Positions 1 through 62,931 of a DNA stretch of 62,931 bases are shown piece by piece. The DNA is taken from contig JBFRWD010000064.1 of NCBI GenBank assembly GCA_051439425.1, positions 1-62,931 on the forward strand. The letters are read 5' to 3'. Each line of letters begins with the position of its first letter. The stretch's first letter is position 1. The DNA is from Synechococcus sp. (GTDB lineage Bacteria; Cyanobacteriota; Cyanobacteriia; Thermostichales; PCC-7336). The position numbers were made by a program, and so were the translations under genes. The notes beneath the pieces were generated by a model. That model ran no database searches, was not told the origin of the DNA, and saw only the letters and a program-made list of their open reading frames with translations.

Positions 1-9
1 ATAAGTTTG

Positions 10-126
10 TCTGGTGTCTATGGCACGGTGGAACCACTCCGACCCTTCCCGAACTCGGTTGTGAAACGCTGTTGCGGCGACAATACTCTGGGGGTCGCCC
101 CATGGGAATATAGCTCGATGCCAGAC
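10..126 (+). rRNA. rrf: 5S rRNA (probably the 3' end of an rrn operon running into the window)
   Basis: TCTGGTGTCTATGGC...CCGAACTCGGTTGTGAAACG...GATGCCAGAC; the two ends pair as 5S helix I. Confidence 0.97.
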
Positions 127-135
127 TCTCTATTT

Positions 136-168
136 AGCCCTCGACTTCACACAAGTCGGGGGCTTATT
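136..168 (+). terminator. Intrinsic terminator after 5S rRNA
   Basis: 12-bp stem AGCCCTCGACTT/AAGTCGGGGGCT followed by TATT. Confidence 0.75.
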
Positions 169-309
169 ACTTGGAGATTTTTGGGGGCATCTGCTAGTTC
201 AGGAAGAGTCTAGGTTATGGTTTCTGGACTGACAATGGTATTGCTGTGACCGCCATGCGGAAACCGAGTAGCTAGACTATGGGTATTGAATTTGCGGAGA
301 ACAACTCGA

Positions 310-390
310 ATGGGTTGGGTAACTGTTGCCACTATTGTGTTGATGTTAGCTGGAGCCGCAGTATTGTTAACCCGCTTGTCTGAGTATTAA
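310..390 (+). CDS. Candidate 26-aa single-TM small protein MGWVTVATIVLMLAGAAVLLTRLSEY
   Basis: GGAGA at 296-300, ATG at 310, hydrophobic helix, TAA at 388-390; below the ORF-track cutoff. Confidence 0.35.
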   Translation: MGWVTVATIVLMLAGAAVLLTRLSEY

Positions 391-519
391 AGCGATCTCG
401 AAGATTAAACGCCCGTAAAATCCAGATATTGATAAGTGTTGGAATGTTGTCTGCCAACTTCGGGTATCGGGTCGGTGACTGTAGTCAGCTAGCATCTTAA
501 AGGTACTCACCACTATTAC

Positions 520-1533
520 ATGACAATTATCTCGGTCAACTCGCTGTGTAAGTCCTATCCTGTAGCGGTTAAGGAACCAGGGTTGGCAGGTACAATCCGA
601 CACTTTTTCCGGCGTACCTATCGCCGGGTCGAGGCTGTGAAATCCGTGTCGTTTGAGTTGCAACCTGGAGAGGTTGTGGGTTTTTTAGGGCCAAATGGGG
701 CTGGAAAAACAACCACGCTCAAAATGTTGACAGGGTTGATTCACCCTACATCGGGACAGGTACGAGTGGTGGGTTGCGAACCGTTTTGTCGCCAGCGCCA
801 GTTTTTGGAAAAAATTACCCTAGTGATGGGGCAAAAGCAGCAGTTGATTTGGGACTTACCGGCGCTGGACTCGCTAAAAATTAATGCGGCCGTGTATGCC
901 ATCGACGATCTCGAAGCCGATCGCCGTATTGCAGAACTATCTGAAATGTTGGGCTTGCAGAAGAAGCTGAAGCAGCCGGTACGTAAGTTGTCTTTGGGGG
1001 AGCGCATGAAGGCAGAGTTGTTAGCGGCGCTTCTGCATCGGCCTAAGGTGTTGTTTTTGGACGAGCCTACGCTGGGGCTAGATGTCAATGCTCAGGTAGC
1101 GGTTCGGGATTTCCTGCGAGAGTACAACCAGCGTTACGATGCTACGGTTTTGCTGACCAGTCACTATATGGCTGACATTACGGCGTTATGCGAGCGCGTA
1201 CTATTGATTTTTGAAGGCTCTTTGATCTACGACGGTAGTCTAGATGGTTTGCTGGAACAGTTTGCCCCCTACCGCGAGGTGAAAGTGGAATTGGGCAAGG
1301 ATTACGATCGCTCAAAGTTAGAGGGATTTGGCGAATTGCAGTCTCTGGAGCGTCGCTCAGCGCGATTTGTATTGCAACGAGAACAACTGACTCAGACGGT
1401 AGCTCGGTTATTAGCTGAATTGTCAGTGGCGGACTTGACTGTGACCGATCCCCCAATTGAAGAGGTGATTGGGCGCGTGTTTTCCACAGGCAAGGCAACA
1501 ATGGCATTGCAATCTGCAGAGACACCTGCCTGA
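520..1533 (+). CDS. ABC-2 type exporter ATP-binding protein
   Basis: Walker A GPNGAGKTT, signature LSLGE, Walker B LFLDEP, H-loop TSH. Confidence 0.95.
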   Translation: MTIISVNSLCKSYPVAVKEPGLAGTIRHFFRRTYRRVEAVKSVSFELQPGEVVGFLGPNGAGKTTTLKMLTGLIHPTSGQVRVVGCEPFCRQRQFLEKITLVMGQKQQLIWDLPALDSLKINAAVYAIDDLEADRRIAELSEMLGLQKKLKQPVRKLSLGERMKAELLAALLHRPKVLFLDEPTLGLDVNAQVAVRDFLREYNQRYDATVLLTSHYMADITALCERVLLIFEGSLIYDGSLDGLLEQFAPYREVKVELGKDYDRSKLEGFGELQSLERRSARFVLQREQLTQTVARLLAELSVADLTVTDPPIEEVIGRVFSTGKATMALQSAETPA

Positions 1534-1596
1534 GTTTCAGCTTCGATCGAAGGGTTGGTTAGTTGAGTGGTGCTGACTTGCCAGAATTTCGGGAGA

Positions 1597-1700
1597 TATA
1601 GCAATCTGCTGTAGGGGTTGGAGTGTGGAGACAGCTAAAAGCCTTGATACACAAGGAAAGTGGTTCGGAAATTCTCCATAGCGGATTGCCGAATACTATA
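1597..1700 (+). repeat. ~105-bp dispersed hairpin repeat (MITE-like), copy 1
   Basis: TATAGCAATCTGCTGT...CTCCATAGCGGATTGCCGAATACTATA; aligns with 4 other copies. Confidence 0.85.
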
Positions 1701-1750
1701 CCGATCGCGATGAGTTTGACAGTTCAAGCAAAATAGCAGGAGTCAGGCAG

Positions 1751-2530
1751 GTGTTCAGGAAAGCTCGTGTTTTACTGACGGTGTATTACGCTTACATGTT
1801 GGAATATCGAGCCGAGTTAATTTTCTGGTTGTTATCCGGTACGCTGCCATTTATCGTCATGGGTATTTGGATGGAGGCAGCTCGGCAGGGAGCGTTTAGC
1901 CTATCTGCATTGGACTTTGCAAGATATTTTATCGCTGTGTTTCTCATCCGCCAGCTCAGTGTTGTGTGGGTGATTTGGGATTTTGAGCGGGAGGTATTGG
2001 AAGGTACTCTGTCCCCCCATTTGTTGCAACCCATTGACCCGGTGTGGCGTCATTTTGCAGGACATGCAGCCGAACGCTTGGCTCGGATTCCGTTTATTGC
2101 AATTGCTATATCGGGGTTTTTCGTCTTGTATTCTGAGGCATTTTGGATGCCATCGCTCTTTCAACTCACACTGTTTTCCGTGGCGGCAGCGGCGGCGTTT
2201 GCTATGCGGTTTTTGATTCAATACACGATGGCCATTTCGGCATTTTGGATTGAACGGGCCAGCGCTCTGTTCAACTTGTGGTTTCTGTTCTACATTTTCC
2301 TATCAGGCATGATTGCTCCTTTGGAGGTGTTTCCGTCTGTTGTTCGACAGATTGTTTTGTGGACTCCGCTGCCATACTTGGTTGATGTTCCAGCCAATAT
2401 TTTGTTGGGTAGGCCTGTGAACGGATTGCAGATGATTGTTGTCTATCTAGTGTGGGGCTCTGGTTTGGTGGTGGTGAATCGCTGGTTCTGGCGACGGGGG
2501 CTGAAGCAATATTCAGCGATGGGAGCATAG
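1751..2530 (+). CDS. ABC-2 family permease (DUF990-like)
   Basis: Multi-TM protein, 'YAYMLEYRAE' and 'G.LS..LL.P' motifs, follows the ATPase. Confidence 0.9.
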   Translation: MFRKARVLLTVYYAYMLEYRAELIFWLLSGTLPFIVMGIWMEAARQGAFSLSALDFARYFIAVFLIRQLSVVWVIWDFEREVLEGTLSPHLLQPIDPVWRHFAGHAAERLARIPFIAIAISGFFVLYSEAFWMPSLFQLTLFSVAAAAAFAMRFLIQYTMAISAFWIERASALFNLWFLFYIFLSGMIAPLEVFPSVVRQIVLWTPLPYLVDVPANILLGRPVNGLQMIVVYLVWGSGLVVVNRWFWRRGLKQYSAMGA

Positions 2531-2533
2531 GTC

Positions 2534-3328
2534 ATGCTGGCAGCAATTGCACGCTATGTGAGGGTGCTCGGTTTATTTTGGGGGGCGGGCCTGGCGGCGG
2601 AAATGGAGTACCGCGCCAACTTTATTGTGGCGAGTTTGAGCAGTTTTGGGAATCTGGCTGGCAGCATTTTCAGTTTGTATTTGTTCTATCGCACGGACTA
2701 TACATTTCAGGATTGGCGCTGGGAAGAAGCCTTAGTAGTTCTGGGAATTTTCACCATATTGCAGGGATTATCCAATACTTTTTTGGCTCCTAACCTGAAT
2801 AAAATTGTGCGTCATGTTCAGAATGGCACTCTTGATTTTATTTTGCTGAAGCCGATTAGCAGTCAATTTCAACTGTCGTTTCGGGCGCTGTCCCCTTGGG
2901 GGTTTCCAGATTTGTTGTTCGGTATTGGCATTGTCTTGTTTGCAGGCGATCGCCTAGGAGTGACTCCGTGGGCGTACGTCACCAGTTTGTTACCGCTAAC
3001 CTTCGGGATTATCAGTCTCTACAGCCTGTGGTTTATTTTGGGGGCTACCAGCGTGTGGTTTGTGAAAATCTACAATGTGACCGAAGTGTTGCGAGGGTTA
3101 TTAGAGGCCGGGCGATATCCTGTAGTGGCCTATCCAGCCATTTATCGGGTGTTTTTCACGTTTGTGATTCCTGTTGCGTTTCTGACAACTATTCCTGCGG
3201 AGGCGATTGTTGGGCGAACAGAGGTGAGCTGGACATTGGGGTCGGCATTGCTGGCTGCTGTATTGTTGGCGATCTCGAATCGATTCTGGCGATTTGCCCT
3301 GCGCTTTTATACGAGTGCATCTAGCTAA
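2534..3328 (+). CDS. ABC-2 family permease (DUF990-like), second subunit
   Basis: 'EMEYRANF', 'GTLDFILLKP', C-terminal 'YTSASS'; starts 3 bp after the previous gene. Confidence 0.9.
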   Translation: MLAAIARYVRVLGLFWGAGLAAEMEYRANFIVASLSSFGNLAGSIFSLYLFYRTDYTFQDWRWEEALVVLGIFTILQGLSNTFLAPNLNKIVRHVQNGTLDFILLKPISSQFQLSFRALSPWGFPDLLFGIGIVLFAGDRLGVTPWAYVTSLLPLTFGIISLYSLWFILGATSVWFVKIYNVTEVLRGLLEAGRYPVVAYPAIYRVFFTFVIPVAFLTTIPAEAIVGRTEVSWTLGSALLAAVLLAISNRFWRFALRFYTSASS

Positions 3329-3366
3329 CGTTGGTCTGATTGGAGTGTGTGAGGGGCTGAGCATCG

Positions 3367-3981
3367 ATGAATGTACTGCTTGTACACGGATTGGGACGAT
3401 CTCCCCTATCGATGCTGCCTTTAGTGGCTCCGCTACGAGCTGCAGGACATGCTGTAGAATTTTTCGGCTATGCAGCGTTTGCAGAATCGTACGATCGTAT
3501 TGCTGACCGACTGCACAAGCGGCTGGTGGACGTATCTTGTGTAGGAGATTACGCAGTTGTCGGACATTCCTTGGGAGGTTTGTTGACCAGATCGGCGTTG
3601 GCGAAAGGAGAATTGGTGTTACCCCAGCATGTCTTTATGTTGGGAACTCCCAATCAATCACCACGAATGGCGAGATTTGCTTGGCAATGGTTGTTGCCGT
3701 TTCGATGGTTTGCTAGGGATTGCGGACGAAAGTTGGCCAATGTCGAGTGGTATGCGACCCTTGATGACCCCAATTTTGCTTACACCGCGATCGCAGGGAC
3801 TATTGGCTTGACTGCAGATTGGAGCCCCTTTTCCGGGCAGGTCAACGATGGATTAGTGGGGGTGGATGAAGTAGCGATTTCGGCTACCGATTGTCCTCTG
3901 GAAGTATCTTCGATTCATACATTGTTGATGAGTCATGCGCAGGTGCAGCAGGCGATTATCGATACTTTGGCGATCGCATGA
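3367..3981 (+). CDS. Alpha/beta hydrolase (lipase/esterase-like)
   Basis: LVHGL, nucleophile elbow GHSLGG, GTPN, NDGLV, C-terminal His. Confidence 0.88.
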   Translation: MNVLLVHGLGRSPLSMLPLVAPLRAAGHAVEFFGYAAFAESYDRIADRLHKRLVDVSCVGDYAVVGHSLGGLLTRSALAKGELVLPQHVFMLGTPNQSPRMARFAWQWLLPFRWFARDCGRKLANVEWYATLDDPNFAYTAIAGTIGLTADWSPFSGQVNDGLVGVDEVAISATDCPLEVSSIHTLLMSHAQVQQAIIDTLAIA

Positions 3982-4066
3982 ACGTTCGTGTGTTTGATGA
4001 GTGGGTAGTGATAGATATGGCTGCGATTGCTAAGGGATCGCTGCTGCTGAATTGTCCTGAAGACGA

Positions 4067-4171
4067 TTTAGCGACCGGCAATCCACTATGGAAAGTTTCC
4101 TGAGCACCGTTCCTTGCAAGTCAAGGGTGTTAGCTGTTTCCACACTCCAGACCTTACAGTGAATGGCAATA
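4067..4171 (-). repeat. ~105-bp dispersed hairpin repeat, copy 2 (inverted)
   Basis: Reverse complement reads TATTGCCATTCACTGTAAGGTCTGGAGTGTGGAAACAGC...TTCCATAGTGGATTGCCGGTCGCTAAA. Confidence 0.85.
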
Positions 4172-4365
4172 TTCTCAGTCAGGGCGTTAAAAATATACAT
4201 TTCACCGAGCAAACACCATGAAACGGGAACGTTGCGCAATGAGGTGGATTACCTAAAATGTCGTTTAGATCTCTATCCCTGTACCCCTAAAAAGTGTTAT
4301 GACGGGGTGAATATTAAGTATCTGTGGAGTAGCTTCTCTGCAGAGTTTTGGGCAAAGGATAGCGC

Positions 4366-5058
4366 ATGGGACAGATCGTAGACATTTTTCAAGCTGGCGG
4401 CGTGGTCATGTACCCGCTTGTTTTGTTCTCAATTATTTCGATCGCGCTCATGCTAGAACGCTGGGCCTTTTGGTGGAAACTGAAGCAGCGCCAGCCCCGT
4501 CTCGTTCGGGAAGTCATGAACCTGTACCGCCGTAACCCAAGAGCAGCCCTCTTCAAGCTAGAACAAAATGCCGATTTACCCATCGCGAGAATTTTCTTGG
4601 CAGGTGTTGAAATTGACCGCGCCAACCCCGATGAGTTTCGACTCGCTTTAGAAGCTGCCGTTGCTGCAGAGATGCCGCTACTGAAGCGGTTTACCACCGT
4701 ATTCGACACCATCATTACTCTGTCTCCTTTTTTAGGGTTGCTGGGAACGGTGCTAGGTCTGATGGGGATTCTGTCTTCAATTGACCTAGGTGATATTGGT
4801 GGAACCAGCACCATCGGTGTAGGTGAGGGTATTGCCGAGGCGCTGACATCTACGGCGTCCGGCCTAGTGGTTGCTATTTTGACTCTGCTGATTTCCAATA
4901 TTTTCCGATCGTGCTACGTGCGCGAGATGGCGCAAATTCAGGACTTTGGTGGTCAACTAGAGCTCCAGCACCGCCGCCGTTACGAGCTGGGTTTCCCCGA
5001 AGATCCGTTGCCACAGCAGTCGGCCGCGTATCCGCAACAACCTCAGCCTCTGGCCTAG
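4366..5058 (+). CDS. exbB: MotA/TolQ/ExbB proton channel protein
   Basis: GGVVMYPL, SPFLGLLGTVLG, GIAEALTSTASGL. Confidence 0.93.
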   Translation: MGQIVDIFQAGGVVMYPLVLFSIISIALMLERWAFWWKLKQRQPRLVREVMNLYRRNPRAALFKLEQNADLPIARIFLAGVEIDRANPDEFRLALEAAVAAEMPLLKRFTTVFDTIITLSPFLGLLGTVLGLMGILSSIDLGDIGGTSTIGVGEGIAEALTSTASGLVVAILTLLISNIFRSCYVREMAQIQDFGGQLELQHRRRYELGFPEDPLPQQSAAYPQQPQPLA

Positions 5059-5155
5059 TGGTTTTCAAGGGCTCTCAGTATATGGAAGGCCTTTCTCGAT
5101 CGATGGTTCGATGCCGTCGTAGTATCAGCTAGATTTTCCGCAACCTCCGATATCC

Positions 5156-5593
5156 ATGCGTATCCCTCAAGAACCTGCACAGCGAGCCGATATCAATATC
5201 GTGCCGCTGATCGATATTATTTTTTGCATCCTGGTGTTCTTCATCGTGGCCAGTCTGGTACTAACCCGTGCAGAGGGGCTGGATGTTAATCGGCCTTCTG
5301 CTTCTGAAGCTGTTCCCCGTAACCAGCCGGCTGTGACCGTTAGCGTAACAGAGGACAACGAAATCGCTGTTAACCAGGACATCGTTACGTTGGAAGAACT
5401 GGTTGATTCGGTTGAAGCGGTCTTGGCGGAAAAAGCGGATGAGGAGGGCGAAGAGGCTGATGTGTCGAGTCGCCTTGTCTTGTTGAATGCCGATTTGGCA
5501 TTGACCCATGGAGATGTTGTAGCTGTGATGAACGAGCTCAGCAAGCTTCAGGATGTCACTTTGGCGATCGCGGCTAAGAGCGCGGAAGAGTAG
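5156..5593 (+). CDS. exbD: ExbD/TolR biopolymer transport protein
   Basis: INIVPLIDIIFCILVFF TM helix with conserved Asp, LNAD motif; follows exbB. Confidence 0.93.
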   Translation: MRIPQEPAQRADINIVPLIDIIFCILVFFIVASLVLTRAEGLDVNRPSASEAVPRNQPAVTVSVTEDNEIAVNQDIVTLEELVDSVEAVLAEKADEEGEEADVSSRLVLLNADLALTHGDVVAVMNELSKLQDVTLAIAAKSAEE

Positions 5594-5595
5594 CT

Positions 5596-6255
5596 TTAGC
5601 CTAGAGTGGTAATCAGCTCCCTCAGGGATTTGGCGGGTGCCTCTGCGGTTGCCACAATTTCTAGGATCCTGTTACGGGCTAGTGGCTCGGACAATGCGTC
5701 TACACAGACTTTGGCAACTTTAGCGCGAGGAATACTGCCTTCGAACAGGGTGTCTGCGGGGGCGAGCACGACGTGGTCGTCGTTATCGTCGTGTTTGAGG
5801 CCGCCGGGACGAACGATAGTGTATGCGAGTCCACTCTGCTGAATGTAAGCTTCGGCCTGGTGCTTCCAATACAGCACGAGCCAGAATAAGTTGAGTGGAT
5901 GTAAAAACTTGGAGACGCATAGGGATGACACGATCGTGAAATGTTCTACCCCCTGCGCCTTACAAGCATCTACCAAATTCTTGGTGCCAACGTAATCTAC
6001 TTGAAATGGCCCGGTGGGGTTGAAACTGGGGCGGGCTCCGGTGGCGCACATCAGTTGTTTTGCCTCGCCAATCGCTGCTTCTAGACTCGGGCGATCTCCA
6101 ACATCTGCAACTGCGATTTCGATTCCTGTGGGCAGTTGTGTTTCAGCAGAGGTGCGATCTCTGACAATGGCTCGGACAGGAATATTCCGATCGACCAATT
6201 CTCGAACAATGCGCTGGCCCGTTGCTCCCGTTGCCCCCACCACACAAACCGTCAT
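5596..6255 (-). CDS. Atypical SDR / NAD(P)H-binding protein (Tic62/Ycf39-like)
   Basis: GATGATG Rossmann motif, VDYVGTKNLVDA, YTIVRPGGL. Confidence 0.9.
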   Translation of the reverse strand: MTVCVVGATGATGQRIVRELVDRNIPVRAIVRDRTSAETQLPTGIEIAVADVGDRPSLEAAIGEAKQLMCATGARPSFNPTGPFQVDYVGTKNLVDACKAQGVEHFTIVSSLCVSKFLHPLNLFWLVLYWKHQAEAYIQQSGLAYTIVRPGGLKHDDNDDHVVLAPADTLFEGSIPRAKVAKVCVDALSEPLARNRILEIVATAEAPAKSLRELITTLG

Positions 6256-6378
6256 TGCTATCCTCAGAGCTGGTTACCGCTTTCAATGTACTGCGGGTTG
6301 AAAAAAACGAGGGATTGAGGGGTCAGCCTTGTCAGGAGGTAAACAAGGTTTGCAATCCAGCATGTATGGGGGCGGCGG

Positions 6379-8493
6379 TTACGCTTCAGGTTGGCTGACT
6401 CCAGGATTGGTGGGATCTCCAGCTGTTTTCTCTTGGGACCGATCTGTATCTGTACTGGCTTGGCTTTCATCGTCCTTACTAATTCGAACCTGATGGCCGT
6501 TGTTGGATTGGCTGGTGAGTAGTTGCTCCACGACGGCAGTTGTGCGGATATTGATATCCCGTTGGGGGAAGGGAAGCTCGATGTCCTCGGTACGAAACTC
6601 GGCGTCAATAGCAAAGTTGAGATCGCTGATTAGCTTAAATTGATCGGCTGGCCGCAACGTCCACACCATCAGATCGAAATTGAGAGCAGAGTCACCGAAT
6701 CCTTTGAAAAAGACTTGGGGAGCTGGAGATTTAAGTACTCTGGGTTGATCGGCGGCAACTTTGAGTAAGGCGTACTTAACGGTTTCAGTATCGGAACCGT
6801 AGGCCACCCCGACCGGAATGTGGAGACGACAGCGAGAGTCGCGATAGCTCCAACTGACAACGTTTTCTTCCATAAATCTGGAATTGGGCACGATCACATC
6901 GAGGCTATCGAGGGTGCGGACAATCGTAGCCCTGAGATTGATGTGTTCGATGGTGCCCTGCAATCCGTCCACATCGACAAAATCCCCTACCTGAATGGGA
7001 CGCTCGAACAGCATGACAATGCCGCTCATAAAATTCCGACTGAGATTCTGTAAGCCAATACCAATACCCAAACCAACCGCACCAGTGGCGATGGCCAAAG
7101 AACCCAAATCAATACCAATCAGCGGCAGGGCAATCAGCACGCCCAGTGCTGTCATCAGATACTTCAGCACAATCGATACGGACTCTCGCGAGCCCACATC
7201 TTCAATCAATCGGGATAGTAGCCGCTGCTTGATGCCATTGCTCAATCGTCTAGCAGCGGTGAAGATAAAGCTGGCCAGCACGAGAAAGGCGGCAATGCTG
7301 AGGGCAGACACGCTGCTGTTGGGCAGGAGCGGCCGATGGAATATCGCCCACACAGCTAACAGGGCTTGAGACAACCGCTGATAAAGCTGCTGTTGAAACA
7401 CCGCCAGAATGGGCAGCACGCTGAGGGAAAAGTGAATCGCTGATACCGCCACCAGCAACCGCAGAACCCACTTGCAAAAGCTAGCCCCCAGATCGATCAA
7501 GAACTCCCAATTTGGGCTGGATTTGTCCACCCATCGGCGCTGTGCATAGCGCACTGCGCGATCGCTCAGCTTGGTGAGAATGTAAGCCATGGCCACAATG
7601 GCTAACGCAGAAATCGTGCCTAGAGCGATCGATAGGGGTTGGCTGCCTTGCTGACGGGCTCGCTTTAAGTCCCATTCCTCTCGTACAGCCGGGCCTAAGA
7701 GCTGTGCCCACGCGCGCGTGACGCGACGAGCGTTGGCCACTGTGACATCTGCTGGCCCAATCTCAAGTGCTGCCGCAACATCTTGGCGAGTTACGGTGAG
7801 CAAATCGACATTAGTATCTACACCAGCAGAGCCGTTGCGTTCTGATAACCGAATAATATGCTGCCCGTTGGGGTCGAACTCGGCCGTGACGCGAGGTTCG
7901 CGAATTCGACCGGTGGCATCCGGTTTGAAGAACTCGCTGATACGAATGGTGACTAAATCTGCTCGATCTTGGCCGGAAAATGTTGCAAATGCTTGCAGAG
8001 CAAAGAGGGTCTTGCCCCCCACAGTCACGAAACCGCTGTCATCCCCATCAGCGGCACCGGTCTCTGTGATGCTGGTTTCGGAATTGGAGGCAGTGGAAGA
8101 GGGTGGGTCGTTCGTTGGATCGGATTCGCGATTTGACGAGTTCCTTCTGTCCGTATCTGCACGGGTAGGGGCTGTTTCGCTCGATTCCCCCTCTCCTGAT
8201 GCGTCGGTTTCTGGAGGGGAGATGGGGGGAACCCCAAGGGCGATAACCTCGAATTGTTTGAGAGGTGCGTCAGGATTGCTTCTGAAGAGGGCGATCTCGT
8301 TTTCTGTTAGAGCTGGTGGGAGAGATGGCGTGGGCGATCGCGAAAAGGCCGTTTCTCCTAGACCGAACATGAATATTAGATTGCAGGCAAGACACCAGAT
8401 CAGCACTGCCATCCATCGGTGTTTGGGGTGCCTGCGCCTGTGAGGTCTGCTATTGCCAGCGATTCTGACAGTTGAATCAAACGTTGGCGCCAT
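6379..8493 (-). CDS. Small-conductance mechanosensitive channel (MscS family) with a large N-terminal periplasmic domain
   Basis: GLGIGIGLQNLSRNFMSG, ERPIQVGD, IVPNS, VGVAYGSD, PFPQRD. Confidence 0.92.
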   Translation of the reverse strand: MAPTFDSTVRIAGNSRPHRRRHPKHRWMAVLIWCLACNLIFMFGLGETAFSRSPTPSLPPALTENEIALFRSNPDAPLKQFEVIALGVPPISPPETDASGEGESSETAPTRADTDRRNSSNRESDPTNDPPSSTASNSETSITETGAADGDDSGFVTVGGKTLFALQAFATFSGQDRADLVTIRISEFFKPDATGRIREPRVTAEFDPNGQHIIRLSERNGSAGVDTNVDLLTVTRQDVAAALEIGPADVTVANARRVTRAWAQLLGPAVREEWDLKRARQQGSQPLSIALGTISALAIVAMAYILTKLSDRAVRYAQRRWVDKSSPNWEFLIDLGASFCKWVLRLLVAVSAIHFSLSVLPILAVFQQQLYQRLSQALLAVWAIFHRPLLPNSSVSALSIAAFLVLASFIFTAARRLSNGIKQRLLSRLIEDVGSRESVSIVLKYLMTALGVLIALPLIGIDLGSLAIATGAVGLGIGIGLQNLSRNFMSGIVMLFERPIQVGDFVDVDGLQGTIEHINLRATIVRTLDSLDVIVPNSRFMEENVVSWSYRDSRCRLHIPVGVAYGSDTETVKYALLKVAADQPRVLKSPAPQVFFKGFGDSALNFDLMVWTLRPADQFKLISDLNFAIDAEFRTEDIELPFPQRDINIRTTAVVEQLLTSQSNNGHQVRISKDDESQASTDTDRSQEKTAGDPTNPGVSQPEA

Positions 8494-8618
8494 TTTGTGC
8501 CGTTAACCGGTGTGTGTAGATAGTTTCTATATCAACGTAAGCGTGATGGACAATGCCCCAGGATTGGCTGCTATCCACTGTGCTGCTGGCATGCCCCGAT
8601 CGCCAGCCTGAGAACCTT

Positions 8619-9023
8619 CTAGAGGGCACCGGATTGAGTTGGAGATTGCGAACTCACAAATCGCTGCAAACTACGTAATGCCACATTGAGGCCGATGTCT
8701 AGCGGTAGTAGCGATACCCCTTCCACGTGCAGTTGTACCCAACCATCGCCCCAGCGCCACTCATTCCACCCGTCTATTGCCCCCCACAATGCTAGTTCTA
8801 AGCGATCGACATCCAGCGATCGTACTTGGTGTCCGATGCGAACAGGTCCCAAGCAAGAGTAGAACTCAGTCCCTTCGCTCAGTCTATCTGGGCCACCTGC
8901 TTCAAGTTGCTGGGGCCATACCCACTGGCGCAGCAGGGCCGATTCCGTCAGATATTGCTGGAGTTGTGCGGCTGACGCATCCACTGCGACCCTGACCGTT
9001 GCGGTTTGCATTCGTCCAAACAT
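8619..9023 (-). CDS. Conserved cyanobacterial hypothetical protein (SRPBCC-like fold)
   Basis: 'LRQWVWPQ...GAIDGWNEWRWGDGWVQLHVEGVSLLPL' resembles a recurring cyanobacterial family; AGGA upstream. Confidence 0.7.
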   Translation of the reverse strand: MFGRMQTATVRVAVDASAAQLQQYLTESALLRQWVWPQQLEAGGPDRLSEGTEFYSCLGPVRIGHQVRSLDVDRLELALWGAIDGWNEWRWGDGWVQLHVEGVSLLPLDIGLNVALRSLQRFVSSQSPTQSGAL

Positions 9024-9188
9024 ACCTGTCCTTATCTCAGTGCTGCCAGCATAGTCTTTCTATCCAGTGTGCAATTCCATGGTGATTTGGAAATGGATGG
9101 TTACTCTTGCCTGCCTGATTGGGTGGCAATCCGTAATGTATGAATTCATACAGGCAATACGGGATCTTCTAAAAAAAAAATTGGAAGT

Positions 9189-9602
9189 AATGGAAAACTT
9201 TTCTAACGGGATAATCCACATCCTTTCCCCAGCTTTTCCCCAATCGTCCAAATGGTTTTCCCAAGCTTTTCCACACCTTTCCACAGGTTTTCCACAGGCA
9301 AGGCACGATTTTTTCAGCCTTAGAGCAAGTTCTGTGGAAAACTCGCGACGACTTTTCCACCAGAAGGTTAATATTAAGAAAGATTTTCTAGATGGGATTT
9401 ATTTCTCGATCTAATCATTGAAAATTCGATGGTTTTGACCTATTTGATATTGGTGCCCCCCGTTGACAGACCCTGTATGGTTGTGGAAAAAATAGGTTCC
9501 GCACCAAAATAGCAGCCAAAAAGTCGTTTGGATTTTACACAAAATTAATGAGCACAAATGCTGGCTGTGGAAAACTACGGTGCGTCAGATTGCTAGGGAA
9601 AA
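9189..9602. promoter_or_regulatory. DnaA-box cluster (oriC-like or DnaA titration site)
   Basis: Perfect cyanobacterial boxes TTTTCCACA at 9267 and 9288 and TGTGGAAAA at 9333, 9482 and 9566; degenerate boxes at 9212, 9223, 9234, 9244, 9256, 9277, 9353 and 9533; AT-rich tract at ~9368-9450. Confidence 0.85.
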
Positions 9603-9670
9603 ATACCCGTTCGAAAGTAAAGCTATCTCAGTAAATGGCCAACACTTCTAAGCCAGGGGAATGCAAACAC

Positions 9671-9868
9671 ATGAGTACAACCGTCAGCATCTTGACTGAG
9701 GTTCCTGAAGAGCTTGTAGAAACATTGCAGTCGTATCTATCCAGCCATCCCGACTGGGATCAAGATCGGGTGTTCACGGCTGCGCTATCGTTATTTTTGC
9801 TGCAGAGCGGTAATACCGATCGCCGCGCCGCTCGTGTCTACCTCAACAGTCTGTTCCAGCGCTCTTAG
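9671..9868 (+). CDS. DUF2811 family protein
   Basis: VSILTEVPEEL...YL..HPDWDQDRVFTAALSLFLLQ...AARVYL. Confidence 0.9.
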   Translation: MSTTVSILTEVPEELVETLQSYLSSHPDWDQDRVFTAALSLFLLQSGNTDRRAARVYLNSLFQRS

Positions 9869-10118
9869 CCGGTCTTGTGTAGCTTATATAAGCCTTACGT
9901 AAGTCTCAAAGCTTTGAATTCTTGATACATGTGGCAGGTGGCGTGTTACGCAGAATAGCCCGCCATTTTTCATGGAATGAGTTGCAGTGCTCTTGCCTTG
10001 GCGTCCCCATGTGCCTGATTGTGGAGAAAATTTGCCATCGTGATGGTGTAGCAGTAACCGTACCACTGCTGATATTTCAGCTATGGTCAACCCTGACTGT
10101 GCTTAAAACTTTTGTCCT

Positions 10119-11489
10119 ATGGTGACTGAGAACCACCAGTTATCAATTAACCCCGAGCAGTTACTTGAAGTCGCGATCGCTGCTGGGGTAACCGATGCAG
10201 AAGTGTATTGGTCTGCGTCCACAAGCCGGCAAGTGACATTTGAAGGGAATCGTCTGACTCAGGTCGAGAACCTGGAGTCGCAAGGAATTGCACTGCGGGT
10301 GTGGCAGGACGGCCGATGTGGGTTGGCTGTGGCTTGTGGGCCTGTGGATGCGCAGTTGGTGGTGGAGAGGGCGTTGGCATTAAGCCAGCTCAGCCAACGA
10401 GGGGGAAGACAATTGGGGGATATGGAATTAGGCGATCGCTCTCCAGCCTCGTGGGATATCGAACCATTTGAGCTGACTACCGAAGCGTTAGTCGAGATGG
10501 GGCGGGGGGGAATTGCAAAACTGCGCGATCTGCAGCCCGATGCTATCTGCAATGGCGAGCTTAGTTGGGACATCTCGACCATTGGTTTACTCAATTCTCG
10601 TGGGATGAATTGTCAGTTTGTGGACTACAGCGCTGATGGGTATGTGGGGGTGGAATGGGTGCGTGGGGATGACTTTTTGGAGGTGGATGCCGGACAGTCG
10701 GTGTCCCCTCGCCCCGGACAGACGGTGCAAGATTTGGAGGTCGATCGCTGGGTTGAGGCGATTGCACGGCGCTTGAGATGGGCGACTGATGCAGTGGAGA
10801 TTGAGGGCGATCGCTATCCTGTAATTCTGCTGCCCGCTGCGACAGAGCTGGTATTGGATTCTGCAGTGGCAGCACTGGATGGTCGACAGTTGGTGCGGCG
10901 ATCGTCTCCCTGGCACGATAAGCAAGGGACGCAGGTGATGTCTTCATTATTGTCGTTGTCCCAGTATCCGCTATTGGGGCCGTTTGGGGTGCCGTTTGAT
11001 GATGAGGGGGTGGCTACCCAGGCTGTGGATTATGTGAAGGACGGTGTGTTGCGGCAGGGATTTTGCGATCGCCGATTTGCCGCCAAACTCAGCGTGGATC
11101 CTACTGGAAATGGATTTCGCCCCGGACTGAATCACTATCCCGAACCGGGATTGGTCAATCTTGTTTTGCCGGAACCGTCGGTATCGTTCGCACAGCTGTT
11201 GGAACGGATGGGGACTGGTCTGTTGGTGGAGCGCGTGATGGGAAATTTTGGAGAGTTATCCGGTGAGTTTTCCGTCACGGTGGAGTTGGGATATTGGGTG
11301 GACGTTGGCGAGATTGTGGGACGTGTGAAAGATGTCATGCTGGCGGGAAATGCTTATACCGCGCTGAATTCTGTGGAGATGCTGGGGGCTTGTCCGGATG
11401 CCTTGTGGAGTGATGGTCGAGACTGGGCGGGGGCTTATGGCACGCCGTTAATGTTGCTGGATGGGATGTCGGCGATCTCCCATAACTAG
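10119..11489 (+). CDS. TldD/PmbA family metalloprotease subunit (PmbA-like)
   Basis: AEVY, GIALRV, PFDDEG, PTGNGFR, GRVKDVMLAGN; no HExxH motif. Confidence 0.9.
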   Translation: MVTENHQLSINPEQLLEVAIAAGVTDAEVYWSASTSRQVTFEGNRLTQVENLESQGIALRVWQDGRCGLAVACGPVDAQLVVERALALSQLSQRGGRQLGDMELGDRSPASWDIEPFELTTEALVEMGRGGIAKLRDLQPDAICNGELSWDISTIGLLNSRGMNCQFVDYSADGYVGVEWVRGDDFLEVDAGQSVSPRPGQTVQDLEVDRWVEAIARRLRWATDAVEIEGDRYPVILLPAATELVLDSAVAALDGRQLVRRSSPWHDKQGTQVMSSLLSLSQYPLLGPFGVPFDDEGVATQAVDYVKDGVLRQGFCDRRFAAKLSVDPTGNGFRPGLNHYPEPGLVNLVLPEPSVSFAQLLERMGTGLLVERVMGNFGELSGEFSVTVELGYWVDVGEIVGRVKDVMLAGNAYTALNSVEMLGACPDALWSDGRDWAGAYGTPLMLLDGMSAISHN

Positions 11490-11769
11490 AACCCACTACT
11501 AGAACCCGCGATAGTCGCTAGCCTCCTACTCTCGGCGGCGGTATGCGACGTCACCATGTGGAGCGTTATTGGTGCGGTGGCTAGATTGGTGAGGAGCAGG
11601 TTGCTAACACTACAGAGCTTGCCATTTGAGTTAAGACACAGTCTTTCATACAAAACAAATAAACATCCAGGCAGAATCGTTGGCTATAGTATTTGCCATT
11701 TCAGTTAGGACAGAGGTTCCGATCGCAGTCAGGCCTAGACATAGCTGAAATGTCTGCAGTGGTATGGCC

Positions 11770-11837
11770 ACTGCTATACCTTTGCTCGTCCAATCGTATT
11801 TGTGGATTTTTAGGTGCTTACAGAATGGGCAGTTCAT
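11770..11837 (-). pseudogene. IS1-family transposase N-terminal remnant
   Basis: MNCPFCKHLKIHKYDWTSKG resembles the InsA zinc-ribbon start; the rest is absent. Confidence 0.45.
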
Positions 11838-11867
11838 CTCTCGCTCTTGTGGCAAGAAATTTAAGTA

Positions 11868-11902
11868 AAACGCCTCCACAGGTCAAACCTGTGGAGGCGT
11901 TT
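11868..11902 (-). terminator. Intrinsic terminator of amiF
   Basis: Perfect 15-bp stem AAACGCCTCCACAGG/CCTGTGGAGGCGTTT, T-rich on the minus strand. Confidence 0.88.
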
Positions 11903-11932
11903 CACAATAATAAAATAAATAGAGAAGTAGGT

Positions 11933-12979
11933 TTAAGAACCAGCTTCAACCAAGGTCTTGGAAGACCCTTCTTCGGATGGAAGAGGACCTAACTTTACGC
12001 CATCAGGATAGTATTCCCATCCATCTTTGATCTTGATGTCTTTATCCCAAGGTAACTCGTACTTTCCTTCCGCTAGGTCTTTCACCCATGTCAGGTAATT
12101 TTCGCGACCTCCACCTGGTTTACCCACATATCCTCTGCAGCCAACATTGAAGATATTATTTTCCAGAGCCCAATTCTTGCGAGCTTCATCCACCATTCTT
12201 GGGAACAGTTCGGCTGTCACTATTTCCCAAGGATTGCGATGGCCTTGCTGAATGACATTGCCATCGTAGTTGCACACAGTTCCTTCACCAAAGTAGTAGA
12301 ACACGCCATCGTAACCCGCCAAGTTAACGGAGATGGTGTACATCAAGTTTTGCCAAGCATTCGTCTGGTTGGTCAAAATCCATTGATCGTTGACCTGAGT
12401 CGAATAGCCGGAGATACGTATGTAAACATTGGCTCCTTTGTAGGCAGCTTCCCGTGCTAACTCAGGGAACATTCCATCGTGACAAATACAGACTGCAAGC
12501 TTAGACCCCTTTGGACCATCACATACAGGCATTCCATAATTTCCTGGATACCAAGGTTCAATCGGCACCCAAGGTTGAAGTTTGCGATAGTGAAGGGCAA
12601 TTTCTCCCTCATCATTGATGATGATTGCAGTATTAAAGGGAGGCAGCCCAGGGACGTCATTTTTCTCCATAAGAGAAAAGACACCCCAGACTTTATTACG
12701 CACACAAGCTTCTTTGAATTGTTCGATTTCTGGACTATCTACCGTCAAAAGCATTTCGTCGTATGTCCAGATCTTCGTATTCAACCCTTGAGTTGAATAC
12801 TCAGGCATCACAATAAGATCCAGGCCAGGATAGCCCGCTTTAGTGTTATCGACGGCCTTACAAATTTGCTTGACCTGAGTCTGAATATCTTCTGGGCCAG
12901 TTATGACCGGAACCGGGTACTGAATCATCGCAACTAGCAAAGACTCAGACCAAGAGCTAACGCTTCCTGTACTACCCAT
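11933..12979 (-). CDS. amiF: Formamidase, nitrilase superfamily (AmiF type)
   Basis: MGSTGS start, [27 protein letters not shown]; Glu-Lys-Cys triad ([17 protein letters not shown]). Confidence 0.92.
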
Positions 12980-13070
12980 ATGGAATATCTCCTACAAGAG
13001 ATGCTTTATATGGCAAGCATCTTAGGCAAATGACTTGGCGAACAAAGTATCAACAGACACAAAACAAGAA

Positions 13071-13085
13071 TGATAATCATTCCCA
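13071..13085. promoter_or_regulatory. Zur-like (Fur-family) box upstream of amiF
   Basis: TGATAATCATTCCCA against the 7-1-7 consensus TGATAATNATTATCA; ~90 bp upstream of the amiF start. Confidence 0.7.
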
Positions 13086-13679
13086 TTCTCGTCTCTTGAA
13101 CCTAATTTGTGGTCCCGATAAAATCGGAATATTTTGTTAATTTAAATTCAAGCAGCCCTTGTCCCCTTATTTTTTACATTTATGTTGAAATTAAAGAGTA
13201 AAATTTTTTCAATTTCAATACTGTCTTTGTGTCTCTCTGCAAGTATTCGTCTTGTCAGCCGTTGAGCTGACGTTGGGGTTCACACACACTCTCTCAACGG
13301 CTACTAGCAACCGTTTGCTAACCTTCCACGAGACCTATCTGGGGGCAGTGCCAGGACGAAGTACTCTACTTCAGCGGATCGCCGCTCTCTCGAATGCTGT
13401 CCACAATCGCATCGACTAGGCCGTCGGAAGAAAAAGTTCGTCAACGAAAGTGAATCCCTATTCGGTGTTGGGAACAAACTGCACAAGAAAATATCCCCCG
13501 CCCGGAACACTATTCTGGCGGGAGACTATGATTTCTATACTATTTACTGTCTATTGGAGTCGTCAATTATCAAGATTCATCCATCTGAAAATGGCAGATA
13601 CATCATCCACCTCAAGGGGAAAGTTTGTCGATAGAGGTAGACGTCTTGATTCGTTTCCCTTTTGAACAATTAGAAAAGC

Positions 13680-14000
13680 TTAATGGGGGCGGGAACCCTG
13701 ATGATGTCGCACCATATCTAGCAGTTGTGGCTGAAGCGGAGACCCATCGCGTACCTGTTTCACGGCACTGATGCAGGTGTTACAAGTACAACCAAATCTA
13801 GAAAGCGCAGCTTCTTGCTCTTCAATGCTGCAGCTTAATGCTGGAGATGATGAATCTTCTTGGGCGAGGACTGCACCCGAAGCTGAGATAGAAGTAAACT
13901 CTGCTACTCCACGGCTGGCATCCGATGCAAACGCAGGAATATGAACACAAAGGACCCAGCCGATAGAGCTACTGAGAAGGGCTAAAGACAGTCTTCGCAT
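13680..14000 (-). CDS. Small secreted protein with a CxCxxC motif
   Basis: Signal peptide MRRLSLALL...PAFA, then FGCTCNTCISAVKQVR; divergent from folE. Confidence 0.7.
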   Translation of the reverse strand: MRRLSLALLSSSIGWVLCVHIPAFASDASRGVAEFTSISASGAVLAQEDSSSPALSCSIEEQEAALSRFGCTCNTCISAVKQVRDGSPLQPQLLDMVRHHQGSRPH

Positions 14001-14423
14001 TATGGAAAAAAATAAACTCACCACTGGAGCTATGTTATCCAAGTTTTTCATGGCGGGGACCCAGTACACTTCTACAATTCCCCGAAAACTACTGTCAGCG
14101 ACATAGTGTTTCGAAAACCGCCATTCAAGGCTATCGCGATGTGTTGCCGTGCTCCAAGGATCAAGAGGGCAGTCCCAGCTTGCCCTTACCGCAACTCGTT
14201 ATTCGTCTCATCACCTTAAATCAGAGAGGAATTTGTAGGTTCTCTGTTGGCATGACAATGCATTAACAATCTCGATACCGCTCCATTGAAAAGCTCCATC
14301 CTGCCCCTTCGTGGCCTCTTGTGAAGGTCGAAGCATTATTGCTGCTAAGCGACCCGATATTGGTAGGTCGTGAACTCAAGAGAGGAAAATCGGCGTGGAG
14401 ATGTTGCGCAATGTAAAGTATAG

Positions 14424-14438
14424 TGAGAACGATTATCA
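14424..14438. promoter_or_regulatory. Zur-like box overlapping a -10 element, upstream of folE
   Basis: TGAGAACGATTATCA immediately after TATAGT (14419-14424). Confidence 0.78.
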
Positions 14439-14682
14439 TTCCTGAAGCGAACTGTTCGATCGGCTTGTTTGACCTAGGAATTTGGGAACGTCAAACTTCT
14501 GGCATTGTTTCTCAATACCTTGAAGCTGGCTCGGTATCGAATGCGCAACAGACTTCGATTGAGAGAGTTAAACGGGTTTCATAACAGCTTTGCTTGATGC
14601 AATCACTTGTTCTGTTGTGGATACATCTACTTGACTACCCCAGCCGAAGCCTAGACAAAGTCAATCAGTTACCCAACAAACC

Positions 14683-15321
14683 ATGACAATTTCGATCACT
14701 CCGGATTCCATTCGCAACAACGACCTGCTGGAATCCGCTCACCCTCAGATAACAACACAGGAAATGGAGCAGGCGGTTCGAACGCTGCTTTTGGGGTTGG
14801 GAGAAGATCCAGACCGTGAAGGCTTGGAAAATACGCCCAAACGCGTTGTGAAAGCATTGAAATTTCTAACCTCTGGGTATCAGCAGTCCGTGGATGAATT
14901 GCTGAACGGAGCCATCTTTCACGAAAATGCCGACGAGATGGTGCTCGTGCGAGATATTGACATCTTCAGCTCTTGCGAACACCACATCTTGCCGATTTTG
15001 GGACGGGCTCATGTTGCCTACATTCCCGATGGCAAAGTAATTGGCCTGTCGAAAATTGCACGGATTTGCGAAATGTACGCTCGCCGCCTACAGGTGCAAG
15101 AGCGGTTGACAGGTCAAATTGCCGATGCGTTGCAAGGGTTGCTGAAACCTCAAGGGGTTGCAGTCGTCGTTGAGGCCAGCCATATGTGCATGGTGATGCG
15201 GGGTGTGCAAAAACCGGGGTCCTGGACTGTTACCAGTGCAATGCGAGGGGTGTTTGCTGAGGATGCTAAAACTCGGCAGGAATTTATGGGATTAGTGAGC
15301 CATCCTGCCCAGTTACGCTAA
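14683..15321 (+). CDS. folE: GTP cyclohydrolase I
   Basis: [50 protein letters not shown]. Confidence 0.97.
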
Positions 15322-15446
15322 CTATTTTTGATGCTGTTGCCAGCTTTCTCTCGCTGGCAATGGTGTTGTCCGGTGGTGAAAATTGGCCTGCCGCAGCCAC
15401 TCAGAAGTTAGGGTCTGAGGTAGCTTCTACAGCAGGGTCGCTCTGC

Positions 15447-16766
15447 TCAGGAGTTTAGATGTACAAGGTTTTGCCTCACTCCGGGATTTTTGAGTAGGGC
15501 CGGCACAATTCGATTGCTTGCTAACCGTGCCCCGAATAAATTACGCGCTACGGGACCAATTCGGAGTGCAGCGGCTCCGCCCATGATAAAGAGATTGCAC
15601 CCCGGCCAGCGAAGAAATTCATCCAGAATAGGTACTCCGTGGACAGTCGGGCATGGGAACTGGGACTGTATCTCAGACAGAAGCTCCCAATTGTCGACGT
15701 TCAGTTGGTTGCCTGTCGCTAGCCAGATGCGATCGATGGCTTGGTGGGCAATACAGGAGTGATGGTCGGGGTGCTCGCACTCTACTCTCCAAGCGTCTCC
15801 TTCCCATTGGGCCTGCTTCACTTCACAGTGTTCGAAAAACGTCAGTTTCTGCTCGTGTGAATTTCGCCGCAAGCGGGTCAGGACTGCTGGGGTGAGCGAC
15901 CCTCCATTTCGAGCCGCTTGCATCATCTGCCACCGTCGAGTCCAGTCCGGTTCGGCATGAAACTTCTTTAAGTATTTAGGCCCCAACCACCCAGGATCGG
16001 TGTCGAACAGCTTCTCGTAAAACTCTCGGCGGGCCATCATCATGACGGTTGCCCCCCGAGCGATCGCCCCCAGTGCTAGATGACCGCTGGTCAGTCCGCT
16101 GCCAACAATGAGGACTCTTTCCCCAGCCAGCTTGAGGGGCTGCAAATCGACATGCCGCGAATGCAGTAGCCGTTCGGCGGGGTAGGGGGAAAGTATGCGG
16201 GAGACCCAGTCAGGCAGGTGCTGAGTTCCTCCTCCCATTGCCAGCACAACCCTCCTGGTGTACATGCTGCGTCCATCAGCCATGACAAGGCGAAAGCGCT
16301 GCTTTTTCCATACAGAGCGACAGTGCTCGATGCTGACTACCCGGGCAGAGATGACCTTCTCAGCTAACCCCCAGCGCTCGATAGTGTGGTGGCAAAAGGC
16401 TCGAAACAAAGAGGTCCCCGGCAAATCGTAAGGGGGAAATAGTTCGTTAGGACGACCAGCCGCAAATGCTCGCAGGGCGTGGGGATTGGGGTCGGGATGG
16501 TGGACAGCGGGTGATCGCAAATGGGTGATGTCCATGGCTGCGAATTGATGGTGCCATTGCTGCATCCACTCTCCAGCAGGATCGATCGCCACAAACCGCT
16601 CTCGCATGGATTTCTTTTTCTGAATCAGATGTGTGGCTAAGGTTAAGGCTTGAGGCCCAGCCCCCACAATAGCGATATCGATTGATTCGGGTAGATTTGC
16701 TGACTTCGGCAGATCGGTTGCTGCGCACGATGACTGCTGACGGCGATCGGCAATTGACTGAACCAT
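15447..16766 (-). CDS. FAD/NAD(P)-binding oxidoreductase (SidA/IucD-like two-dinucleotide fold)
   Basis: GAGPQAL, HLRSPAVHHPDP, second Rossmann motif VGSGLTSGHL, WLATG, GPVARNLFGA. Confidence 0.85.
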   Translation of the reverse strand: MVQSIADRRQQSSCAATDLPKSANLPESIDIAIVGAGPQALTLATHLIQKKKSMRERFVAIDPAGEWMQQWHHQFAAMDITHLRSPAVHHPDPNPHALRAFAAGRPNELFPPYDLPGTSLFRAFCHHTIERWGLAEKVISARVVSIEHCRSVWKKQRFRLVMADGRSMYTRRVVLAMGGGTQHLPDWVSRILSPYPAERLLHSRHVDLQPLKLAGERVLIVGSGLTSGHLALGAIARGATVMMMARREFYEKLFDTDPGWLGPKYLKKFHAEPDWTRRWQMMQAARNGGSLTPAVLTRLRRNSHEQKLTFFEHCEVKQAQWEGDAWRVECEHPDHHSCIAHQAIDRIWLATGNQLNVDNWELLSEIQSQFPCPTVHGVPILDEFLRWPGCNLFIMGGAAALRIGPVARNLFGARLASNRIVPALLKNPGVRQNLVHLNS

Positions 16767-16793
16767 TGACAGGGCTTGGTTTTCGAAGAAGAA

Positions 16794-16808
16794 TGAGAAT
16801 CGTTCTCA
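16794..16808. promoter_or_regulatory. Zur-like box in a divergent promoter
   Basis: Near-palindrome TGAGAATCGTTCTCA between the oxidoreductase and the CobW-like gene. Confidence 0.8.
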
Positions 16809-16904
16809 TGATATCGTCTGGCGACGGCTCTGTTGAGTCTTGCTATCTGTCAACCGCTGCTATCTTCCACTAGTCGACTTTGTTTGTATTGGATTGGGTT
16901 GCCA

Positions 16905-17675
16905 ATGACTCACGCATCTATCGTTGCTGTAGCTGGCCCCTCCGGTGTTGGAAAAACCACTTGGATCGCTCAGTGCCTCGACGATGTTAACCAGCCAGCT
17001 ATATATGTACCGGCGGGACGTAGAGATATTGCCGTCGAGCTTGCCTATATAGGCTATCGGTTCCCTCGTGTCCGTGTGGCGGATGAGAAAAAGCTTTCGC
17101 ATCTACTTGATACACTCAGCGAGCCTACGGTCGTTTATATCGAACTAGACTTTTCCCTGGATTTGCAATTGCCACTAGCAATGCAAGAGTCCAGTCGCCG
17201 AGTGGCGATCCTGCCCCCCTCTCTGAAGGATTCTAGATGGCACGGCTGGGCGGACGAGATTTTGCCTGGAAATGAAATTGCTACTTTCGACCCGGCCCAG
17301 ATGCCGGAATTATGGACCATGTCGCTGGCGGGTCAGGTGTTTGACGCCCCTAGTTTGGATGACATCACGATCGAACTTACGGAGGGAGCCTACGGCAAAG
17401 TTCATCGGATGAAGGGGATGTTCGAGCTGCCGGATGGTCGCTCATTTCATGTCGATTTTGTTGAGGGCCTGGACGGCCTGGAATATGCCGAGCTGAATTT
17501 GCCGCGCTGGTTGGACGGAAGACCGCAACGCTTTAGCGGCATCGAGGTGGTGGGGTGGAACCTTGAGGGTGAGACCATTGCTCAAACTCTGCTCGATGGA
17601 TGTCTCTCCGATGAGGCGATCGCCCACTACCAGGATCAGTACAAGTCTTTAGTTCCTCAAGCAGCAGCTCTATGA
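16905..17675 (+). CDS. Truncated COG0523/CobW-like protein (P-loop plus CobW C-terminal domain)
   Basis: Walker A GPSGVGKTT; CobW_C-like 'GAYGKVHRMKGMFEL'; no CxCC motif. Confidence 0.8.
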   Translation: MTHASIVAVAGPSGVGKTTWIAQCLDDVNQPAIYVPAGRRDIAVELAYIGYRFPRVRVADEKKLSHLLDTLSEPTVVYIELDFSLDLQLPLAMQESSRRVAILPPSLKDSRWHGWADEILPGNEIATFDPAQMPELWTMSLAGQVFDAPSLDDITIELTEGAYGKVHRMKGMFELPDGRSFHVDFVEGLDGLEYAELNLPRWLDGRPQRFSGIEVVGWNLEGETIAQTLLDGCLSDEAIAHYQDQYKSLVPQAAAL

Positions 17676-18493
17676 AACTTGCGGTTATCTCTTGCATCCA
17701 TGGCAACTACGAAGCGCTTAATGCCGTTCTGTCCGACATTGACGCTCACCATGCCGAGAAAATCTACTGTCTGGGGGATCTCGTCGGCTATGGCCCGCAT
17801 CCAAATGCGGTTGTAGAAATGATTCGCTCCCTCGACATTCCCACCTGCCAGGGGTGTTGGGATGAAGATATTGTGGATGGTTTGAACGCCTGTGACTGTA
17901 GCTATCCCTCGCAACTAGCAGAAAAGCGGGGCAAGCTGGCCCACGAGTGGACCGACCGAGTCATTCATCCAGAAGTTCGGGAGTACTTGGCTGCTCTACC
18001 GTTGACCATCCGCGATGATAATCTCTGCTTTGTGCATGGCAGCCCCAATAGTCAGCACGAATATCTGTTACCCAGCATGGATGGGTTTGCTGCCTTGGAA
18101 CGGGTGCTATCGGTAGACGCTGATGTTTTGTTCTGCGGACATACTCACGTTCCGTACGTGCGGACATTGGATAACGGCTCCATTACAGTCCGTCTTCAGC
18201 AACCCACCCGGCGATCGGAGGGGTCCACAACGCAGCAGTTTACCTCACCGCTCAAGACCATCATTAATGCGGGCTCGGTGGGGGAACCTCGACACGGACG
18301 GCCAAATGCAACCTATGTCTTGTACGACACCGACACCATGCAGGCCACCTTGCGCGAAGTGCCTTACGAGTTCACCAAAACTTGCATGGCTATTCTGGAA
18401 AGTGGATTGCCTCCTATCTTTGCTTGGCGTCTAGCACGGGGGATGGAATTTGCAGAGCGGGCCGATGACCCCAGCCACGTGTGTCAGCGATAA
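17672..18493 (+). CDS. Metallophosphoesterase (calcineurin-like), Cys-substituted
   Basis: SCIHGN, GDLVGYG, GCWDE, HGSP, GHTH, NAGSVGEPR; ATGA overlap with the upstream gene. Confidence 0.9.
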   Translation: MKLAVISCIHGNYEALNAVLSDIDAHHAEKIYCLGDLVGYGPHPNAVVEMIRSLDIPTCQGCWDEDIVDGLNACDCSYPSQLAEKRGKLAHEWTDRVIHPEVREYLAALPLTIRDDNLCFVHGSPNSQHEYLLPSMDGFAALERVLSVDADVLFCGHTHVPYVRTLDNGSITVRLQQPTRRSEGSTTQQFTSPLKTIINAGSVGEPRHGRPNATYVLYDTDTMQATLREVPYEFTKTCMAILESGLPPIFAWRLARGMEFAERADDPSHVCQR

Positions 18494-18554
18494 AGGTGAA
18501 TTCTCTTTTTTAACGTTGACAGAGCATTAGCGGGACATGACGGAAGGAGTTTCC

Positions 18555-19298
18555 ATGCACTGGGCAATTCTAAGCGGCATTGAAGGAAATCTATCAGCTT
18601 ACGAAGCCGTACTGAAGGATATACAGCGGCAGAAACATCGGGTCACCGATCTCTTCATCCTGGGAGACAGTATTGGCCTGAAGGGGGACAACCAGGCAGT
18701 ACTCCAACGGCTCAAGTCCCCAAAACCTGGAGAGCTAACCCCTCAGGTGTGTGTTGGCTGGTGGGAGGAACAATGTTTTAGCCTGCATGGACTTAGTGGA
18801 TTACCCGATGCACCAGAATTGATGGCGCAAGAGGGAGGGGATGCGGTGCAAGCGCTCTGGAAATCGCTGCCTCGGGAGTCGGTTATGTGGCTGCGATCGC
18901 TGCACTTTGGCTTCCATGAATTGGACTGTCTGTTGATTCACGGCAGCACGGTGAGTTATGCCGACGAGCTCAGTCCCAAGAGTCCAGCTATTCAGTTGTG
19001 CGATCGCCTGATTCGAGCGGATGCGAATATCCTCTTCTGCGGGCGATCTGGACAGACGTTCGAATGTCAGGTGTTTCCCCAGCACCTCCAATCATCCATC
19101 ACCACCCTAGATGGTCCGCAAGAGCCAGAGGAGCAAGGAAAAACACCCAGGCGAATTGTTGGTGTGGGGGCTGTGGGGCGGACGTCGGGTTTGGCGACCT
19201 ATACGCTCTATAATCCTGCGAGCGATCGCGTCACCTTCAATACGGTTCGCTACGGCAAAGTGCGTGGCTTTGCCCCCAAGGCAGCATCGTTGTCCTGA
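18555..19298 (+). CDS. Metallophosphoesterase-fold protein, degenerate
   Basis: SGIEGN, GDSIG, GWWEE, HGS, CGRSG; AAGGAG RBS before ATG 18555. Confidence 0.85.
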   Translation: MHWAILSGIEGNLSAYEAVLKDIQRQKHRVTDLFILGDSIGLKGDNQAVLQRLKSPKPGELTPQVCVGWWEEQCFSLHGLSGLPDAPELMAQEGGDAVQALWKSLPRESVMWLRSLHFGFHELDCLLIHGSTVSYADELSPKSPAIQLCDRLIRADANILFCGRSGQTFECQVFPQHLQSSITTLDGPQEPEEQGKTPRRIVGVGAVGRTSGLATYTLYNPASDRVTFNTVRYGKVRGFAPKAASLS

Positions 19299-19688
19299 TA
19301 GTCCTTTCTTGGGGCAAATACTGTTATTTCCCTCAACCCCACGAACACTGTTGGGAAACAGTTTGGTCGATTGCTCCGTCGAAGTAACGATTTATCGATT
19401 GGTTTTGTCTGTGGTGAGCAGCGACAGCTTGCTATCGATTAAGCCGCTATCTCGCTGTATTCCAGTTCATGCCACTAGCCCTCAAACAGGCGTGAATATC
19501 TGAAAAATGGTGCGGAGATTACAAACGGTTAACTGAGAAGCTCGGCATAATGCCAATTGGTATGGGCAGCTGCAAATCGCACCAGTGGTTTCAGTAATTA
19601 CGGATCGGGAGATCTGTAGCATTGCGGTACCAATCGACGAATGCACAACACAATTTGCACACATTAGTGAGTAGTGAGGGTAGAGCGC

Positions 19689-20507
19689 ATGGGTTTGGCA
19701 AAGACGGTAGCGATCGCGGCTGGTCTGGCTGTTGGGATTGGAGCTGCTGGCATTGGACTGTTGGTCCCTGCGGCGATCGCACAAGTCCCCGATTTGGGTG
19801 GAGCGGACATTACCGTGGGGTCCGACACTGCATACCCTCCGTTTGAATTTGTGGATGAGTCGGGGGAAATTGTCGGTTTTGATGTTGACCTACTGGATGC
19901 CATTTGCGAGCGAGCTAACTGTACCTCGACGTTTGTGACGGCTGGATTTGATGGCATTTTCGCTGCGTTGGCGGCGGGAGAGTACGATGCGGTTGCTTCG
20001 GCGGTCACTATTACCGAGGAACGTTCTGATGTTGTTGATTTTACTCGTCCTTACTTGAATGCAGGCCAGATTGTCACGGTGCCTGTGGATAGCGAGGTTA
20101 CCGGCCCAGACGACTTAGATGGTCTCAGCATTGGTGTGCAGTTGGGCACGACTGGAGATCTGGAGGCCAGCAACTATACCTCCGAGGGCAGCATTCAACG
20201 CTATCAAACCATTGACTTGGCGATGGCTGCGTTGGCGCAAGGAGATATTGATGCGGTGATGGCAGATGCTCCCACCTCGGCTGACATTGTTGCCAAAGAA
20301 TTTGAGGGGGAATTGGTGCTGGTGGGAAGCCCGTTTACCACCGAGTACTACGGCATTGCGATCCAACAAGACACTCCCGAGATTGCCGAGGCCTTTAATG
20401 CGGCGATCGCTGAGTTGGCGGCAGACGGCACCTTGGCTGAGATTGCCGAAATGTGGGGAATTCCTGCTAGTGCAGTCACGGATTTACCCGAGAGTGGCTT
20501 GGAATAA
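19689..20507 (+). CDS. Polar/basic amino acid ABC transporter substrate-binding protein
   Basis: Signal peptide, DTAYPPFEF, GFDVDL, TITEER, VQLGTTG. Confidence 0.92.
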   Translation: MGLAKTVAIAAGLAVGIGAAGIGLLVPAAIAQVPDLGGADITVGSDTAYPPFEFVDESGEIVGFDVDLLDAICERANCTSTFVTAGFDGIFAALAAGEYDAVASAVTITEERSDVVDFTRPYLNAGQIVTVPVDSEVTGPDDLDGLSIGVQLGTTGDLEASNYTSEGSIQRYQTIDLAMAALAQGDIDAVMADAPTSADIVAKEFEGELVLVGSPFTTEYYGIAIQQDTPEIAEAFNAAIAELAADGTLAEIAEMWGIPASAVTDLPESGLE

Positions 20508-20577
20508 CCCCGTTTGGCTCGGATGGGGCATAGGATAGGTGCATTTATTCGCTTGAGTCCTCAATCAACACGAGCCC

Positions 20578-21429
20578 ATGCAGCATCCACAGATTGCCAG
20601 AAATCCGCTGATCTCGTTCTTCAATCGTGTTCCCTTGTGGCTAGTTCTGTTGGTAGGGCTAGCCATTGTTGCTTGCATCCAGGTATTGGGGTCTCCCGAT
20701 TCCCGCGACATTTTGACTGTCCTCTCCCGAGGGTTGGTTCTGACCCTGAAGATTTCGGTCACGAGCTATGCATTAGCTCTCGTCATTGGGTTTATCGCCG
20801 GCTTGGGGCGAGTATCAAGTAATCCAGTGATTCAGGCGATCGCGACTCTCTACGTGGAGGTGATGCGCGGAATCCCGATTTTGGTGGTGTTGCTGTATGT
20901 GGCATTTGTGATTGCCCCCGGTCTGAGCAAGGCGATTGAGTCGTTGGTACCGGTAGCGGACGATCCGCAGGGCTTAGATGCGATGATTGCGGGTTTTGTG
21001 GAGGGACTCAAAGGGGTTCTGCGGTCCAATTTTTGGCGAGCCACGATCGCGCTAGCCATCAGCTATGGAGCCTATCTGGCGGAGGTCTATCGCTCGGGAA
21101 TTGAGGCGATCGCCTCCGGTCAGCGAGAAGCCGCGCGGGCATTAGGGCTGAATCAGTTACAAACCACGACGCTGATTGTGATGCCGCAGGCCTTTCGGAT
21201 TATTTTGCCGCCGTTGGGCAATGATTTTATTGCGCTGATCAAAGATTCTTCGTTGGCTAGTGTGATTGGCTTGGCGGAATTGACTCAACAGACCCGCTTT
21301 TACGTGTCGCGATCGTTTGACACCTTTGGCGGGTGGACGATCGCGGCCTTGCTTTATCTCAGCATTACCTTGGTGCTGTCGTTGCTTGTTCGGTTGTTAG
21401 AGCGCTATTCGAAAGTGAAAGAGCGCTAG
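20578..21429 (+). CDS. Amino acid ABC transporter permease (HisM/GlnP type)
   Basis: YVEVMRGIP, AYLAEVYRSGI, GQREAARALG, PQAFR, IKDSSL. Confidence 0.93.
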   Translation: MQHPQIARNPLISFFNRVPLWLVLLVGLAIVACIQVLGSPDSRDILTVLSRGLVLTLKISVTSYALALVIGFIAGLGRVSSNPVIQAIATLYVEVMRGIPILVVLLYVAFVIAPGLSKAIESLVPVADDPQGLDAMIAGFVEGLKGVLRSNFWRATIALAISYGAYLAEVYRSGIEAIASGQREAARALGLNQLQTTTLIVMPQAFRIILPPLGNDFIALIKDSSLASVIGLAELTQQTRFYVSRSFDTFGGWTIAALLYLSITLVLSLLVRLLERYSKVKER

Positions 21430-21552
21430 TTTATCCCTCTCTCACTGTTGCTTCTAAACGCTTGACTTCATCGGACGAACGTCGTTCTGGCACCATAATG
21501 CTAATTAGATCATGTGTTTAAAGTCGGAACTGCAATCTCCACAATGCTTGTC

Positions 21553-21927
21553 ATGGAAACACTTCAGTCCACCGATACGTTGGGGCTTCTGGCCGGAGCT
21601 TTAACGACGATTGCCCTTCTGCCGCAACTGATTAAAACTTGGCAGTCTCAATCGGCGGAGGACGTGTCGATTGGTATGTTCTTGCTATTCAGTGCAGGTG
21701 TAGTGCTGTGGGGGGTGTATGGCTGGGAGATACATGCGCTGCCGGTGATTTTGACCAACGTCGTCACTTTTGTTTTGGCGGCAGCAATTTTGGTTCTCAA
21801 GATTGTATTTGACCGGCGATCGCGAATTGAGGCGAGCAAGAAAGCCTTAGATGCTACCTCGCTTGAGGTTGGTGCTCTTGAAGATTCTGAGATGGTCGAG
21901 CCAGTGCCTGCGGGGATGCAGGAGTAG
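21553..21927 (+). CDS. SemiSWEET (PQ-loop) transporter
   Basis: GLLAGALTTIALLPQLIKTW.S.SAEDVS, W..YG, PVILTN. Confidence 0.9.
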   Translation: METLQSTDTLGLLAGALTTIALLPQLIKTWQSQSAEDVSIGMFLLFSAGVVLWGVYGWEIHALPVILTNVVTFVLAAAILVLKIVFDRRSRIEASKKALDATSLEVGALEDSEMVEPVPAGMQE

Positions 21928-21959
21928 CGGCTGTTTCCAACCAATCAATCCGATCGATT

Positions 21960-21995
21960 AAGAGGTCGCTGAGTTTCCTGCCAGCGACCTCTTTT
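21960..21995. terminator. Terminator between the convergent SemiSWEET and leuS genes
   Basis: Stem AAGAGGTCGCTG/CAGCGACCTCTT followed by TT. Confidence 0.8.
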
Positions 21996-22018
21996 GAGTA
22001 TTTACAGCAAGCTGCTGC

Positions 22019-24592
22019 TTACTTAATTACGAAGTTGACCAGCTTCTTGGGCACCACGATCGCCTTTCGCAGCGTCCCTTCCGCCAGATATTTCTGAGCT
22101 GCGTCGGTAGCCTTTGCTAACTCCTCTTGTTGTTCTCTTGACACATCGGAGGGAGCTTCGAATTCGCCGCGCCGCTTTCCGTTCACTTGAATCACAATTG
22201 TGACGCTATCTGCCACCAATGCGTTGGCATCGGCGGTAGGCCAGGTGCTGCTGTGAACGGATTCGGTATGTCCAAGCTCGGCCCACAATTCTTCGGCAAT
22301 GTGGGGAGCAAAGGGGGCGAGCAACTGTACGAGGGTTTGCAGACCTTCGGCGTAGACCGGAGAATCCAGTAGCTTGGCGTCATTGAGAGCGTTGTTGAGT
22401 TTCATCAGCTCGGCGATCGCCGTATTGAACTGATAGCCCTCCTCAATGTCTTCGGTGACTTCCTTAATCGCCACATGAGTAGCCCGGCGCAAGTCCTTCT
22501 CGGCTTTGCTTAGCTCTCCAGATTCATACACTTCCGGGCGAGAGTCTTGGCTGACAAACCCTTCAACCATTCGCCAGACGCGATTGAGGAAGCGGAATTG
22601 GCCTTCCACATCCGCATCATCCCACTCCAAATCCTTCTCGGGAGGAGCTTTAAACAGGATGAACATGCGAGCAGTATCGGCACCGTAATGCTGCAGTACG
22701 CTCTGAGGATCGACGCCGTTATACTTCGACTTCGACATCTTTTCGTAGAACACTTCCAGCTTGTTACCAGTCGTTGGGCTGACGGGGTTTTCCAGCACCT
22801 CAATTTTGTCAGCGGGAATGTATTCGTTGGTCTTGGGATCTTTGTAGGTGAGGGATTGCACCATGCCTTGGGTCAGCAACCGCTTGAAGGGTTCGTCGAA
22901 ATTGAGCAGGCCGCGATCGCGCACCACCTTGGTGAAGAAGCGGGAATAGAGCAAGTGCAGAATCGCATGTTCGATACCGCCCACGTATTGATCCACTGGC
23001 AGCCAGTCATTCACCTTCTCCGGCTCGAACACCTTGCTGTCGTTGGTAGCGTCGGAATAGCGCAGGAAGTACCACGACGAGTCGATGAAGGTGTCCATGG
23101 TGTCGGTTTCCCGTCGAGCGGCAGTACCGCAGCTTGGGCAGTCCACCTGTACCCAACTGTCGAGCTGAGCCAGAGGCGATGCCCCCCGTCCGGTGAATTC
23201 GACATCTGCAGGTAGCTCCACCGGCAACTGGTCATCGGGGACAGGGACGATACCGCAGTTGGGGCAATGGATGACAGGGATGGGGCAACCCCAGTAGCGC
23301 TGGCGGGAAATCAGCCAGTCTCGTAGGCGATAGTTCACCTGAGCCGTACCGATGTGGTTCTCTTCCAGATGCTCGATGACTCGTTTCTTGGCATCCGGCA
23401 CGGTCAAGCCGTCCAGCGGCCCGGAATTGCGCAGTACCCCTGCGGAGTTGTCGGCATATGCCTCGGTTAGCTTTTCTGCTGTTTTTGGGTCGGCATCGGG
23501 TGGGAACACCACCGGAATGATGTCGAGGCCAAATGCAGTGGCGAAATCAAAGTCGCGCTGGTCGTGGGCTGGAACCGCCATGATGGCACCAGTGCCGTAC
23601 CCCATCAAGACGTAGTCGGCAATCCAGATGGGAATTTTGCGATCGTTGACGGGGTTGATGGCGTAGCTGCCGGAGAACACGCCAGTTTTCTCGCGGCTGT
23701 CGTCGGTGCGATCGATCTCGCTTTTGGCCGCTGCCGCTGTTTTGTACGCCTCGACTTTGCCCTGAGTCTTGTCCGTAATTAGATCTGACACCAGTGGATG
23801 TTCGGGCGACAGAACCATAAAGGTGGCCCCCCATAGCGTGTCGGGGCGGGTGGTGAAGACGGGAATCTCGGCCCCAGCTTCGGTATGGAACACCACCCGA
23901 GCGCCAGTAGATTTGCCAATCCAGTTGGCCTGCATGGCGCGCACTTTATCCGGCCAGCCAGGAAGCTTGTCTAAATCTTGCAGGAGCTGCTCGGCATAGT
24001 CGGTGATTTTCAGGAACCACTGACGCAGCATACGCTTTTCAACGACTGCCCCCGATCGCCAAGATTTGCCTTCTGCATCCACCTGTTCGTTGGCCAGCAC
24101 GGTTTGGTCGATCGGGTCCCAGTTGACCGCCGATTCTTTCTGGTAGGCCAGTCCCGCATCAAGACATTGCAAGAACAGCCATTGGGTCCAGCGGTAATAG
24201 TCGGGACTGCAGGTGGTGACTTCGCGATCCCAGTCGTAGGACAGCCCGAGCTGTTGGAGCTGAGTGCGCATCTGGGCGATATTTTGTTTCGTCCATACTG
24301 CAGGGGAAATTCCGCGATCAATCGCCGCATTCTCGGCAGGCAATCCAAACGCATCCCACCCCATTGGATGCAGCACCCGGAAGCCGTTCATGCGTTTAAA
24401 GCGGGCAATGACATCGGTAATGCTGTAATTGCGTACGTGCCCCATGTGCAGGTTACCGGAGGGATACGGAAACATCGAGAGCGCGTAAAACTTGGGGCGA
24501 TCGCTCTCGTCGCTGGTGCGATCGGCTCCCGCTTCCAGCCAAGTGTTTTGCCACTTCGGCTCAATCGCTTGGGGATGGTAGCGCTCTTCCAC
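22019..24592 (-). CDS. leuS: Leucyl-tRNA synthetase
   Basis: [13 protein letters not shown] (HIGH), KMSKS, editing domain [22 protein letters not shown] start. Confidence 0.98.
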
Positions 24593-25043
24593 GGGTCTAG
24601 ACTCCTAACCGTTCCGCATCGAATTCTTTCACATTTTAGTGGTCGGTCATCGCTGGGGATAGCCGCGATCGACGGAAATACTCATGGAATAGTCGCAGGT
24701 CAGTCATAGTAACTTCGTTACTTTCGAACATTGCACGGACAGCAGCCTCTCTGTTTTGGATGTGATTGGGCTGGCTAAAGTTGCTGGCGATCGCTCGCAC
24801 ATCTGCAAAATTTAGTCTTGCTACCGACGCATTGGATTTCTTTAGCTAACTAACTGTCCAACTATTACTCACAGGAGTGGGATAGTTTGCTCTATCAAGG
24901 TTTCTCGATACATGACGGCTGGCTCGGTATTTGAAGAAGAAACCGTGGACAGGAGTTGGACCATTCGTTATGAATGCCTACCAAAAACTGGAAGCAACTA
25001 GCTCGGCAAGTGCTGAGCAGTTAACGGAGAAGGGCTATCATTC

Positions 25044-25157
25044 TCAATTTTCAAGCTCCTCTGCCAGTTCTTCAGCCCCCGACTCCATCACTCTAGCCCT
25101 GAAGGCATTCTCCTCGAACAATCGCCTTTGCTCTTTCAGCCGAATGAGCATTTCCAT
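25044..25157 (-). CDS. Candidate 35-37 aa small charged helical protein
   Basis: (ME)MLIRLKEQRRLFEENAFRARVMESGAEELAEELEN*; AGGAG 8 nt before the second ATG; not in the ORF track. Confidence 0.45.
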   Translation of the reverse strand: MEMLIRLKEQRRLFEENAFRARVMESGAEELAEELEN

Positions 25158-25514
25158 CACTCCTAGGTTGTCCTGTATTTAGTGCGGCCTTCTAAATGTG
25201 CTTGAGATTGTCGTTGACATCTGAGCCGCGCTCTCTTTTGGTGATGTCTCAAAATTGAGTGTTGAAGCTGCATTAGCCGGAAGCTCTTGCCTGCTTCTAC
25301 TGCCCCGTCTTCGGAATTTTGAACTTAAGTTAAAGTTGTAGCCATTTGGTTTGATACGTACAGCGGTTGGGGGAGCGATATGGCAAGCTCGCTATATCAG
25401 AACGGTTGAATATTTCTGAGTGTATCCACCGGTACTGGATTGCTCCATTTCCCTTTGACTAGTGGATTGCTCCTCTTCCGTCTCTGCATCAGTGCTGTTT
25501 GGAAGGGGTGTTCC

Positions 25515-26690
25515 ATGAAACAGATGATTGAGCGGTATTTTCGTGTACTGTCTGTTGCATTCCAGGGACTGTATCGCTGGGTATTTCGCACCCCAGACAG
25601 AGCCGTTGACAAAGCCTATTGCGCCGCCCGCGAGATCGACGTCATTGTGGAGCGTTACGTTCTTAGAGATCGCCCCAGTTCGCAAGCAGCCGGTCGCCGT
25701 ACGGTCAATTTCTACATCCAACAACAACTACAGCGGCGGCTCAAGAGCATCAATCTACGCTTGCTGGAGTTTCGCGCTAGCGCTGCGGTGTTACCCATTG
25801 AAGAAGGCCGATTCTTAAACAGACATACTGTTGTGAAAGCTCCCCAAGGAGCTTTTTGTACGCCTACAAATCTGCACAAGCTAACTGCGATCGACGAGAT
25901 CAGAACGAAATATAGCCGGCTTGCATCCTGGACGACCAGCGAAGAATCTACTGTCGATACTTCTGTGGCCCATTCCCAGCTTCAGTCGAGTTCTCCAGCT
26001 TCCCCATCTATTGCTACCGAAGTTGCAGTCACCAGTTCTCCCGATCTTTCCGTCAAAGTTGCCCAGGTACAACACATGCACGAAGTGACCTTGTTGTTGA
26101 GGCAACTAGTCGAAAATGAAACGGAACTGGCGAAAGAAGTCATCGGGCACCTTTACGATGTGGCGACAGTCAATTTGATAGATCGCAACGTCAATGTTGG
26201 TTTTTTGAATAAGTCGGCAAAGGCAGTTGCTCGTTTTGCAAAGCCTGTCGCAAAACCGCTCGGTTATGTTTGGTTGCAGCGTAACTGCCCGGAATTAATT
26301 GCAAACTGGCTGAACGATTTGGTTTCGTTCGAACCACAAGTCTCTGAAGACCCCGAACCGGTTGTGGAACAATCCAAGCTGGTACAAAGGGAGGTCAACG
26401 AGATCGAGCAAGATTCTTGTACTACTGACGCAAGTGCTGCCATCGGGTCCGCCACGGTAGAGATGCCTAGAACAGAATCACAACGTTTAAATCAAGAGCC
26501 TCGCAAGCAGTGGTTGACGGGAGCGGCGGCCGGAGCGACAGCCGCTATTGCCGGAGCAGTGCTGTGGCTTGGAGGTATTTCATTACCTCCTGCATCCGAA
26601 CAAGTCGTCGACACGACTTTCGAAACGATTGAGGAACCTGTCGAGAAGAAAGTTGCCTCAGAGGGATCGCTACCCTCTCAAGCTATCTAG
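25515..26690 (+). CDS. Hypothetical protein: PxcA/CemA N-terminal-like domain, a conserved cyanobacterial domain and one C-terminal TM
   Basis: RWVFRTPDRAVDKAY.AA..I, RLLEFRAS, KL..IDEI..KY; then LYDVATVNLI...NCPELIANWL; TM AAAGATAAIAGAVLWLGGI. Confidence 0.7.
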   Translation: MKQMIERYFRVLSVAFQGLYRWVFRTPDRAVDKAYCAAREIDVIVERYVLRDRPSSQAAGRRTVNFYIQQQLQRRLKSINLRLLEFRASAAVLPIEEGRFLNRHTVVKAPQGAFCTPTNLHKLTAIDEIRTKYSRLASWTTSEESTVDTSVAHSQLQSSSPASPSIATEVAVTSSPDLSVKVAQVQHMHEVTLLLRQLVENETELAKEVIGHLYDVATVNLIDRNVNVGFLNKSAKAVARFAKPVAKPLGYVWLQRNCPELIANWLNDLVSFEPQVSEDPEPVVEQSKLVQREVNEIEQDSCTTDASAAIGSATVEMPRTESQRLNQEPRKQWLTGAAAGATAAIAGAVLWLGGISLPPASEQVVDTTFETIEEPVEKKVASEGSLPSQAI

Positions 26691-26898
26691 TGCCCGCTAG
26701 ATCGCGAGGGACGTTTGGTCAAAATTGGATGTCTATTTTATAGCGATTATTAGCAAAGATTAGGTTGGTATTTAGGTAGATAAAATCGTTGCTCGACTGA
26801 CATTGTCAGTGCTACTTCTAGGAACGGAGTCGATCGCGAAATCGATCTCTAAGGTGGCCCAAGTGTATTGGGAGCAGTGATGGATTGCCTTTGATATT

Positions 26899-27825
26899 CT
26901 ATAGTTCTAAGACTTCGTGACTGCGGCTGCCAAACAGGTGAATGTACACATAGGAGAACTCGCACCCGAGGAAAAAAATCTGGCAGGTAAAATACAGCCA
27001 CAACATCAGAATCATCACTCCACCAATGGCACCGTACGACTGATATTGTCCTCCGATACTAATGATATTGCGGGCAACCAAATTTTGTAATCCAGTGAAT
27101 AGAGATGTTGTCAGCAGTGCGCCTGGCCATAATTCCCGGATTTTAACGTGAGTAGAAGGTAGATAGTAAAATAGTAAAATTACTGCCAAAAATACCAAAA
27201 TAAATGAAGAAATACTTTGAAGCACATCTGCGAGCAGAAGAGCATTGATATTGATGAACGAAATGCTGTCCTCCATTATGAGAATAATTTGTACGGCAAA
27301 CTTTACCGCAATTTCAAGGACTAGCGAAAGTAGCAATAAAGCGGCCGTACTAATAACGACCCCGAACGCAACGACCCGATTTTTTACAAATGCACCCATC
27401 GCTGATAAGAGACTACTAGCGTGATGTTGTTCCTCTGTAACTTTCCAAATTAAATCTACGGATCTATCGAGTACGCCGAAGACGGTACTGGCTGAAATAA
27501 ACATCAGAAAGAAACCTACGATCCCTGCTTGGATACTTTGTTGGTTTAGCCGTAGTAAAGTTGTTTGGAGCGTCGTAAAGGCTTCGGGGGGAAGTGAGCT
27601 ATTGGCAGCTGACAGAATACGCTGCAATACATTTGTATCTGGCCCTAGAAGAAAACCGAGCACACTGGTCAAAATCAAGAAGATGGGAAATATCGAAAAC
27701 AGCGCATAGTAAGATAAAGCGGCTCCCATTTCCAAACATCGATCCTTTTGCCACTTCGCAAATGATTTGATAATCAACTGAGTGGCTCTTGCAGGCAATA
27801 CCTTTGTTTTAAAAAAGGTCATCAT
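26899..27825 (-). CDS. YihY / virulence factor BrkB family membrane protein
   Basis: GAALSYYALFSIFP, YGAIGGVMILMLWLY...FFLGCEF; AT-rich. Confidence 0.93.
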   Translation of the reverse strand: MMTFFKTKVLPARATQLIIKSFAKWQKDRCLEMGAALSYYALFSIFPIFLILTSVLGFLLGPDTNVLQRILSAANSSLPPEAFTTLQTTLLRLNQQSIQAGIVGFFLMFISASTVFGVLDRSVDLIWKVTEEQHHASSLLSAMGAFVKNRVVAFGVVISTAALLLLSLVLEIAVKFAVQIILIMEDSISFININALLLADVLQSISSFILVFLAVILLFYYLPSTHVKIRELWPGALLTTSLFTGLQNLVARNIISIGGQYQSYGAIGGVMILMLWLYFTCQIFFLGCEFSYVYIHLFGSRSHEVLEL

Positions 27826-28586
27826 GGCAATCGTGTTTGGTGGTACTTAGGGGAATAAACCGGCATTTGCTTAGCTTACCTTTTGGTGGTGTTGCCAAAA
27901 CTGAAATGCTGTAGCTACTAGTGGTGTTGTTAGGGCTATGTAACGTTAAGTCCTTATCCACCCATTAAAGGATATAATTCATAAGTGTTGTACGTTGTTA
28001 TATTCTATATGAAAATCTCCTGAGGGTCTGGAGTGTGAAGACAGCTCAAAGTCTTTATAGATAAAGAAAATATCGCCAGTTTTCATGGCTGACAAAGACC
28101 ATTTCTTTCTTCCCAGATCTATCAGGCATAGCTCGACTGATGTTCGCGATTCAGCATAGAGATTCTTGTAGAACGCGGTCAGCGCGATCGGACAGAATTG
28201 CTGCCCACATTGGGCTCGTAAGCGTTTAAATGGGGCTATCTCTAAAAATCTGTATCTACTCGCTCTCACTGAGAGTCTGAACTGGTTTGCTCACTGCTGA
28301 CACTGTTATACACATGCATGAAACATGCCAGCAGTGAGGCTGAATGCTGAGCTTAGAACGTGCCTGAGGAGTCCTTCGTTTTTGTGTACAATCCCAGTCT
28401 ATGGGGCGGATTGAGGTGAAGTTTGTCGTCTCGATACGTTTCAATCAGGCTCTAAATAAGACAACGCAAACACGACTACTGCCATATTTTCTATCTGCGT
28501 TGTTCAATCGGGGAAATCAATCCAAAATTTAATCCCACTGTATTTCGCTAAAGCTTATAACCTTTGCATTTACGGTGTCTCAGCAA

Positions 28587-28670
28587 TGGGGGTGGAGGGA
28601 CTTGAACCCTCACTTCTTTAACAGAAAACGGATTTTAAGTCCGCAGCGTCTACCATTCCGCCACACCCCC
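28587..28670 (-). tRNA. trnL: tRNA-Leu(UAA), intronless
   Basis: Acceptor stem GGGGGTG/CACCCCC-A, D-loop GGAATGGTAGAC, anticodon arm GCGGA-CTTAAAA-TCCGT, long variable arm, GGTTCAAGTCC. Confidence 0.96.
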
Positions 28671-28780
28671 ATAGGGCGAGGTCGATTATAGCCCAGTTCA
28701 GCCCCTAAGGAATTGTCCTTCCTGCCCCCTTCAGGTTTTATGCTCCCAAAATCCTGCTTCCCAATGAAGAACGCGATTGC

Positions 28781-31700
28781 TTAAACCGTTGCTAGGGCTG
28801 ATGTCTGCTCAATGTCTCCCTCGGCCTCAAGCATGACCAATTCAATTGCCTCCAATATCTCTGGCGTGGCTTCAGCCCACAGCCCTCGTTGATGAGCTTC
28901 TAACAAGCGCTCTGACATGTCTCGCAATGCCCAGGGGTTGACGCTGCGGACGAATTCTTGCACGCGTTCGTCGAGGACATATCTATTGGCCACCCCTTCG
29001 TACATGAAGTCAGCCACGCAGTGGGTGGTAGCGTCGTAGGCAAAGAGATAGTCCAAAGTAGCAGCCATCTCGAAGGCCCCTTTGTAGCCGTGACGCATGG
29101 CCCCAGCAATCCACTTGGGATTGATGACGCGGGAACGGTAGACTCGGCGAATCTCCTGGTCGAGCGATCGCACCTTGGGAGCTGTGGGGCGAGAATTATC
29201 GCCAAAGTAGGTTTTAGGAGCTTTCTCTGCCAAGGTACGCACAGCCGCTGTCATCCCCCCCTGAAATTGGTAATAGTCATCTGAGTCCAGCAGGTCGTGC
29301 TCGCGGTTGTCTTGGTTGTGCAAGACGATTTGGAGCTGTTGCAGTCGCTGTTCGAAGGCTTCAGGAGCAGCGTGACCTTTGGCCGCTCCAGTGTAGGCGT
29401 AACCACTCCAGTTGAGATAGGCTCGCGCTAAATCCGCATCGCTGCTCCAGTTTTGGGCTTCAATCAGTCCCTGCAGTCCGGCACCGTAGGCACCAGGTTT
29501 GGAACCAAAGATGCGATAGCTGGCCCGCTGTTGAGCTTGGTCAGCGGCTAGCCCTTGCTCTTGCCAGTAGGCAGTGTCTTGCTTGATGCGGGCTCGAATA
29601 GGATTGTCTAAATTAGATTCGTCTTCCAGCTTGGCCACAGCTTGGACAGCAGAGTCAAATAAGGAAATGAGATTAGGGAAGGCGTCGCGAAAGAATCCAG
29701 AAATGCGCAAGGTCACATCCACGCGCGGACGACCCAGTACCGACACGGGCAGAATCTCGAAATCCACCACTCGTCGCGACAGTCCTTCCCACACAGGACG
29801 CACCCCAATTAGGGAGAGAGCCTGCGCCCAGTCATCCCCCCCCGTGCGCATAGTGGAGGTGCCCCACACCGACAGCCCCAGCGTGTTGGGGTAGTTCCCT
29901 TCCTCCTGCATGTATCGCTCTACTGCAGCATCGGCCGCCTTCTGTCCCACCATCCAGGCCGTTTCGGTGGGGATGGCGCGAATATCGACAGAGTAGAAAT
30001 TGCGGCCTGTGGGTAATACGTCCGAGCGACCCCGAGTGGGTGCTCCCGATGGACCGCTGGCAATGTAGCGTCCGTCGAGGCCATCCAAAATGGCTTGAAT
30101 TTCGAATGGGGTTTGTTGCAGCTTGGGCCACAGATTGGTTTCAATCCACTCCAGGCATTCTTTGGATATTGGCAGCGGAGCGGGGTCATAGGGATGTTCG
30201 CTAATGAGTTGAGATAGCCACTGATTGGAGAGCAGTTCCAAAGCCTCGATCGCATCTCCCACCACTCGGCAAGGACGTCCCAGAAGTTGGTGCAAGGGAG
30301 AGGGTAAACCCGAGTAGGGCTGAGCAAGATCGGTGGTGAGGGGGTCGCAATTAAGTGCCAAGTCTTGGGCGATCGCCTGCGTTAGCCCCACTTGTCCGGC
30401 TCCGGGAAATCTGGCCAGAGAAGCAAGCAGATCGATTCCCTGTTGACCTTTGGGGAACTGTCCGAGGATATGGAGACCATCTCGAATTTGAGCTTCTTTG
30501 AGTTCGCACAAATATCCATCCAGTTGGGTCAGGACAGTAGATACCGTGTTCTCCTCAGCTGTTGCTTCGATGTCGGGCAGGAGCTGCTCTTGCTCTAACA
30601 GCTTGAGGATTTGGGGTTGAATCAGGGGCAATCGGTTCGGGTCCAGGCTCTGAGCCTCGTAATATTCATCAATCAGCCGTTCTAGATCCAGCAAGGGGCC
30701 GTAAAGTTCTGCCCGCGTCAGTGGAGGCGTGAGGTGATCGATAATTGCCGCTTGAGCCCGTCGTTTGGCCTGCGCCCCTTCTCCCGGATCGTTGACGATG
30801 AAGGGATAAAGATGGGGGATGGGGCCGAAAGCGATTTCGGGAAAGCAGGTATTGGAGAGGGCGATGCCTTTTCCGGGCAGCCATTCTAAATTGCCGTGTT
30901 TGCCAATATGGGCGATCGCCTGGACACCGAAGGAGGACCGCAGCCAGAGGTAGAAGGCCAGATATCTGTGGGGCGGCACCAGGTCGGGGGAGTGGTAGTT
31001 GAGACTGGGGTCGAGGTCGTAGCCACGCGAAGGTTGGATTCCCACAAACACTGTGGCCAGTTGAATTCCGGCAATGGGAATGTCCTCAGTAGGCGGCTCG
31101 CCCCAACGTTCGGCGATCGCTTTTCGGGCTACGACGGGCAACTGCTGGAACCACTGGCGATAAGAGGCTGCAGGGAGCGTTTGTTCGATGGGGCGGAGCT
31201 TCAGCCCTTCCGGATCGTTTGTCACCGTACGAGTCAGCAAGCCCATCAATTCTGCCGAGGAGTTGGGGATATCGGGACAGTCGTATCCGGCTTGCTGCAT
31301 GGCTTGGAGAATACGAGCGCAGCTTGCCGGTGTATCCAGCCCCACTCCATTGGCCAGCTGTCCGTCGCGATTTGGATAGTTGGCCAACACCAGCGCCACT
31401 TTGCGATTGCTCACCTCTGTTTTTCTAAGTCGCGCCCAATTGACTGCCAGTTGAGCGATAAATTCGACGCGATCGCTCACTGGTTCGTAGCGCACCACTT
31501 CCGTTTGTAGACGAGCGTCACGTTGCTGCACGGATTTAAACGAAATAGCTCGCCCGATCAGTCGGCCATCCACCTCCGGTAAAGCCACGTTCATGGCAAT
31601 GTCGCGTGGGGAGAGTCCTTGGGGAGAGTCCCGCCATTGGTCTTCCGAGATGCCGCTGGCGATCGCTTGGATAACCGGCACATCGAGAGCTTGCCATACA

Positions 31701-32572
31701 GCTACGTTGGCACCGTCGCTGTTGAGTTTGGCCAGCGAGAAACTGGTGGTGTTAATGAGGACATCGATGGGAGAGCGATCGCGGAAGTGTTCTAGGAGTT
31801 GGGCGGGGAGTTCGGGGTCTTTGAGGGAGTAGGTGTAGAGGCAGGTGGTGGCGATGCCCTGTTGGGCCAGAGTGTGGCAGAGGGCGTCGATGGGGGCGGT
31901 GTTGGCGCTGATGACGTGGGCGCGATAGAGGAGGATGCCGATGTGGAGAGCGCTGGATTCTTTTGGCCCCCTAAATTCGCCACAAGTGGGGGACTTTCCG
32001 TTGGCTGGTCCTGTGAGCTTTTGGGGATGGTAAAGGCCGATGGTGGGGAGGGGCTGGACAGGGGTGAAGTCGTAGTGGGTGCCGCAGGCTTGGTTGGCGA
32101 TGGCTTGCAGGCCGGCGGCGATGTTGCGGACGCCTCCTTCTAAAAAGTATTTCCACAGGCGATCGACGTCGCTTAGGCCGAGGGTGGATTGGCTCATCAG
32201 ATCGAGATCCGGGCGATCGTCGCCGGGCAGAACGATCAGTGTGGCTCCCGTGTTTTGCACTAATTCTTTGACCACTTCTAGTCCGTAAGACCAGTAGGAT
32301 TGGCCTCCTAAGAGGCGAATGGCGATCGCTTTGGCCTTGCTCAGAACATCATCGGCGTAGGTGTCGATGGTGAGCTGTTGTTGCAGGTTGAGCAGGTTTG
32401 TTGCCCTGACGCTGGGGAAGTCGTCGGGGAGTGTGGGAAGGGCTGCCGCTAGCGTTTGGATATCGGTGTCGGCGGCAGTAAGGATAACAATATCGGCAGG
32501 GTCTTGCTCGATAAAGACGACACCCTCTTGTCCAGGTTGCCACCCACCGGGGGCTGCAGCAATTCGATGCAT
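28781..32572 (-). CDS. cobN: Cobaltochelatase subunit CobN
   Basis: MHRIAA.PGGW, AADTD, GKHGNLEWLPGK, LPTGRNFYS, QDNREHDLLDSDDYYQFQGG, HGYKGAFEM. Confidence 0.97.
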   Translation of the reverse strand: MHRIAAAPGGWQPGQEGVVFIEQDPADIVILTAADTDIQTLAAALPTLPDDFPSVRATNLLNLQQQLTIDTYADDVLSKAKAIAIRLLGGQSYWSYGLEVVKELVQNTGATLIVLPGDDRPDLDLMSQSTLGLSDVDRLWKYFLEGGVRNIAAGLQAIANQACGTHYDFTPVQPLPTIGLYHPQKLTGPANGKSPTCGEFRGPKESSALHIGILLYRAHVISANTAPIDALCHTLAQQGIATTCLYTYSLKDPELPAQLLEHFRDRSPIDVLINTTSFSLAKLNSDGANVAVWQALDVPVIQAIASGISEDQWRDSPQGLSPRDIAMNVALPEVDGRLIGRAISFKSVQQRDARLQTEVVRYEPVSDRVEFIAQLAVNWARLRKTEVSNRKVALVLANYPNRDGQLANGVGLDTPASCARILQAMQQAGYDCPDIPNSSAELMGLLTRTVTNDPEGLKLRPIEQTLPAASYRQWFQQLPVVARKAIAERWGEPPTEDIPIAGIQLATVFVGIQPSRGYDLDPSLNYHSPDLVPPHRYLAFYLWLRSSFGVQAIAHIGKHGNLEWLPGKGIALSNTCFPEIAFGPIPHLYPFIVNDPGEGAQAKRRAQAAIIDHLTPPLTRAELYGPLLDLERLIDEYYEAQSLDPNRLPLIQPQILKLLEQEQLLPDIEATAEENTVSTVLTQLDGYLCELKEAQIRDGLHILGQFPKGQQGIDLLASLARFPGAGQVGLTQAIAQDLALNCDPLTTDLAQPYSGLPSPLHQLLGRPCRVVGDAIEALELLSNQWLSQLISEHPYDPAPLPISKECLEWIETNLWPKLQQTPFEIQAILDGLDGRYIASGPSGAPTRGRSDVLPTGRNFYSVDIRAIPTETAWMVGQKAADAAVERYMQEEGNYPNTLGLSVWGTSTMRTGGDDWAQALSLIGVRPVWEGLSRRVVDFEILPVSVLGRPRVDVTLRISGFFRDAFPNLISLFDSAVQAVAKLEDESNLDNPIRARIKQDTAYWQEQGLAADQAQQRASYRIFGSKPGAYGAGLQGLIEAQNWSSDADLARAYLNWSGYAYTGAAKGHAAPEAFEQRLQQLQIVLHNQDNREHDLLDSDDYYQFQGGMTAAVRTLAEKAPKTYFGDNSRPTAPKVRSLDQEIRRVYRSRVINPKWIAGAMRHGYKGAFEMAATLDYLFAYDATTHCVADFMYEGVANRYVLDERVQEFVRSVNPWALRDMSERLLEAHQRGLWAEATPEILEAIELVMLEAEGDIEQTSALATV
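31965..31997. repeat. In-frame short palindromic dispersed repeat inside cobN
   Basis: GGCCCCCTAAATTCGCCACAAGTGGGGGACTTT, read as KSPTCGEFRGP in CobN. Confidence 0.6.
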
Positions 32573-32718
32573 GAATTCTGACCTTGATTAGCTGCGAGCC
32601 TTGACTGACAGCGATTTCTGTCTGGCTGCGTTCGCTCTGTTAGCGTAATGCATCTGCCCGGAATGGTTTGACAAAGTACTCAGAGGGCACGGGAGGTATT
32701 AGATCTCTTGCCAAATCT

Positions 32719-33393
32719 CTACCCACTCGGGAGGAACCGACCGATCCATTGATAAGCCCGTTGCCATTTCTGACGCCGTACCGGATTGGCGATCGCCTCC
32801 AACAGCAACAACAATCCATTGATTGCAAAGGCCAATCCCATCACCACAATCGCTCCTGCCCAAATCTTGTCGTAGCGCCCCGCTTGAGCAATCCCATCAA
32901 ACAGCAAGGTGCCCAAACCACCGGCCCCAAACTTGGCCCCAATCGTGGCGATCGCCACCGACACAATTGCCGCCAGACGGACTCCTGCCAAAAACACCGG
33001 CAGCACCAGCGGCCACTGAACCCGCCACCACAACTGCCAAGTATTCATCCCCATTCCCCGCGCTGCTTCAATCAAGAGCGGATCGATGCCCTCTAACCCC
33101 ACCGTCAAGTTGCGCACCAAGATGACTTGGGAATACAGCACCATGGCGGCGATCGCCGAATTGGCATTGAGGCCAAACAGCGGTACCAACAAAATAATCA
33201 AGGCCAGACTGGGAATGGTGTATACCGCAGCTAACAAACCCAATACCGGCTTCTTCAACCAGCGAATGTTGGTAACCAGCCAGCCGAGGGGAATCGAAAT
33301 GGAAACAGCGATCGCCAGAGTCAGCAGCGTCATCTGCACGTGCTGTTGCAGCAGGGTGGAGACTTCGTCGAGGTTTTCGAAAATGTAGTTCAT
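32719..33393 (-). CDS. Osmoprotectant (Opu/OsmW-type) ABC permease
   Basis: YTIPSLAL, EAARGMGM, GAGGLG. Confidence 0.92.
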   Translation of the reverse strand: MNYIFENLDEVSTLLQQHVQMTLLTLAIAVSISIPLGWLVTNIRWLKKPVLGLLAAVYTIPSLALIILLVPLFGLNANSAIAAMVLYSQVILVRNLTVGLEGIDPLLIEAARGMGMNTWQLWWRVQWPLVLPVFLAGVRLAAIVSVAIATIGAKFGAGGLGTLLFDGIAQAGRYDKIWAGAIVVMGLAFAINGLLLLLEAIANPVRRQKWQRAYQWIGRFLPSG

Positions 33394-34400
33394 GCGTCCC
33401 CCTTATTGTTGGCAGAGGATCGTAAGCGATCGAGGGTCAGCAGGCCAACGGGGCGATCGCCGTCTATAACGGTCAGTGCGTCGGCTCCGGTGCGTAGCAG
33501 TAACGACAGGGCCTCTCGCAAGCTACTGCGTCTGGGGATGGTGGGATGTCCATCTCCTTCTGCCGCGACTTCTGAATTGAGAGGCTCGACCATGACGGTC
33601 TCGACGCGCACTAAACCCAGCTGTCGCACCGTGTCATCGGTGCCCACCAGCTCCCGCACGAAATCGTTAGCCGGTCTGGAGAGAATATCCAGCGGGGTGT
33701 CGAACTGCACTACCTGACCGTGGTTAAGCAGCAGAATGCGATCCGCTAATCGCAACGCTTCTTCGACATCGTGGGAGACGAACACAATGGTCTTGTGCAA
33801 TTTCTGTTGCAGTAGCAGGATCTCGTCTTGCAAGCTGGCTCGCGTGATGGCATCTAGTGCACCGAATGGTTCGTCCATCAGCAATACGGCAGGGTCTCCA
33901 GCCAATGCTCGCGCTACGCCTACCCGCTGCTGTTGGCCTCCCGAAAGCTGAGCGGGAAAGCGATCGCCAAACTCTTCCGCATTCAGCTCGACTAGAGACA
34001 GCAGTTCAGCGACGCGGGTAGCAATCCGCGATCGCTGCCACCCCAACAGTCGCGGCACTACCGCTACATTTTGAGCCACAGTCATGTGAGGGAACAGGCC
34101 CGTTTGCTGGATGACGTACCCGATTTGCTGGCGCAGTTGGGTGGCGGGTAGAGAGCGGATATCGGTGCCGTTGAGACAAATTGTGCCGGAGGTGGGTTCG
34201 TACAGGCGGTTGACCATCTTCATGAGAGTGGTCTTGCCGCATCCCGATGGCCCCAGCACAACGATGAATTCTCCGGTGCGAATGCTGAGAGAACAGCGAT
34301 CGATAGCGGGGCGATCGGCTCCGGGGAAGCGTAGCGACACGTCTTCGAACCGGATGGCAACTCGATCGGAGTCCACCCCCTCAGCCATTACCTGTCTCAC
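33390..34400 (-). CDS. Osmoprotectant ABC ATPase with a CBS domain
   Basis: GPSGCGKTT, LSGGQQQRVGVARALA, MDEPFGALD, C-terminal CBS. Confidence 0.94.
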   Translation of the reverse strand: MRQVMAEGVDSDRVAIRFEDVSLRFPGADRPAIDRCSLSIRTGEFIVVLGPSGCGKTTLMKMVNRLYEPTSGTICLNGTDIRSLPATQLRQQIGYVIQQTGLFPHMTVAQNVAVVPRLLGWQRSRIATRVAELLSLVELNAEEFGDRFPAQLSGGQQQRVGVARALAGDPAVLLMDEPFGALDAITRASLQDEILLLQQKLHKTIVFVSHDVEEALRLADRILLLNHGQVVQFDTPLDILSRPANDFVRELVGTDDTVRQLGLVRVETVMVEPLNSEVAAEGDGHPTIPRRSSLREALSLLLRTGADALTVIDGDRPVGLLTLDRLRSSANNKGDA

Positions 34401-34440
34401 TAGCAGTCAGCATCCCCATCGGCGATCGCCCTTGCCTCCT

Positions 34441-35460
34441 CTACTCTTCACTCTCAGTACTCCCTTCACTCTCCTCGACCTCGACGGGGATCTCCTCCGG
34501 CATGTCGTGGTCTCCGCCGGTAGCCAGCAAGCCTTCTGCCATTAAGAATCGGCGCGCTACCACTTCCGGTTCTAGCTCTTTGCCGCTGACATCGCTGTTG
34601 AGGGTGCGCATAGTGCGATCGGTCAGCAAGGGAGCCAGTTCGTTGAGGGCATCCACTAGTTCGGGATAGTTATCCACGATTTCTTGGCGGACGACGGGAG
34701 CTACTTGGTAAGGAGGAAACAGATTGCGATCGTCTTCCAACACGACGAGATTGAAGGCACTAATTTCTCCATCGGTACCGAAGGCCACGGCTATATCCGC
34801 TTCGCCATTGCTGAGGGATATATAGCGCAGGCCCGGATCGACACCTTTGTAGCTCTCCAGCTCAAAGTCACCGTAGGCCGCTTGCAGGCCGGGTAAACCA
34901 TCTTCGCGCAGTTCAAATTCGGGTGGACCTACCATCACCAGTTGGTTGGCGATGGCAGCCATGTCCGAAATGGTTTCCAGCTCGTACTGTTTTGCTACTT
35001 CCTGGGTGACGGCTAGGGCTTGAGTGTTGTTCATGGGGGCGGGGTCGAGCCACACCAAATCAAACTGGGATAGATATTCTTCGGAGACGGTGCTGAAGAC
35101 GGCTTCGCGCTCCGAACTGCTAGGCAGTTCTAGGACGGTAAGTAAAGCAGTGCCGGTGTATTCGGGATAGAGATCGATTTCGTCGTTTTGCAGACCGGCG
35201 TGGGCGACCGGGGTGCCGCCAAGATTCAGCTTGCGCTCCACTTCAAATCCGTTTTCTTCCAGCACCAAGGCGTACATTTCGCCAATGATGAATTGTTCTG
35301 TGAAGTCTTTCGAGCCAACGCGAATCACGGCTGGTTCTTCGCCACCATCTGAGCTGGAAGTACTGCCCGAATCGGGACCTGTATTGGCACCGCCGCATCC
35401 AGTTAGCGCCAATCCGGCGAGTACTGCAATACCCAGTAACGAGCGTCGATTTAGGGACAT
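34441..35460 (-). CDS. Glycine betaine/osmoprotectant ABC substrate-binding lipoprotein
   Basis: Lipobox LTGC, VGSKDFTEQ, YPEYTGT, FPPY. Confidence 0.93.
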   Translation of the reverse strand: MSLNRRSLLGIAVLAGLALTGCGGANTGPDSGSTSSSDGGEEPAVIRVGSKDFTEQFIIGEMYALVLEENGFEVERKLNLGGTPVAHAGLQNDEIDLYPEYTGTALLTVLELPSSSEREAVFSTVSEEYLSQFDLVWLDPAPMNNTQALAVTQEVAKQYELETISDMAAIANQLVMVGPPEFELREDGLPGLQAAYGDFELESYKGVDPGLRYISLSNGEADIAVAFGTDGEISAFNLVVLEDDRNLFPPYQVAPVVRQEIVDNYPELVDALNELAPLLTDRTMRTLNSDVSGKELEPEVVARRFLMAEGLLATGGDHDMPEEIPVEVEESEGSTESEE

Positions 35461-35488
35461 GGAGCACACCTCACAACTGAGATCGACA

Positions 35489-36130
35489 TTAACTTAGTTG
35501 TGGCTGGACGGCTCGTTGCAACCAGCTCAAACCTAGTTCTGCCAACAGTGCCAGCAGCGCGACGGGGATGGCTCCGACTAATAAGATGGGGATGTCGTAG
35601 AGGGCGAAGCCGAGGGTGACAAAACTGCCCAGTCCTCCGGCTCCGATGAAGGCGGCGAGGGTGGCACTGGCGATCGCCTCCACGGTCGCGGTCTTAATGG
35701 CGGCCAGGATGAGGGGGAGTGCGAGGGGGATTTCGACGCGGCGCAACAGTTGAAATTGGGTCATACCCATGCCGCGTGCGGCTTCTTTGACGGCTGGACT
35801 GACGGAGCGGAAGGCGATGTCGGTGCCGATGAGTAAGGGGGGGACGACCAGGATGGTGAGGGCGAGGGCGGCGGCTTGGAAGGTGAGGCCGAGGTAGGGA
35901 ATGGCCAGGAAGAGAACAGCAAGGCTGGGGATGACGCGCAGTCCGTTGAAACCGTTAATCAGGAATGTGGCGGCTAGGGGCGATCGCGAACTGAGATATC
36001 CCAACGGCAGGGCGATCGCCAGCCCGATGGCCATGGGTACCGAGACCAGTAGCAGGTGTTGTTGCAGTGCGGTCCAGAGGCGATCGGGTTCGTTGGCGAC
36101 AAATTGGTATGCCTCCCAAAAGTTCTCCAT
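35489..36130 (-). CDS. Osmoprotectant ABC permease
   Basis: VIPSLAVL, EAARGMGM, ATLAAFIGAGGLG. Confidence 0.92.
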   Translation of the reverse strand: MENFWEAYQFVANEPDRLWTALQQHLLLVSVPMAIGLAIALPLGYLSSRSPLAATFLINGFNGLRVIPSLAVLFLAIPYLGLTFQAAALALTILVVPPLLIGTDIAFRSVSPAVKEAARGMGMTQFQLLRRVEIPLALPLILAAIKTATVEAIASATLAAFIGAGGLGSFVTLGFALYDIPILLVGAIPVALLALLAELGLSWLQRAVQPQLS

Positions 36131-36188
36131 ATCGACGTTGCCCTCGTAATTGAGATGCGGATAGTTCTTCGGTGCTCGTCAATGCTTC

Positions 36189-37704
36189 TGTTGAGTTTTC
36201 ATTAGTCATGCCGTATCTAACACAATAAAAGTATCAAGAACTAATCCCGTCATATCCAGCAGTGGAGGTCTGGCTGGGGAGAGAACTGGAATAGACAGGT
36301 AAGGTCTGTATCCAGGAGGTTTCATGGAAGCTAGAGGGCAACCCACTTCCTACTGCCTACTCACAGCGAGTGAAAATAAGCGAGTTATCCACAGAAGGTA
36401 AAACCGATCCTGAAATCGCTATTGAGTTGGATATTGGCTTTTGGGTGGTTCGTAAATGGCGGCGATGGTTCCAAAAACAAGGGAGGACCGGCTTAATCTC
36501 CAAGATGGGGCGTCCTAGCAAGGGAGCGTTGAGCACATTTTCCCCAGAATTACGGAAAGCGATTTGTCGGATTCGAAAGGCTCACCCAGGCTGGGGGGCA
36601 GACTCGATTTTAGTCAGCTTGCGTTTAGATGAGGGGTGGGATGCCTCTGAATTGCCCAGCCGTTCGAGGGTGGCCTTCCTACTTAAGCAAGAGGGGCTGA
36701 CGCGACCCTACAAGCACCAAAGCCCACTCCTCCAACCCAAGCCTCAACCAGTAGAGCATCCCCATCAAGAATGGCAACTGGATGCCAAAGGGAAGACAAC
36801 GGTGGCGGGAGTAGGCTCAATTTCCCTCATCAACATTACTGATGTCTTCAGTCGGCTGAAGGTGGAGAGTTACCCTAGCCAGAATCGGAGGAATCCATCG
36901 ACGGCAGATTATCAACTGACGTTGCGACGAGCTTTTCTAGAATTTGGTTTGCCAGGAAGGGTTACGTTCGACCATGGCACGGCGTTTTGCGACAATACCA
37001 GCCCTTCCCCCTGGCCAACGCGGCTTCACTTATGGTTACTGGCACTGGGAATTGAAGTCAGCTTTACCCGCAAGCGTTGCCCCACTGACCACGCCAAGAT
37101 CGAGCGGATGCACAGAACCACCAGCTTACAAGCTCTAGAGGGGCAGAAGTGGTCTGATTCAGAAGCCCTGTGGGATGGGCTGGACTATCGTCGAGAGATG
37201 CTCAACCATCACTTGCCTGTGCGCACTCTCAATGGCCAAGCTCCACTAATGGTTTATCCAGAAGCGGCCCATTCCCAACATCCTTACCGACCGGAATGGG
37301 AAGAGCAGATGCTTCAAATGGAGCGGGTCTATCAGTATTTAGATTCAGATCGGTGGTTTCGCCGCACCGCCGCAGGAGGATGGTTCCTGTTGGGTGGTTC
37401 TTCCTACCAGACAGACTGGAAATGGAGAGAAAGAACGCTTGAAATAGAGTTTGACGCCCAAACCTTGGAGTTGATTTGCCACTCAGAGAGGGAAACTAAT
37501 GACCCACTACACTTACCACTACAAGGATTGAACAAAGCCGATCTGATGGGCGAAATGTCGGAGTTTCAACGCATGCCAGACTTTCAACTTTCCATGCCAT
37601 GGTCGCGGAAGGAGTGGCGCGCGATTGCATATGCGGAATTACTCGCGGCGTGACTTTCTGGGACTTTCTAAATTTGCTGCGGCATGACTAATGAAGACTC
37701 AACA
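36189..37704 (+). mobile_element. IS481-family-like insertion sequence (1516 bp)
   Basis: 25-bp terminal inverted repeats TGTTGAGTTTTCATTAGTCATGCCG / CGGCATGACTAATGAAGACTCAACA (1 mismatch); TGT...ACA ends. Confidence 0.88.
36324..37653 (+). pseudogene. DDE (integrase-core) transposase with a frameshift near the 5' end
   Basis: AGGAGG-ATG 36324 (MEARGQPTSY) is out of frame with ORF 36370-37653; HTH, WQLD, TDVFSR, TFDHG, KIERMHRT. Confidence 0.75.
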
Positions 37705-37710
37705 GCTAGA

Positions 37711-38421
37711 CTATTCCCAACGTATCAACTCTCTGACATCCAACCAGTTGAATCGGTATAGCAGAGCGGGAATTCCCACAGCGGCGGTCGCAAAGAGTCC
37801 TGCCAGAGCAATTGCCGCTTGGCCGCCGAGATGAAAGCCATCTCCCATATAGGTTAGAAGTAGCGTAGAGGGCACCATGCCGAACAACGTCGCGCTGGCA
37901 TAGATCGGCAGCGACAATCCAGTCATACCCGCTCCGTAACTCATTAAGTCGAAGGAGAAGATCGGCAGGAGTCGAGTGGTAAAAATCATCCATCCTACAT
38001 AGGACTCTCCCCGCTCGGTTGAGAAGCTGAAGGTCTTACCTGTCAGTGCTCTGACAATCGATCGACCCATGTTTTTTCCCAAACTATAGGCAATCAGAGC
38101 ACCTCCAAATCCACCGATAACTGTGTAGATCCCTGCCAACAGTGGGTCCCAAACGGCACCAGCCGCGATCGCCAAGGGTGCTCCAGGAATTTGGCTCACG
38201 ACAACCGAAACAGCAATGGTGGCGATGTACAGCGCCGGCCCCCAGGGACCGATCCGATCGAGCGTGACAGCTAAGCGATGGGAGTTCAATGATTCCAGCG
38301 CATGGGGGTGGAGTACCGCGATCGCACCGAGTGGTAGGAGTACCAGCACAGGTAGGATGACGTTCAGCCAGCCCCCATCGTTGGTTGTATCTGCAACCGC
38401 GCTCGACTTGCCCCGAACCAT
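37711..38421 (-). CDS. TVP38/TMEM64 (DedA/SNARE-associated) membrane protein
   Basis: IPGAPLAIAAGAVW, RLLPIFSFDLMSYGAG, ATLFGMVP. Confidence 0.92.
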   Translation of the reverse strand: MVRGKSSAVADTTNDGGWLNVILPVLVLLPLGAIAVLHPHALESLNSHRLAVTLDRIGPWGPALYIATIAVSVVVSQIPGAPLAIAAGAVWDPLLAGIYTVIGGFGGALIAYSLGKNMGRSIVRALTGKTFSFSTERGESYVGWMIFTTRLLPIFSFDLMSYGAGMTGLSLPIYASATLFGMVPSTLLLTYMGDGFHLGGQAAIALAGLFATAAVGIPALLYRFNWLDVRELIRWE

Positions 38422-38788
38422 CTCGCATTACGAATGCTTTCGACTTATAGGGTGACAGCTGGGACTGAGCCTTCTCTAACAGCGGCCTGAGAGAAACATG
38501 AAAAAGCGATGGCAGTCGGGACACTGATTCTCAGGCTGAGTCTGCCACTCTCGCTTGGTGAATTCGCGGACTCCATTGGGGCAATCAGCGATGGAGAGTT
38601 CTCTACCTGTTTTTCCTGGATAACTAGGGCTTTGAGCTGTCCTCGTGCTTCAGACCTGACAGTGGATAGCCATGGTAATTCGCCACTCGTTACCGCTAGA
38701 GACAGCAGCAGTCTGCATCCGATTTTATAGTTTTGTAACTGCCAGTCCTCTATGCTTCTAAGGACTTGCACTTGTAGGATTAATCGCC

Positions 38789-39667
38789 ATGAACCGCTTG
38801 AACAGGTTGGAGAAAGGAGTATTTGCGGTTCATTTAGTGAGTTTGGTGTTCGGGTTGGCCGGACTGTTACTGGTGGTCCCCCATCCTGAATGGGTTATGC
38901 AGCTACCGACTATCGGACAACTGGCCTTTAGCTGGAGCATGTTGAACGGCAGTGTGGTGTACATGGTGTCGGGAGCGATCGCGGCTGTGTTGATGGGACA
39001 ACGTACGATTGGCTGGACGCGCACCCTCCTGTTCTTCATTGTGGCTATCGGTTTGTCCCTCAGTGCAGAATTGCTCGGAACCAGCACCGGATTCCCCTTT
39101 GGAGACTATGCCTACCTCAACGGTTTGGGTTATAAGATTGCTGGCCTAGTGCCATTCACCATTCCGCTCTCCTGGTTTTATGTCGGGTTTTCGTCGTATC
39201 TGCTGGCCCTGACCATGCTGCGTCAGAGTCGTCATTGGTTAATGCAGATGGAGGCGATCGCTTTGGGAAGCATGATGCTGACCGCCTGGGATTTCGTTCT
39301 CGATCCGGCCATGACTCAACTGTTGGTCCCCTTCTGGGAATGGCTGACTCCCGGCAACTTTTTCGGCGTTCCCTTGCAAAATTTCGGAGGATGGCTGCTC
39401 ACTGGCTGTCTCATCATGGCACTTTCCACTCTGCTGTGGACTCGATGGGGGACGACTCCCATACTCAATCGCGCTGAGCTGGCGATGCCACTCGCGCTCT
39501 ATACCGCCAACTTCGGATTTGCCGCATGCATGAGTGCCGGTAGTGGATACGTTGCACCTCTGCCACTGGGGCTGATGTTTGGCTTGGCTCCAGCGATGGG
39601 AATGTGGGTGTTGGCTGGATCTGAGCAATTGGACAATCTGCCAGCTGCAACCGGCTTACAGCTATAG
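38789..39667 (+). CDS. cruF: Carotenoid 1'-hydroxylase/hydratase CruF
   Basis: FGLAGLLLVVPHPE, ELLGTSTGFPFG.Y.YL.GLGYKIAGLVPFTIPLSWFY, TAWDFVLDPAM, P.QNF.GW. Confidence 0.9.
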   Translation: MNRLNRLEKGVFAVHLVSLVFGLAGLLLVVPHPEWVMQLPTIGQLAFSWSMLNGSVVYMVSGAIAAVLMGQRTIGWTRTLLFFIVAIGLSLSAELLGTSTGFPFGDYAYLNGLGYKIAGLVPFTIPLSWFYVGFSSYLLALTMLRQSRHWLMQMEAIALGSMMLTAWDFVLDPAMTQLLVPFWEWLTPGNFFGVPLQNFGGWLLTGCLIMALSTLLWTRWGTTPILNRAELAMPLALYTANFGFAACMSAGSGYVAPLPLGLMFGLAPAMGMWVLAGSEQLDNLPAATGLQL

Positions 39668-39941
39668 CTAAAGTTCGCGGGATTTATCCAGAAACGCATC
39701 TCCTGGCACTACGTTTACCGCAAACCCAAACCTCAGACATCGACGTTCGCCGACATGAATCGCTAGCCTGACTGGCTGGGCACTGTAAAAAAATTCAAAC
39801 CCTCGTGAAGACTACGATGCCAGTCAGGGCTGCGGAAGAATGGATGTGCTATCGTTCTTGCTCGTGTAGCTCTGTCTCACTCAGCTCAAAGTAGTCCTCG
39901 TTAACGAGTTATTTTGTCAGCCTCACCTAGAGGTCAGCCCA

Positions 39942-41021
39942 GTGGTCGCTCCTCCCCGACATTTGCTTGCCGATACCGAACGAGATATCCGTAAAACTGG
40001 AATTCATCCAGATTTTTGGTACCCAATTGCCCGTTCCTACCGGCTCAAGCCCGGCAAAACTCTCGCAGTCTCGTTTGCTGGCGAGCCTGTAGTTTTGGTG
40101 CGCACTCGCAACGGTGAGCTGTTCGCATTAGAAAATCGCTGTGCCCACCGCCAAGTTCCTCTCGATACGGGGGTGGTGGGGGATAACTGCTTGCAATGCG
40201 GCTATCACGGCTGGAAATACGATAATCAGGGCCGGTGTGTGACGGTACCCTATTTACCAAACCAGTGCGATCGCCCCAACGGAGTGAGGCACTATCCCTG
40301 CCGCGATGCCTACGGACTCATTTTCATCTTTCCAGGTGAAGTTTCTCAAGCAGAGACTGCATCCTTCCCCGACCTCAGCAACCATCACAGCCCTAATTAC
40401 AAAACTCGTTATCTAGATCGCCAAATCGATTGTCATTACTCCTTTTTGCACGAGAACTTGATGGATATGAACCATCAGTTTTTACACCGTCGTTTGATGG
40501 GGGGAATCAGGAGTATCTACTTGGGCCAGCGGCAGGGAGAGAGCTGGATCGAGGTGGACTACACTTTTGAGCGAGTCAAGGGTGGGCAAAACTGGGGGGA
40601 GAAATTTATCTTGCAGAAAACGTCCCACGAGCGGCAGCAGCAGTCTCAAGGGAAACGCGATCTCATGACTATCCGTACGGACTATCCCTACCAACGCCTC
40701 AAGTTTTGGACGGCGGGTAGCGAACAGCCAGCGATGGATTTATGGATTGTCTACGTCCCCCTCGATCGCCATCAACGCAGCAATCACACCTACGGTCTTA
40801 TGATGATTCGTCGGCCCAATCCCAAGTGGCTGATGGAACTGCTGTGGCCGTTTATTGTGAGATTCACCGAGGGAATTTTGGCGGAAGACCGAGAAATTGT
40901 GGAGCAGGAGCAACAAGCATTCGATCGCCAAGGTGCCGACTGGAACCAAGAAATTTTTCCTGTCATTCGTAACGTACGAGCCATTCTGGTTAGCCAAGGC
41001 ATACCGCTTGAAAACCCTTAG
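39942..41021 (+). CDS. Rieske non-heme iron oxygenase alpha subunit, substrate unknown
   Basis: Rieske ligands CAHR...CGYHGW; mononuclear Fe ligands ENLMDMNHQFLH and AED. Confidence 0.9.
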   Translation: MVAPPRHLLADTERDIRKTGIHPDFWYPIARSYRLKPGKTLAVSFAGEPVVLVRTRNGELFALENRCAHRQVPLDTGVVGDNCLQCGYHGWKYDNQGRCVTVPYLPNQCDRPNGVRHYPCRDAYGLIFIFPGEVSQAETASFPDLSNHHSPNYKTRYLDRQIDCHYSFLHENLMDMNHQFLHRRLMGGIRSIYLGQRQGESWIEVDYTFERVKGGQNWGEKFILQKTSHERQQQSQGKRDLMTIRTDYPYQRLKFWTAGSEQPAMDLWIVYVPLDRHQRSNHTYGLMMIRRPNPKWLMELLWPFIVRFTEGILAEDREIVEQEQQAFDRQGADWNQEIFPVIRNVRAILVSQGIPLENP

Positions 41022-41322
41022 CGATTGCCCAGTTAAGTCGATTGGGCCCAAGGCAGGCCAATCGGGGTCAGCCTAAGTTCGCTTCCAGTTTGCACAATAT
41101 TCGCTCCAGCTTGCACATAACCGAGACGGATGGCGGGCCGATCTTGTCGTACTCAATCCTGGCCTTAGAAGAAAGCATCCCACCTCTCCCCAGCCGTAAA
41201 TAGCACGCTATTCGCTAGTTCTCAGTAGCGTCTCGACGTATTGATGTAGCGCTAAGCGTGGTTGCGAGCTCTGGCTGCGTTAAAATGCATCTCATCATCT
41301 CGCTATAGTCACTACATCCCCG

Positions 41323-42795
41323 ATGGAAGAACCTCCATCACTGTTAGCAGTCTTATCTGCCGATGGTGCCAATACTGTTTCCGCCAACTCAGTTTGGGTT
41401 CCCATCCTGTGGGTGTCATTGCTACTGCTGGTCAACGCTTTCTTCGTCGCTGCCGAATTTGCGATTGTGTCTGTGCGGCGATCGCGTATTGCCCAACTGG
41501 TTAGCGAAGATAATGCCAGCGCAGCACTAGTTCAACAGCAACAGCAACAATTACGCCAGTTTTTATCCACCACCCAACTGTGTATTACCCTCTCCAGCCT
41601 GGCCTTGGGGTGGATTGGAGCCGTACAGGTCGCCCCTCTCGTCTGTGTCGGCATTGCTCGTTTGGAGTGGCTCAACTCTATCTTGAATGCCATTCCGGGG
41701 GAAATGGAAACGTTTGCCACATTGGTGACGTTTGCCATGCTCACTTACCTACAGGTGCTGTTAGGGGAACTGTTGCCAAAGACGCTCGCCATCATTTATG
41801 CCGAAGCAACGTCCCTGCGGTTGATTGGTCTGAGTAGCGCCACCAAAATCCTTCTGCGTCCGTTAATTGGGTTATTGAACTGGTCATCCAATGTTTTATT
41901 CCGCTTGTTCCGCATCCCGGTTCCTGACTCAGCGGCCCTGATCGATGCCGTCACATCGGAAGAGCTACAACTATTGATCGCCTCGTCCAGTAAGTCCGGC
42001 AGCTTGGAGGAAGAAGAGAGTACGTTACTGGCTAACGTGTTTGAGTTTGGTGACGCGATCGCTAGCGAAGTCATGATCCCACGTACCAGCATTGACGCCA
42101 TTCCGCAAACGGCCACAGTGCGAGAGTTATTGATCGAAGTAGAAGAGTCCAGTCATTCTCGCTATCCAGTCATGGGAGATTCTTTAGACAGCATTACCGG
42201 CATGGTGCAGGTGAAAGATGTTGTCGGAGCCTTGGGACTGGGAAACTGCACGATAGACAGCTCGTTATCCCCATTCATTCGACCCGCCCATTTCGAACAC
42301 GAACAAAAAAAAGTCGGAGAACTGCTGGCCACGATGCAGGAGGAGCGCATTCCTTTGGTGATGGTGGTAGATGAGTTTGGCGGCACCGCTGGCATGATTA
42401 CGGTGCGAGATTTAGTCGAAGAAATTTTTGGTCGGATCTCGGACGACACCGATACGGAAGACGAACCTGAATTTGTCCGGATTGGCGATCGCATTCACCT
42501 CGTCCAAGCACAAGTGGATTTGGATGAAGTGAATGAAGAGCTGGAGCTGGAATTACCGATTCAGGATGACTACCAGACCCTAGGCGGCTTCTTGATTTTC
42601 CATATGCAGAAAATACCCAAGTTAAACGAGACGTTTGTTTACGAGCATACGATCTTTAAGGTGGTGGGTGTTGATGGCCCCCGCCTCGATCGCATTCAAG
42701 TGGAAATAGTAGCCCCATCGCACAGCATGGAAGAAGAAAACCGCGAGATTTCAACTAAACATGACAATGCCCAGGCAGCATCGACAAAACCGTAA
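41323..42795 (+). CDS. Hemolysin-family / CNNM (DUF21-CBS-CorC) Mg/Co transporter-like protein
   Basis: NAFFVAAEFA, GELLPK, HSRYPV, VVDEFGGTAG, YQTLGG. Confidence 0.93.
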   Translation: MEEPPSLLAVLSADGANTVSANSVWVPILWVSLLLLVNAFFVAAEFAIVSVRRSRIAQLVSEDNASAALVQQQQQQLRQFLSTTQLCITLSSLALGWIGAVQVAPLVCVGIARLEWLNSILNAIPGEMETFATLVTFAMLTYLQVLLGELLPKTLAIIYAEATSLRLIGLSSATKILLRPLIGLLNWSSNVLFRLFRIPVPDSAALIDAVTSEELQLLIASSSKSGSLEEEESTLLANVFEFGDAIASEVMIPRTSIDAIPQTATVRELLIEVEESSHSRYPVMGDSLDSITGMVQVKDVVGALGLGNCTIDSSLSPFIRPAHFEHEQKKVGELLATMQEERIPLVMVVDEFGGTAGMITVRDLVEEIFGRISDDTDTEDEPEFVRIGDRIHLVQAQVDLDEVNEELELELPIQDDYQTLGGFLIFHMQKIPKLNETFVYEHTIFKVVGVDGPRLDRIQVEIVAPSHSMEEENREISTKHDNAQAASTKP

Positions 42796-43020
42796 AGAGC
42801 CACAACAGAACAACCACTCTGATGGCAAACCAGTAGCAGCATTCTGTAAAAACAATTGAACATCACTGCTGCTAAAGAGTTCTCTTTATAAACTGTTCAC
42901 TATTCATTCTGTTCCCCGCCAGGTGGCAGGTGCTTGGGCTGTATTTTGTATCGCGACTACGAATTTTTTGTCAGTGAACCAAACTGTACCCCTATCTCTT
43001 CTTGCACTGAATAAATAGAG

Positions 43021-43613
43021 GTAAGCCCCCGGCTCTGCCGGGGAGACTCCCAACGATTTGACCGTGTGAAGCAGTAGCAGAAAAATTCTCCTTGCATTTT
43101 TCAAGCAAGGAGAAAGTCTAATGAATGTCAAAAAGCTAAATCACACAAGTTGGAATTGCAAGTCTCACATCGTATTCATCCCTAAGCATCGTAAGATAGT
43201 AATCTTCGGCCAGTTGCGCAGTCATTTGGGCGAGATGTTTCACGAGCTGGCGCGGCAGAAAGAGTGTCAGATAGAAGAAGGCCATTTAATGTCCGACCAT
43301 GTGCACATGTGCATGAGTATTCCTCCGAAACATGCAGTGTCTCAGATAGTGGGGTACATGAAGGGCAAAAGCGCGATAGGAATCGCCAGGGAATTCATGG
43401 GTCGTCGTCGAAACATTAGCGGTGAGAGCTTCTGGGCTCGTGGCTACTACGTGTCGACGGTGGAATTGGATGAGGAAGTGATCGGAGCGTATATTCGTCG
43501 CCAGGAAAAAGAGGAAGAACGACTGGAGTAATTGAGATTGCCGACAATCTAAGAGAGGACTGCCCCTTGGGGGCTAAGCCTACTAAGCCTCCGGCTCTGC
43601 CGGAGGTGACTTA
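43021..43613 (+). mobile_element. IS200-type element (tnpA only) with subterminal hairpins
   Basis: Hairpins CCCGGCTCTGCCGGG (43028-43042) and CCTCCGGCTCTGCCGGAGG (43588-43606). Confidence 0.88.
43121..43531 (+). CDS. tnpA: IS200/IS605 Y1 transposase
   Basis: HIVFIPK, HuH motif DHVH, KGKS, FWARGYYVST, catalytic Tyr in AYIRRQ; probably truncated by a few residues. Confidence 0.9.
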   Translation: MNVKKLNHTSWNCKSHIVFIPKHRKIVIFGQLRSHLGEMFHELARQKECQIEEGHLMSDHVHMCMSIPPKHAVSQIVGYMKGKSAIGIAREFMGRRRNISGESFWARGYYVSTVELDEEVIGAYIRRQEKEEERLE

Positions 43614-44066
43614 ACTTCTGACTTGGAATAGCAGAGAGTCTTACGGCCCAATCGGACCAAATAATGCCGCAGCCTAGTGTTCTCCCCTTCCACCCGATAC
43701 ATGGCCTTTTTGCTCACCAGATGGTCGCCGTCGTCAATACAGCAAGCGTAACTGGCCATCCATCCGTGATGTAGAGAAAACACTGTCAGCCTCGAACCAA
43801 CAACCACAAGGGCCAGAACGTGTCCAAGCTCCGGTCACCTAGTTTCTAGACCAGGATACCGGGGCGCTTATCATCTACGGCTGTCCACAACCATCGCTTG
43901 TTTTTTTCGACCCGACAAAGGTTTGAAGCTCATCCAACTGGGCTAAGTCTGGACTCTTCTCGGGGGGAGGGGCATCAGGAAGAGAGTCACCCCCTTGCTT
44001 GACCCACTTAATCACTGTGTTGTGATTGACCCCTGTGCAGCGTTCAATGGCTCTAAACCCCATTCC
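43614..44066 (-). pseudogene. IS1-family transposase remnant
   Basis: MGFRAIERCTGVNHNTV, LDELQTFVGSKK, A7C slippery site at 43900-43907, EGENTRLRHYL.RL.RKTLCYSKS; stops and frameshifts, truncated at both ends. Confidence 0.85.
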
Positions 44067-44105
44067 ATCGCACCCACTGACAATACGTGACAGTGCCGGT
44101 CTACC

Positions 44106-44852
44106 TCATGGCTGGATGTGTGGCGGATATCCTTTGATCGGTTTTGAGTCGGGTTGCTGGTAAGTCATGGATTTGCTGGTGCGCTTGCCTAACCAAGCTA
44201 ACGACTCTGCCATTTTCACGGCTGCCGCTACCGAGTCAATGATGGGGACTCCCAATCGGGCTTCCAATTCCACATCCAGCCCGCTCATGCCCGCACACCC
44301 CAAACAGAGAGCTTCGGCTCGATCTTCAGAGATGGCCAATTTGCCTACCTGTTCTAATGCCGCGATGGTTGCTTCTCGAGCAGTCTCAGTTTTCGTCACT
44401 GCCAGCCCGGTAGTGCGTACAGACACACAGCGGTGGCTAAACCCTGTCTTGTGAATTGTTTCTTCGACCATTGTGCGGACGCGGTGTCCCGTAGTCACTA
44501 CTCCCCATCGAGCCGCCAGCATATTGGCGACGTACATACTGGCCTCGGCAATACCGACCACCGGCTTATCCGTTATCTCGCGGGCAGCGTCTATGCCGGG
44601 ATCGCCCCAGCAAGCGATCGCGAAGGCATCGAAACTGTCATCCGATCGCCGTATCTCCTCCAAAATTCCGGGAATCGCTAAAAATTCGTCGTAATAGCTC
44701 TCGATCGATTCCGGGCCAGATTGTGGTTGTGTGGTGACAATCTCAGTATTGGGGAATTGGGCTGCTTGGGCCGAGGCGTTAATTCCGGCGGTCATAGCCT
44801 CAAAGGTGTTGCCGTTGATGACTTTAATTCGAAGAGGTGGAGATGAGGACAC
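44106..44852 (-). CDS. Allantoin/hydantoin racemase (HpxA-like)
   Basis: VINGNT..MT, two catalytic Cys in IACWGDPG and LGCAGM, PVVGIAEAS. Confidence 0.9.
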   Translation of the reverse strand: MSSSPPLRIKVINGNTFEAMTAGINASAQAAQFPNTEIVTTQPQSGPESIESYYDEFLAIPGILEEIRRSDDSFDAFAIACWGDPGIDAAREITDKPVVGIAEASMYVANMLAARWGVVTTGHRVRTMVEETIHKTGFSHRCVSVRTTGLAVTKTETAREATIAALEQVGKLAISEDRAEALCLGCAGMSGLDVELEARLGVPIIDSVAAAVKMAESLAWLGKRTSKSMTYQQPDSKPIKGYPPHIQP

Positions 44853-44896
44853 GGGTGAATATTGCTCTCGCGTGAGAATTTAATGGTTGGGTGTTG

Positions 44897-45001
44897 TATT
44901 GCAATCCGCTGTGAGGTTTAGACTCTGGGGCCAGCTCAAAGCCTTAATCTACAAGCAGAAATGATTGGAGAACTCTCCATAGTGGATTGTCTAGCGCCAT
45001 A
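44897..45001 (+). repeat. ~105-bp dispersed hairpin repeat, copy 3
   Basis: TATTGCAATCCGCTGT...AAAGCCTTAATCTACAAG...CTCCATAGTGGATTGTCTAGCGCCATA. Confidence 0.85.
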
Positions 45002-45004
45002 AAA

Positions 45005-45502
45005 CTAGTCGATTAAATCGTACAAACGGAATTTTGCGATCGCTGCGATTTCAGCCATTGCGCGCTCAATTTCGCTGTCATTTGTATTTTCTATACGCTC
45101 GGCAAAGGCATTCAGAATGGTGTCTTTTGTTTGCCCGCGAACGGCCATCACAAATGGAAAGCCAAACTTCTCTCGGTACGCCCCATTTAATCGAGTGAAT
45201 AGCTCGAATTCAGCTGCATTGAGTCTATCCAGCCCCGCACCGGTCTGCTCCTGGATAGACGCCTCTGTCATTTTGACCTGACTACCTAAATCGGGATGAG
45301 CCTGAATTAGAGCAATCTTGTCCGATGTGGATAACGCCTGCTGAGCACGAAGCAATGCTTGATAGAGGTCGCTCACATCGGTAAAAGGACGACGATCCCA
45401 GGCTTGTCGAGCAAGGTCTGGACTGTGTTCGAATATGCCTCCGAATACTTCGCTAAACGTGTCCTGTCCCATCTCGTTGATGGTCAATAGTTTATACTTC
45501 AT
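45005..45502 (-). CDS. uraD: OHCU decarboxylase
   Basis: IFEHSP, AHPDLG, S..EQ..AGL, LN.AY.EKFGFPFV.AV, EI..IA.FRL. Confidence 0.95.
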   Translation of the reverse strand: MKYKLLTINEMGQDTFSEVFGGIFEHSPDLARQAWDRRPFTDVSDLYQALLRAQQALSTSDKIALIQAHPDLGSQVKMTEASIQEQTGAGLDRLNAAEFELFTRLNGAYREKFGFPFVMAVRGQTKDTILNAFAERIENTNDSEIERAMAEIAAIAKFRLYDLID

Positions 45503-45505
45503 CAG

Positions 45506-45865
45506 CTAACTCCCGCGATAGGTACTGTACGACCAAGGGGAGCAGAGTAGAGGAACGTGGTAGTGGCTGGAGGCGTCAGCAATACCGAACCGGATAGGAA
45601 TGATGTCTAAAAACATGGGATCGGGGAGCTGGGGCGATCGCGAGCGGAAATAGTCGCCGATTGCAAACCTAAGTTCGTAGATTCCGATTTCGAATCGATC
45701 GCCAGCTAATATGGGGCGATCGGTGCGGCCATCCTGATTGGTGACGATCCGTACGAGTTGAGTCTCGCTGCCTTGAGGAGAGCTTCTCCACAAGTCGATC
45801 GCCAGCCCCCCCGCCGGACAGCCATTTGCTGTATCGAGTACGTGTGTTGTTAGCTTTCCATCCAT
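45506..45865 (-). CDS. uraH: 5-hydroxyisourate hydrolase (transthyretin-like)
   Basis: LTTHVLDTANGCPA, TNQDGR, HYHVPLL.SPWSYSTYRGS. Confidence 0.96.
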   Translation of the reverse strand: MDGKLTTHVLDTANGCPAGGLAIDLWRSSPQGSETQLVRIVTNQDGRTDRPILAGDRFEIGIYELRFAIGDYFRSRSPQLPDPMFLDIIPIRFGIADASSHYHVPLLCSPWSYSTYRGS

Positions 45866-46196
45866 AGTCCTCGCCCTCATAGCCCACTTGCTTCCCGGCG
45901 ATCGCCGCTGTCTGCCCCCAGTTCCCAATTACAATCGCCTTCAAATGCTCCATTTGCAGATTCATAATCAGGGCATAATTTCCATGTTGGCGATGCTCTT
46001 GATTAGGCTATCCCTAACAATGAAGAATTTGGAAGATTACTTGGGTTGTCTCAAGCCATCTCATTGGTTCAAGTACAGCGACTAACGTTTTGCTAGTAAG
46101 ACAAGGCAGTCGCAAACGAGTCTCTTTCTCCAGAGCCAAGACTAGCCTTTTGCGCGGCCTCAAACGAGCGATCGCGGCTCAGTCAATCTATCCGAG

Positions 46197-47237
46197 TTAA
46201 GCAGTATAAATTCGACTTAACCCAAGATCGGCCAAACCTTTTCGGTACGCAATAGAGGTTTTGTCCGCTTCGATATGCGTTTCAACCCGCAAATCTAATG
46301 GCAGATCTTCTGGGTATTGGGCTTCTACAACAGCTTTGTCTTCGTTAAAGATTTGGTAGTTAAACTCGTAAACGGGTTCGAGCGGTTGATCCTTGTCGAA
46401 ATTGCGGCAAATGGGACAAAATACTCGAGTTTTGCGAGCTGAAATCGGAGAAGCAGCGTTGAGAATGCACAGTCGCCCGTCATCGGGGAAATGCACTCTC
46501 AGTAGTGCCGTGAATGGAAGAAAGACGTCGAAGGCTCTCAACCAGTGAAAATTAGCTGGGGCACGGTGCTGCAATCCTTTGGGGAAATTACTGACGGTAC
46601 TGGTATATGTCGCCCTGAGGCCAAAGTTTGTCGGTTTGACATCGTATTGAGGCACAACAGGGTTATTGCGATCGCCAAATGACTCGGAATGCACCCAGGC
46701 AAAATGAGCTACATCCAGAAAGCCTTCCATTTGACGACCTGCAGCTGCTTGCAAATCAATGCTATCCGGCAGGATGTGTTGATAATCCGAGTCGCTCCAT
46801 TCTGGAAATATCGGTAGTGGCGTGGAGCGATCGCCTCTCAATGTGGTCCACACTAAACCAAACGCCTCTTGAACCGGATAGGTCGTCAAGCAAAGCTTCC
46901 TCGGTATACTGGCCTGCGGATTAGCAGGAATTAGCGTGCATTGTCCTGCAGCATCGTAGTGAAATCCGTGATAGGCACAAATCAGTTGGTTGTTGGCTAC
47001 ATGCCCCATACTGAGGGGAACCCCCCGATGCAGACAGATGTCATTGGCAACTGAAATACCGGCTTCCGTTCGCCAGATTGCCAGTCGCTGGTCGAGCAAC
47101 GTTGCAGCAAGAGGAGTGCCTCCAACATCTCGGCTAAAGGCAATGGGATACCAAAACGAGGCGATCGCCTCCCAATCTGAGTCAGAAAACGTGCATCCAC
47201 GCGGATAGGCATGAGATGTGTGGTGAAAATCTGACAT
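46197..47237 (-). CDS. Rieske oxygenase, HpxD-like (hypoxanthine/xanthine hydroxylase subunit)
   Basis: CLHRG...CAYHG; AGRQMEGFLDVAHFAWVH; LNAASP; LPLDL..E.HI.AD..SIAYR match my recollection of Klebsiella HpxD; co-oriented with uraH and uraD. Confidence 0.8.
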   Translation of the reverse strand: MSDFHHTSHAYPRGCTFSDSDWEAIASFWYPIAFSRDVGGTPLAATLLDQRLAIWRTEAGISVANDICLHRGVPLSMGHVANNQLICAYHGFHYDAAGQCTLIPANPQASIPRKLCLTTYPVQEAFGLVWTTLRGDRSTPLPIFPEWSDSDYQHILPDSIDLQAAAGRQMEGFLDVAHFAWVHSESFGDRNNPVVPQYDVKPTNFGLRATYTSTVSNFPKGLQHRAPANFHWLRAFDVFLPFTALLRVHFPDDGRLCILNAASPISARKTRVFCPICRNFDKDQPLEPVYEFNYQIFNEDKAVVEAQYPEDLPLDLRVETHIEADKTSIAYRKGLADLGLSRIYTA

Positions 47238-47298
47238 ATCTCTCCTCTGGAAATGTCCCTTAACTCTGTCGCTGCGAAACCAAAAGAACGCCAATCAA

Positions 47299-47403
47299 TA
47301 TAGCAATCCGCTCTAAGGTCTGGAGTATTGAGACAACTAGAATCCTTTATTGGCGAGGAAAAGTACTTAGGAAACTCTCCATAGCGGATTGCCGATCGCT
47401 ATA
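47299..47403 (+). repeat. ~105-bp dispersed hairpin repeat, copy 4
   Basis: TATAGCAATCCGCTCTAAGGTCTGGAGT...CTCCATAGCGGATTGCCGATCGCTATA (best-preserved ends). Confidence 0.88.
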
Positions 47404-47735
47404 GAAGATGTCTGATTGTGTTCAGCTAGGACCCATCGATCTGTGATGTCTGAAACGATTTTCACTTGCTAATTCTCATCCTGACGGTAGCTGCCAGCTC
47501 TGTCTTTTAATGGAATGAAATGCTGCTGAAAACGATCCTCCTAGCATGCCACTGCAGCTTAATAATTAGACCCGTTGAGCACACCTGCCAGGCCTGCCTG
47601 GCAAATATTCACGAATCGATCGCTTCTCAGTGGGCAATTCCTTGCAGACGGCATTGAATAGGGGAAACAAGGGGTCTGGCGCAAAGATTCTGATTCGGGA
47701 ACAGCGTTTGGACCTACCTGAGGAGGGCGATTGCT

Positions 47736-49151
47736 ATGGGCCGGACGCTAATTAAAGGAAGCCGTATTGTCACCGCCACTGATGACTATGTTGCCGATAT
47801 TTTAATTGTAGATGAGGAGATCGAGGCCATCTCCCGCAGCTTTCCCGACATGTCCGGTACAGAAGTGCATCATGCCGAAGGACTGCTCGCTCTTCCGGGT
47901 GGAATCGATGTGCATACCCATATGGAAGGGGAGCAAGGTCCGGCATTTAATAGCGATACCTACGCCACCGGAACCGTTGCCGCAGCATTTGGGGGCACGA
48001 CAACCATCATCGATTTTGCCTATCAGGACAAAGGTGACAGTGCCAAACAGACATTGGACGAGCGGCTTGCCTTAGCTGAGCCCCAGGTGGCAATTGATTT
48101 CAGCTTCCACTTAATTTTGACAGACGTGACCTCGGCCGTTCTGTCCGAGCTGCCGGACATCATCAATCAGGATGGTGTGTCCAGCTTCAAGATGTTTATG
48201 GCCTATCCCAAAATCTTGATGGTAGATGATGCTGCAATCTTCAAAACCATGCGCAAGGTGGGTAGCCACGGAGGCATGGTCAACCTGCATGCCGAAAACG
48301 GCCTTGTCATTCAAGCCTTGATCGACGAAGCCCTGGAACAGGGACATACCTCCCCTAAATATCACGCCATTACCCGCCCACGCATTATGGAAGCGGAGGC
48401 AGTGCACCGGGCTATCCGGATTGCCGAGTTGGCAGAAATTCCGGTATACATCGTGCATCTGTCAGCGCCGGAAGCACTGGAAACAGTGGTGGAAGCCCGA
48501 GATCGCGGCATTCATGCCTTTGCCGAAACCTGTCCTCACTACCTGTTTTTAGATGAATCCGAATACGATCGTCCCGGCTTTGAATCTGCCAAGTATGTCA
48601 TGACTCCTCCGCTGCGATCGCACGATTGCCAGCATCATTTATGGAGAGGGTTAAAGTTTGACGATCTGCAAATTGTGGCCACCGATCACTGTCCATTTTG
48701 CTTCCAAGAAAACACCCTCGGTCTCAAATATTCCAAAGACCTTGGTCGAGACGATTTCAGCAAAATTCCCAATGGTGCACCTGGTGTCGAATACCGCTTG
48801 CCCATGTTGTATGACGGTGGGGTACGCAGTGGCAAAATCAATCTGAACCGATTCGTACAGCTCACCTCCACGGCTCCAGCCAAAATGTTTGGCATCTTCC
48901 CTCAAAAAGGCACGATTGCGGTAGGTAGTGATGCAGATATCGTTCTGTTTAATCCAGATAAACAGCAGGTGTTGAGCGCCGAAACAGGTCACTCTCGCAT
49001 TGACTACAGCTTATTTGAGGGGCGATCGGTGACGGGAGCGGTTGAGAAAGTCTTCTCTCGCGGCAGTTTGATTGTGGATGGAGATCGCTGGTTGGGTCAG
49101 GCTGGCCGTGGACGATTTCTTAAACGCTCTGCCTCAGGTCAAATTATGTAA
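47736..49151 (+). CDS. hydA: Dihydropyrimidinase / D-hydantoinase-type cyclic amidohydrolase
   Basis: GGIDVHTH, SSFKMFMAY (carboxylated Lys), HAEN, VHLS, TDHCPF, IPNGAPGVE. Confidence 0.9.
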   Translation: MGRTLIKGSRIVTATDDYVADILIVDEEIEAISRSFPDMSGTEVHHAEGLLALPGGIDVHTHMEGEQGPAFNSDTYATGTVAAAFGGTTTIIDFAYQDKGDSAKQTLDERLALAEPQVAIDFSFHLILTDVTSAVLSELPDIINQDGVSSFKMFMAYPKILMVDDAAIFKTMRKVGSHGGMVNLHAENGLVIQALIDEALEQGHTSPKYHAITRPRIMEAEAVHRAIRIAELAEIPVYIVHLSAPEALETVVEARDRGIHAFAETCPHYLFLDESEYDRPGFESAKYVMTPPLRSHDCQHHLWRGLKFDDLQIVATDHCPFCFQENTLGLKYSKDLGRDDFSKIPNGAPGVEYRLPMLYDGGVRSGKINLNRFVQLTSTAPAKMFGIFPQKGTIAVGSDADIVLFNPDKQQVLSAETGHSRIDYSLFEGRSVTGAVEKVFSRGSLIVDGDRWLGQAGRGRFLKRSASGQIM

Positions 49152-49251
49152 TGGACATTCTGGTTACTCCCAATCTCCAGAATTCCGAGCGTTGCTGCAG
49201 CGCAATCGCTACACTGACTCCAGCCATAGTAAGTCTGGGGAGTAACGGAGG

Positions 49252-50190
49252 ATGACAGCCACGGCAACCGCCGGGATGTTAGTTGCTCAGTTTTTGAAAG
49301 AGCGAGAGCGGGATTTGGCACGGGCCAGCCGTCGCACCTACCGCATGGCATTGGAACAATTCAGCCAAGATTGCACCCTCCCCCTCAACGACATTCAAAC
49401 TACGGACATTCAAAAATTCTTGAATGGCTTGAAAGGGCGACCCAAACGCAATAAGTCTGGCAAGTTGGTCTATCCACCTGCCTCCCCCGCCACGTATAAC
49501 CTCAAGCGTCTTGCCTTACATCAATTTTTTGCCTGGGCTGAATCGCGAGGATACTGCGAGCCCCCGCTACCCACTGCTCCTATCCGAGCGGCCCGTTTAC
49601 CCTCCAAACTGCCGCGAGACATCGATCGCCTCATGCTAGAGCGAGTGTTGATTCGCGCCGATAGCCACTCGTTGCGGTATTCGGTGATGGTGCGCGTGTT
49701 ACTGGAGTGCGGCTTGCGGGCGCAAGAGGCGATCGACTTGCAAGTACAAGATTTTCAAACCAGTGCCGAAGGCTCGATTTTAGATGTGCGCAGCGGTAAA
49801 GGCAGTAAACCCCGCGTCGTGGCGGTGGGCGACACTTTGGCCGAAATGCTGCAAGATTATCTTTACGAAGAGCGCTTCCCTTATTCCCCCACCGACCCGT
49901 TATTTGCCTCTCAGTCCAAATGCCAGCGCTACCGAGGTAAACCTCTCACCTACGACGGGCTAAGGCACATTGTTCTAAAGCTAACTCGCGATGAACCCGG
50001 GCAGCAGACCCCCCACCAATTCCGCCACAGCTTTGCTACTCTTTTGCTCGATAAAGGCGTTGCCCCTGAACACATCCAGCACTTATTAGGTCATACGACC
50101 GCAGCCATGACCATGCGGTACACACAGCGGGCCAATCTACGAGCGGCGATCGCCCGCTCCCGCGAAGCGTTGGATACCGGCTTGATTTGA
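49252..50190 (+). CDS. Tyrosine recombinase (XerC/D-like)
   Basis: GLRAQE, GKGSKPR, PHQFRHSFAT, LLGH, TMRY; all catalytic residues present. Confidence 0.93.
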   Translation: MTATATAGMLVAQFLKERERDLARASRRTYRMALEQFSQDCTLPLNDIQTTDIQKFLNGLKGRPKRNKSGKLVYPPASPATYNLKRLALHQFFAWAESRGYCEPPLPTAPIRAARLPSKLPRDIDRLMLERVLIRADSHSLRYSVMVRVLLECGLRAQEAIDLQVQDFQTSAEGSILDVRSGKGSKPRVVAVGDTLAEMLQDYLYEERFPYSPTDPLFASQSKCQRYRGKPLTYDGLRHIVLKLTRDEPGQQTPHQFRHSFATLLLDKGVAPEHIQHLLGHTTAAMTMRYTQRANLRAAIARSREALDTGLI

Positions 50191-50294
50191 GTCATGGCAT
50201 GTGGCTGTGCCGTTGAATCGGGATGCTACTGACAGCAGGACTCTCAGAATTACTCAACTCATAATGGATTCAAGATGAATAGCGAGGCCGAGCT

Positions 50295-50675
50295 TTGAAG
50301 ACGATCGCTAACCTACTGTGGGTGCTCTTCGGCGGATTTATTCTGGCGTTGGAATATTGGTTGGGAGGATTGCTGCTGTGCCTGACAATCGTGGGCATTC
50401 CGTTTGGCTTGCAGGCGATTAAGTTGGGGTCATTTGCCATCTGGCCCTTTGGAAAACAACTAGTTGAAGTCCCCACAAAAAGTGTTGGGGGCATTTTGCG
50501 AGCTTTGCTGAACGTGGTGTGGGCTCTCACCTTTGGGATTGCGATCGCGCTGACCCATCTCACTGCTGCTGCCGTAACGGCCATTACTATTATTGGAATT
50601 CCGTTTGCCTTGCAACACCTCAAAATGGTGCCTCTGGCCCTGCTTCCTTTCGGACAGACGTGGAAATCACTGTGA
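50295..50675 (+). CDS. YccF domain inner membrane protein
   Basis: Duplicated N.LW..FGG...TIVGIPFG...WPFG motif; TTG start. Confidence 0.9.
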   Translation: MKTIANLLWVLFGGFILALEYWLGGLLLCLTIVGIPFGLQAIKLGSFAIWPFGKQLVEVPTKSVGGILRALLNVVWALTFGIAIALTHLTAAAVTAITIIGIPFALQHLKMVPLALLPFGQTWKSL

Positions 50676-50681
50676 TAGAGA

Positions 50682-50783
50682 AACAGAAATCTGCTGTAAG
50701 GTCTGGAGGTTTAGACCGCAGCAACTTGGCTTTCGAGAAAAAATAGTTAAGTAATTCTCCATCGCGAATCGCCGATCTCTATA
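50682..50783 (+). repeat. ~105-bp dispersed hairpin repeat, copy 5 (degenerate)
   Basis: AAATCTGCTGTAAGGTCTGGAG...ATTCTCCATCGCGAATCGCCGATCTCTATA. Confidence 0.75.
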
Positions 50784-50836
50784 ACTATCTGAGTCAGAAA
50801 TTTTCAAACTAGCTGAGCATATTTTGGAGCAAGTGG

Positions 50837-51538
50837 ATGTCATCTAGTTTCGCAAGACACGTTCTGATTACTGGAGGAAACCGAGGTATCGGGTTCGCGA
50901 TTGCCAAAGGTCTACTAGACCAGGGGCACGAAGTTATTGTGACATCGAGATCGCTTGAAACTGCGACCCAAGCAGCCGAAAAACTGGGTGAACGGGCAAC
51001 GGCACTTGAGTTGGATGTCAGCAACGAGGAGTCGATTCGCCAGGCGATGTCTACGCTTCAGCAAATAACAGAGCGGCTGGATGGATTGATCAACAATGCA
51101 GGTATCTATCCGGATGACGGAATCGACATTCTGACGGTGTCTCGTGAGTTGCTCGATCGCACGATGCAGGCAAATACATTTGGTGCTGTTCGTATGGTGC
51201 AGGAGTGCTTGCCCCTTCTGGAACGGTCTACTGACGCTCGTGTTGTGAATGTCTCAAGTGGCTACGGGTCGCTAAATGGGCTGTCTGCCGGAGTACCTAG
51301 CTACTGCCTCTCGAAGCTCGCGCTCAATGGCGCAACTATCATGCTGGCCCAGTCTTTGGAGTCAAAAGGCATTGCCGTTAATGCGATCGACCCGGGATGG
51401 GTAAGAACTGACATGGGGGGAACCTCGGCTCCGAGATCGCCCGAACAAGGGGCCGATACCGCTATCTGGCTGGCAACAGAGGCATCCAATCGGCAAACCG
51501 GAAAGGTGTGGCGAGATCGCCAAGTTGTTGATTTCTGA
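50837..51538 (+). CDS. SDR oxidoreductase (carbonyl reductase-like)
   Basis: TGGNRGIG, NNAG, YCLSK, PGWVRTDMGG. Confidence 0.92.
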   Translation: MSSSFARHVLITGGNRGIGFAIAKGLLDQGHEVIVTSRSLETATQAAEKLGERATALELDVSNEESIRQAMSTLQQITERLDGLINNAGIYPDDGIDILTVSRELLDRTMQANTFGAVRMVQECLPLLERSTDARVVNVSSGYGSLNGLSAGVPSYCLSKLALNGATIMLAQSLESKGIAVNAIDPGWVRTDMGGTSAPRSPEQGADTAIWLATEASNRQTGKVWRDRQVVDF

Positions 51539-51694
51539 TCGGGCAGCGTGGGTATTGTTGATCTCAATGTCAGGAGATTGCTGTTCGGGGCAAAACCTGC
51601 CACTAGTCATTACTAGCCAAATCAAGGAAGATCTGGCGTCACTCCCCACTCCGTCAGTGCGGTAAAATTTTGGGGCTTTTGACGAGTCCTGACT

Positions 51695-52522
51695 ATGAGT
51701 TCGCTGTCTTCCGTGGCCACCACCCCAATTGCGAAACGGTTCCAAGAGTTAAAAGCTCGCGGAGAAAAAGCACTCATCCCCTACGTCACCGCCGGTGACC
51801 CAAATTTGGAAACGACGTTCGAGGCCCTAAAACTACTCGACCAGAACGGGGCCGACATTATCGAACTCGGCGTGCCCTATTCCGATCCACTGGCTGATGG
51901 GCCGGTAATTCAAGCGGCGGCAACACGATCGCTCGCCCAAGGCACTCGCCTAGAGCATATTCTGGATGGCTTGCCCGCCCTCAACCTGAGTGCTCCCGTG
52001 GTCCTGTTCACCTATTTCAACCCCATCCTCAGAGTCGGCATTCCCAAATTCATGCAGCGCATTAAATCCAGTGGTTGCAGTGGCTTGGTGGTTCCCGACC
52101 TGCCGTTAGAAGAATCTCAACCATTGTTGGATGCGGCCTCTGCTGCAGGTATTGACGTCATTATGTTGGTTGCACCCACTAGCCCCTTAGACCGAATGCA
52201 AGAGATTGCCGAAAAGTCCTCCGGCTTCATCTATCTAGTTAGCACTACTGGAGTGACCGGAATGCGCTCCCAGATGGCCACTCGCGTCAAAGATTTGATT
52301 GCAGACCTGAGGGCTCGTACAGACCTGCCAATCGCCGTCGGCTTCGGGATCTCAGGTCCCGAGCAAGCCAAACAGGTAGTGGATTGGGGAGCGGATGCTG
52401 CCGTTGTTGGTAGTGCCTTTGTAAAGAAGCTGGGGGATGCGACTACCCCCGCAGCAGGTCTGGAGGCTTTAGGGCAGTTTTGCAAAGAGTTGAAGGGCGC
52501 AATAGACAAGACGGCTGACTGA
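51695..52522 (+). CDS. trpA: Tryptophan synthase alpha chain
   Basis: PYVTAGDP, ELGVPYSDPLADGPVIQ, GVTG, VGFGIS, VGSA. Confidence 0.97.
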   Translation: MSSLSSVATTPIAKRFQELKARGEKALIPYVTAGDPNLETTFEALKLLDQNGADIIELGVPYSDPLADGPVIQAAATRSLAQGTRLEHILDGLPALNLSAPVVLFTYFNPILRVGIPKFMQRIKSSGCSGLVVPDLPLEESQPLLDAASAAGIDVIMLVAPTSPLDRMQEIAEKSSGFIYLVSTTGVTGMRSQMATRVKDLIADLRARTDLPIAVGFGISGPEQAKQVVDWGADAAVVGSAFVKKLGDATTPAAGLEALGQFCKELKGAIDKTAD

Positions 52523-52560
52523 CTGCGTTGCCAGCAGAGTTAGAGGCGTTTTTGGGTAAG

Positions 52561-52717
52561 GACCCTCACAAGGGCTTGACTCAGTCCGCTATGGCCAAAA
52601 CGGGACCCTGTCAAAAAGGCTGTCAGTGATCTGCTTCACACTTTTATCTGTTTCCAGTGGGTACTGTTTGGGTACGGAAACTTGTGGTTCGGTCGTCTTT
52701 CGGGGCGGCCCTTTTTT
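52561..52717 (+). ncRNA. Candidate structured ncRNA, 6S RNA-like rod plus terminator
   Basis: Nested pairings CACAAG/CTTGTG, ACTCAG/TTGGGT, CCGCT-GG/CCAGTGG, AAACGGG/TCTGTTT, GTGA/TCAC. Confidence 0.45.
52691..52717 (+). terminator. Plus-strand intrinsic terminator with a UUCG loop
   Basis: GGTCGTCT-TTCG-GGGCGGCC-CTTTTTT; G-U pairs make it strand-specific. Confidence 0.85.
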
Positions 52718-52759
52718 GTTGAGATTGCCGCCGATATTTACGACCTTAAATGTGTACGA

Positions 52760-53665
52760 TCAGTCCAGCACTGCGTCACTACTCAGCCCATTTCGACGGC
52801 AGTAGCTCAACACGGTATTAACCAGTAGCATCGTGACTGTCATGGGGCCAACCCCACCCGGAACGGGTGTAATGGCTCCAGCAACCGTCTTAGCCGATTC
52901 AAAATCGATATCGCCCACCAGATGCCCTTTGCCCTCAGCAGTGGGTACTCGATTAATTCCTACGTCGATCGCCACAGCACCGGGCTTAAGCATTGTTTCA
53001 TTGACCAGTCCCGGTCGGCCAACAGCCACCACCAAAATATCGGCAGTGCGACAGACTGGGGCCAAATCAGGAGTGCGGGAATGAGCCATCGTCACGGTGG
53101 CATTCTTCTCAAGCAACATCAAGCTAACCGGCTTGCCAACCAATAAGCTGCGACCCACTACCACAGCATGCTTGCCCGCAACATCAATCTGGCCATCTTT
53201 CAGGATTTGCATCACCCCTGCTGGAGTACAGCTTCGCAGCCCGGGCTCCCCCCGCATCAAATGACCCATGTTAGCCGGGTGCAAACCATCCGCATCTTTG
53301 TCGGGGTCGATTGCCAGCAATAAATCGCGATCGTTCAATCCGTCAGGTAGAGGAAGCTGAACCAAAATGCCATCAACGCGATCGTCTTGATTCAGCGCCT
53401 CGATGGTGGATTGCAGCTCTTCCTGAGATACAGAGGCAGGAAAATGCTGGCCGAACGAAGCAATCCCCACCCGTTCGCAGGATCGCTCTTTGTTGCGGAC
53501 GTAAGCCGCACTGGCCGGGTTGTCTCCAGCCATTAGCACTGCCAAGCCTGGCGGGCGACCCACCTGTTGCCGAAATTCATCCACCTTGAGCTTCAAGCTG
53601 GCCTGCATCCGCTGTGCCAGCCCCTTGCCATCCAAAATTATTGCGGAATGCTCGCGGGTTGCCAT
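52760..53665 (-). CDS. folD: Methylenetetrahydrofolate dehydrogenase/cyclohydrolase
   Basis: [37 protein letters not shown]. Confidence 0.97.
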
Positions 53666-53675
53666 GTCGATCTCG

Positions 53676-54263
53676 TCACGTGCCTAACTGCAGTAATTGC
53701 GACTGTAGCCGCTCCAACGCTCGCCCGCGATGCCCAATAGCCCGCTTGCGATCGATCGACATTTCTGCAAAGGTCATGCCCTCATCGGGAACATAGAACA
53801 CCGGATCGTAGCCAAAGCCCCCATCTCCTTGTCTTTGCGCGAGAATTTCCCCCCGGCAGCGACCGCTAGCCCGAGCTGCAATCTTCCCATCGGGCTGACA
53901 CAAAACAATTTCGCAGACAAACTCTGCCCCTCGATCGGCCTTCCCCTCAAGCTCTAGCAGCAGGCGATCGATGCATTCGCTGGGGGTAGGGGCATATCGG
54001 GCGGAATAAACCCCGGGGGCTCCGTTTAAGGCATCGACGGCCAATCCCGAATCATCAGCTAATGCCCATTGATTGAGTGCAGTAGCTACAGTACGGGCTT
54101 TGAGGAGGGCATTGTCGGCAAATGTCGTTCCCGTTTCCTCGACATCCAACTCGGGTGGTTTTATCCGAACATCCCAAGCATGGGAGCCGAGGCGATCGAA
54201 AAATTGCTGAAACTCTTTAACCTTGCCAGGGTTTCCAGTTGCGACGACGAGGGGGGTGCTCAA
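53676..54263 (-). CDS. rdgB: Non-canonical purine NTP pyrophosphatase (RdgB/HAM1)
   Basis: [33 protein letters not shown]. Confidence 0.96.
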
Positions 54264-54458
54264 GAGGACTCCTCAATACAAACACTTTGAAGCAGACAAA
54301 CGACGCAGGCTCGGTTTGATTCGGCGCTGCTTTAGTCGATGCTGCCTCCGGGCTTTCTAGTCTACTGGCCGCGAGGTCCGTCAAACCTTATCGTTTGGGC
54401 AAATTGCTGAGCTGGTTTTCCGGCAAATTCTTTGCTTCCAAAAGACTAGTTTTATCTG

Positions 54459-54944
54459 CTATTGGTCTAAGACATGCTCCAATAGCAGATCGCCTTCAAA
54501 CAAAAATCGCCCCGAGAAGGGCTGTTTCTCAATCAACAATGGCAACCAAATGCGATCGTCATCCCACATATCGTCGTACGGAATGGCATTTAGCGCCGTC
54601 CACAGCGGAATTGCCTCGTCTGTCTTCTGTGGCTCTCCAATAATGTCAGCTGCACGATAGCAATGCACGTGCAATGAGTAGCCATCTACAAACTGGAATC
54701 TAATTTCGCCACCATATTCCAAGCCAGTTGGGGTGACCTTTAATTCCTCCTGAACCTCTCTGATCGCACAATCTAGAAGAGATTCGTCGGGTTCAAGGCG
54801 TCCGCCGGGCCCGTTAATCTTGCCAGCCCCCAATCCCCGTAGTTTGCGAATTAGCAGGATTTCTTCTTGCCGAATCGCGAATACTAGCGTGGCTACTTCC
54901 TTGGGCACCCACCTTGCCCAATCAATATCATTCAGTCTTCGCAT
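54459..54944 (-). CDS. Nudix hydrolase, MTH1/8-oxo-dGTPase-like
   Basis: K.RGLGAGKINGPGGRLE...CAIREVQEEL, MWDDDRIWLP. Confidence 0.88.
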   Translation of the reverse strand: MRRLNDIDWARWVPKEVATLVFAIRQEEILLIRKLRGLGAGKINGPGGRLEPDESLLDCAIREVQEELKVTPTGLEYGGEIRFQFVDGYSLHVHCYRAADIIGEPQKTDEAIPLWTALNAIPYDDMWDDDRIWLPLLIEKQPFSGRFLFEGDLLLEHVLDQ

Positions 54945-55040
54945 ATGCAGTCAAACGTTGTATTCCCTGTTCAAATACCGGTCTCGAATACGCTTCACCA
55001 CTATGCGTATTTGAAGCAAAAACATCAGGTTCAAAAGTAT

Positions 55041-55715
55041 TTAGTTCATGTCCGAGTCTAAAGCGGCTGCTACTACCCGGAAGTGCTCGTCTTGCTTCAA
55101 CTTCGCTAACAGTTGCTTGGCTTCAGGAGTATCGAATAACTTTAGAGCGATCGCCGCTCGCCAGCGATTGCGCCAACGGTTGTCTTTTGCCATCAGCGCT
55201 AGAGTTTCGAATGCGGTCTGACTCACATCCGATTCGGCTAATTGGCCCAAAGCCAAGATACCGGTCTCTCTCAGCATGGGATTGTCGTTCCCAATCGCCT
55301 CGACTGCAGTGGACAGTAGGACGCCGGGTCGGTTTCCTTCCGTGAACAGAGCCAACACCGTCTGCCGCACTAACCAGTGTTCGTTCCGTCGATAAACATC
55401 CTGCAAAATCGATATCGCCGGATCGCCGAACTCAAAGATTGAATTCGCAGCCTCTGCCAACACATTCGCATCCTGCTCGTCTTCTAAGATGGCTTGCAAT
55501 GCTTCAAACGAGGTTTGTGTGGGATGGTTTCCAAATCCCATGACTGCTAAGCGACGCAGTGCAAAATCCGGCTCGGCAGCCAGCCGCTGCAAAATAGGGA
55601 TGGCGATTTCCGATGGCAACTCTGCCAGCTCATCAAGAGCATCTTTGCGAATGTTGAGTGCCGGTGAGCGAAGCTCTGCCTCTAAGTGAACAATACGATC
55701 GCTATCCAGAGTCAT
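55041..55715 (-). CDS. HEAT-repeat protein, NblB/phycobilin-lyase-like
   Basis: Repeated HEAT units, D.NV.AEAANS, WLVR, D....VVAAAL. Confidence 0.82.
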   Translation of the reverse strand: MTLDSDRIVHLEAELRSPALNIRKDALDELAELPSEIAIPILQRLAAEPDFALRRLAVMGFGNHPTQTSFEALQAILEDEQDANVLAEAANSIFEFGDPAISILQDVYRRNEHWLVRQTVLALFTEGNRPGVLLSTAVEAIGNDNPMLRETGILALGQLAESDVSQTAFETLALMAKDNRWRNRWRAAIALKLFDTPEAKQLLAKLKQDEHFRVVAAALDSDMN

Positions 55716-56227
55716 TAGATCAGCCCTCCATCACACTCTAGATACGTCCCATGCATATTGCCCGAACCACTGGAATCACGCTGCTGGAAATCAACCTGAC
55801 TGTAGTGGATCGTAAAGACGTATCGGGAGTCTTTACCCTATGAAATAGTAGACCATGTATTCGATACAGACTGAGATAAGCCACTTCCAGGCAAACGCTG
55901 TTTCATGTAGCTGGCTCGTTCACTCAAATTCACGATTCCTCCATGCTGACTGTCGCTCGCGTGTTCAGTTGTCCCCTTTGACAGGTGGCTGTCGGGCAGT
56001 TGCCCTCTAGCTGCTCGCAATGTGGGGACGGTACTCAAATGCTCTCGACCCATCCTGCTGGCCGGCTCAAATCGATCCCTTTCTCCCCCCAAAACAGGAT
56101 GTCCTCTCAGATCCTCCCACTCCTCAAGCTCTAGAATTTGTTCTTTCCTCTTGAGTGACTGTAACCCTGGGGAGAATTAGGATTGACCGGTAGAATCAGG
56201 GGGGAATTTACGGAACGTTACAACTCC

Positions 56228-56410
56228 ATGCATTGGTCGCCGCCGGCTCACCTGCAACAACTTCAACTCAAGTTGGAGGAAACAGCGTCTGAGGACGTTT
56301 GGAGCGATCGCGAGTTTGTCATGTTGGTGTGGTGGACAGCGTTCAATTTAACGATGCATTTCACCACCTGGAATCGAGTGGGAGACAAGCTGTTTGAATC
56401 GGATTTGTAG
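56228..56410 (+). CDS. Possible 60-aa hypothetical protein
   Basis: ATG 56228 ORF 60 bp upstream of the DUF3598 gene; TAGAAT at 56190; no recognisable family. Confidence 0.3.
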   Translation: MHWSPPAHLQQLQLKLEETASEDVWSDREFVMLVWWTAFNLTMHFTTWNRVGDKLFESDL

Positions 56411-56469
56411 AACTGTACAGTGCTCCGAACAAGAGTATTGGGAATCTAGAACCAAGCGCAGGCTGCACC

Positions 56470-57300
56470 ATGACCCTCACTCCAACTGCTAACTATTGCG
56501 ATCGCCAGTGGGACTTTTTCCGCAAGAATATAGGAGAGTGGCACGGTTCGTTCGTAAAATACGCCCCGGATGGCAGCATTATCGATGAGTTACCGACAGT
56601 GGTAGCAGTTACACCAGCAGATGGCCAGACGGTACAAGTGGCAGTTGATTATCTGACCGATCGCGATCGCAACGTTACGTGGACATTCGGTTCGGTACCT
56701 AGAGACACGGTCTGTTTTGAGAACGGCGAGTTCTCGCGCGGCGATAAGTGGGTGCATGGGCTGTCAAATGTAGGATTCGAGCAGGGGCTGATTCAGCCTC
56801 CTAGTCGAGTTCGCATCGTTCAAGTTTATAAAGCAGGAGACTTAGAAAAGGTCGTCCTCATCCACGAATCGCTCCCAAATTCCTCTCCGTGCGACCGACC
56901 GCATCTAACTCCCCAAGACCTGATCGGAGAATGGACGGGCCATGCCATATCTTGGCCAACTCGCTGCCCAGAGCCATCGCAGTACGCCACCCGATTGCAG
57001 GTCGCGGTCGCAGGCGATCGCTTAACCCAACAGTTGTCGTTTGGCGATCGAACTCTATCCTCCAGCGCCACCATCAGCAGCTCTAACTTGCAATTCAGCG
57101 ATGGCCCCGTCCCCATGCAAATGCTGCTACTGCCAGGTGGAGCATCCTCCAACAGCCCCCTGAAAATCCCCACCGGGCATCCATTTGTAGCGGAACTGGG
57201 ATGGCTGATATCCCCGAATCTGAGACAGCGGATGATTCGCAGCTACGACAAGTCGGGGAATTGGGAGAGTACGACGTTGGTGACTGAACGACGGGGATAA
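56470..57300 (+). CDS. DUF3598 family (calycin-like beta-barrel) protein
   Basis: QW..F.KN.GEW.GSF, LLLPGGASS, ELGWL, R.IRSYD..G.W...TLVTE. Confidence 0.88.
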   Translation: MTLTPTANYCDRQWDFFRKNIGEWHGSFVKYAPDGSIIDELPTVVAVTPADGQTVQVAVDYLTDRDRNVTWTFGSVPRDTVCFENGEFSRGDKWVHGLSNVGFEQGLIQPPSRVRIVQVYKAGDLEKVVLIHESLPNSSPCDRPHLTPQDLIGEWTGHAISWPTRCPEPSQYATRLQVAVAGDRLTQQLSFGDRTLSSSATISSSNLQFSDGPVPMQMLLLPGGASSNSPLKIPTGHPFVAELGWLISPNLRQRMIRSYDKSGNWESTTLVTERRG

Positions 57301-57315
57301 GAAGGTGCTTGTGGG

Positions 57316-57350
57316 GTCATTCGTCCATCGTCCTTCGTCCTTTGTCCTTC
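57316..57350. repeat. Heptamer tandem repeat (STRR-like), 5 units of GTCCTTC
   Basis: GTCATTC GTCCATC GTCCTTC GTCCTTT GTCCTTC between convergent genes. Confidence 0.7.
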
Positions 57351-57408
57351 AAGCTTGGCTAGGCGAAAACTGATAACCACTGACTAATGACCAGCTATTC
57401 CCTATCCC

Positions 57409-58491
57409 TTACTCATCTAACTGCCACGGGTCCTTACTCAAATCTTCATCCAGCACAACCTTCGGTCTCAACACCACCAAGACCCTGCCCAAAATCTGCT
57501 CCTCCGGCTGCGTATCCCACCACATCACCTTCAGCGACCCATCGATCTCTGCCAAGAAATAGCCGTCATCTCGCCATTCTCGATTGTCGCGATCGCATAC
57601 GACTAACAACTCACCCGTCAGCGATGCACCACTGCTATCGGCATACTCAGCTAAGTCCTGACCGTTGGACAGCAAAGCTACAGCATCTTCAGCATTCCTC
57701 AGCACCTGCCAACCGGGCAACGTCACCCACGCTCCAGCTCCGGCAAACTTCACAACGCCGAATACCCCCTCCGATTCGCTCACGGGTACCGCTTGCAAGT
57801 CTGCTTTCGTCAAAGGCATCTGCCCCACCACCGGCATAATCACCGGCATTTCCTCCTCAGAATCCAACCGGAAGATCGGGAGTCGAGGGGCCGGACGAGA
57901 TTTAACAACGGTGAAGTCAGTTAACAACTTTTCTAATGCCTGACGGGCGGCGTCGCTGGAGGCATATTTGAGACCGCGAGCAATCAAACGCGATCGCGCC
58001 TGCAAGTCCTCCTTCTGACGGGCCAGTCGCCAACTTTGATGGGCCACCGCATCGCCTGGGGAGCGCTCGTAACCATCCGGTAATGCTTTCAGACGGCCGT
58101 AATCCTTCATGGCCTTCGCCACTTCCCGCGCTTCTTCCAGGTCGATGCCGTGAGTGAATGCCAGTTCGGCAGCACTAGCCCGCTCCTGCTGCGACAAGAT
58201 CCTCAATTCGTAAAGAACGTCGCTACCTCGGGTGGTGAAATGCTCGATAACCGGGGCGGAGGCATCTCCCGCTTCGACAGAGCGAAACACCTGAGCGGCA
58301 ACAATGATTTGATTTTGCTGAATCGGTTCAAATCCAGTTTGTTCGAAAATGTCCTGCGGGGAGATTCTTGCTTTCTGCAACTGCTGGCAGGCTTCCCCCC
58401 ATTCCAACCAAGTCCCCATTTTTCGCCGCAGTTTGAAGATCAACTCTTCGGTATTGATATCGGGAGTTTCGGGGACGCTGAAGTTCGACAT
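57409..58491 (-). CDS. raf1: Rubisco accumulation factor 1
   Basis: LRRKMGTWLEWG, IFEQTGFEPIQQNQ, GSDVLYELRIL, PGDAVA, LPGWQ, C-terminal WQLDE. Confidence 0.95.
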   Translation of the reverse strand: MSNFSVPETPDINTEELIFKLRRKMGTWLEWGEACQQLQKARISPQDIFEQTGFEPIQQNQIIVAAQVFRSVEAGDASAPVIEHFTTRGSDVLYELRILSQQERASAAELAFTHGIDLEEAREVAKAMKDYGRLKALPDGYERSPGDAVAHQSWRLARQKEDLQARSRLIARGLKYASSDAARQALEKLLTDFTVVKSRPAPRLPIFRLDSEEEMPVIMPVVGQMPLTKADLQAVPVSESEGVFGVVKFAGAGAWVTLPGWQVLRNAEDAVALLSNGQDLAEYADSSGASLTGELLVVCDRDNREWRDDGYFLAEIDGSLKVMWWDTQPEEQILGRVLVVLRPKVVLDEDLSKDPWQLDE

Positions 58492-58598
58492 TGTTGGGTG
58501 CAGACGCAAGATGCAGGAATTGGTAGTGCAATAGCCACACCGATGGTCGCAACTTCGACAGATGCAACAAGTGAGGCATCTCCAAGTGTACCGGGGGA

Positions 58599-59000
58599 TT
58601 ACTCCAGAACCTCTACCCGCACCGAAGCGACCCCAGAATGAACAATTCCCAATTGGCCGGCGGCAGCCTGCGATAGATCGATCGCCCTTGAATTATGGCT
58701 GGGCATGCGATCGTTAATCACAACCTCAACCATTGCTCCACTATGCTGGTGGGTCACTCGTACGCGAGTTCCAAATGGCAGGTAGGGATGGGCTGCTGTC
58801 ATCAGGTCGGGATTGAAGCGCTCACCGCTGGCGGTAGAGCGTCCGCGAAATTGCTCTCCATACCACGATGCTGTCCCTAACTGAACGGGAGAGGCCTCGG
58901 TTGGGATGGCCAGCACCATTGAAGCGGCGACTGTTATGGCGAACACAAAAGAACGGGCGGTCGCCACCCGATAACAGAATCTTGCGAAACGTTCTGACAC
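58599..59000 (-). CDS. rlpA: RlpA-like DPBB lytic transglycosylase
   Basis: GTASWYG, TASGERF, TAAHPYLPFGT, INDR, IDLS. Confidence 0.9.
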   Translation of the reverse strand: MSERFARFCYRVATARSFVFAITVAASMVLAIPTEASPVQLGTASWYGEQFRGRSTASGERFNPDLMTAAHPYLPFGTRVRVTHQHSGAMVEVVINDRMPSHNSRAIDLSQAAAGQLGIVHSGVASVRVEVLE

Positions 59001-59099
59001 TATAGCTTCCCAGTAACCTGGAGTTAGCTTACTGGAAAATAATGGGCGTCTCGGAGGACGCTAGTTCCTCATTACCGAAACACGGTTGGCTTGCCTCCT

Positions 59100-59750
59100 A
59101 TGAAAAACTCAGTCATGGGTTCTGCGTCAAAATGCTTGGGTATCGGTTGCGGCTCAGTGCTGCTACTAATGATTTTGGCATCAAATGTAGGTGCCCAAAC
59201 TGTAGACGAACTGTTGACCGGCGAGGCCCAAACGATTGAAGACCTCCGATTTGCCATTGAGGAATCGGTAGATGGTGGAGACTACGAGCTGGCGATCGAT
59301 CGGTTAACACGGTTAATTGCTCGGCTCGAAGACGCGGTCGAACGAGCGAAATACGAGCAGTATCGGGAGAACCTGATTGCAACTTATTCCGCACTGTCGG
59401 AATTCGAGCGCTGGCACGTCAGGATGTCAGGAGCCGGGCGCCAATTAGCCATCATCCAATTGGGAGGCGAGGTCGCATACGAGGCCGCGATTTCTGGTGG
59501 AATTTCCACCGACAACACAGATCACCTGGTGGATGCCTGCGAGAACGAGCTGGAGCGTCGCATGGGATTCCGTCATCCCCTCCGACTCACCAGCCAACCG
59601 TGGGTGATTGCCATTGATGAAGGGTTGTACAACATCTCCGGAGTGATCTCAGGACCTGAATGGGGGCGATTGACTGGACGCTGGCGCTATCACTGTCTCG
59701 TTCACCACAGCGATCTCGGCGCTCGCGTGTTGCGAGCGGAGTCGCGGTAG
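59100..59750 (+). CDS. Hypothetical exported protein
   Basis: Signal-like N-terminus, helical middle, Cys pair near the C-terminus; fills the gap between rlpA and uvrA. Confidence 0.55.
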   Translation: MKNSVMGSASKCLGIGCGSVLLLMILASNVGAQTVDELLTGEAQTIEDLRFAIEESVDGGDYELAIDRLTRLIARLEDAVERAKYEQYRENLIATYSALSEFERWHVRMSGAGRQLAIIQLGGEVAYEAAISGGISTDNTDHLVDACENELERRMGFRHPLRLTSQPWVIAIDEGLYNISGVISGPEWGRLTGRWRYHCLVHHSDLGARVLRAESR

Positions 59751-59764
59751 GAGAGTTCCCAATC

Positions 59765-62686
59765 TTATCCCGCAAGAGCCTCCGGTTCGGGTGGATGCTG
59801 CTTCAGCACTTTCTGCAAATACTGTCCCGTATACGAGTCCGCCACCGCAGCCACATCTTCCGGAGTCCCTGCCGCCACAATTTGTCCGCCGCGGTTTCCT
59901 CCTTCCGGTCCCAAGTCCACAATCCAATCTGCACAGCGAATAATGTCGAGGTTGTGCTCGATCACCAATACCGTGTTGCCGGTATCTACAAGCCGCTGCA
60001 ATACGTTCAACAGCTTGTGTACGTCATAGAACGACAGGCCGTTCGAAGGCTCGTCCAGCAAATACAGTGTCTTGCCGGTCGATCGCTTTGACAACTCGGA
60101 GGCGAGTTTAACCCGCTGCGCTTCCCCCCCCGAAAGTGTCGGTGCCGACTGACCCAGCCGCACGTAATTCAGTCCCACATCTTCAAGGGTCTGCAGGATC
60201 TTCTTCGCAGGGGCGATCGCCGAGAAGAATTCCAATGCTTCGCTGACCGTCATGTTTAAAACGTCAGCAATGGTTTTATCTTTGTACCGCACCTGCAACG
60301 TTTCCCGACTGTACCGACTTCCTCCGCAGGCATCGCACACCACGTACACATCGGGGAGGAAGTTCATTTCGATCACATTCACCCCCTGTCCCTTACAAGC
60401 TTCACAGCGCCCTCCCTTGACGTTGAAGGAAAAGTGACCGGGTTGGTATCCTCGCGCCTTGGCTTCAATCGTTTTGGCAAACGCCTGCCGAATGTGGTCG
60501 AACACTCCCGTGTAAGTGGCTGGGTTCGATCGAGGAGTACGGCCAATTGGCGATTGGTCGATCACGATGACCTTGTCTATGTTTTTCGTACCCGCCAATT
60601 TGTCTAGGTCTGCGGGCATCGGTACCTTGTGACCCAACTGATGGCGAATAGCCGGGTACAGCAACTCGTTCACTAACGTTGATTTGCCCGAGCCCGACAC
60701 CCCAGTAACGCAAACCAATCGACCCAATGGAAATTCGACATCAATCGTCTTGAGATTGTTTCGACTTGCCCCCTTCACGATCAGCCGTTGTTTTTTCTTG
60801 GAACGACGCTGAGCGGGGGTGGGAATTTGAGCCCGACCGGAGAGATATCGTCCCGTCACCGATGTTTTGCATTTGGCGATGTCATTCAGATTGCCTTGAG
60901 CGACGATCTCTCCACCATGCACTCCAGCCCCCGGACCGATATCCACAATGTGGTCTGCTTCCCGCATGGTATCTTCGTCGTGCTCCACCACAATCAGGGT
61001 GTTGCCCAAATCCCGCAGTCGTTTCAATGTCTCAAGCAGGCGACTATTATCCCGCTGGTGCAGACCGATAGAGGGTTCGTCCAATACGTAGAGCACCCCC
61101 GACAATCCAGCTCCAATCTGAGTCGCCAAGCGAATCCGTTGCGCTTCCCCTCCTGACAGCGTCATTGCCGGCCGACCCAGCGTCAGGTAGTCCAACCCAA
61201 CATCGAGCAAAAACTTAAGCCGAGCCCGAATCTCGCGCAGCACCAAGTCTCCGATCTGCTTTTGTCGCTCCGTTAGCTCCAGAGTCTCAATCCGCTGCAG
61301 GCACTCGTCGATCGGGATCTCGGTGAAATCGGTGATGGAATGCCCCCCGATGGTGACGGCAAGAACTTCTGGCTTGAGACGAGCTCCGTGACAAGTGGAA
61401 CAGGGGCGATCGATGAGGTATTTCTCTAGCTTCTTGCGATAGACATCGGATTTTGACTCGCGGTAGTGCCGCTGCAGTTGGGGAATGACTCCTTCGTAGC
61501 TCTTGTAGTAGCCTTTCGTGCTGCGATAGCGGGATTCTGCATTGATGAAAATTTCCTCTTCCGACCCATACAGCAACATATGCTGATGCTCGGCAGAAAG
61601 GCCATTCCACCGGTCGCGAATATCAAACCCAAAATGTTCGGCAACCGACGACAGCAGCGATAGATAGTAAGGGTTGTCCTTCTCCGCCCAAGGGGCGATC
61701 GCGGCGTAAATGGGCAAGGAAGGGTCGGGAACAATCAAGTCGGGGTCGAAGGTGGGGACGTAGCCCAAACCGTGGCAGGAAGGGCAGGCCCCCAAGGGAG
61801 AGTTAAACGAAAATAATCTCGGAGACAGTTCGTCCATCACCGAACCGTGAACGGGGCAGGCAAACTTCTCCGAAAAAACTAACTCTGCCGCCTTCCCTTC
61901 CACCTGGTATTTCCCGACCGATTCCGCCGCTCGCAGGATTTCCTTCGCCTGTTCGGGTTCCCGAGGCACTAGCTCCACGACGGCGACCCCCTCTGCCTCC
62001 TGCAGACAGGTAGAGAGCGAATCAACCAAGCGTTCTTGAATGCCGTCTTTCTTGATCAGGCGATCGACAACAATCTCAATGTCGTGAGCGCTGTTTTTTT
62101 TCAGCTTGATAGTGTCGCTCAGCTCTTGAACCACACCATCCACCCTGACCCTGGCAAACCCGCGGGAGGTCAACCCGGACAGCAAATTGGCGTGAGTCCC
62201 TTTTTTGCCACGCACGACAGGAGCCAGCAACTGAAAACGGGTGCTGTTGGGCAGTTGCATGACCTGGTCGGCAATCTGATCGACCGTTTGGGGAGTGATG
62301 GGGCGACTGCAGTGAGGACAGTGCGGCTCACCTGCCCGACCAAATAGCAATCTGAGATAGTCGTAGATCTCGGTAACAGTACCGACTGTCGAACGGGGGT
62401 TATGGCTGGTAGATTTCTGGTCGATCGATATCGCCGGACTCAGCCCTTCGATGCGTTCGACATCTGGCTTGTCTACCTGTCCTAAAAACTGACGGGCGTA
62501 AGCACTCAAAGATTCAACGTAACGCCGTTGACCCTCTGCAAAAATCGTATCGAACGCTAGCGACGACTTCCCCGATCCCGAGACACCGGTAAACACCACC
62601 AGTTTGTCGCGGGGAATCGCGACATTGACGTTTTTCAAGTTGTGTTGGCGGGCACCAATAACTCGAATCTCGTTGCGATCAGGCAT
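59765..62686 (-). CDS. uvrA: Excinuclease ABC subunit A
   Basis: GARQHNLKN, two GVSGSGKS Walker A motifs, two LSGGEAQR, zinc fingers. Confidence 0.98.
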
Positions 62687-62764
62687 CAGAACTCCGAGCA
62701 AGTACATCTACTTATACTAACTGAGCGGATCGGTACTCATCGCAACGAGAAAAGCCCTCCAAGC

Positions 62765-62794
62765 AAAATCCCCCTACCGATAGGTTGGGGGATT
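62765..62794 (-). terminator. Intrinsic terminator after the minus-strand 5S rRNA
   Basis: Stem AATCCCCC/GGGGGATT, ending in a T run on the minus strand. Confidence 0.75.
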
Positions 62795-62805
62795 CAAGTA
62801 GTAAA

Positions 62806-62922
62806 GTCTGGCATCGAGCTATATTCCCATGGGGCGACCCCCAGAGTATTGTCGCCGCAACAGCGTTTCACAACCGAGTTCGGGAAGGGTCGGAGTGGTT
62901 CCACCGTGCCATAGACACCAGA
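62806..62922 (-). rRNA. rrf: 5S rRNA (second copy, inverted)
   Basis: 62805-62931 is the exact reverse complement of 1-127. Confidence 0.97.
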
Positions 62923-62931
62923 CAAACTTAT

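Follow-up and report, generated by a model that had tools for sequence, protein, structure and literature searches.

The window analysed here, i.e. the whole 62,931-nucleotide stretch of contig JBFRWD010000064.1 (C64), contains a cluster of genes related to purine breakdown that is flanked by a transposase and a recombinase gene:

43121..43531, plus strand: IS200/IS605 transposase, flank of the cluster (NF033573 133.1 bits, cut-off 55; PF01797)
44106..44852, minus strand: allantoin racemase-like protein of the HpxA type (PF01177 Asp/Glu/hydantoin racemase, 178.9 bits)
45005..45502, minus strand: OHCU decarboxylase of the UraD/HpxQ type (TIGR03164 186.7 bits, cut-off 96.25; PF09349 157.5 bits)
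45506..45865 (open reading frame 45506-45928), minus strand: 5-hydroxyisourate hydrolase of the UraH/HpxT type (TIGR02962 125.5 bits, cut-off 87.45; PF00576 123.5 bits)
46197..47237 (open reading frame 46197-47294), minus strand: HpxD-like Rieske non-haem-iron oxygenase of 346 amino acids (PF00355 67.9 bits; PF19112 VanA_C 81.8 bits)
47736..49151, plus strand: D-hydantoinase/dihydropyrimidinase, hydA (TIGR02033 566.2 bits, cut-off 393.25)
49252..50190, plus strand: tyrosine recombinase, XerC/D-like, flank of the cluster (PF00589 104.3 bits)

Gene identities are based on profile scores, and all catalytic steps are deduced from family membership and gene neighbourhoods. The profile matches agree with the gene content given by an earlier sequence-only reading of this DNA, namely a Rieske, a uraH, a uraD and a racemase gene on the minus strand and a divergent hydA. 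The Rieske gene is located directly upstream of uraH-uraD, the start of uraD and the stop of uraH overlap by 4 bases, and 152 bases separate uraD from the racemase gene, which lies downstream of it on that strand. Both the 5-hydroxyisourate hydrolase and the OHCU decarboxylase score above their equivalog cut-offs and belong to these families. The TIGR02962 match begins at residue 25 of the longer open reading frame, so that the likely start of uraH is the ATG at 45865. HIP1 sites (GCGATCGC), which the sequence-only reading had noticed throughout, are strongly enriched: the whole window holds 72 against 1.68 expected, a number reached in none of 100 shuffles, and nine of them fall within 44106-49151.

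No urate oxidase was recognised in the window, just as that reading had stated, and neither uricase (PF01014) nor PuuD (PF06181) has a match anywhere in the genome, which is 96.17% complete. The urate-oxidising gene lies elsewhere, one of the two possibilities considered at the time. An HpxO equivalog is encoded on contig C142 (G000:C142:46167-47360, minus strand; NF033623 593.5 bits, cut-off 500). Its product matches 3rp6, presumably Klebsiella HpxO, with 423.6 bits over residues 3-385 (phmmer), and the gene is divergent from an adjacent xanthine permease gene of the pbuX type (NCS2; TIGR03173 447.5 bits, cut-off 414). A score above the curated cut-off, a full-length structure match and a purine-related neighbour all mark the C142 gene as hpxO. 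In the genome search that had been proposed for uricase, HpxO, HpyO, PuuD and xdh, HpxO was thus recovered and uricase, PuuD and molybdenum XDH (no MoCoBD_1 domain in the 96.17% complete genome) were not. The supposed pathway hole exists only at the level of the window; a canonical urate-oxidising gene elsewhere, the outcome named beforehand as speaking against a hole, supplies the step, and with this standard HpxO there is no call for a new route of urate oxidation.

The window also encodes a single protein with a PF13454 domain, taken here to be the domain of HpyO (15447-16766, minus strand; 28 kb from the cluster). No NCBIfam model matches this generic flavoprotein, which gives a Lys/Orn N-oxygenase-like score as well and is only tentatively rejected as a candidate urate hydroxylase. 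Its atlas neighbours are generic flavoproteins, and 41 of the 151 genomes carry an orthologue, UraD being absent from 11 of the 41.

Phylogenetic profiling, likewise proposed earlier, was carried out with 151 cyanobacterial genomes, in which HpxO, UraD and XdhB were counted above cut-off. HpxO and UraD were each detected in 64 genomes (61 with both, three with HpxO only and three with UraD only) and uricase in none of the 151; the urate oxidase of the sampled cyanobacteria is HpxO and not uricase. The Rieske gene is present in 27 genomes, and HpxO occurs in 25 of them; HpxO and UraD are both present in 25 of the 27, and the two exceptions without HpxO (G043 and G068) lack UraD too. A Rieske enzyme serving as urate oxidase would be expected in genomes with UraD and without HpxO, a combination found in none of the 25 genomes with Rieske and UraD, so the profiling does not favour the part of the sequence-only reading that let the Rieske enzyme oxidise urate. 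The Rieske gene, HpxO and UraD are absent from all 11 further genomes of this order, a distribution that hints at horizontal acquisition of the gene set in this lineage. XdhB exceeds its cut-off in 12 of the 27 Rieske-bearing genomes, and in G140 the xdhA-xdhB-xdhC genes and the Rieske gene are some 700 bases apart. The two enzymes would be redundant in these 12 genomes if both made urate from xanthine, an observation at odds with a xanthine-hydroxylating Rieske enzyme.

The Rieske protein itself probably starts at 47237 rather than 47294, because its database homologues are 346 amino acids long. The Rieske ligands (C68-x-H70...C87-x2-H90) and the iron motif (D175-x2-H178-x4-H183) are invariant in an alignment of six sequences, and the protein thereby combines the Rieske [2Fe-2S] ligands and the VanA_C-type catalytic domain with iron motif of an HpxD. 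Over residues 10-344 it shares 50% identity with Pantoea/Enterobacter proteins from five loci, in which a LysR-type gene lies upstream and a gene for a 321-residue FNR-type plus 2Fe-2S reductase (HpxE-type) downstream, an order that presumably corresponds to hpxR-hpxDE; the resemblance to these enterobacterial proteins is thus full-length. Proteins from Peribacillus and Alicyclobacillus are 56-57% identical. The name HpxD is carried by one 78% identical metagenome protein, and the RefSeq copies looked up have generic names. The nearest solved structures (133-158 bits) are SxtDIOX/SxtT and the methylxanthine demethylases NdmA/NdmB. A tblastn search with the Pantoea reductase gave no match in the genome at E<=1e-5 and, among 62 loci, matched only the five enterobacterial ones and none of the 57 others. 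No dedicated HpxE-type partner was thus found, which leaves the Klebsiella enzyme short of a component here and makes ferredoxin the probable electron donor. Given its full-length identity to the enterobacterial proteins, it is reasonable to regard the Rieske enzyme as HpxD-like, and we infer that it would be a (hypo)xanthine hydroxylase making urate.

Further pathway genes are located on other contigs of the genome. A PuuE allantoinase is encoded on C48 (TIGR03212 548.8 bits, cut-off 424.6) and a member of the allantoate amidohydrolase subfamily on C140 (NF006771 428.2 bits, cut-off 399), which also scores as a hydantoinase/carbamoylase-family amidase. Quite probably, the cluster forms part of a scattered pathway of the Klebsiella (hpx) type for aerobic purine breakdown in a cyanobacterium. 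Xanthine or hypoxanthine would be taken up by the NCS2 permease encoded on C142 and converted to urate by the HpxD-like Rieske oxygenase (46197-47237), probably with electrons from ferredoxin. The FAD-dependent HpxO would oxidise urate to 5-hydroxyisourate, and UraH and UraD from the window would convert the latter to (S)-allantoin, whose enantiomers could be interconverted by the HpxA-like racemase. Ring opening of allantoin is attributed to the PuuE-type allantoinase, to which the neighbouring D-hydantoinase may contribute, and the allantoate amidohydrolase would lead onward towards ammonia. Since XDH is absent from the genome, operation of the HpxO-UraH-UraD branch would require another enzyme that makes urate.

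In 23 of the 61 compared relatives' loci, the gene that follows the Rieske gene falls into one and the same cluster. The representative of this cluster, from L014, scores as an 8-oxoguanine deaminase equivalog (NF006055 681.8 bits, cut-off 532), and L083 carries an 85% identical copy. This arrangement, the XdhB and xdhABC genes of Rieske-bearing genomes and the purine-alkaloid enzymes among the nearest solved relatives are consistent with a different substrate: guanine, which would be hydroxylated at C8 to 8-oxoguanine and deaminated to urate, or methylated or otherwise modified purines. Such an activity of the cyanobacterial enzyme is unlikely. The genome has no orthologue of the deaminase (the best tblastn match is 27.7% identical and, at 246 bits, stays below the cut-off of 532), the identity to the enterobacterial HpxD-type protein is 50%, and the urate maker required in a genome without XDH would be lacking; moreover, an 8-oxoguanine deaminase could equally make xanthine from guanine. 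A broader proposal is that cyanobacterial HpxD-type Rieske enzymes are fed by ferredoxin without HpxE and, where they are paired with 8-oxoguanine deaminase or xdhABC, provide an entry from guanine via 8-oxoguanine and urate into the HpxO-UraH-UraD branch instead of acting as xanthine hydroxylases; this is considered quite improbable.

The racemase and the D-hydantoinase could alternatively be a pair for hydantoin or dihydropyrimidine utilisation, with an incidental place next to uraH-uraD. The product of hydA is a dihydropyrimidinase equivalog that reaches 265.4 bits with the allantoinase model TIGR03178, below the cut-off of 357.85, and hence falls outside AllB; it matches D-hydantoinase 3sfw with 456.6 bits and allantoinase 3hm7 with 188.4 bits. 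A separate PuuE is present, the C140 amidase scores also in the hydantoinase/carbamoylase family, and hydA and the racemase gene are about 1 kb apart in G026. It is by position only that hydA is linked to purine breakdown. The racemase, however, has its best solved relatives in 3qvj (175.4 bits), presumably Klebsiella HpxA, and 5lfd ('Allantoin racemase', 174.6 bits), whereas the archaeal hydantoin racemase 2eq5 gives 43.4 bits. Its cysteine motifs IACWGDPG and LGCAGMS both align, so that the two cysteines and the closer relationship to allantoin than to hydantoin racemases place it with the allantoin racemases (HpxA/AllR). Its gene sits behind uraD on one strand, within 1 kb of HpxO in G074 and divergent from the Rieske gene in G043, and HpxO occurs in 29 of the 31 genomes with a hydA orthologue, a figure inflated by genome relatedness. 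A hydantoin-utilising pair is therefore very unlikely.

In relatives, a separate urate oxidase can accompany the Rieske gene. The cyanobacterial locus L064 has Rieske, amidohydrolase, HpxO-like (59%) and UraD genes in one row, and L023, whose Rieske protein is 82% identical, has amidase, Rieske, permease and HpxO-like (77%) genes in one row. The Peribacillus locus L049 comprises uraH, PucL (a fusion of OHCU decarboxylase and uricase), permease, regulator, Rieske, M20 amidase, aminotransferase and allantoinase. Among the cyanobacterial-type loci, the DNA retrieved around the Rieske gene contains HpxO, uraH, uraD or permease genes in only 8 of 47, which counts against the pathway reading; many of these contigs are short. 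That the Rieske oxygenase hydroxylates urate to 5-hydroxyisourate, alone or besides making urate, as a self-sufficient new route in the window, would fit its place directly upstream of uraH-uraD, the lack of a recognised urate oxidase in the window and a Rieske monooxygenase stoichiometry that would equal that of HpxO overall, but it is extremely improbable given the HpxO equivalog beside a xanthine permease, the co-occurrence with HpxO across genomes and the separate urate oxidases in these relatives.

The preferred reading, a dispersed Klebsiella-type pathway, can be compared with known systems. The hpx system of Klebsiella pneumoniae/oxytoca comprises HpxDE, HpxO, HpxT, HpxQ, HpxA, HpxB/PuuE and HpxP, as outlined in two reports (PMC7373994, PMC13751858). 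With this outline the present gene set has in common the HpxD-like Rieske enzyme, the FAD-dependent HpxO, the 5-hydroxyisourate hydrolase, the OHCU decarboxylase, the allantoin racemase, PuuE and the NCS2 permease adjoining hpxO. Compared with the same outline, it differs in that the HpxE reductase and the LysR regulator were not found in the set of this genome, that its members lie on no fewer than four contigs (C64, C142, C48 and C140) of a cyanobacterial host and that a D-hydantoinase gene is divergent from the Rieske gene. The Bacillus-type puc cluster, represented by L049, shares the Rieske homologue (56-57%), uraH, the OHCU decarboxylase domain, permease, amidase and allantoinase, and differs in its urate oxidase, a PucL-type fusion of a cofactor-less uricase with the OHCU decarboxylase, and in having an AllB-type allantoinase. 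NdmA/NdmB and SxtT/SxtDIOX are alike in the Rieske plus VanA_C-type architecture and in purine or purine-derived substrates; they are far more distant than the HpxD-type proteins, N-demethylate or hydroxylate alkaloids and, unlike the present Rieske protein, do not occur in gene neighbourhoods of urate catabolism. By its sequences, the gene set most probably makes up an ordinary hpx-type pathway and not a new one. Among the papers retrieved in literature searches, none deals with a cyanobacterial HpxD/HpxO pathway, judged by titles and opening abstract text. The Rieske enzyme would be an example, in a phototroph, of a purine hydroxylase that needs no molybdenum and may be driven by ferredoxin, and HpxD-type Rieske proteins, for which no dedicated reductase was recognised, occur in 27 of the 151 sampled cyanobacteria.

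The region 42800-50400 gave no match in an Rfam scan at E<=0.1 and thus has no xanthine riboswitch. NtcA-type sites (GTA-N8-TAC) number six in the window, with 4.72 expected, and none lies in the intergenic region 47238-47735; promoter and terminator scans returned no more sites than in shuffles. All Xer-type NCBIfam models stayed below their cut-offs in the profile search with the flanking recombinase. Its gene is the only substantial match between 42800-50400 and the same-genus genome G129, extending over 935 bases at 78% nucleotide identity, and one further match of 57 bases is located at the far end.

The genes that the sequence-only reading had listed for the purine cluster were recovered by ORF listing and profile scans:

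44106-44852, minus strand: racemase of the Asp/Glu/hydantoin family, after a 152-base gap behind uraD
45005-45502, minus strand: OHCU decarboxylase, UraD (TIGR03164, 186.7 bits, cut-off 96.25)
45506-45865, minus strand: HIU hydrolase, UraH (TIGR02962, 125.5 bits, cut-off 87.45)
46197-47294, minus strand: ORF of the Rieske + VanA_C oxygenase, likely start 47237
47736-49151, plus strand, divergent: D-hydantoinase/dihydropyrimidinase (TIGR02033, 566.2 bits, cut-off 393.25)

The uraH stop is overlapped by the start of the OHCU decarboxylase gene, and the Rieske start was placed at 47237 because this gives 346 amino acids, as in database homologues. The same reading had seen a pathway hole at urate oxidation, which holds for the window and not for the genome. 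In the own assembly (4.8 Mb, 182 contigs including the window as C64, 96.17% complete), profile searches returned no uricase (PF01014), PuuD (PF06181) or molybdenum-hydroxylase MoCoBD_1 match. A FAD_binding_3 scan gave 16 matches, four of them spanning most of the profile, and one of these four is an equivalog of HpxO, the FAD-dependent urate hydroxylase. It matches PDB 3rp6 (deposited as 'flavoprotein monooxygenase'), which we take to be Klebsiella HpxO, with 423.6 bits across residues 3-385. This and further genes, of the pathway or beside it, are found on other contigs:

C142:46167-47360, minus strand: HpxO equivalog (NF033623, 593.5 bits, cut-off 500)
C142, divergent from the HpxO gene: NCS2 xanthine permease (TIGR03173, 447.5 bits, cut-off 414)
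G000:C142:44857-45789 (own genome), minus strand, directly downstream of hpxO: 310-aa protein whose tryptophan 2,3-dioxygenase domain (PF03301, 77.1 bits) is partial
C48:6497-7483: PuuE-type allantoinase (TIGR03212, 548.8 bits, cut-off 424.6)
C140:77263-78516: protein of the allantoate amidohydrolase subfamily (NF006771, 428.2 bits, cut-off 399)

A canonical urate oxidase, which the sequence-only reading had named among its grounds for refutation, is thus encoded elsewhere in the genome and closes the urate step, leaving the proposal of an undescribed urate-oxidising system unsupported. We assign the locus to an hpx-type purine catabolic pathway, a known kind of system, whose genes are dispersed over the genome.

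The distribution of these genes was followed in the same 151 cyanobacterial genomes for each feature, all at least 90% complete. Rieske orthologues (E<=1e-60) occur in 27 of them, HpxO and UraD over cut-off in 64 each, XdhB, a subunit of the molybdenum XDH, over cut-off in 20 and uricase in none. Taken as plain counts among genomes related to one another, for which no statistical significance is claimed, HpxO and UraD are found together in 61 genomes and each without the other in three. Both are present in 25 of the 27 Rieske-bearing genomes and neither in the remaining two (G043 and G068). Rieske and UraD without HpxO were encountered in none of the 151, so that no genome requires the Rieske enzyme to act as a urate oxidase, as had been proposed.

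The Rieske gene of relatives lies close to a separate urate oxidase gene. At the cyanobacterial locus L064, Rieske is followed by genes for an amidohydrolase, an HpxO-like protein (59% identity to that of C142) and UraD; L023, the closest relative (82% identity), carries an amidase, Rieske, a permease (85%) and an HpxO-like gene (77%). The Peribacillus locus L049 reads uraH, PucL-type fusion, permease, regulator, Rieske, M20 amidase, aminotransferase and AllB allantoinase, the fusion joining OHCU decarboxylase and uricase domains; among the Firmicutes loci, L049 was the one checked domain by domain. Local tblastn placed uraH in seven and uraD in eight of the ten Firmicutes loci. Weighing against it, HpxO, uraH, uraD or permease lay inside the fetched DNA at only 8 of 47 cyanobacterial-type loci and the racemase at none of 62; many fetched contigs are only a few kilobases long.

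These 62 loci came from a genome-collection scan with the Rieske protein and comprise 47 of cyanobacterial type (70-86% identity; one bears no title beyond 'uncultured bacterium'), 10 from Peribacillus, Bacillus or Alicyclobacillus (56-57%) and five from Pantoea or Enterobacter (50%). At the enterobacterial loci a LysR-type regulator precedes the Rieske gene and a 321-aa FNR-type + 2Fe-2S reductase follows it, an order which is presumably hpxR-hpxDE. According to secondary sources, hpxDE converts hypoxanthine to urate (PMC7373994, PMC13751858). Six sequences align collinearly over their whole length, with invariant Rieske ligands and D-x2-H-x4-H iron motif. Among solved structures, SxtDIOX/SxtT and two methylxanthine demethylases, NdmA/NdmB, come closest (133-158 bits), all of them enzymes that bind purine-type substrates. 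The cyanobacterial copies looked up in RefSeq bear generic names, and one metagenome entry (78% identity) is named HpxD.

A simple HpxD reading is complicated by the missing HpxE, the co-occurrence with XdhB and the pairing with an 8-oxoguanine deaminase. Neither the own genome nor any of the 57 non-enterobacterial Rieske loci yielded an HpxE-type reductase, and ferredoxin would be the likely electron donor. XdhB is also present in 12 of the 27 Rieske-bearing genomes. At L081 (G140:C67:52000-71900), xdhA-xdhB-xdhC and an HpxD-like Rieske gene share one strand with only a GNAT acetyltransferase gene between them; G068, of the same genus, retains Rieske with a 325-aa gene in the corresponding position, and has no XdhB in addition to lacking HpxO and UraD. 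Where HpxO and UraD are both present (61 genomes), Rieske only is found in 13, XdhB only in eight, both in 12 and neither over cut-off in 28, 13 of these 28 being also without a weaker XdhB-model match. Several genomes contain a molybdenum-enzyme ORF of 900-1000 aa whose XdhB-model score of about 230-310 bits falls short of the cut-off; one sits between uraD and HpxO (G039:C176:21768-27127). Such ORFs may represent a fused XDH of another type, by which cyanobacteria would form urate.

At 23 cyanobacterial loci of the 61 compared, the gene directly after Rieske belongs to one amidohydrolase cluster (L014, L020-L022, L024, L025, L027, L029-L031, L033, L035, L036, L038-L040, L043, L045, L055, L059, L060, L064, L075), represented by the L014 protein, an 8-oxoguanine deaminase equivalog (681.8 bits to NF006055, cut-off 532). 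The own genome has no orthologue of it (best match 27.7% identical, 246 bits). The deaminase could provide xanthine by acting on guanine, or it could receive 8-oxoguanine formed by the Rieske enzyme. We regard both points, the missing reductase and which purine the cyanobacterial Rieske clade uses, as modest.

The window racemase scored 175.4 bits to 3qvj, 174.6 to 5lfd and 43.4 to 2eq5 and keeps both catalytic Cys motifs; its sequence places it far nearer to allantoin racemases than to the hydantoin racemase 2eq5. The hydantoinase stays under the cut-off of the allantoinase model TIGR03178 (265.4 against 357.85 bits) and is a true D-hydantoinase/dihydropyrimidinase. Its orthologues occur in 31 of the 151 genomes, 29 of them with HpxO, mostly away from purine genes; G026 was the one genome in which hydA was seen about 1 kb or less from the racemase gene. 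Given the PuuE allantoinase elsewhere in the genome, a part for the hydantoinase in hydrolysing allantoin is possible, yet unsupported.

Two genes flank the cluster:

43121-43531, plus strand: IS200/IS605 transposase
49252-50190, plus strand: tyrosine recombinase

Eleven genomes of the same order (the same-genus G129 and all 10 sampled from the neighbouring family) have no Rieske gene, HpxO, UraD or hydA orthologue, and no racemase except for one weak match (35% identity, G118). In G129, which has none of the cluster genes, window 42800-50400 is matched by the recombinase gene (935 bases, 78% nucleotide identity) and by a further 57 bases at the far end. The absences, the G129 matches and the flanking transposase hint that the cluster was acquired from another cyanobacterium. 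HIP1 octamers, whose presence the sequence-only reading had noted, are highly enriched in the window (72 found, 1.68 expected), which fits a cyanobacterial chromosome; such an acquisition would also account for the nine inside the cluster.

Encoded 5 kb away from the cluster is a second Rieske + VanA_C oxygenase of 359 aa (39942-41021, plus strand). With 167.1 bits it falls far short of the cut-off (600) of NF052579, the 4-beta-methylsterol monooxygenase model, and it is not of the same subfamily as the HpxD-like protein. At 15447-16766 (minus strand), adjoining folE, a flavoprotein of 439 aa is encoded; it combines PF13454 with Lys/Orn-oxygenase domains and matches no NCBIfam model. Its orthologues occur in 41 of the 151 cyanobacterial genomes, 11 of these without UraD, and in G137 the orthologue lies about 6 kb from xdhB.
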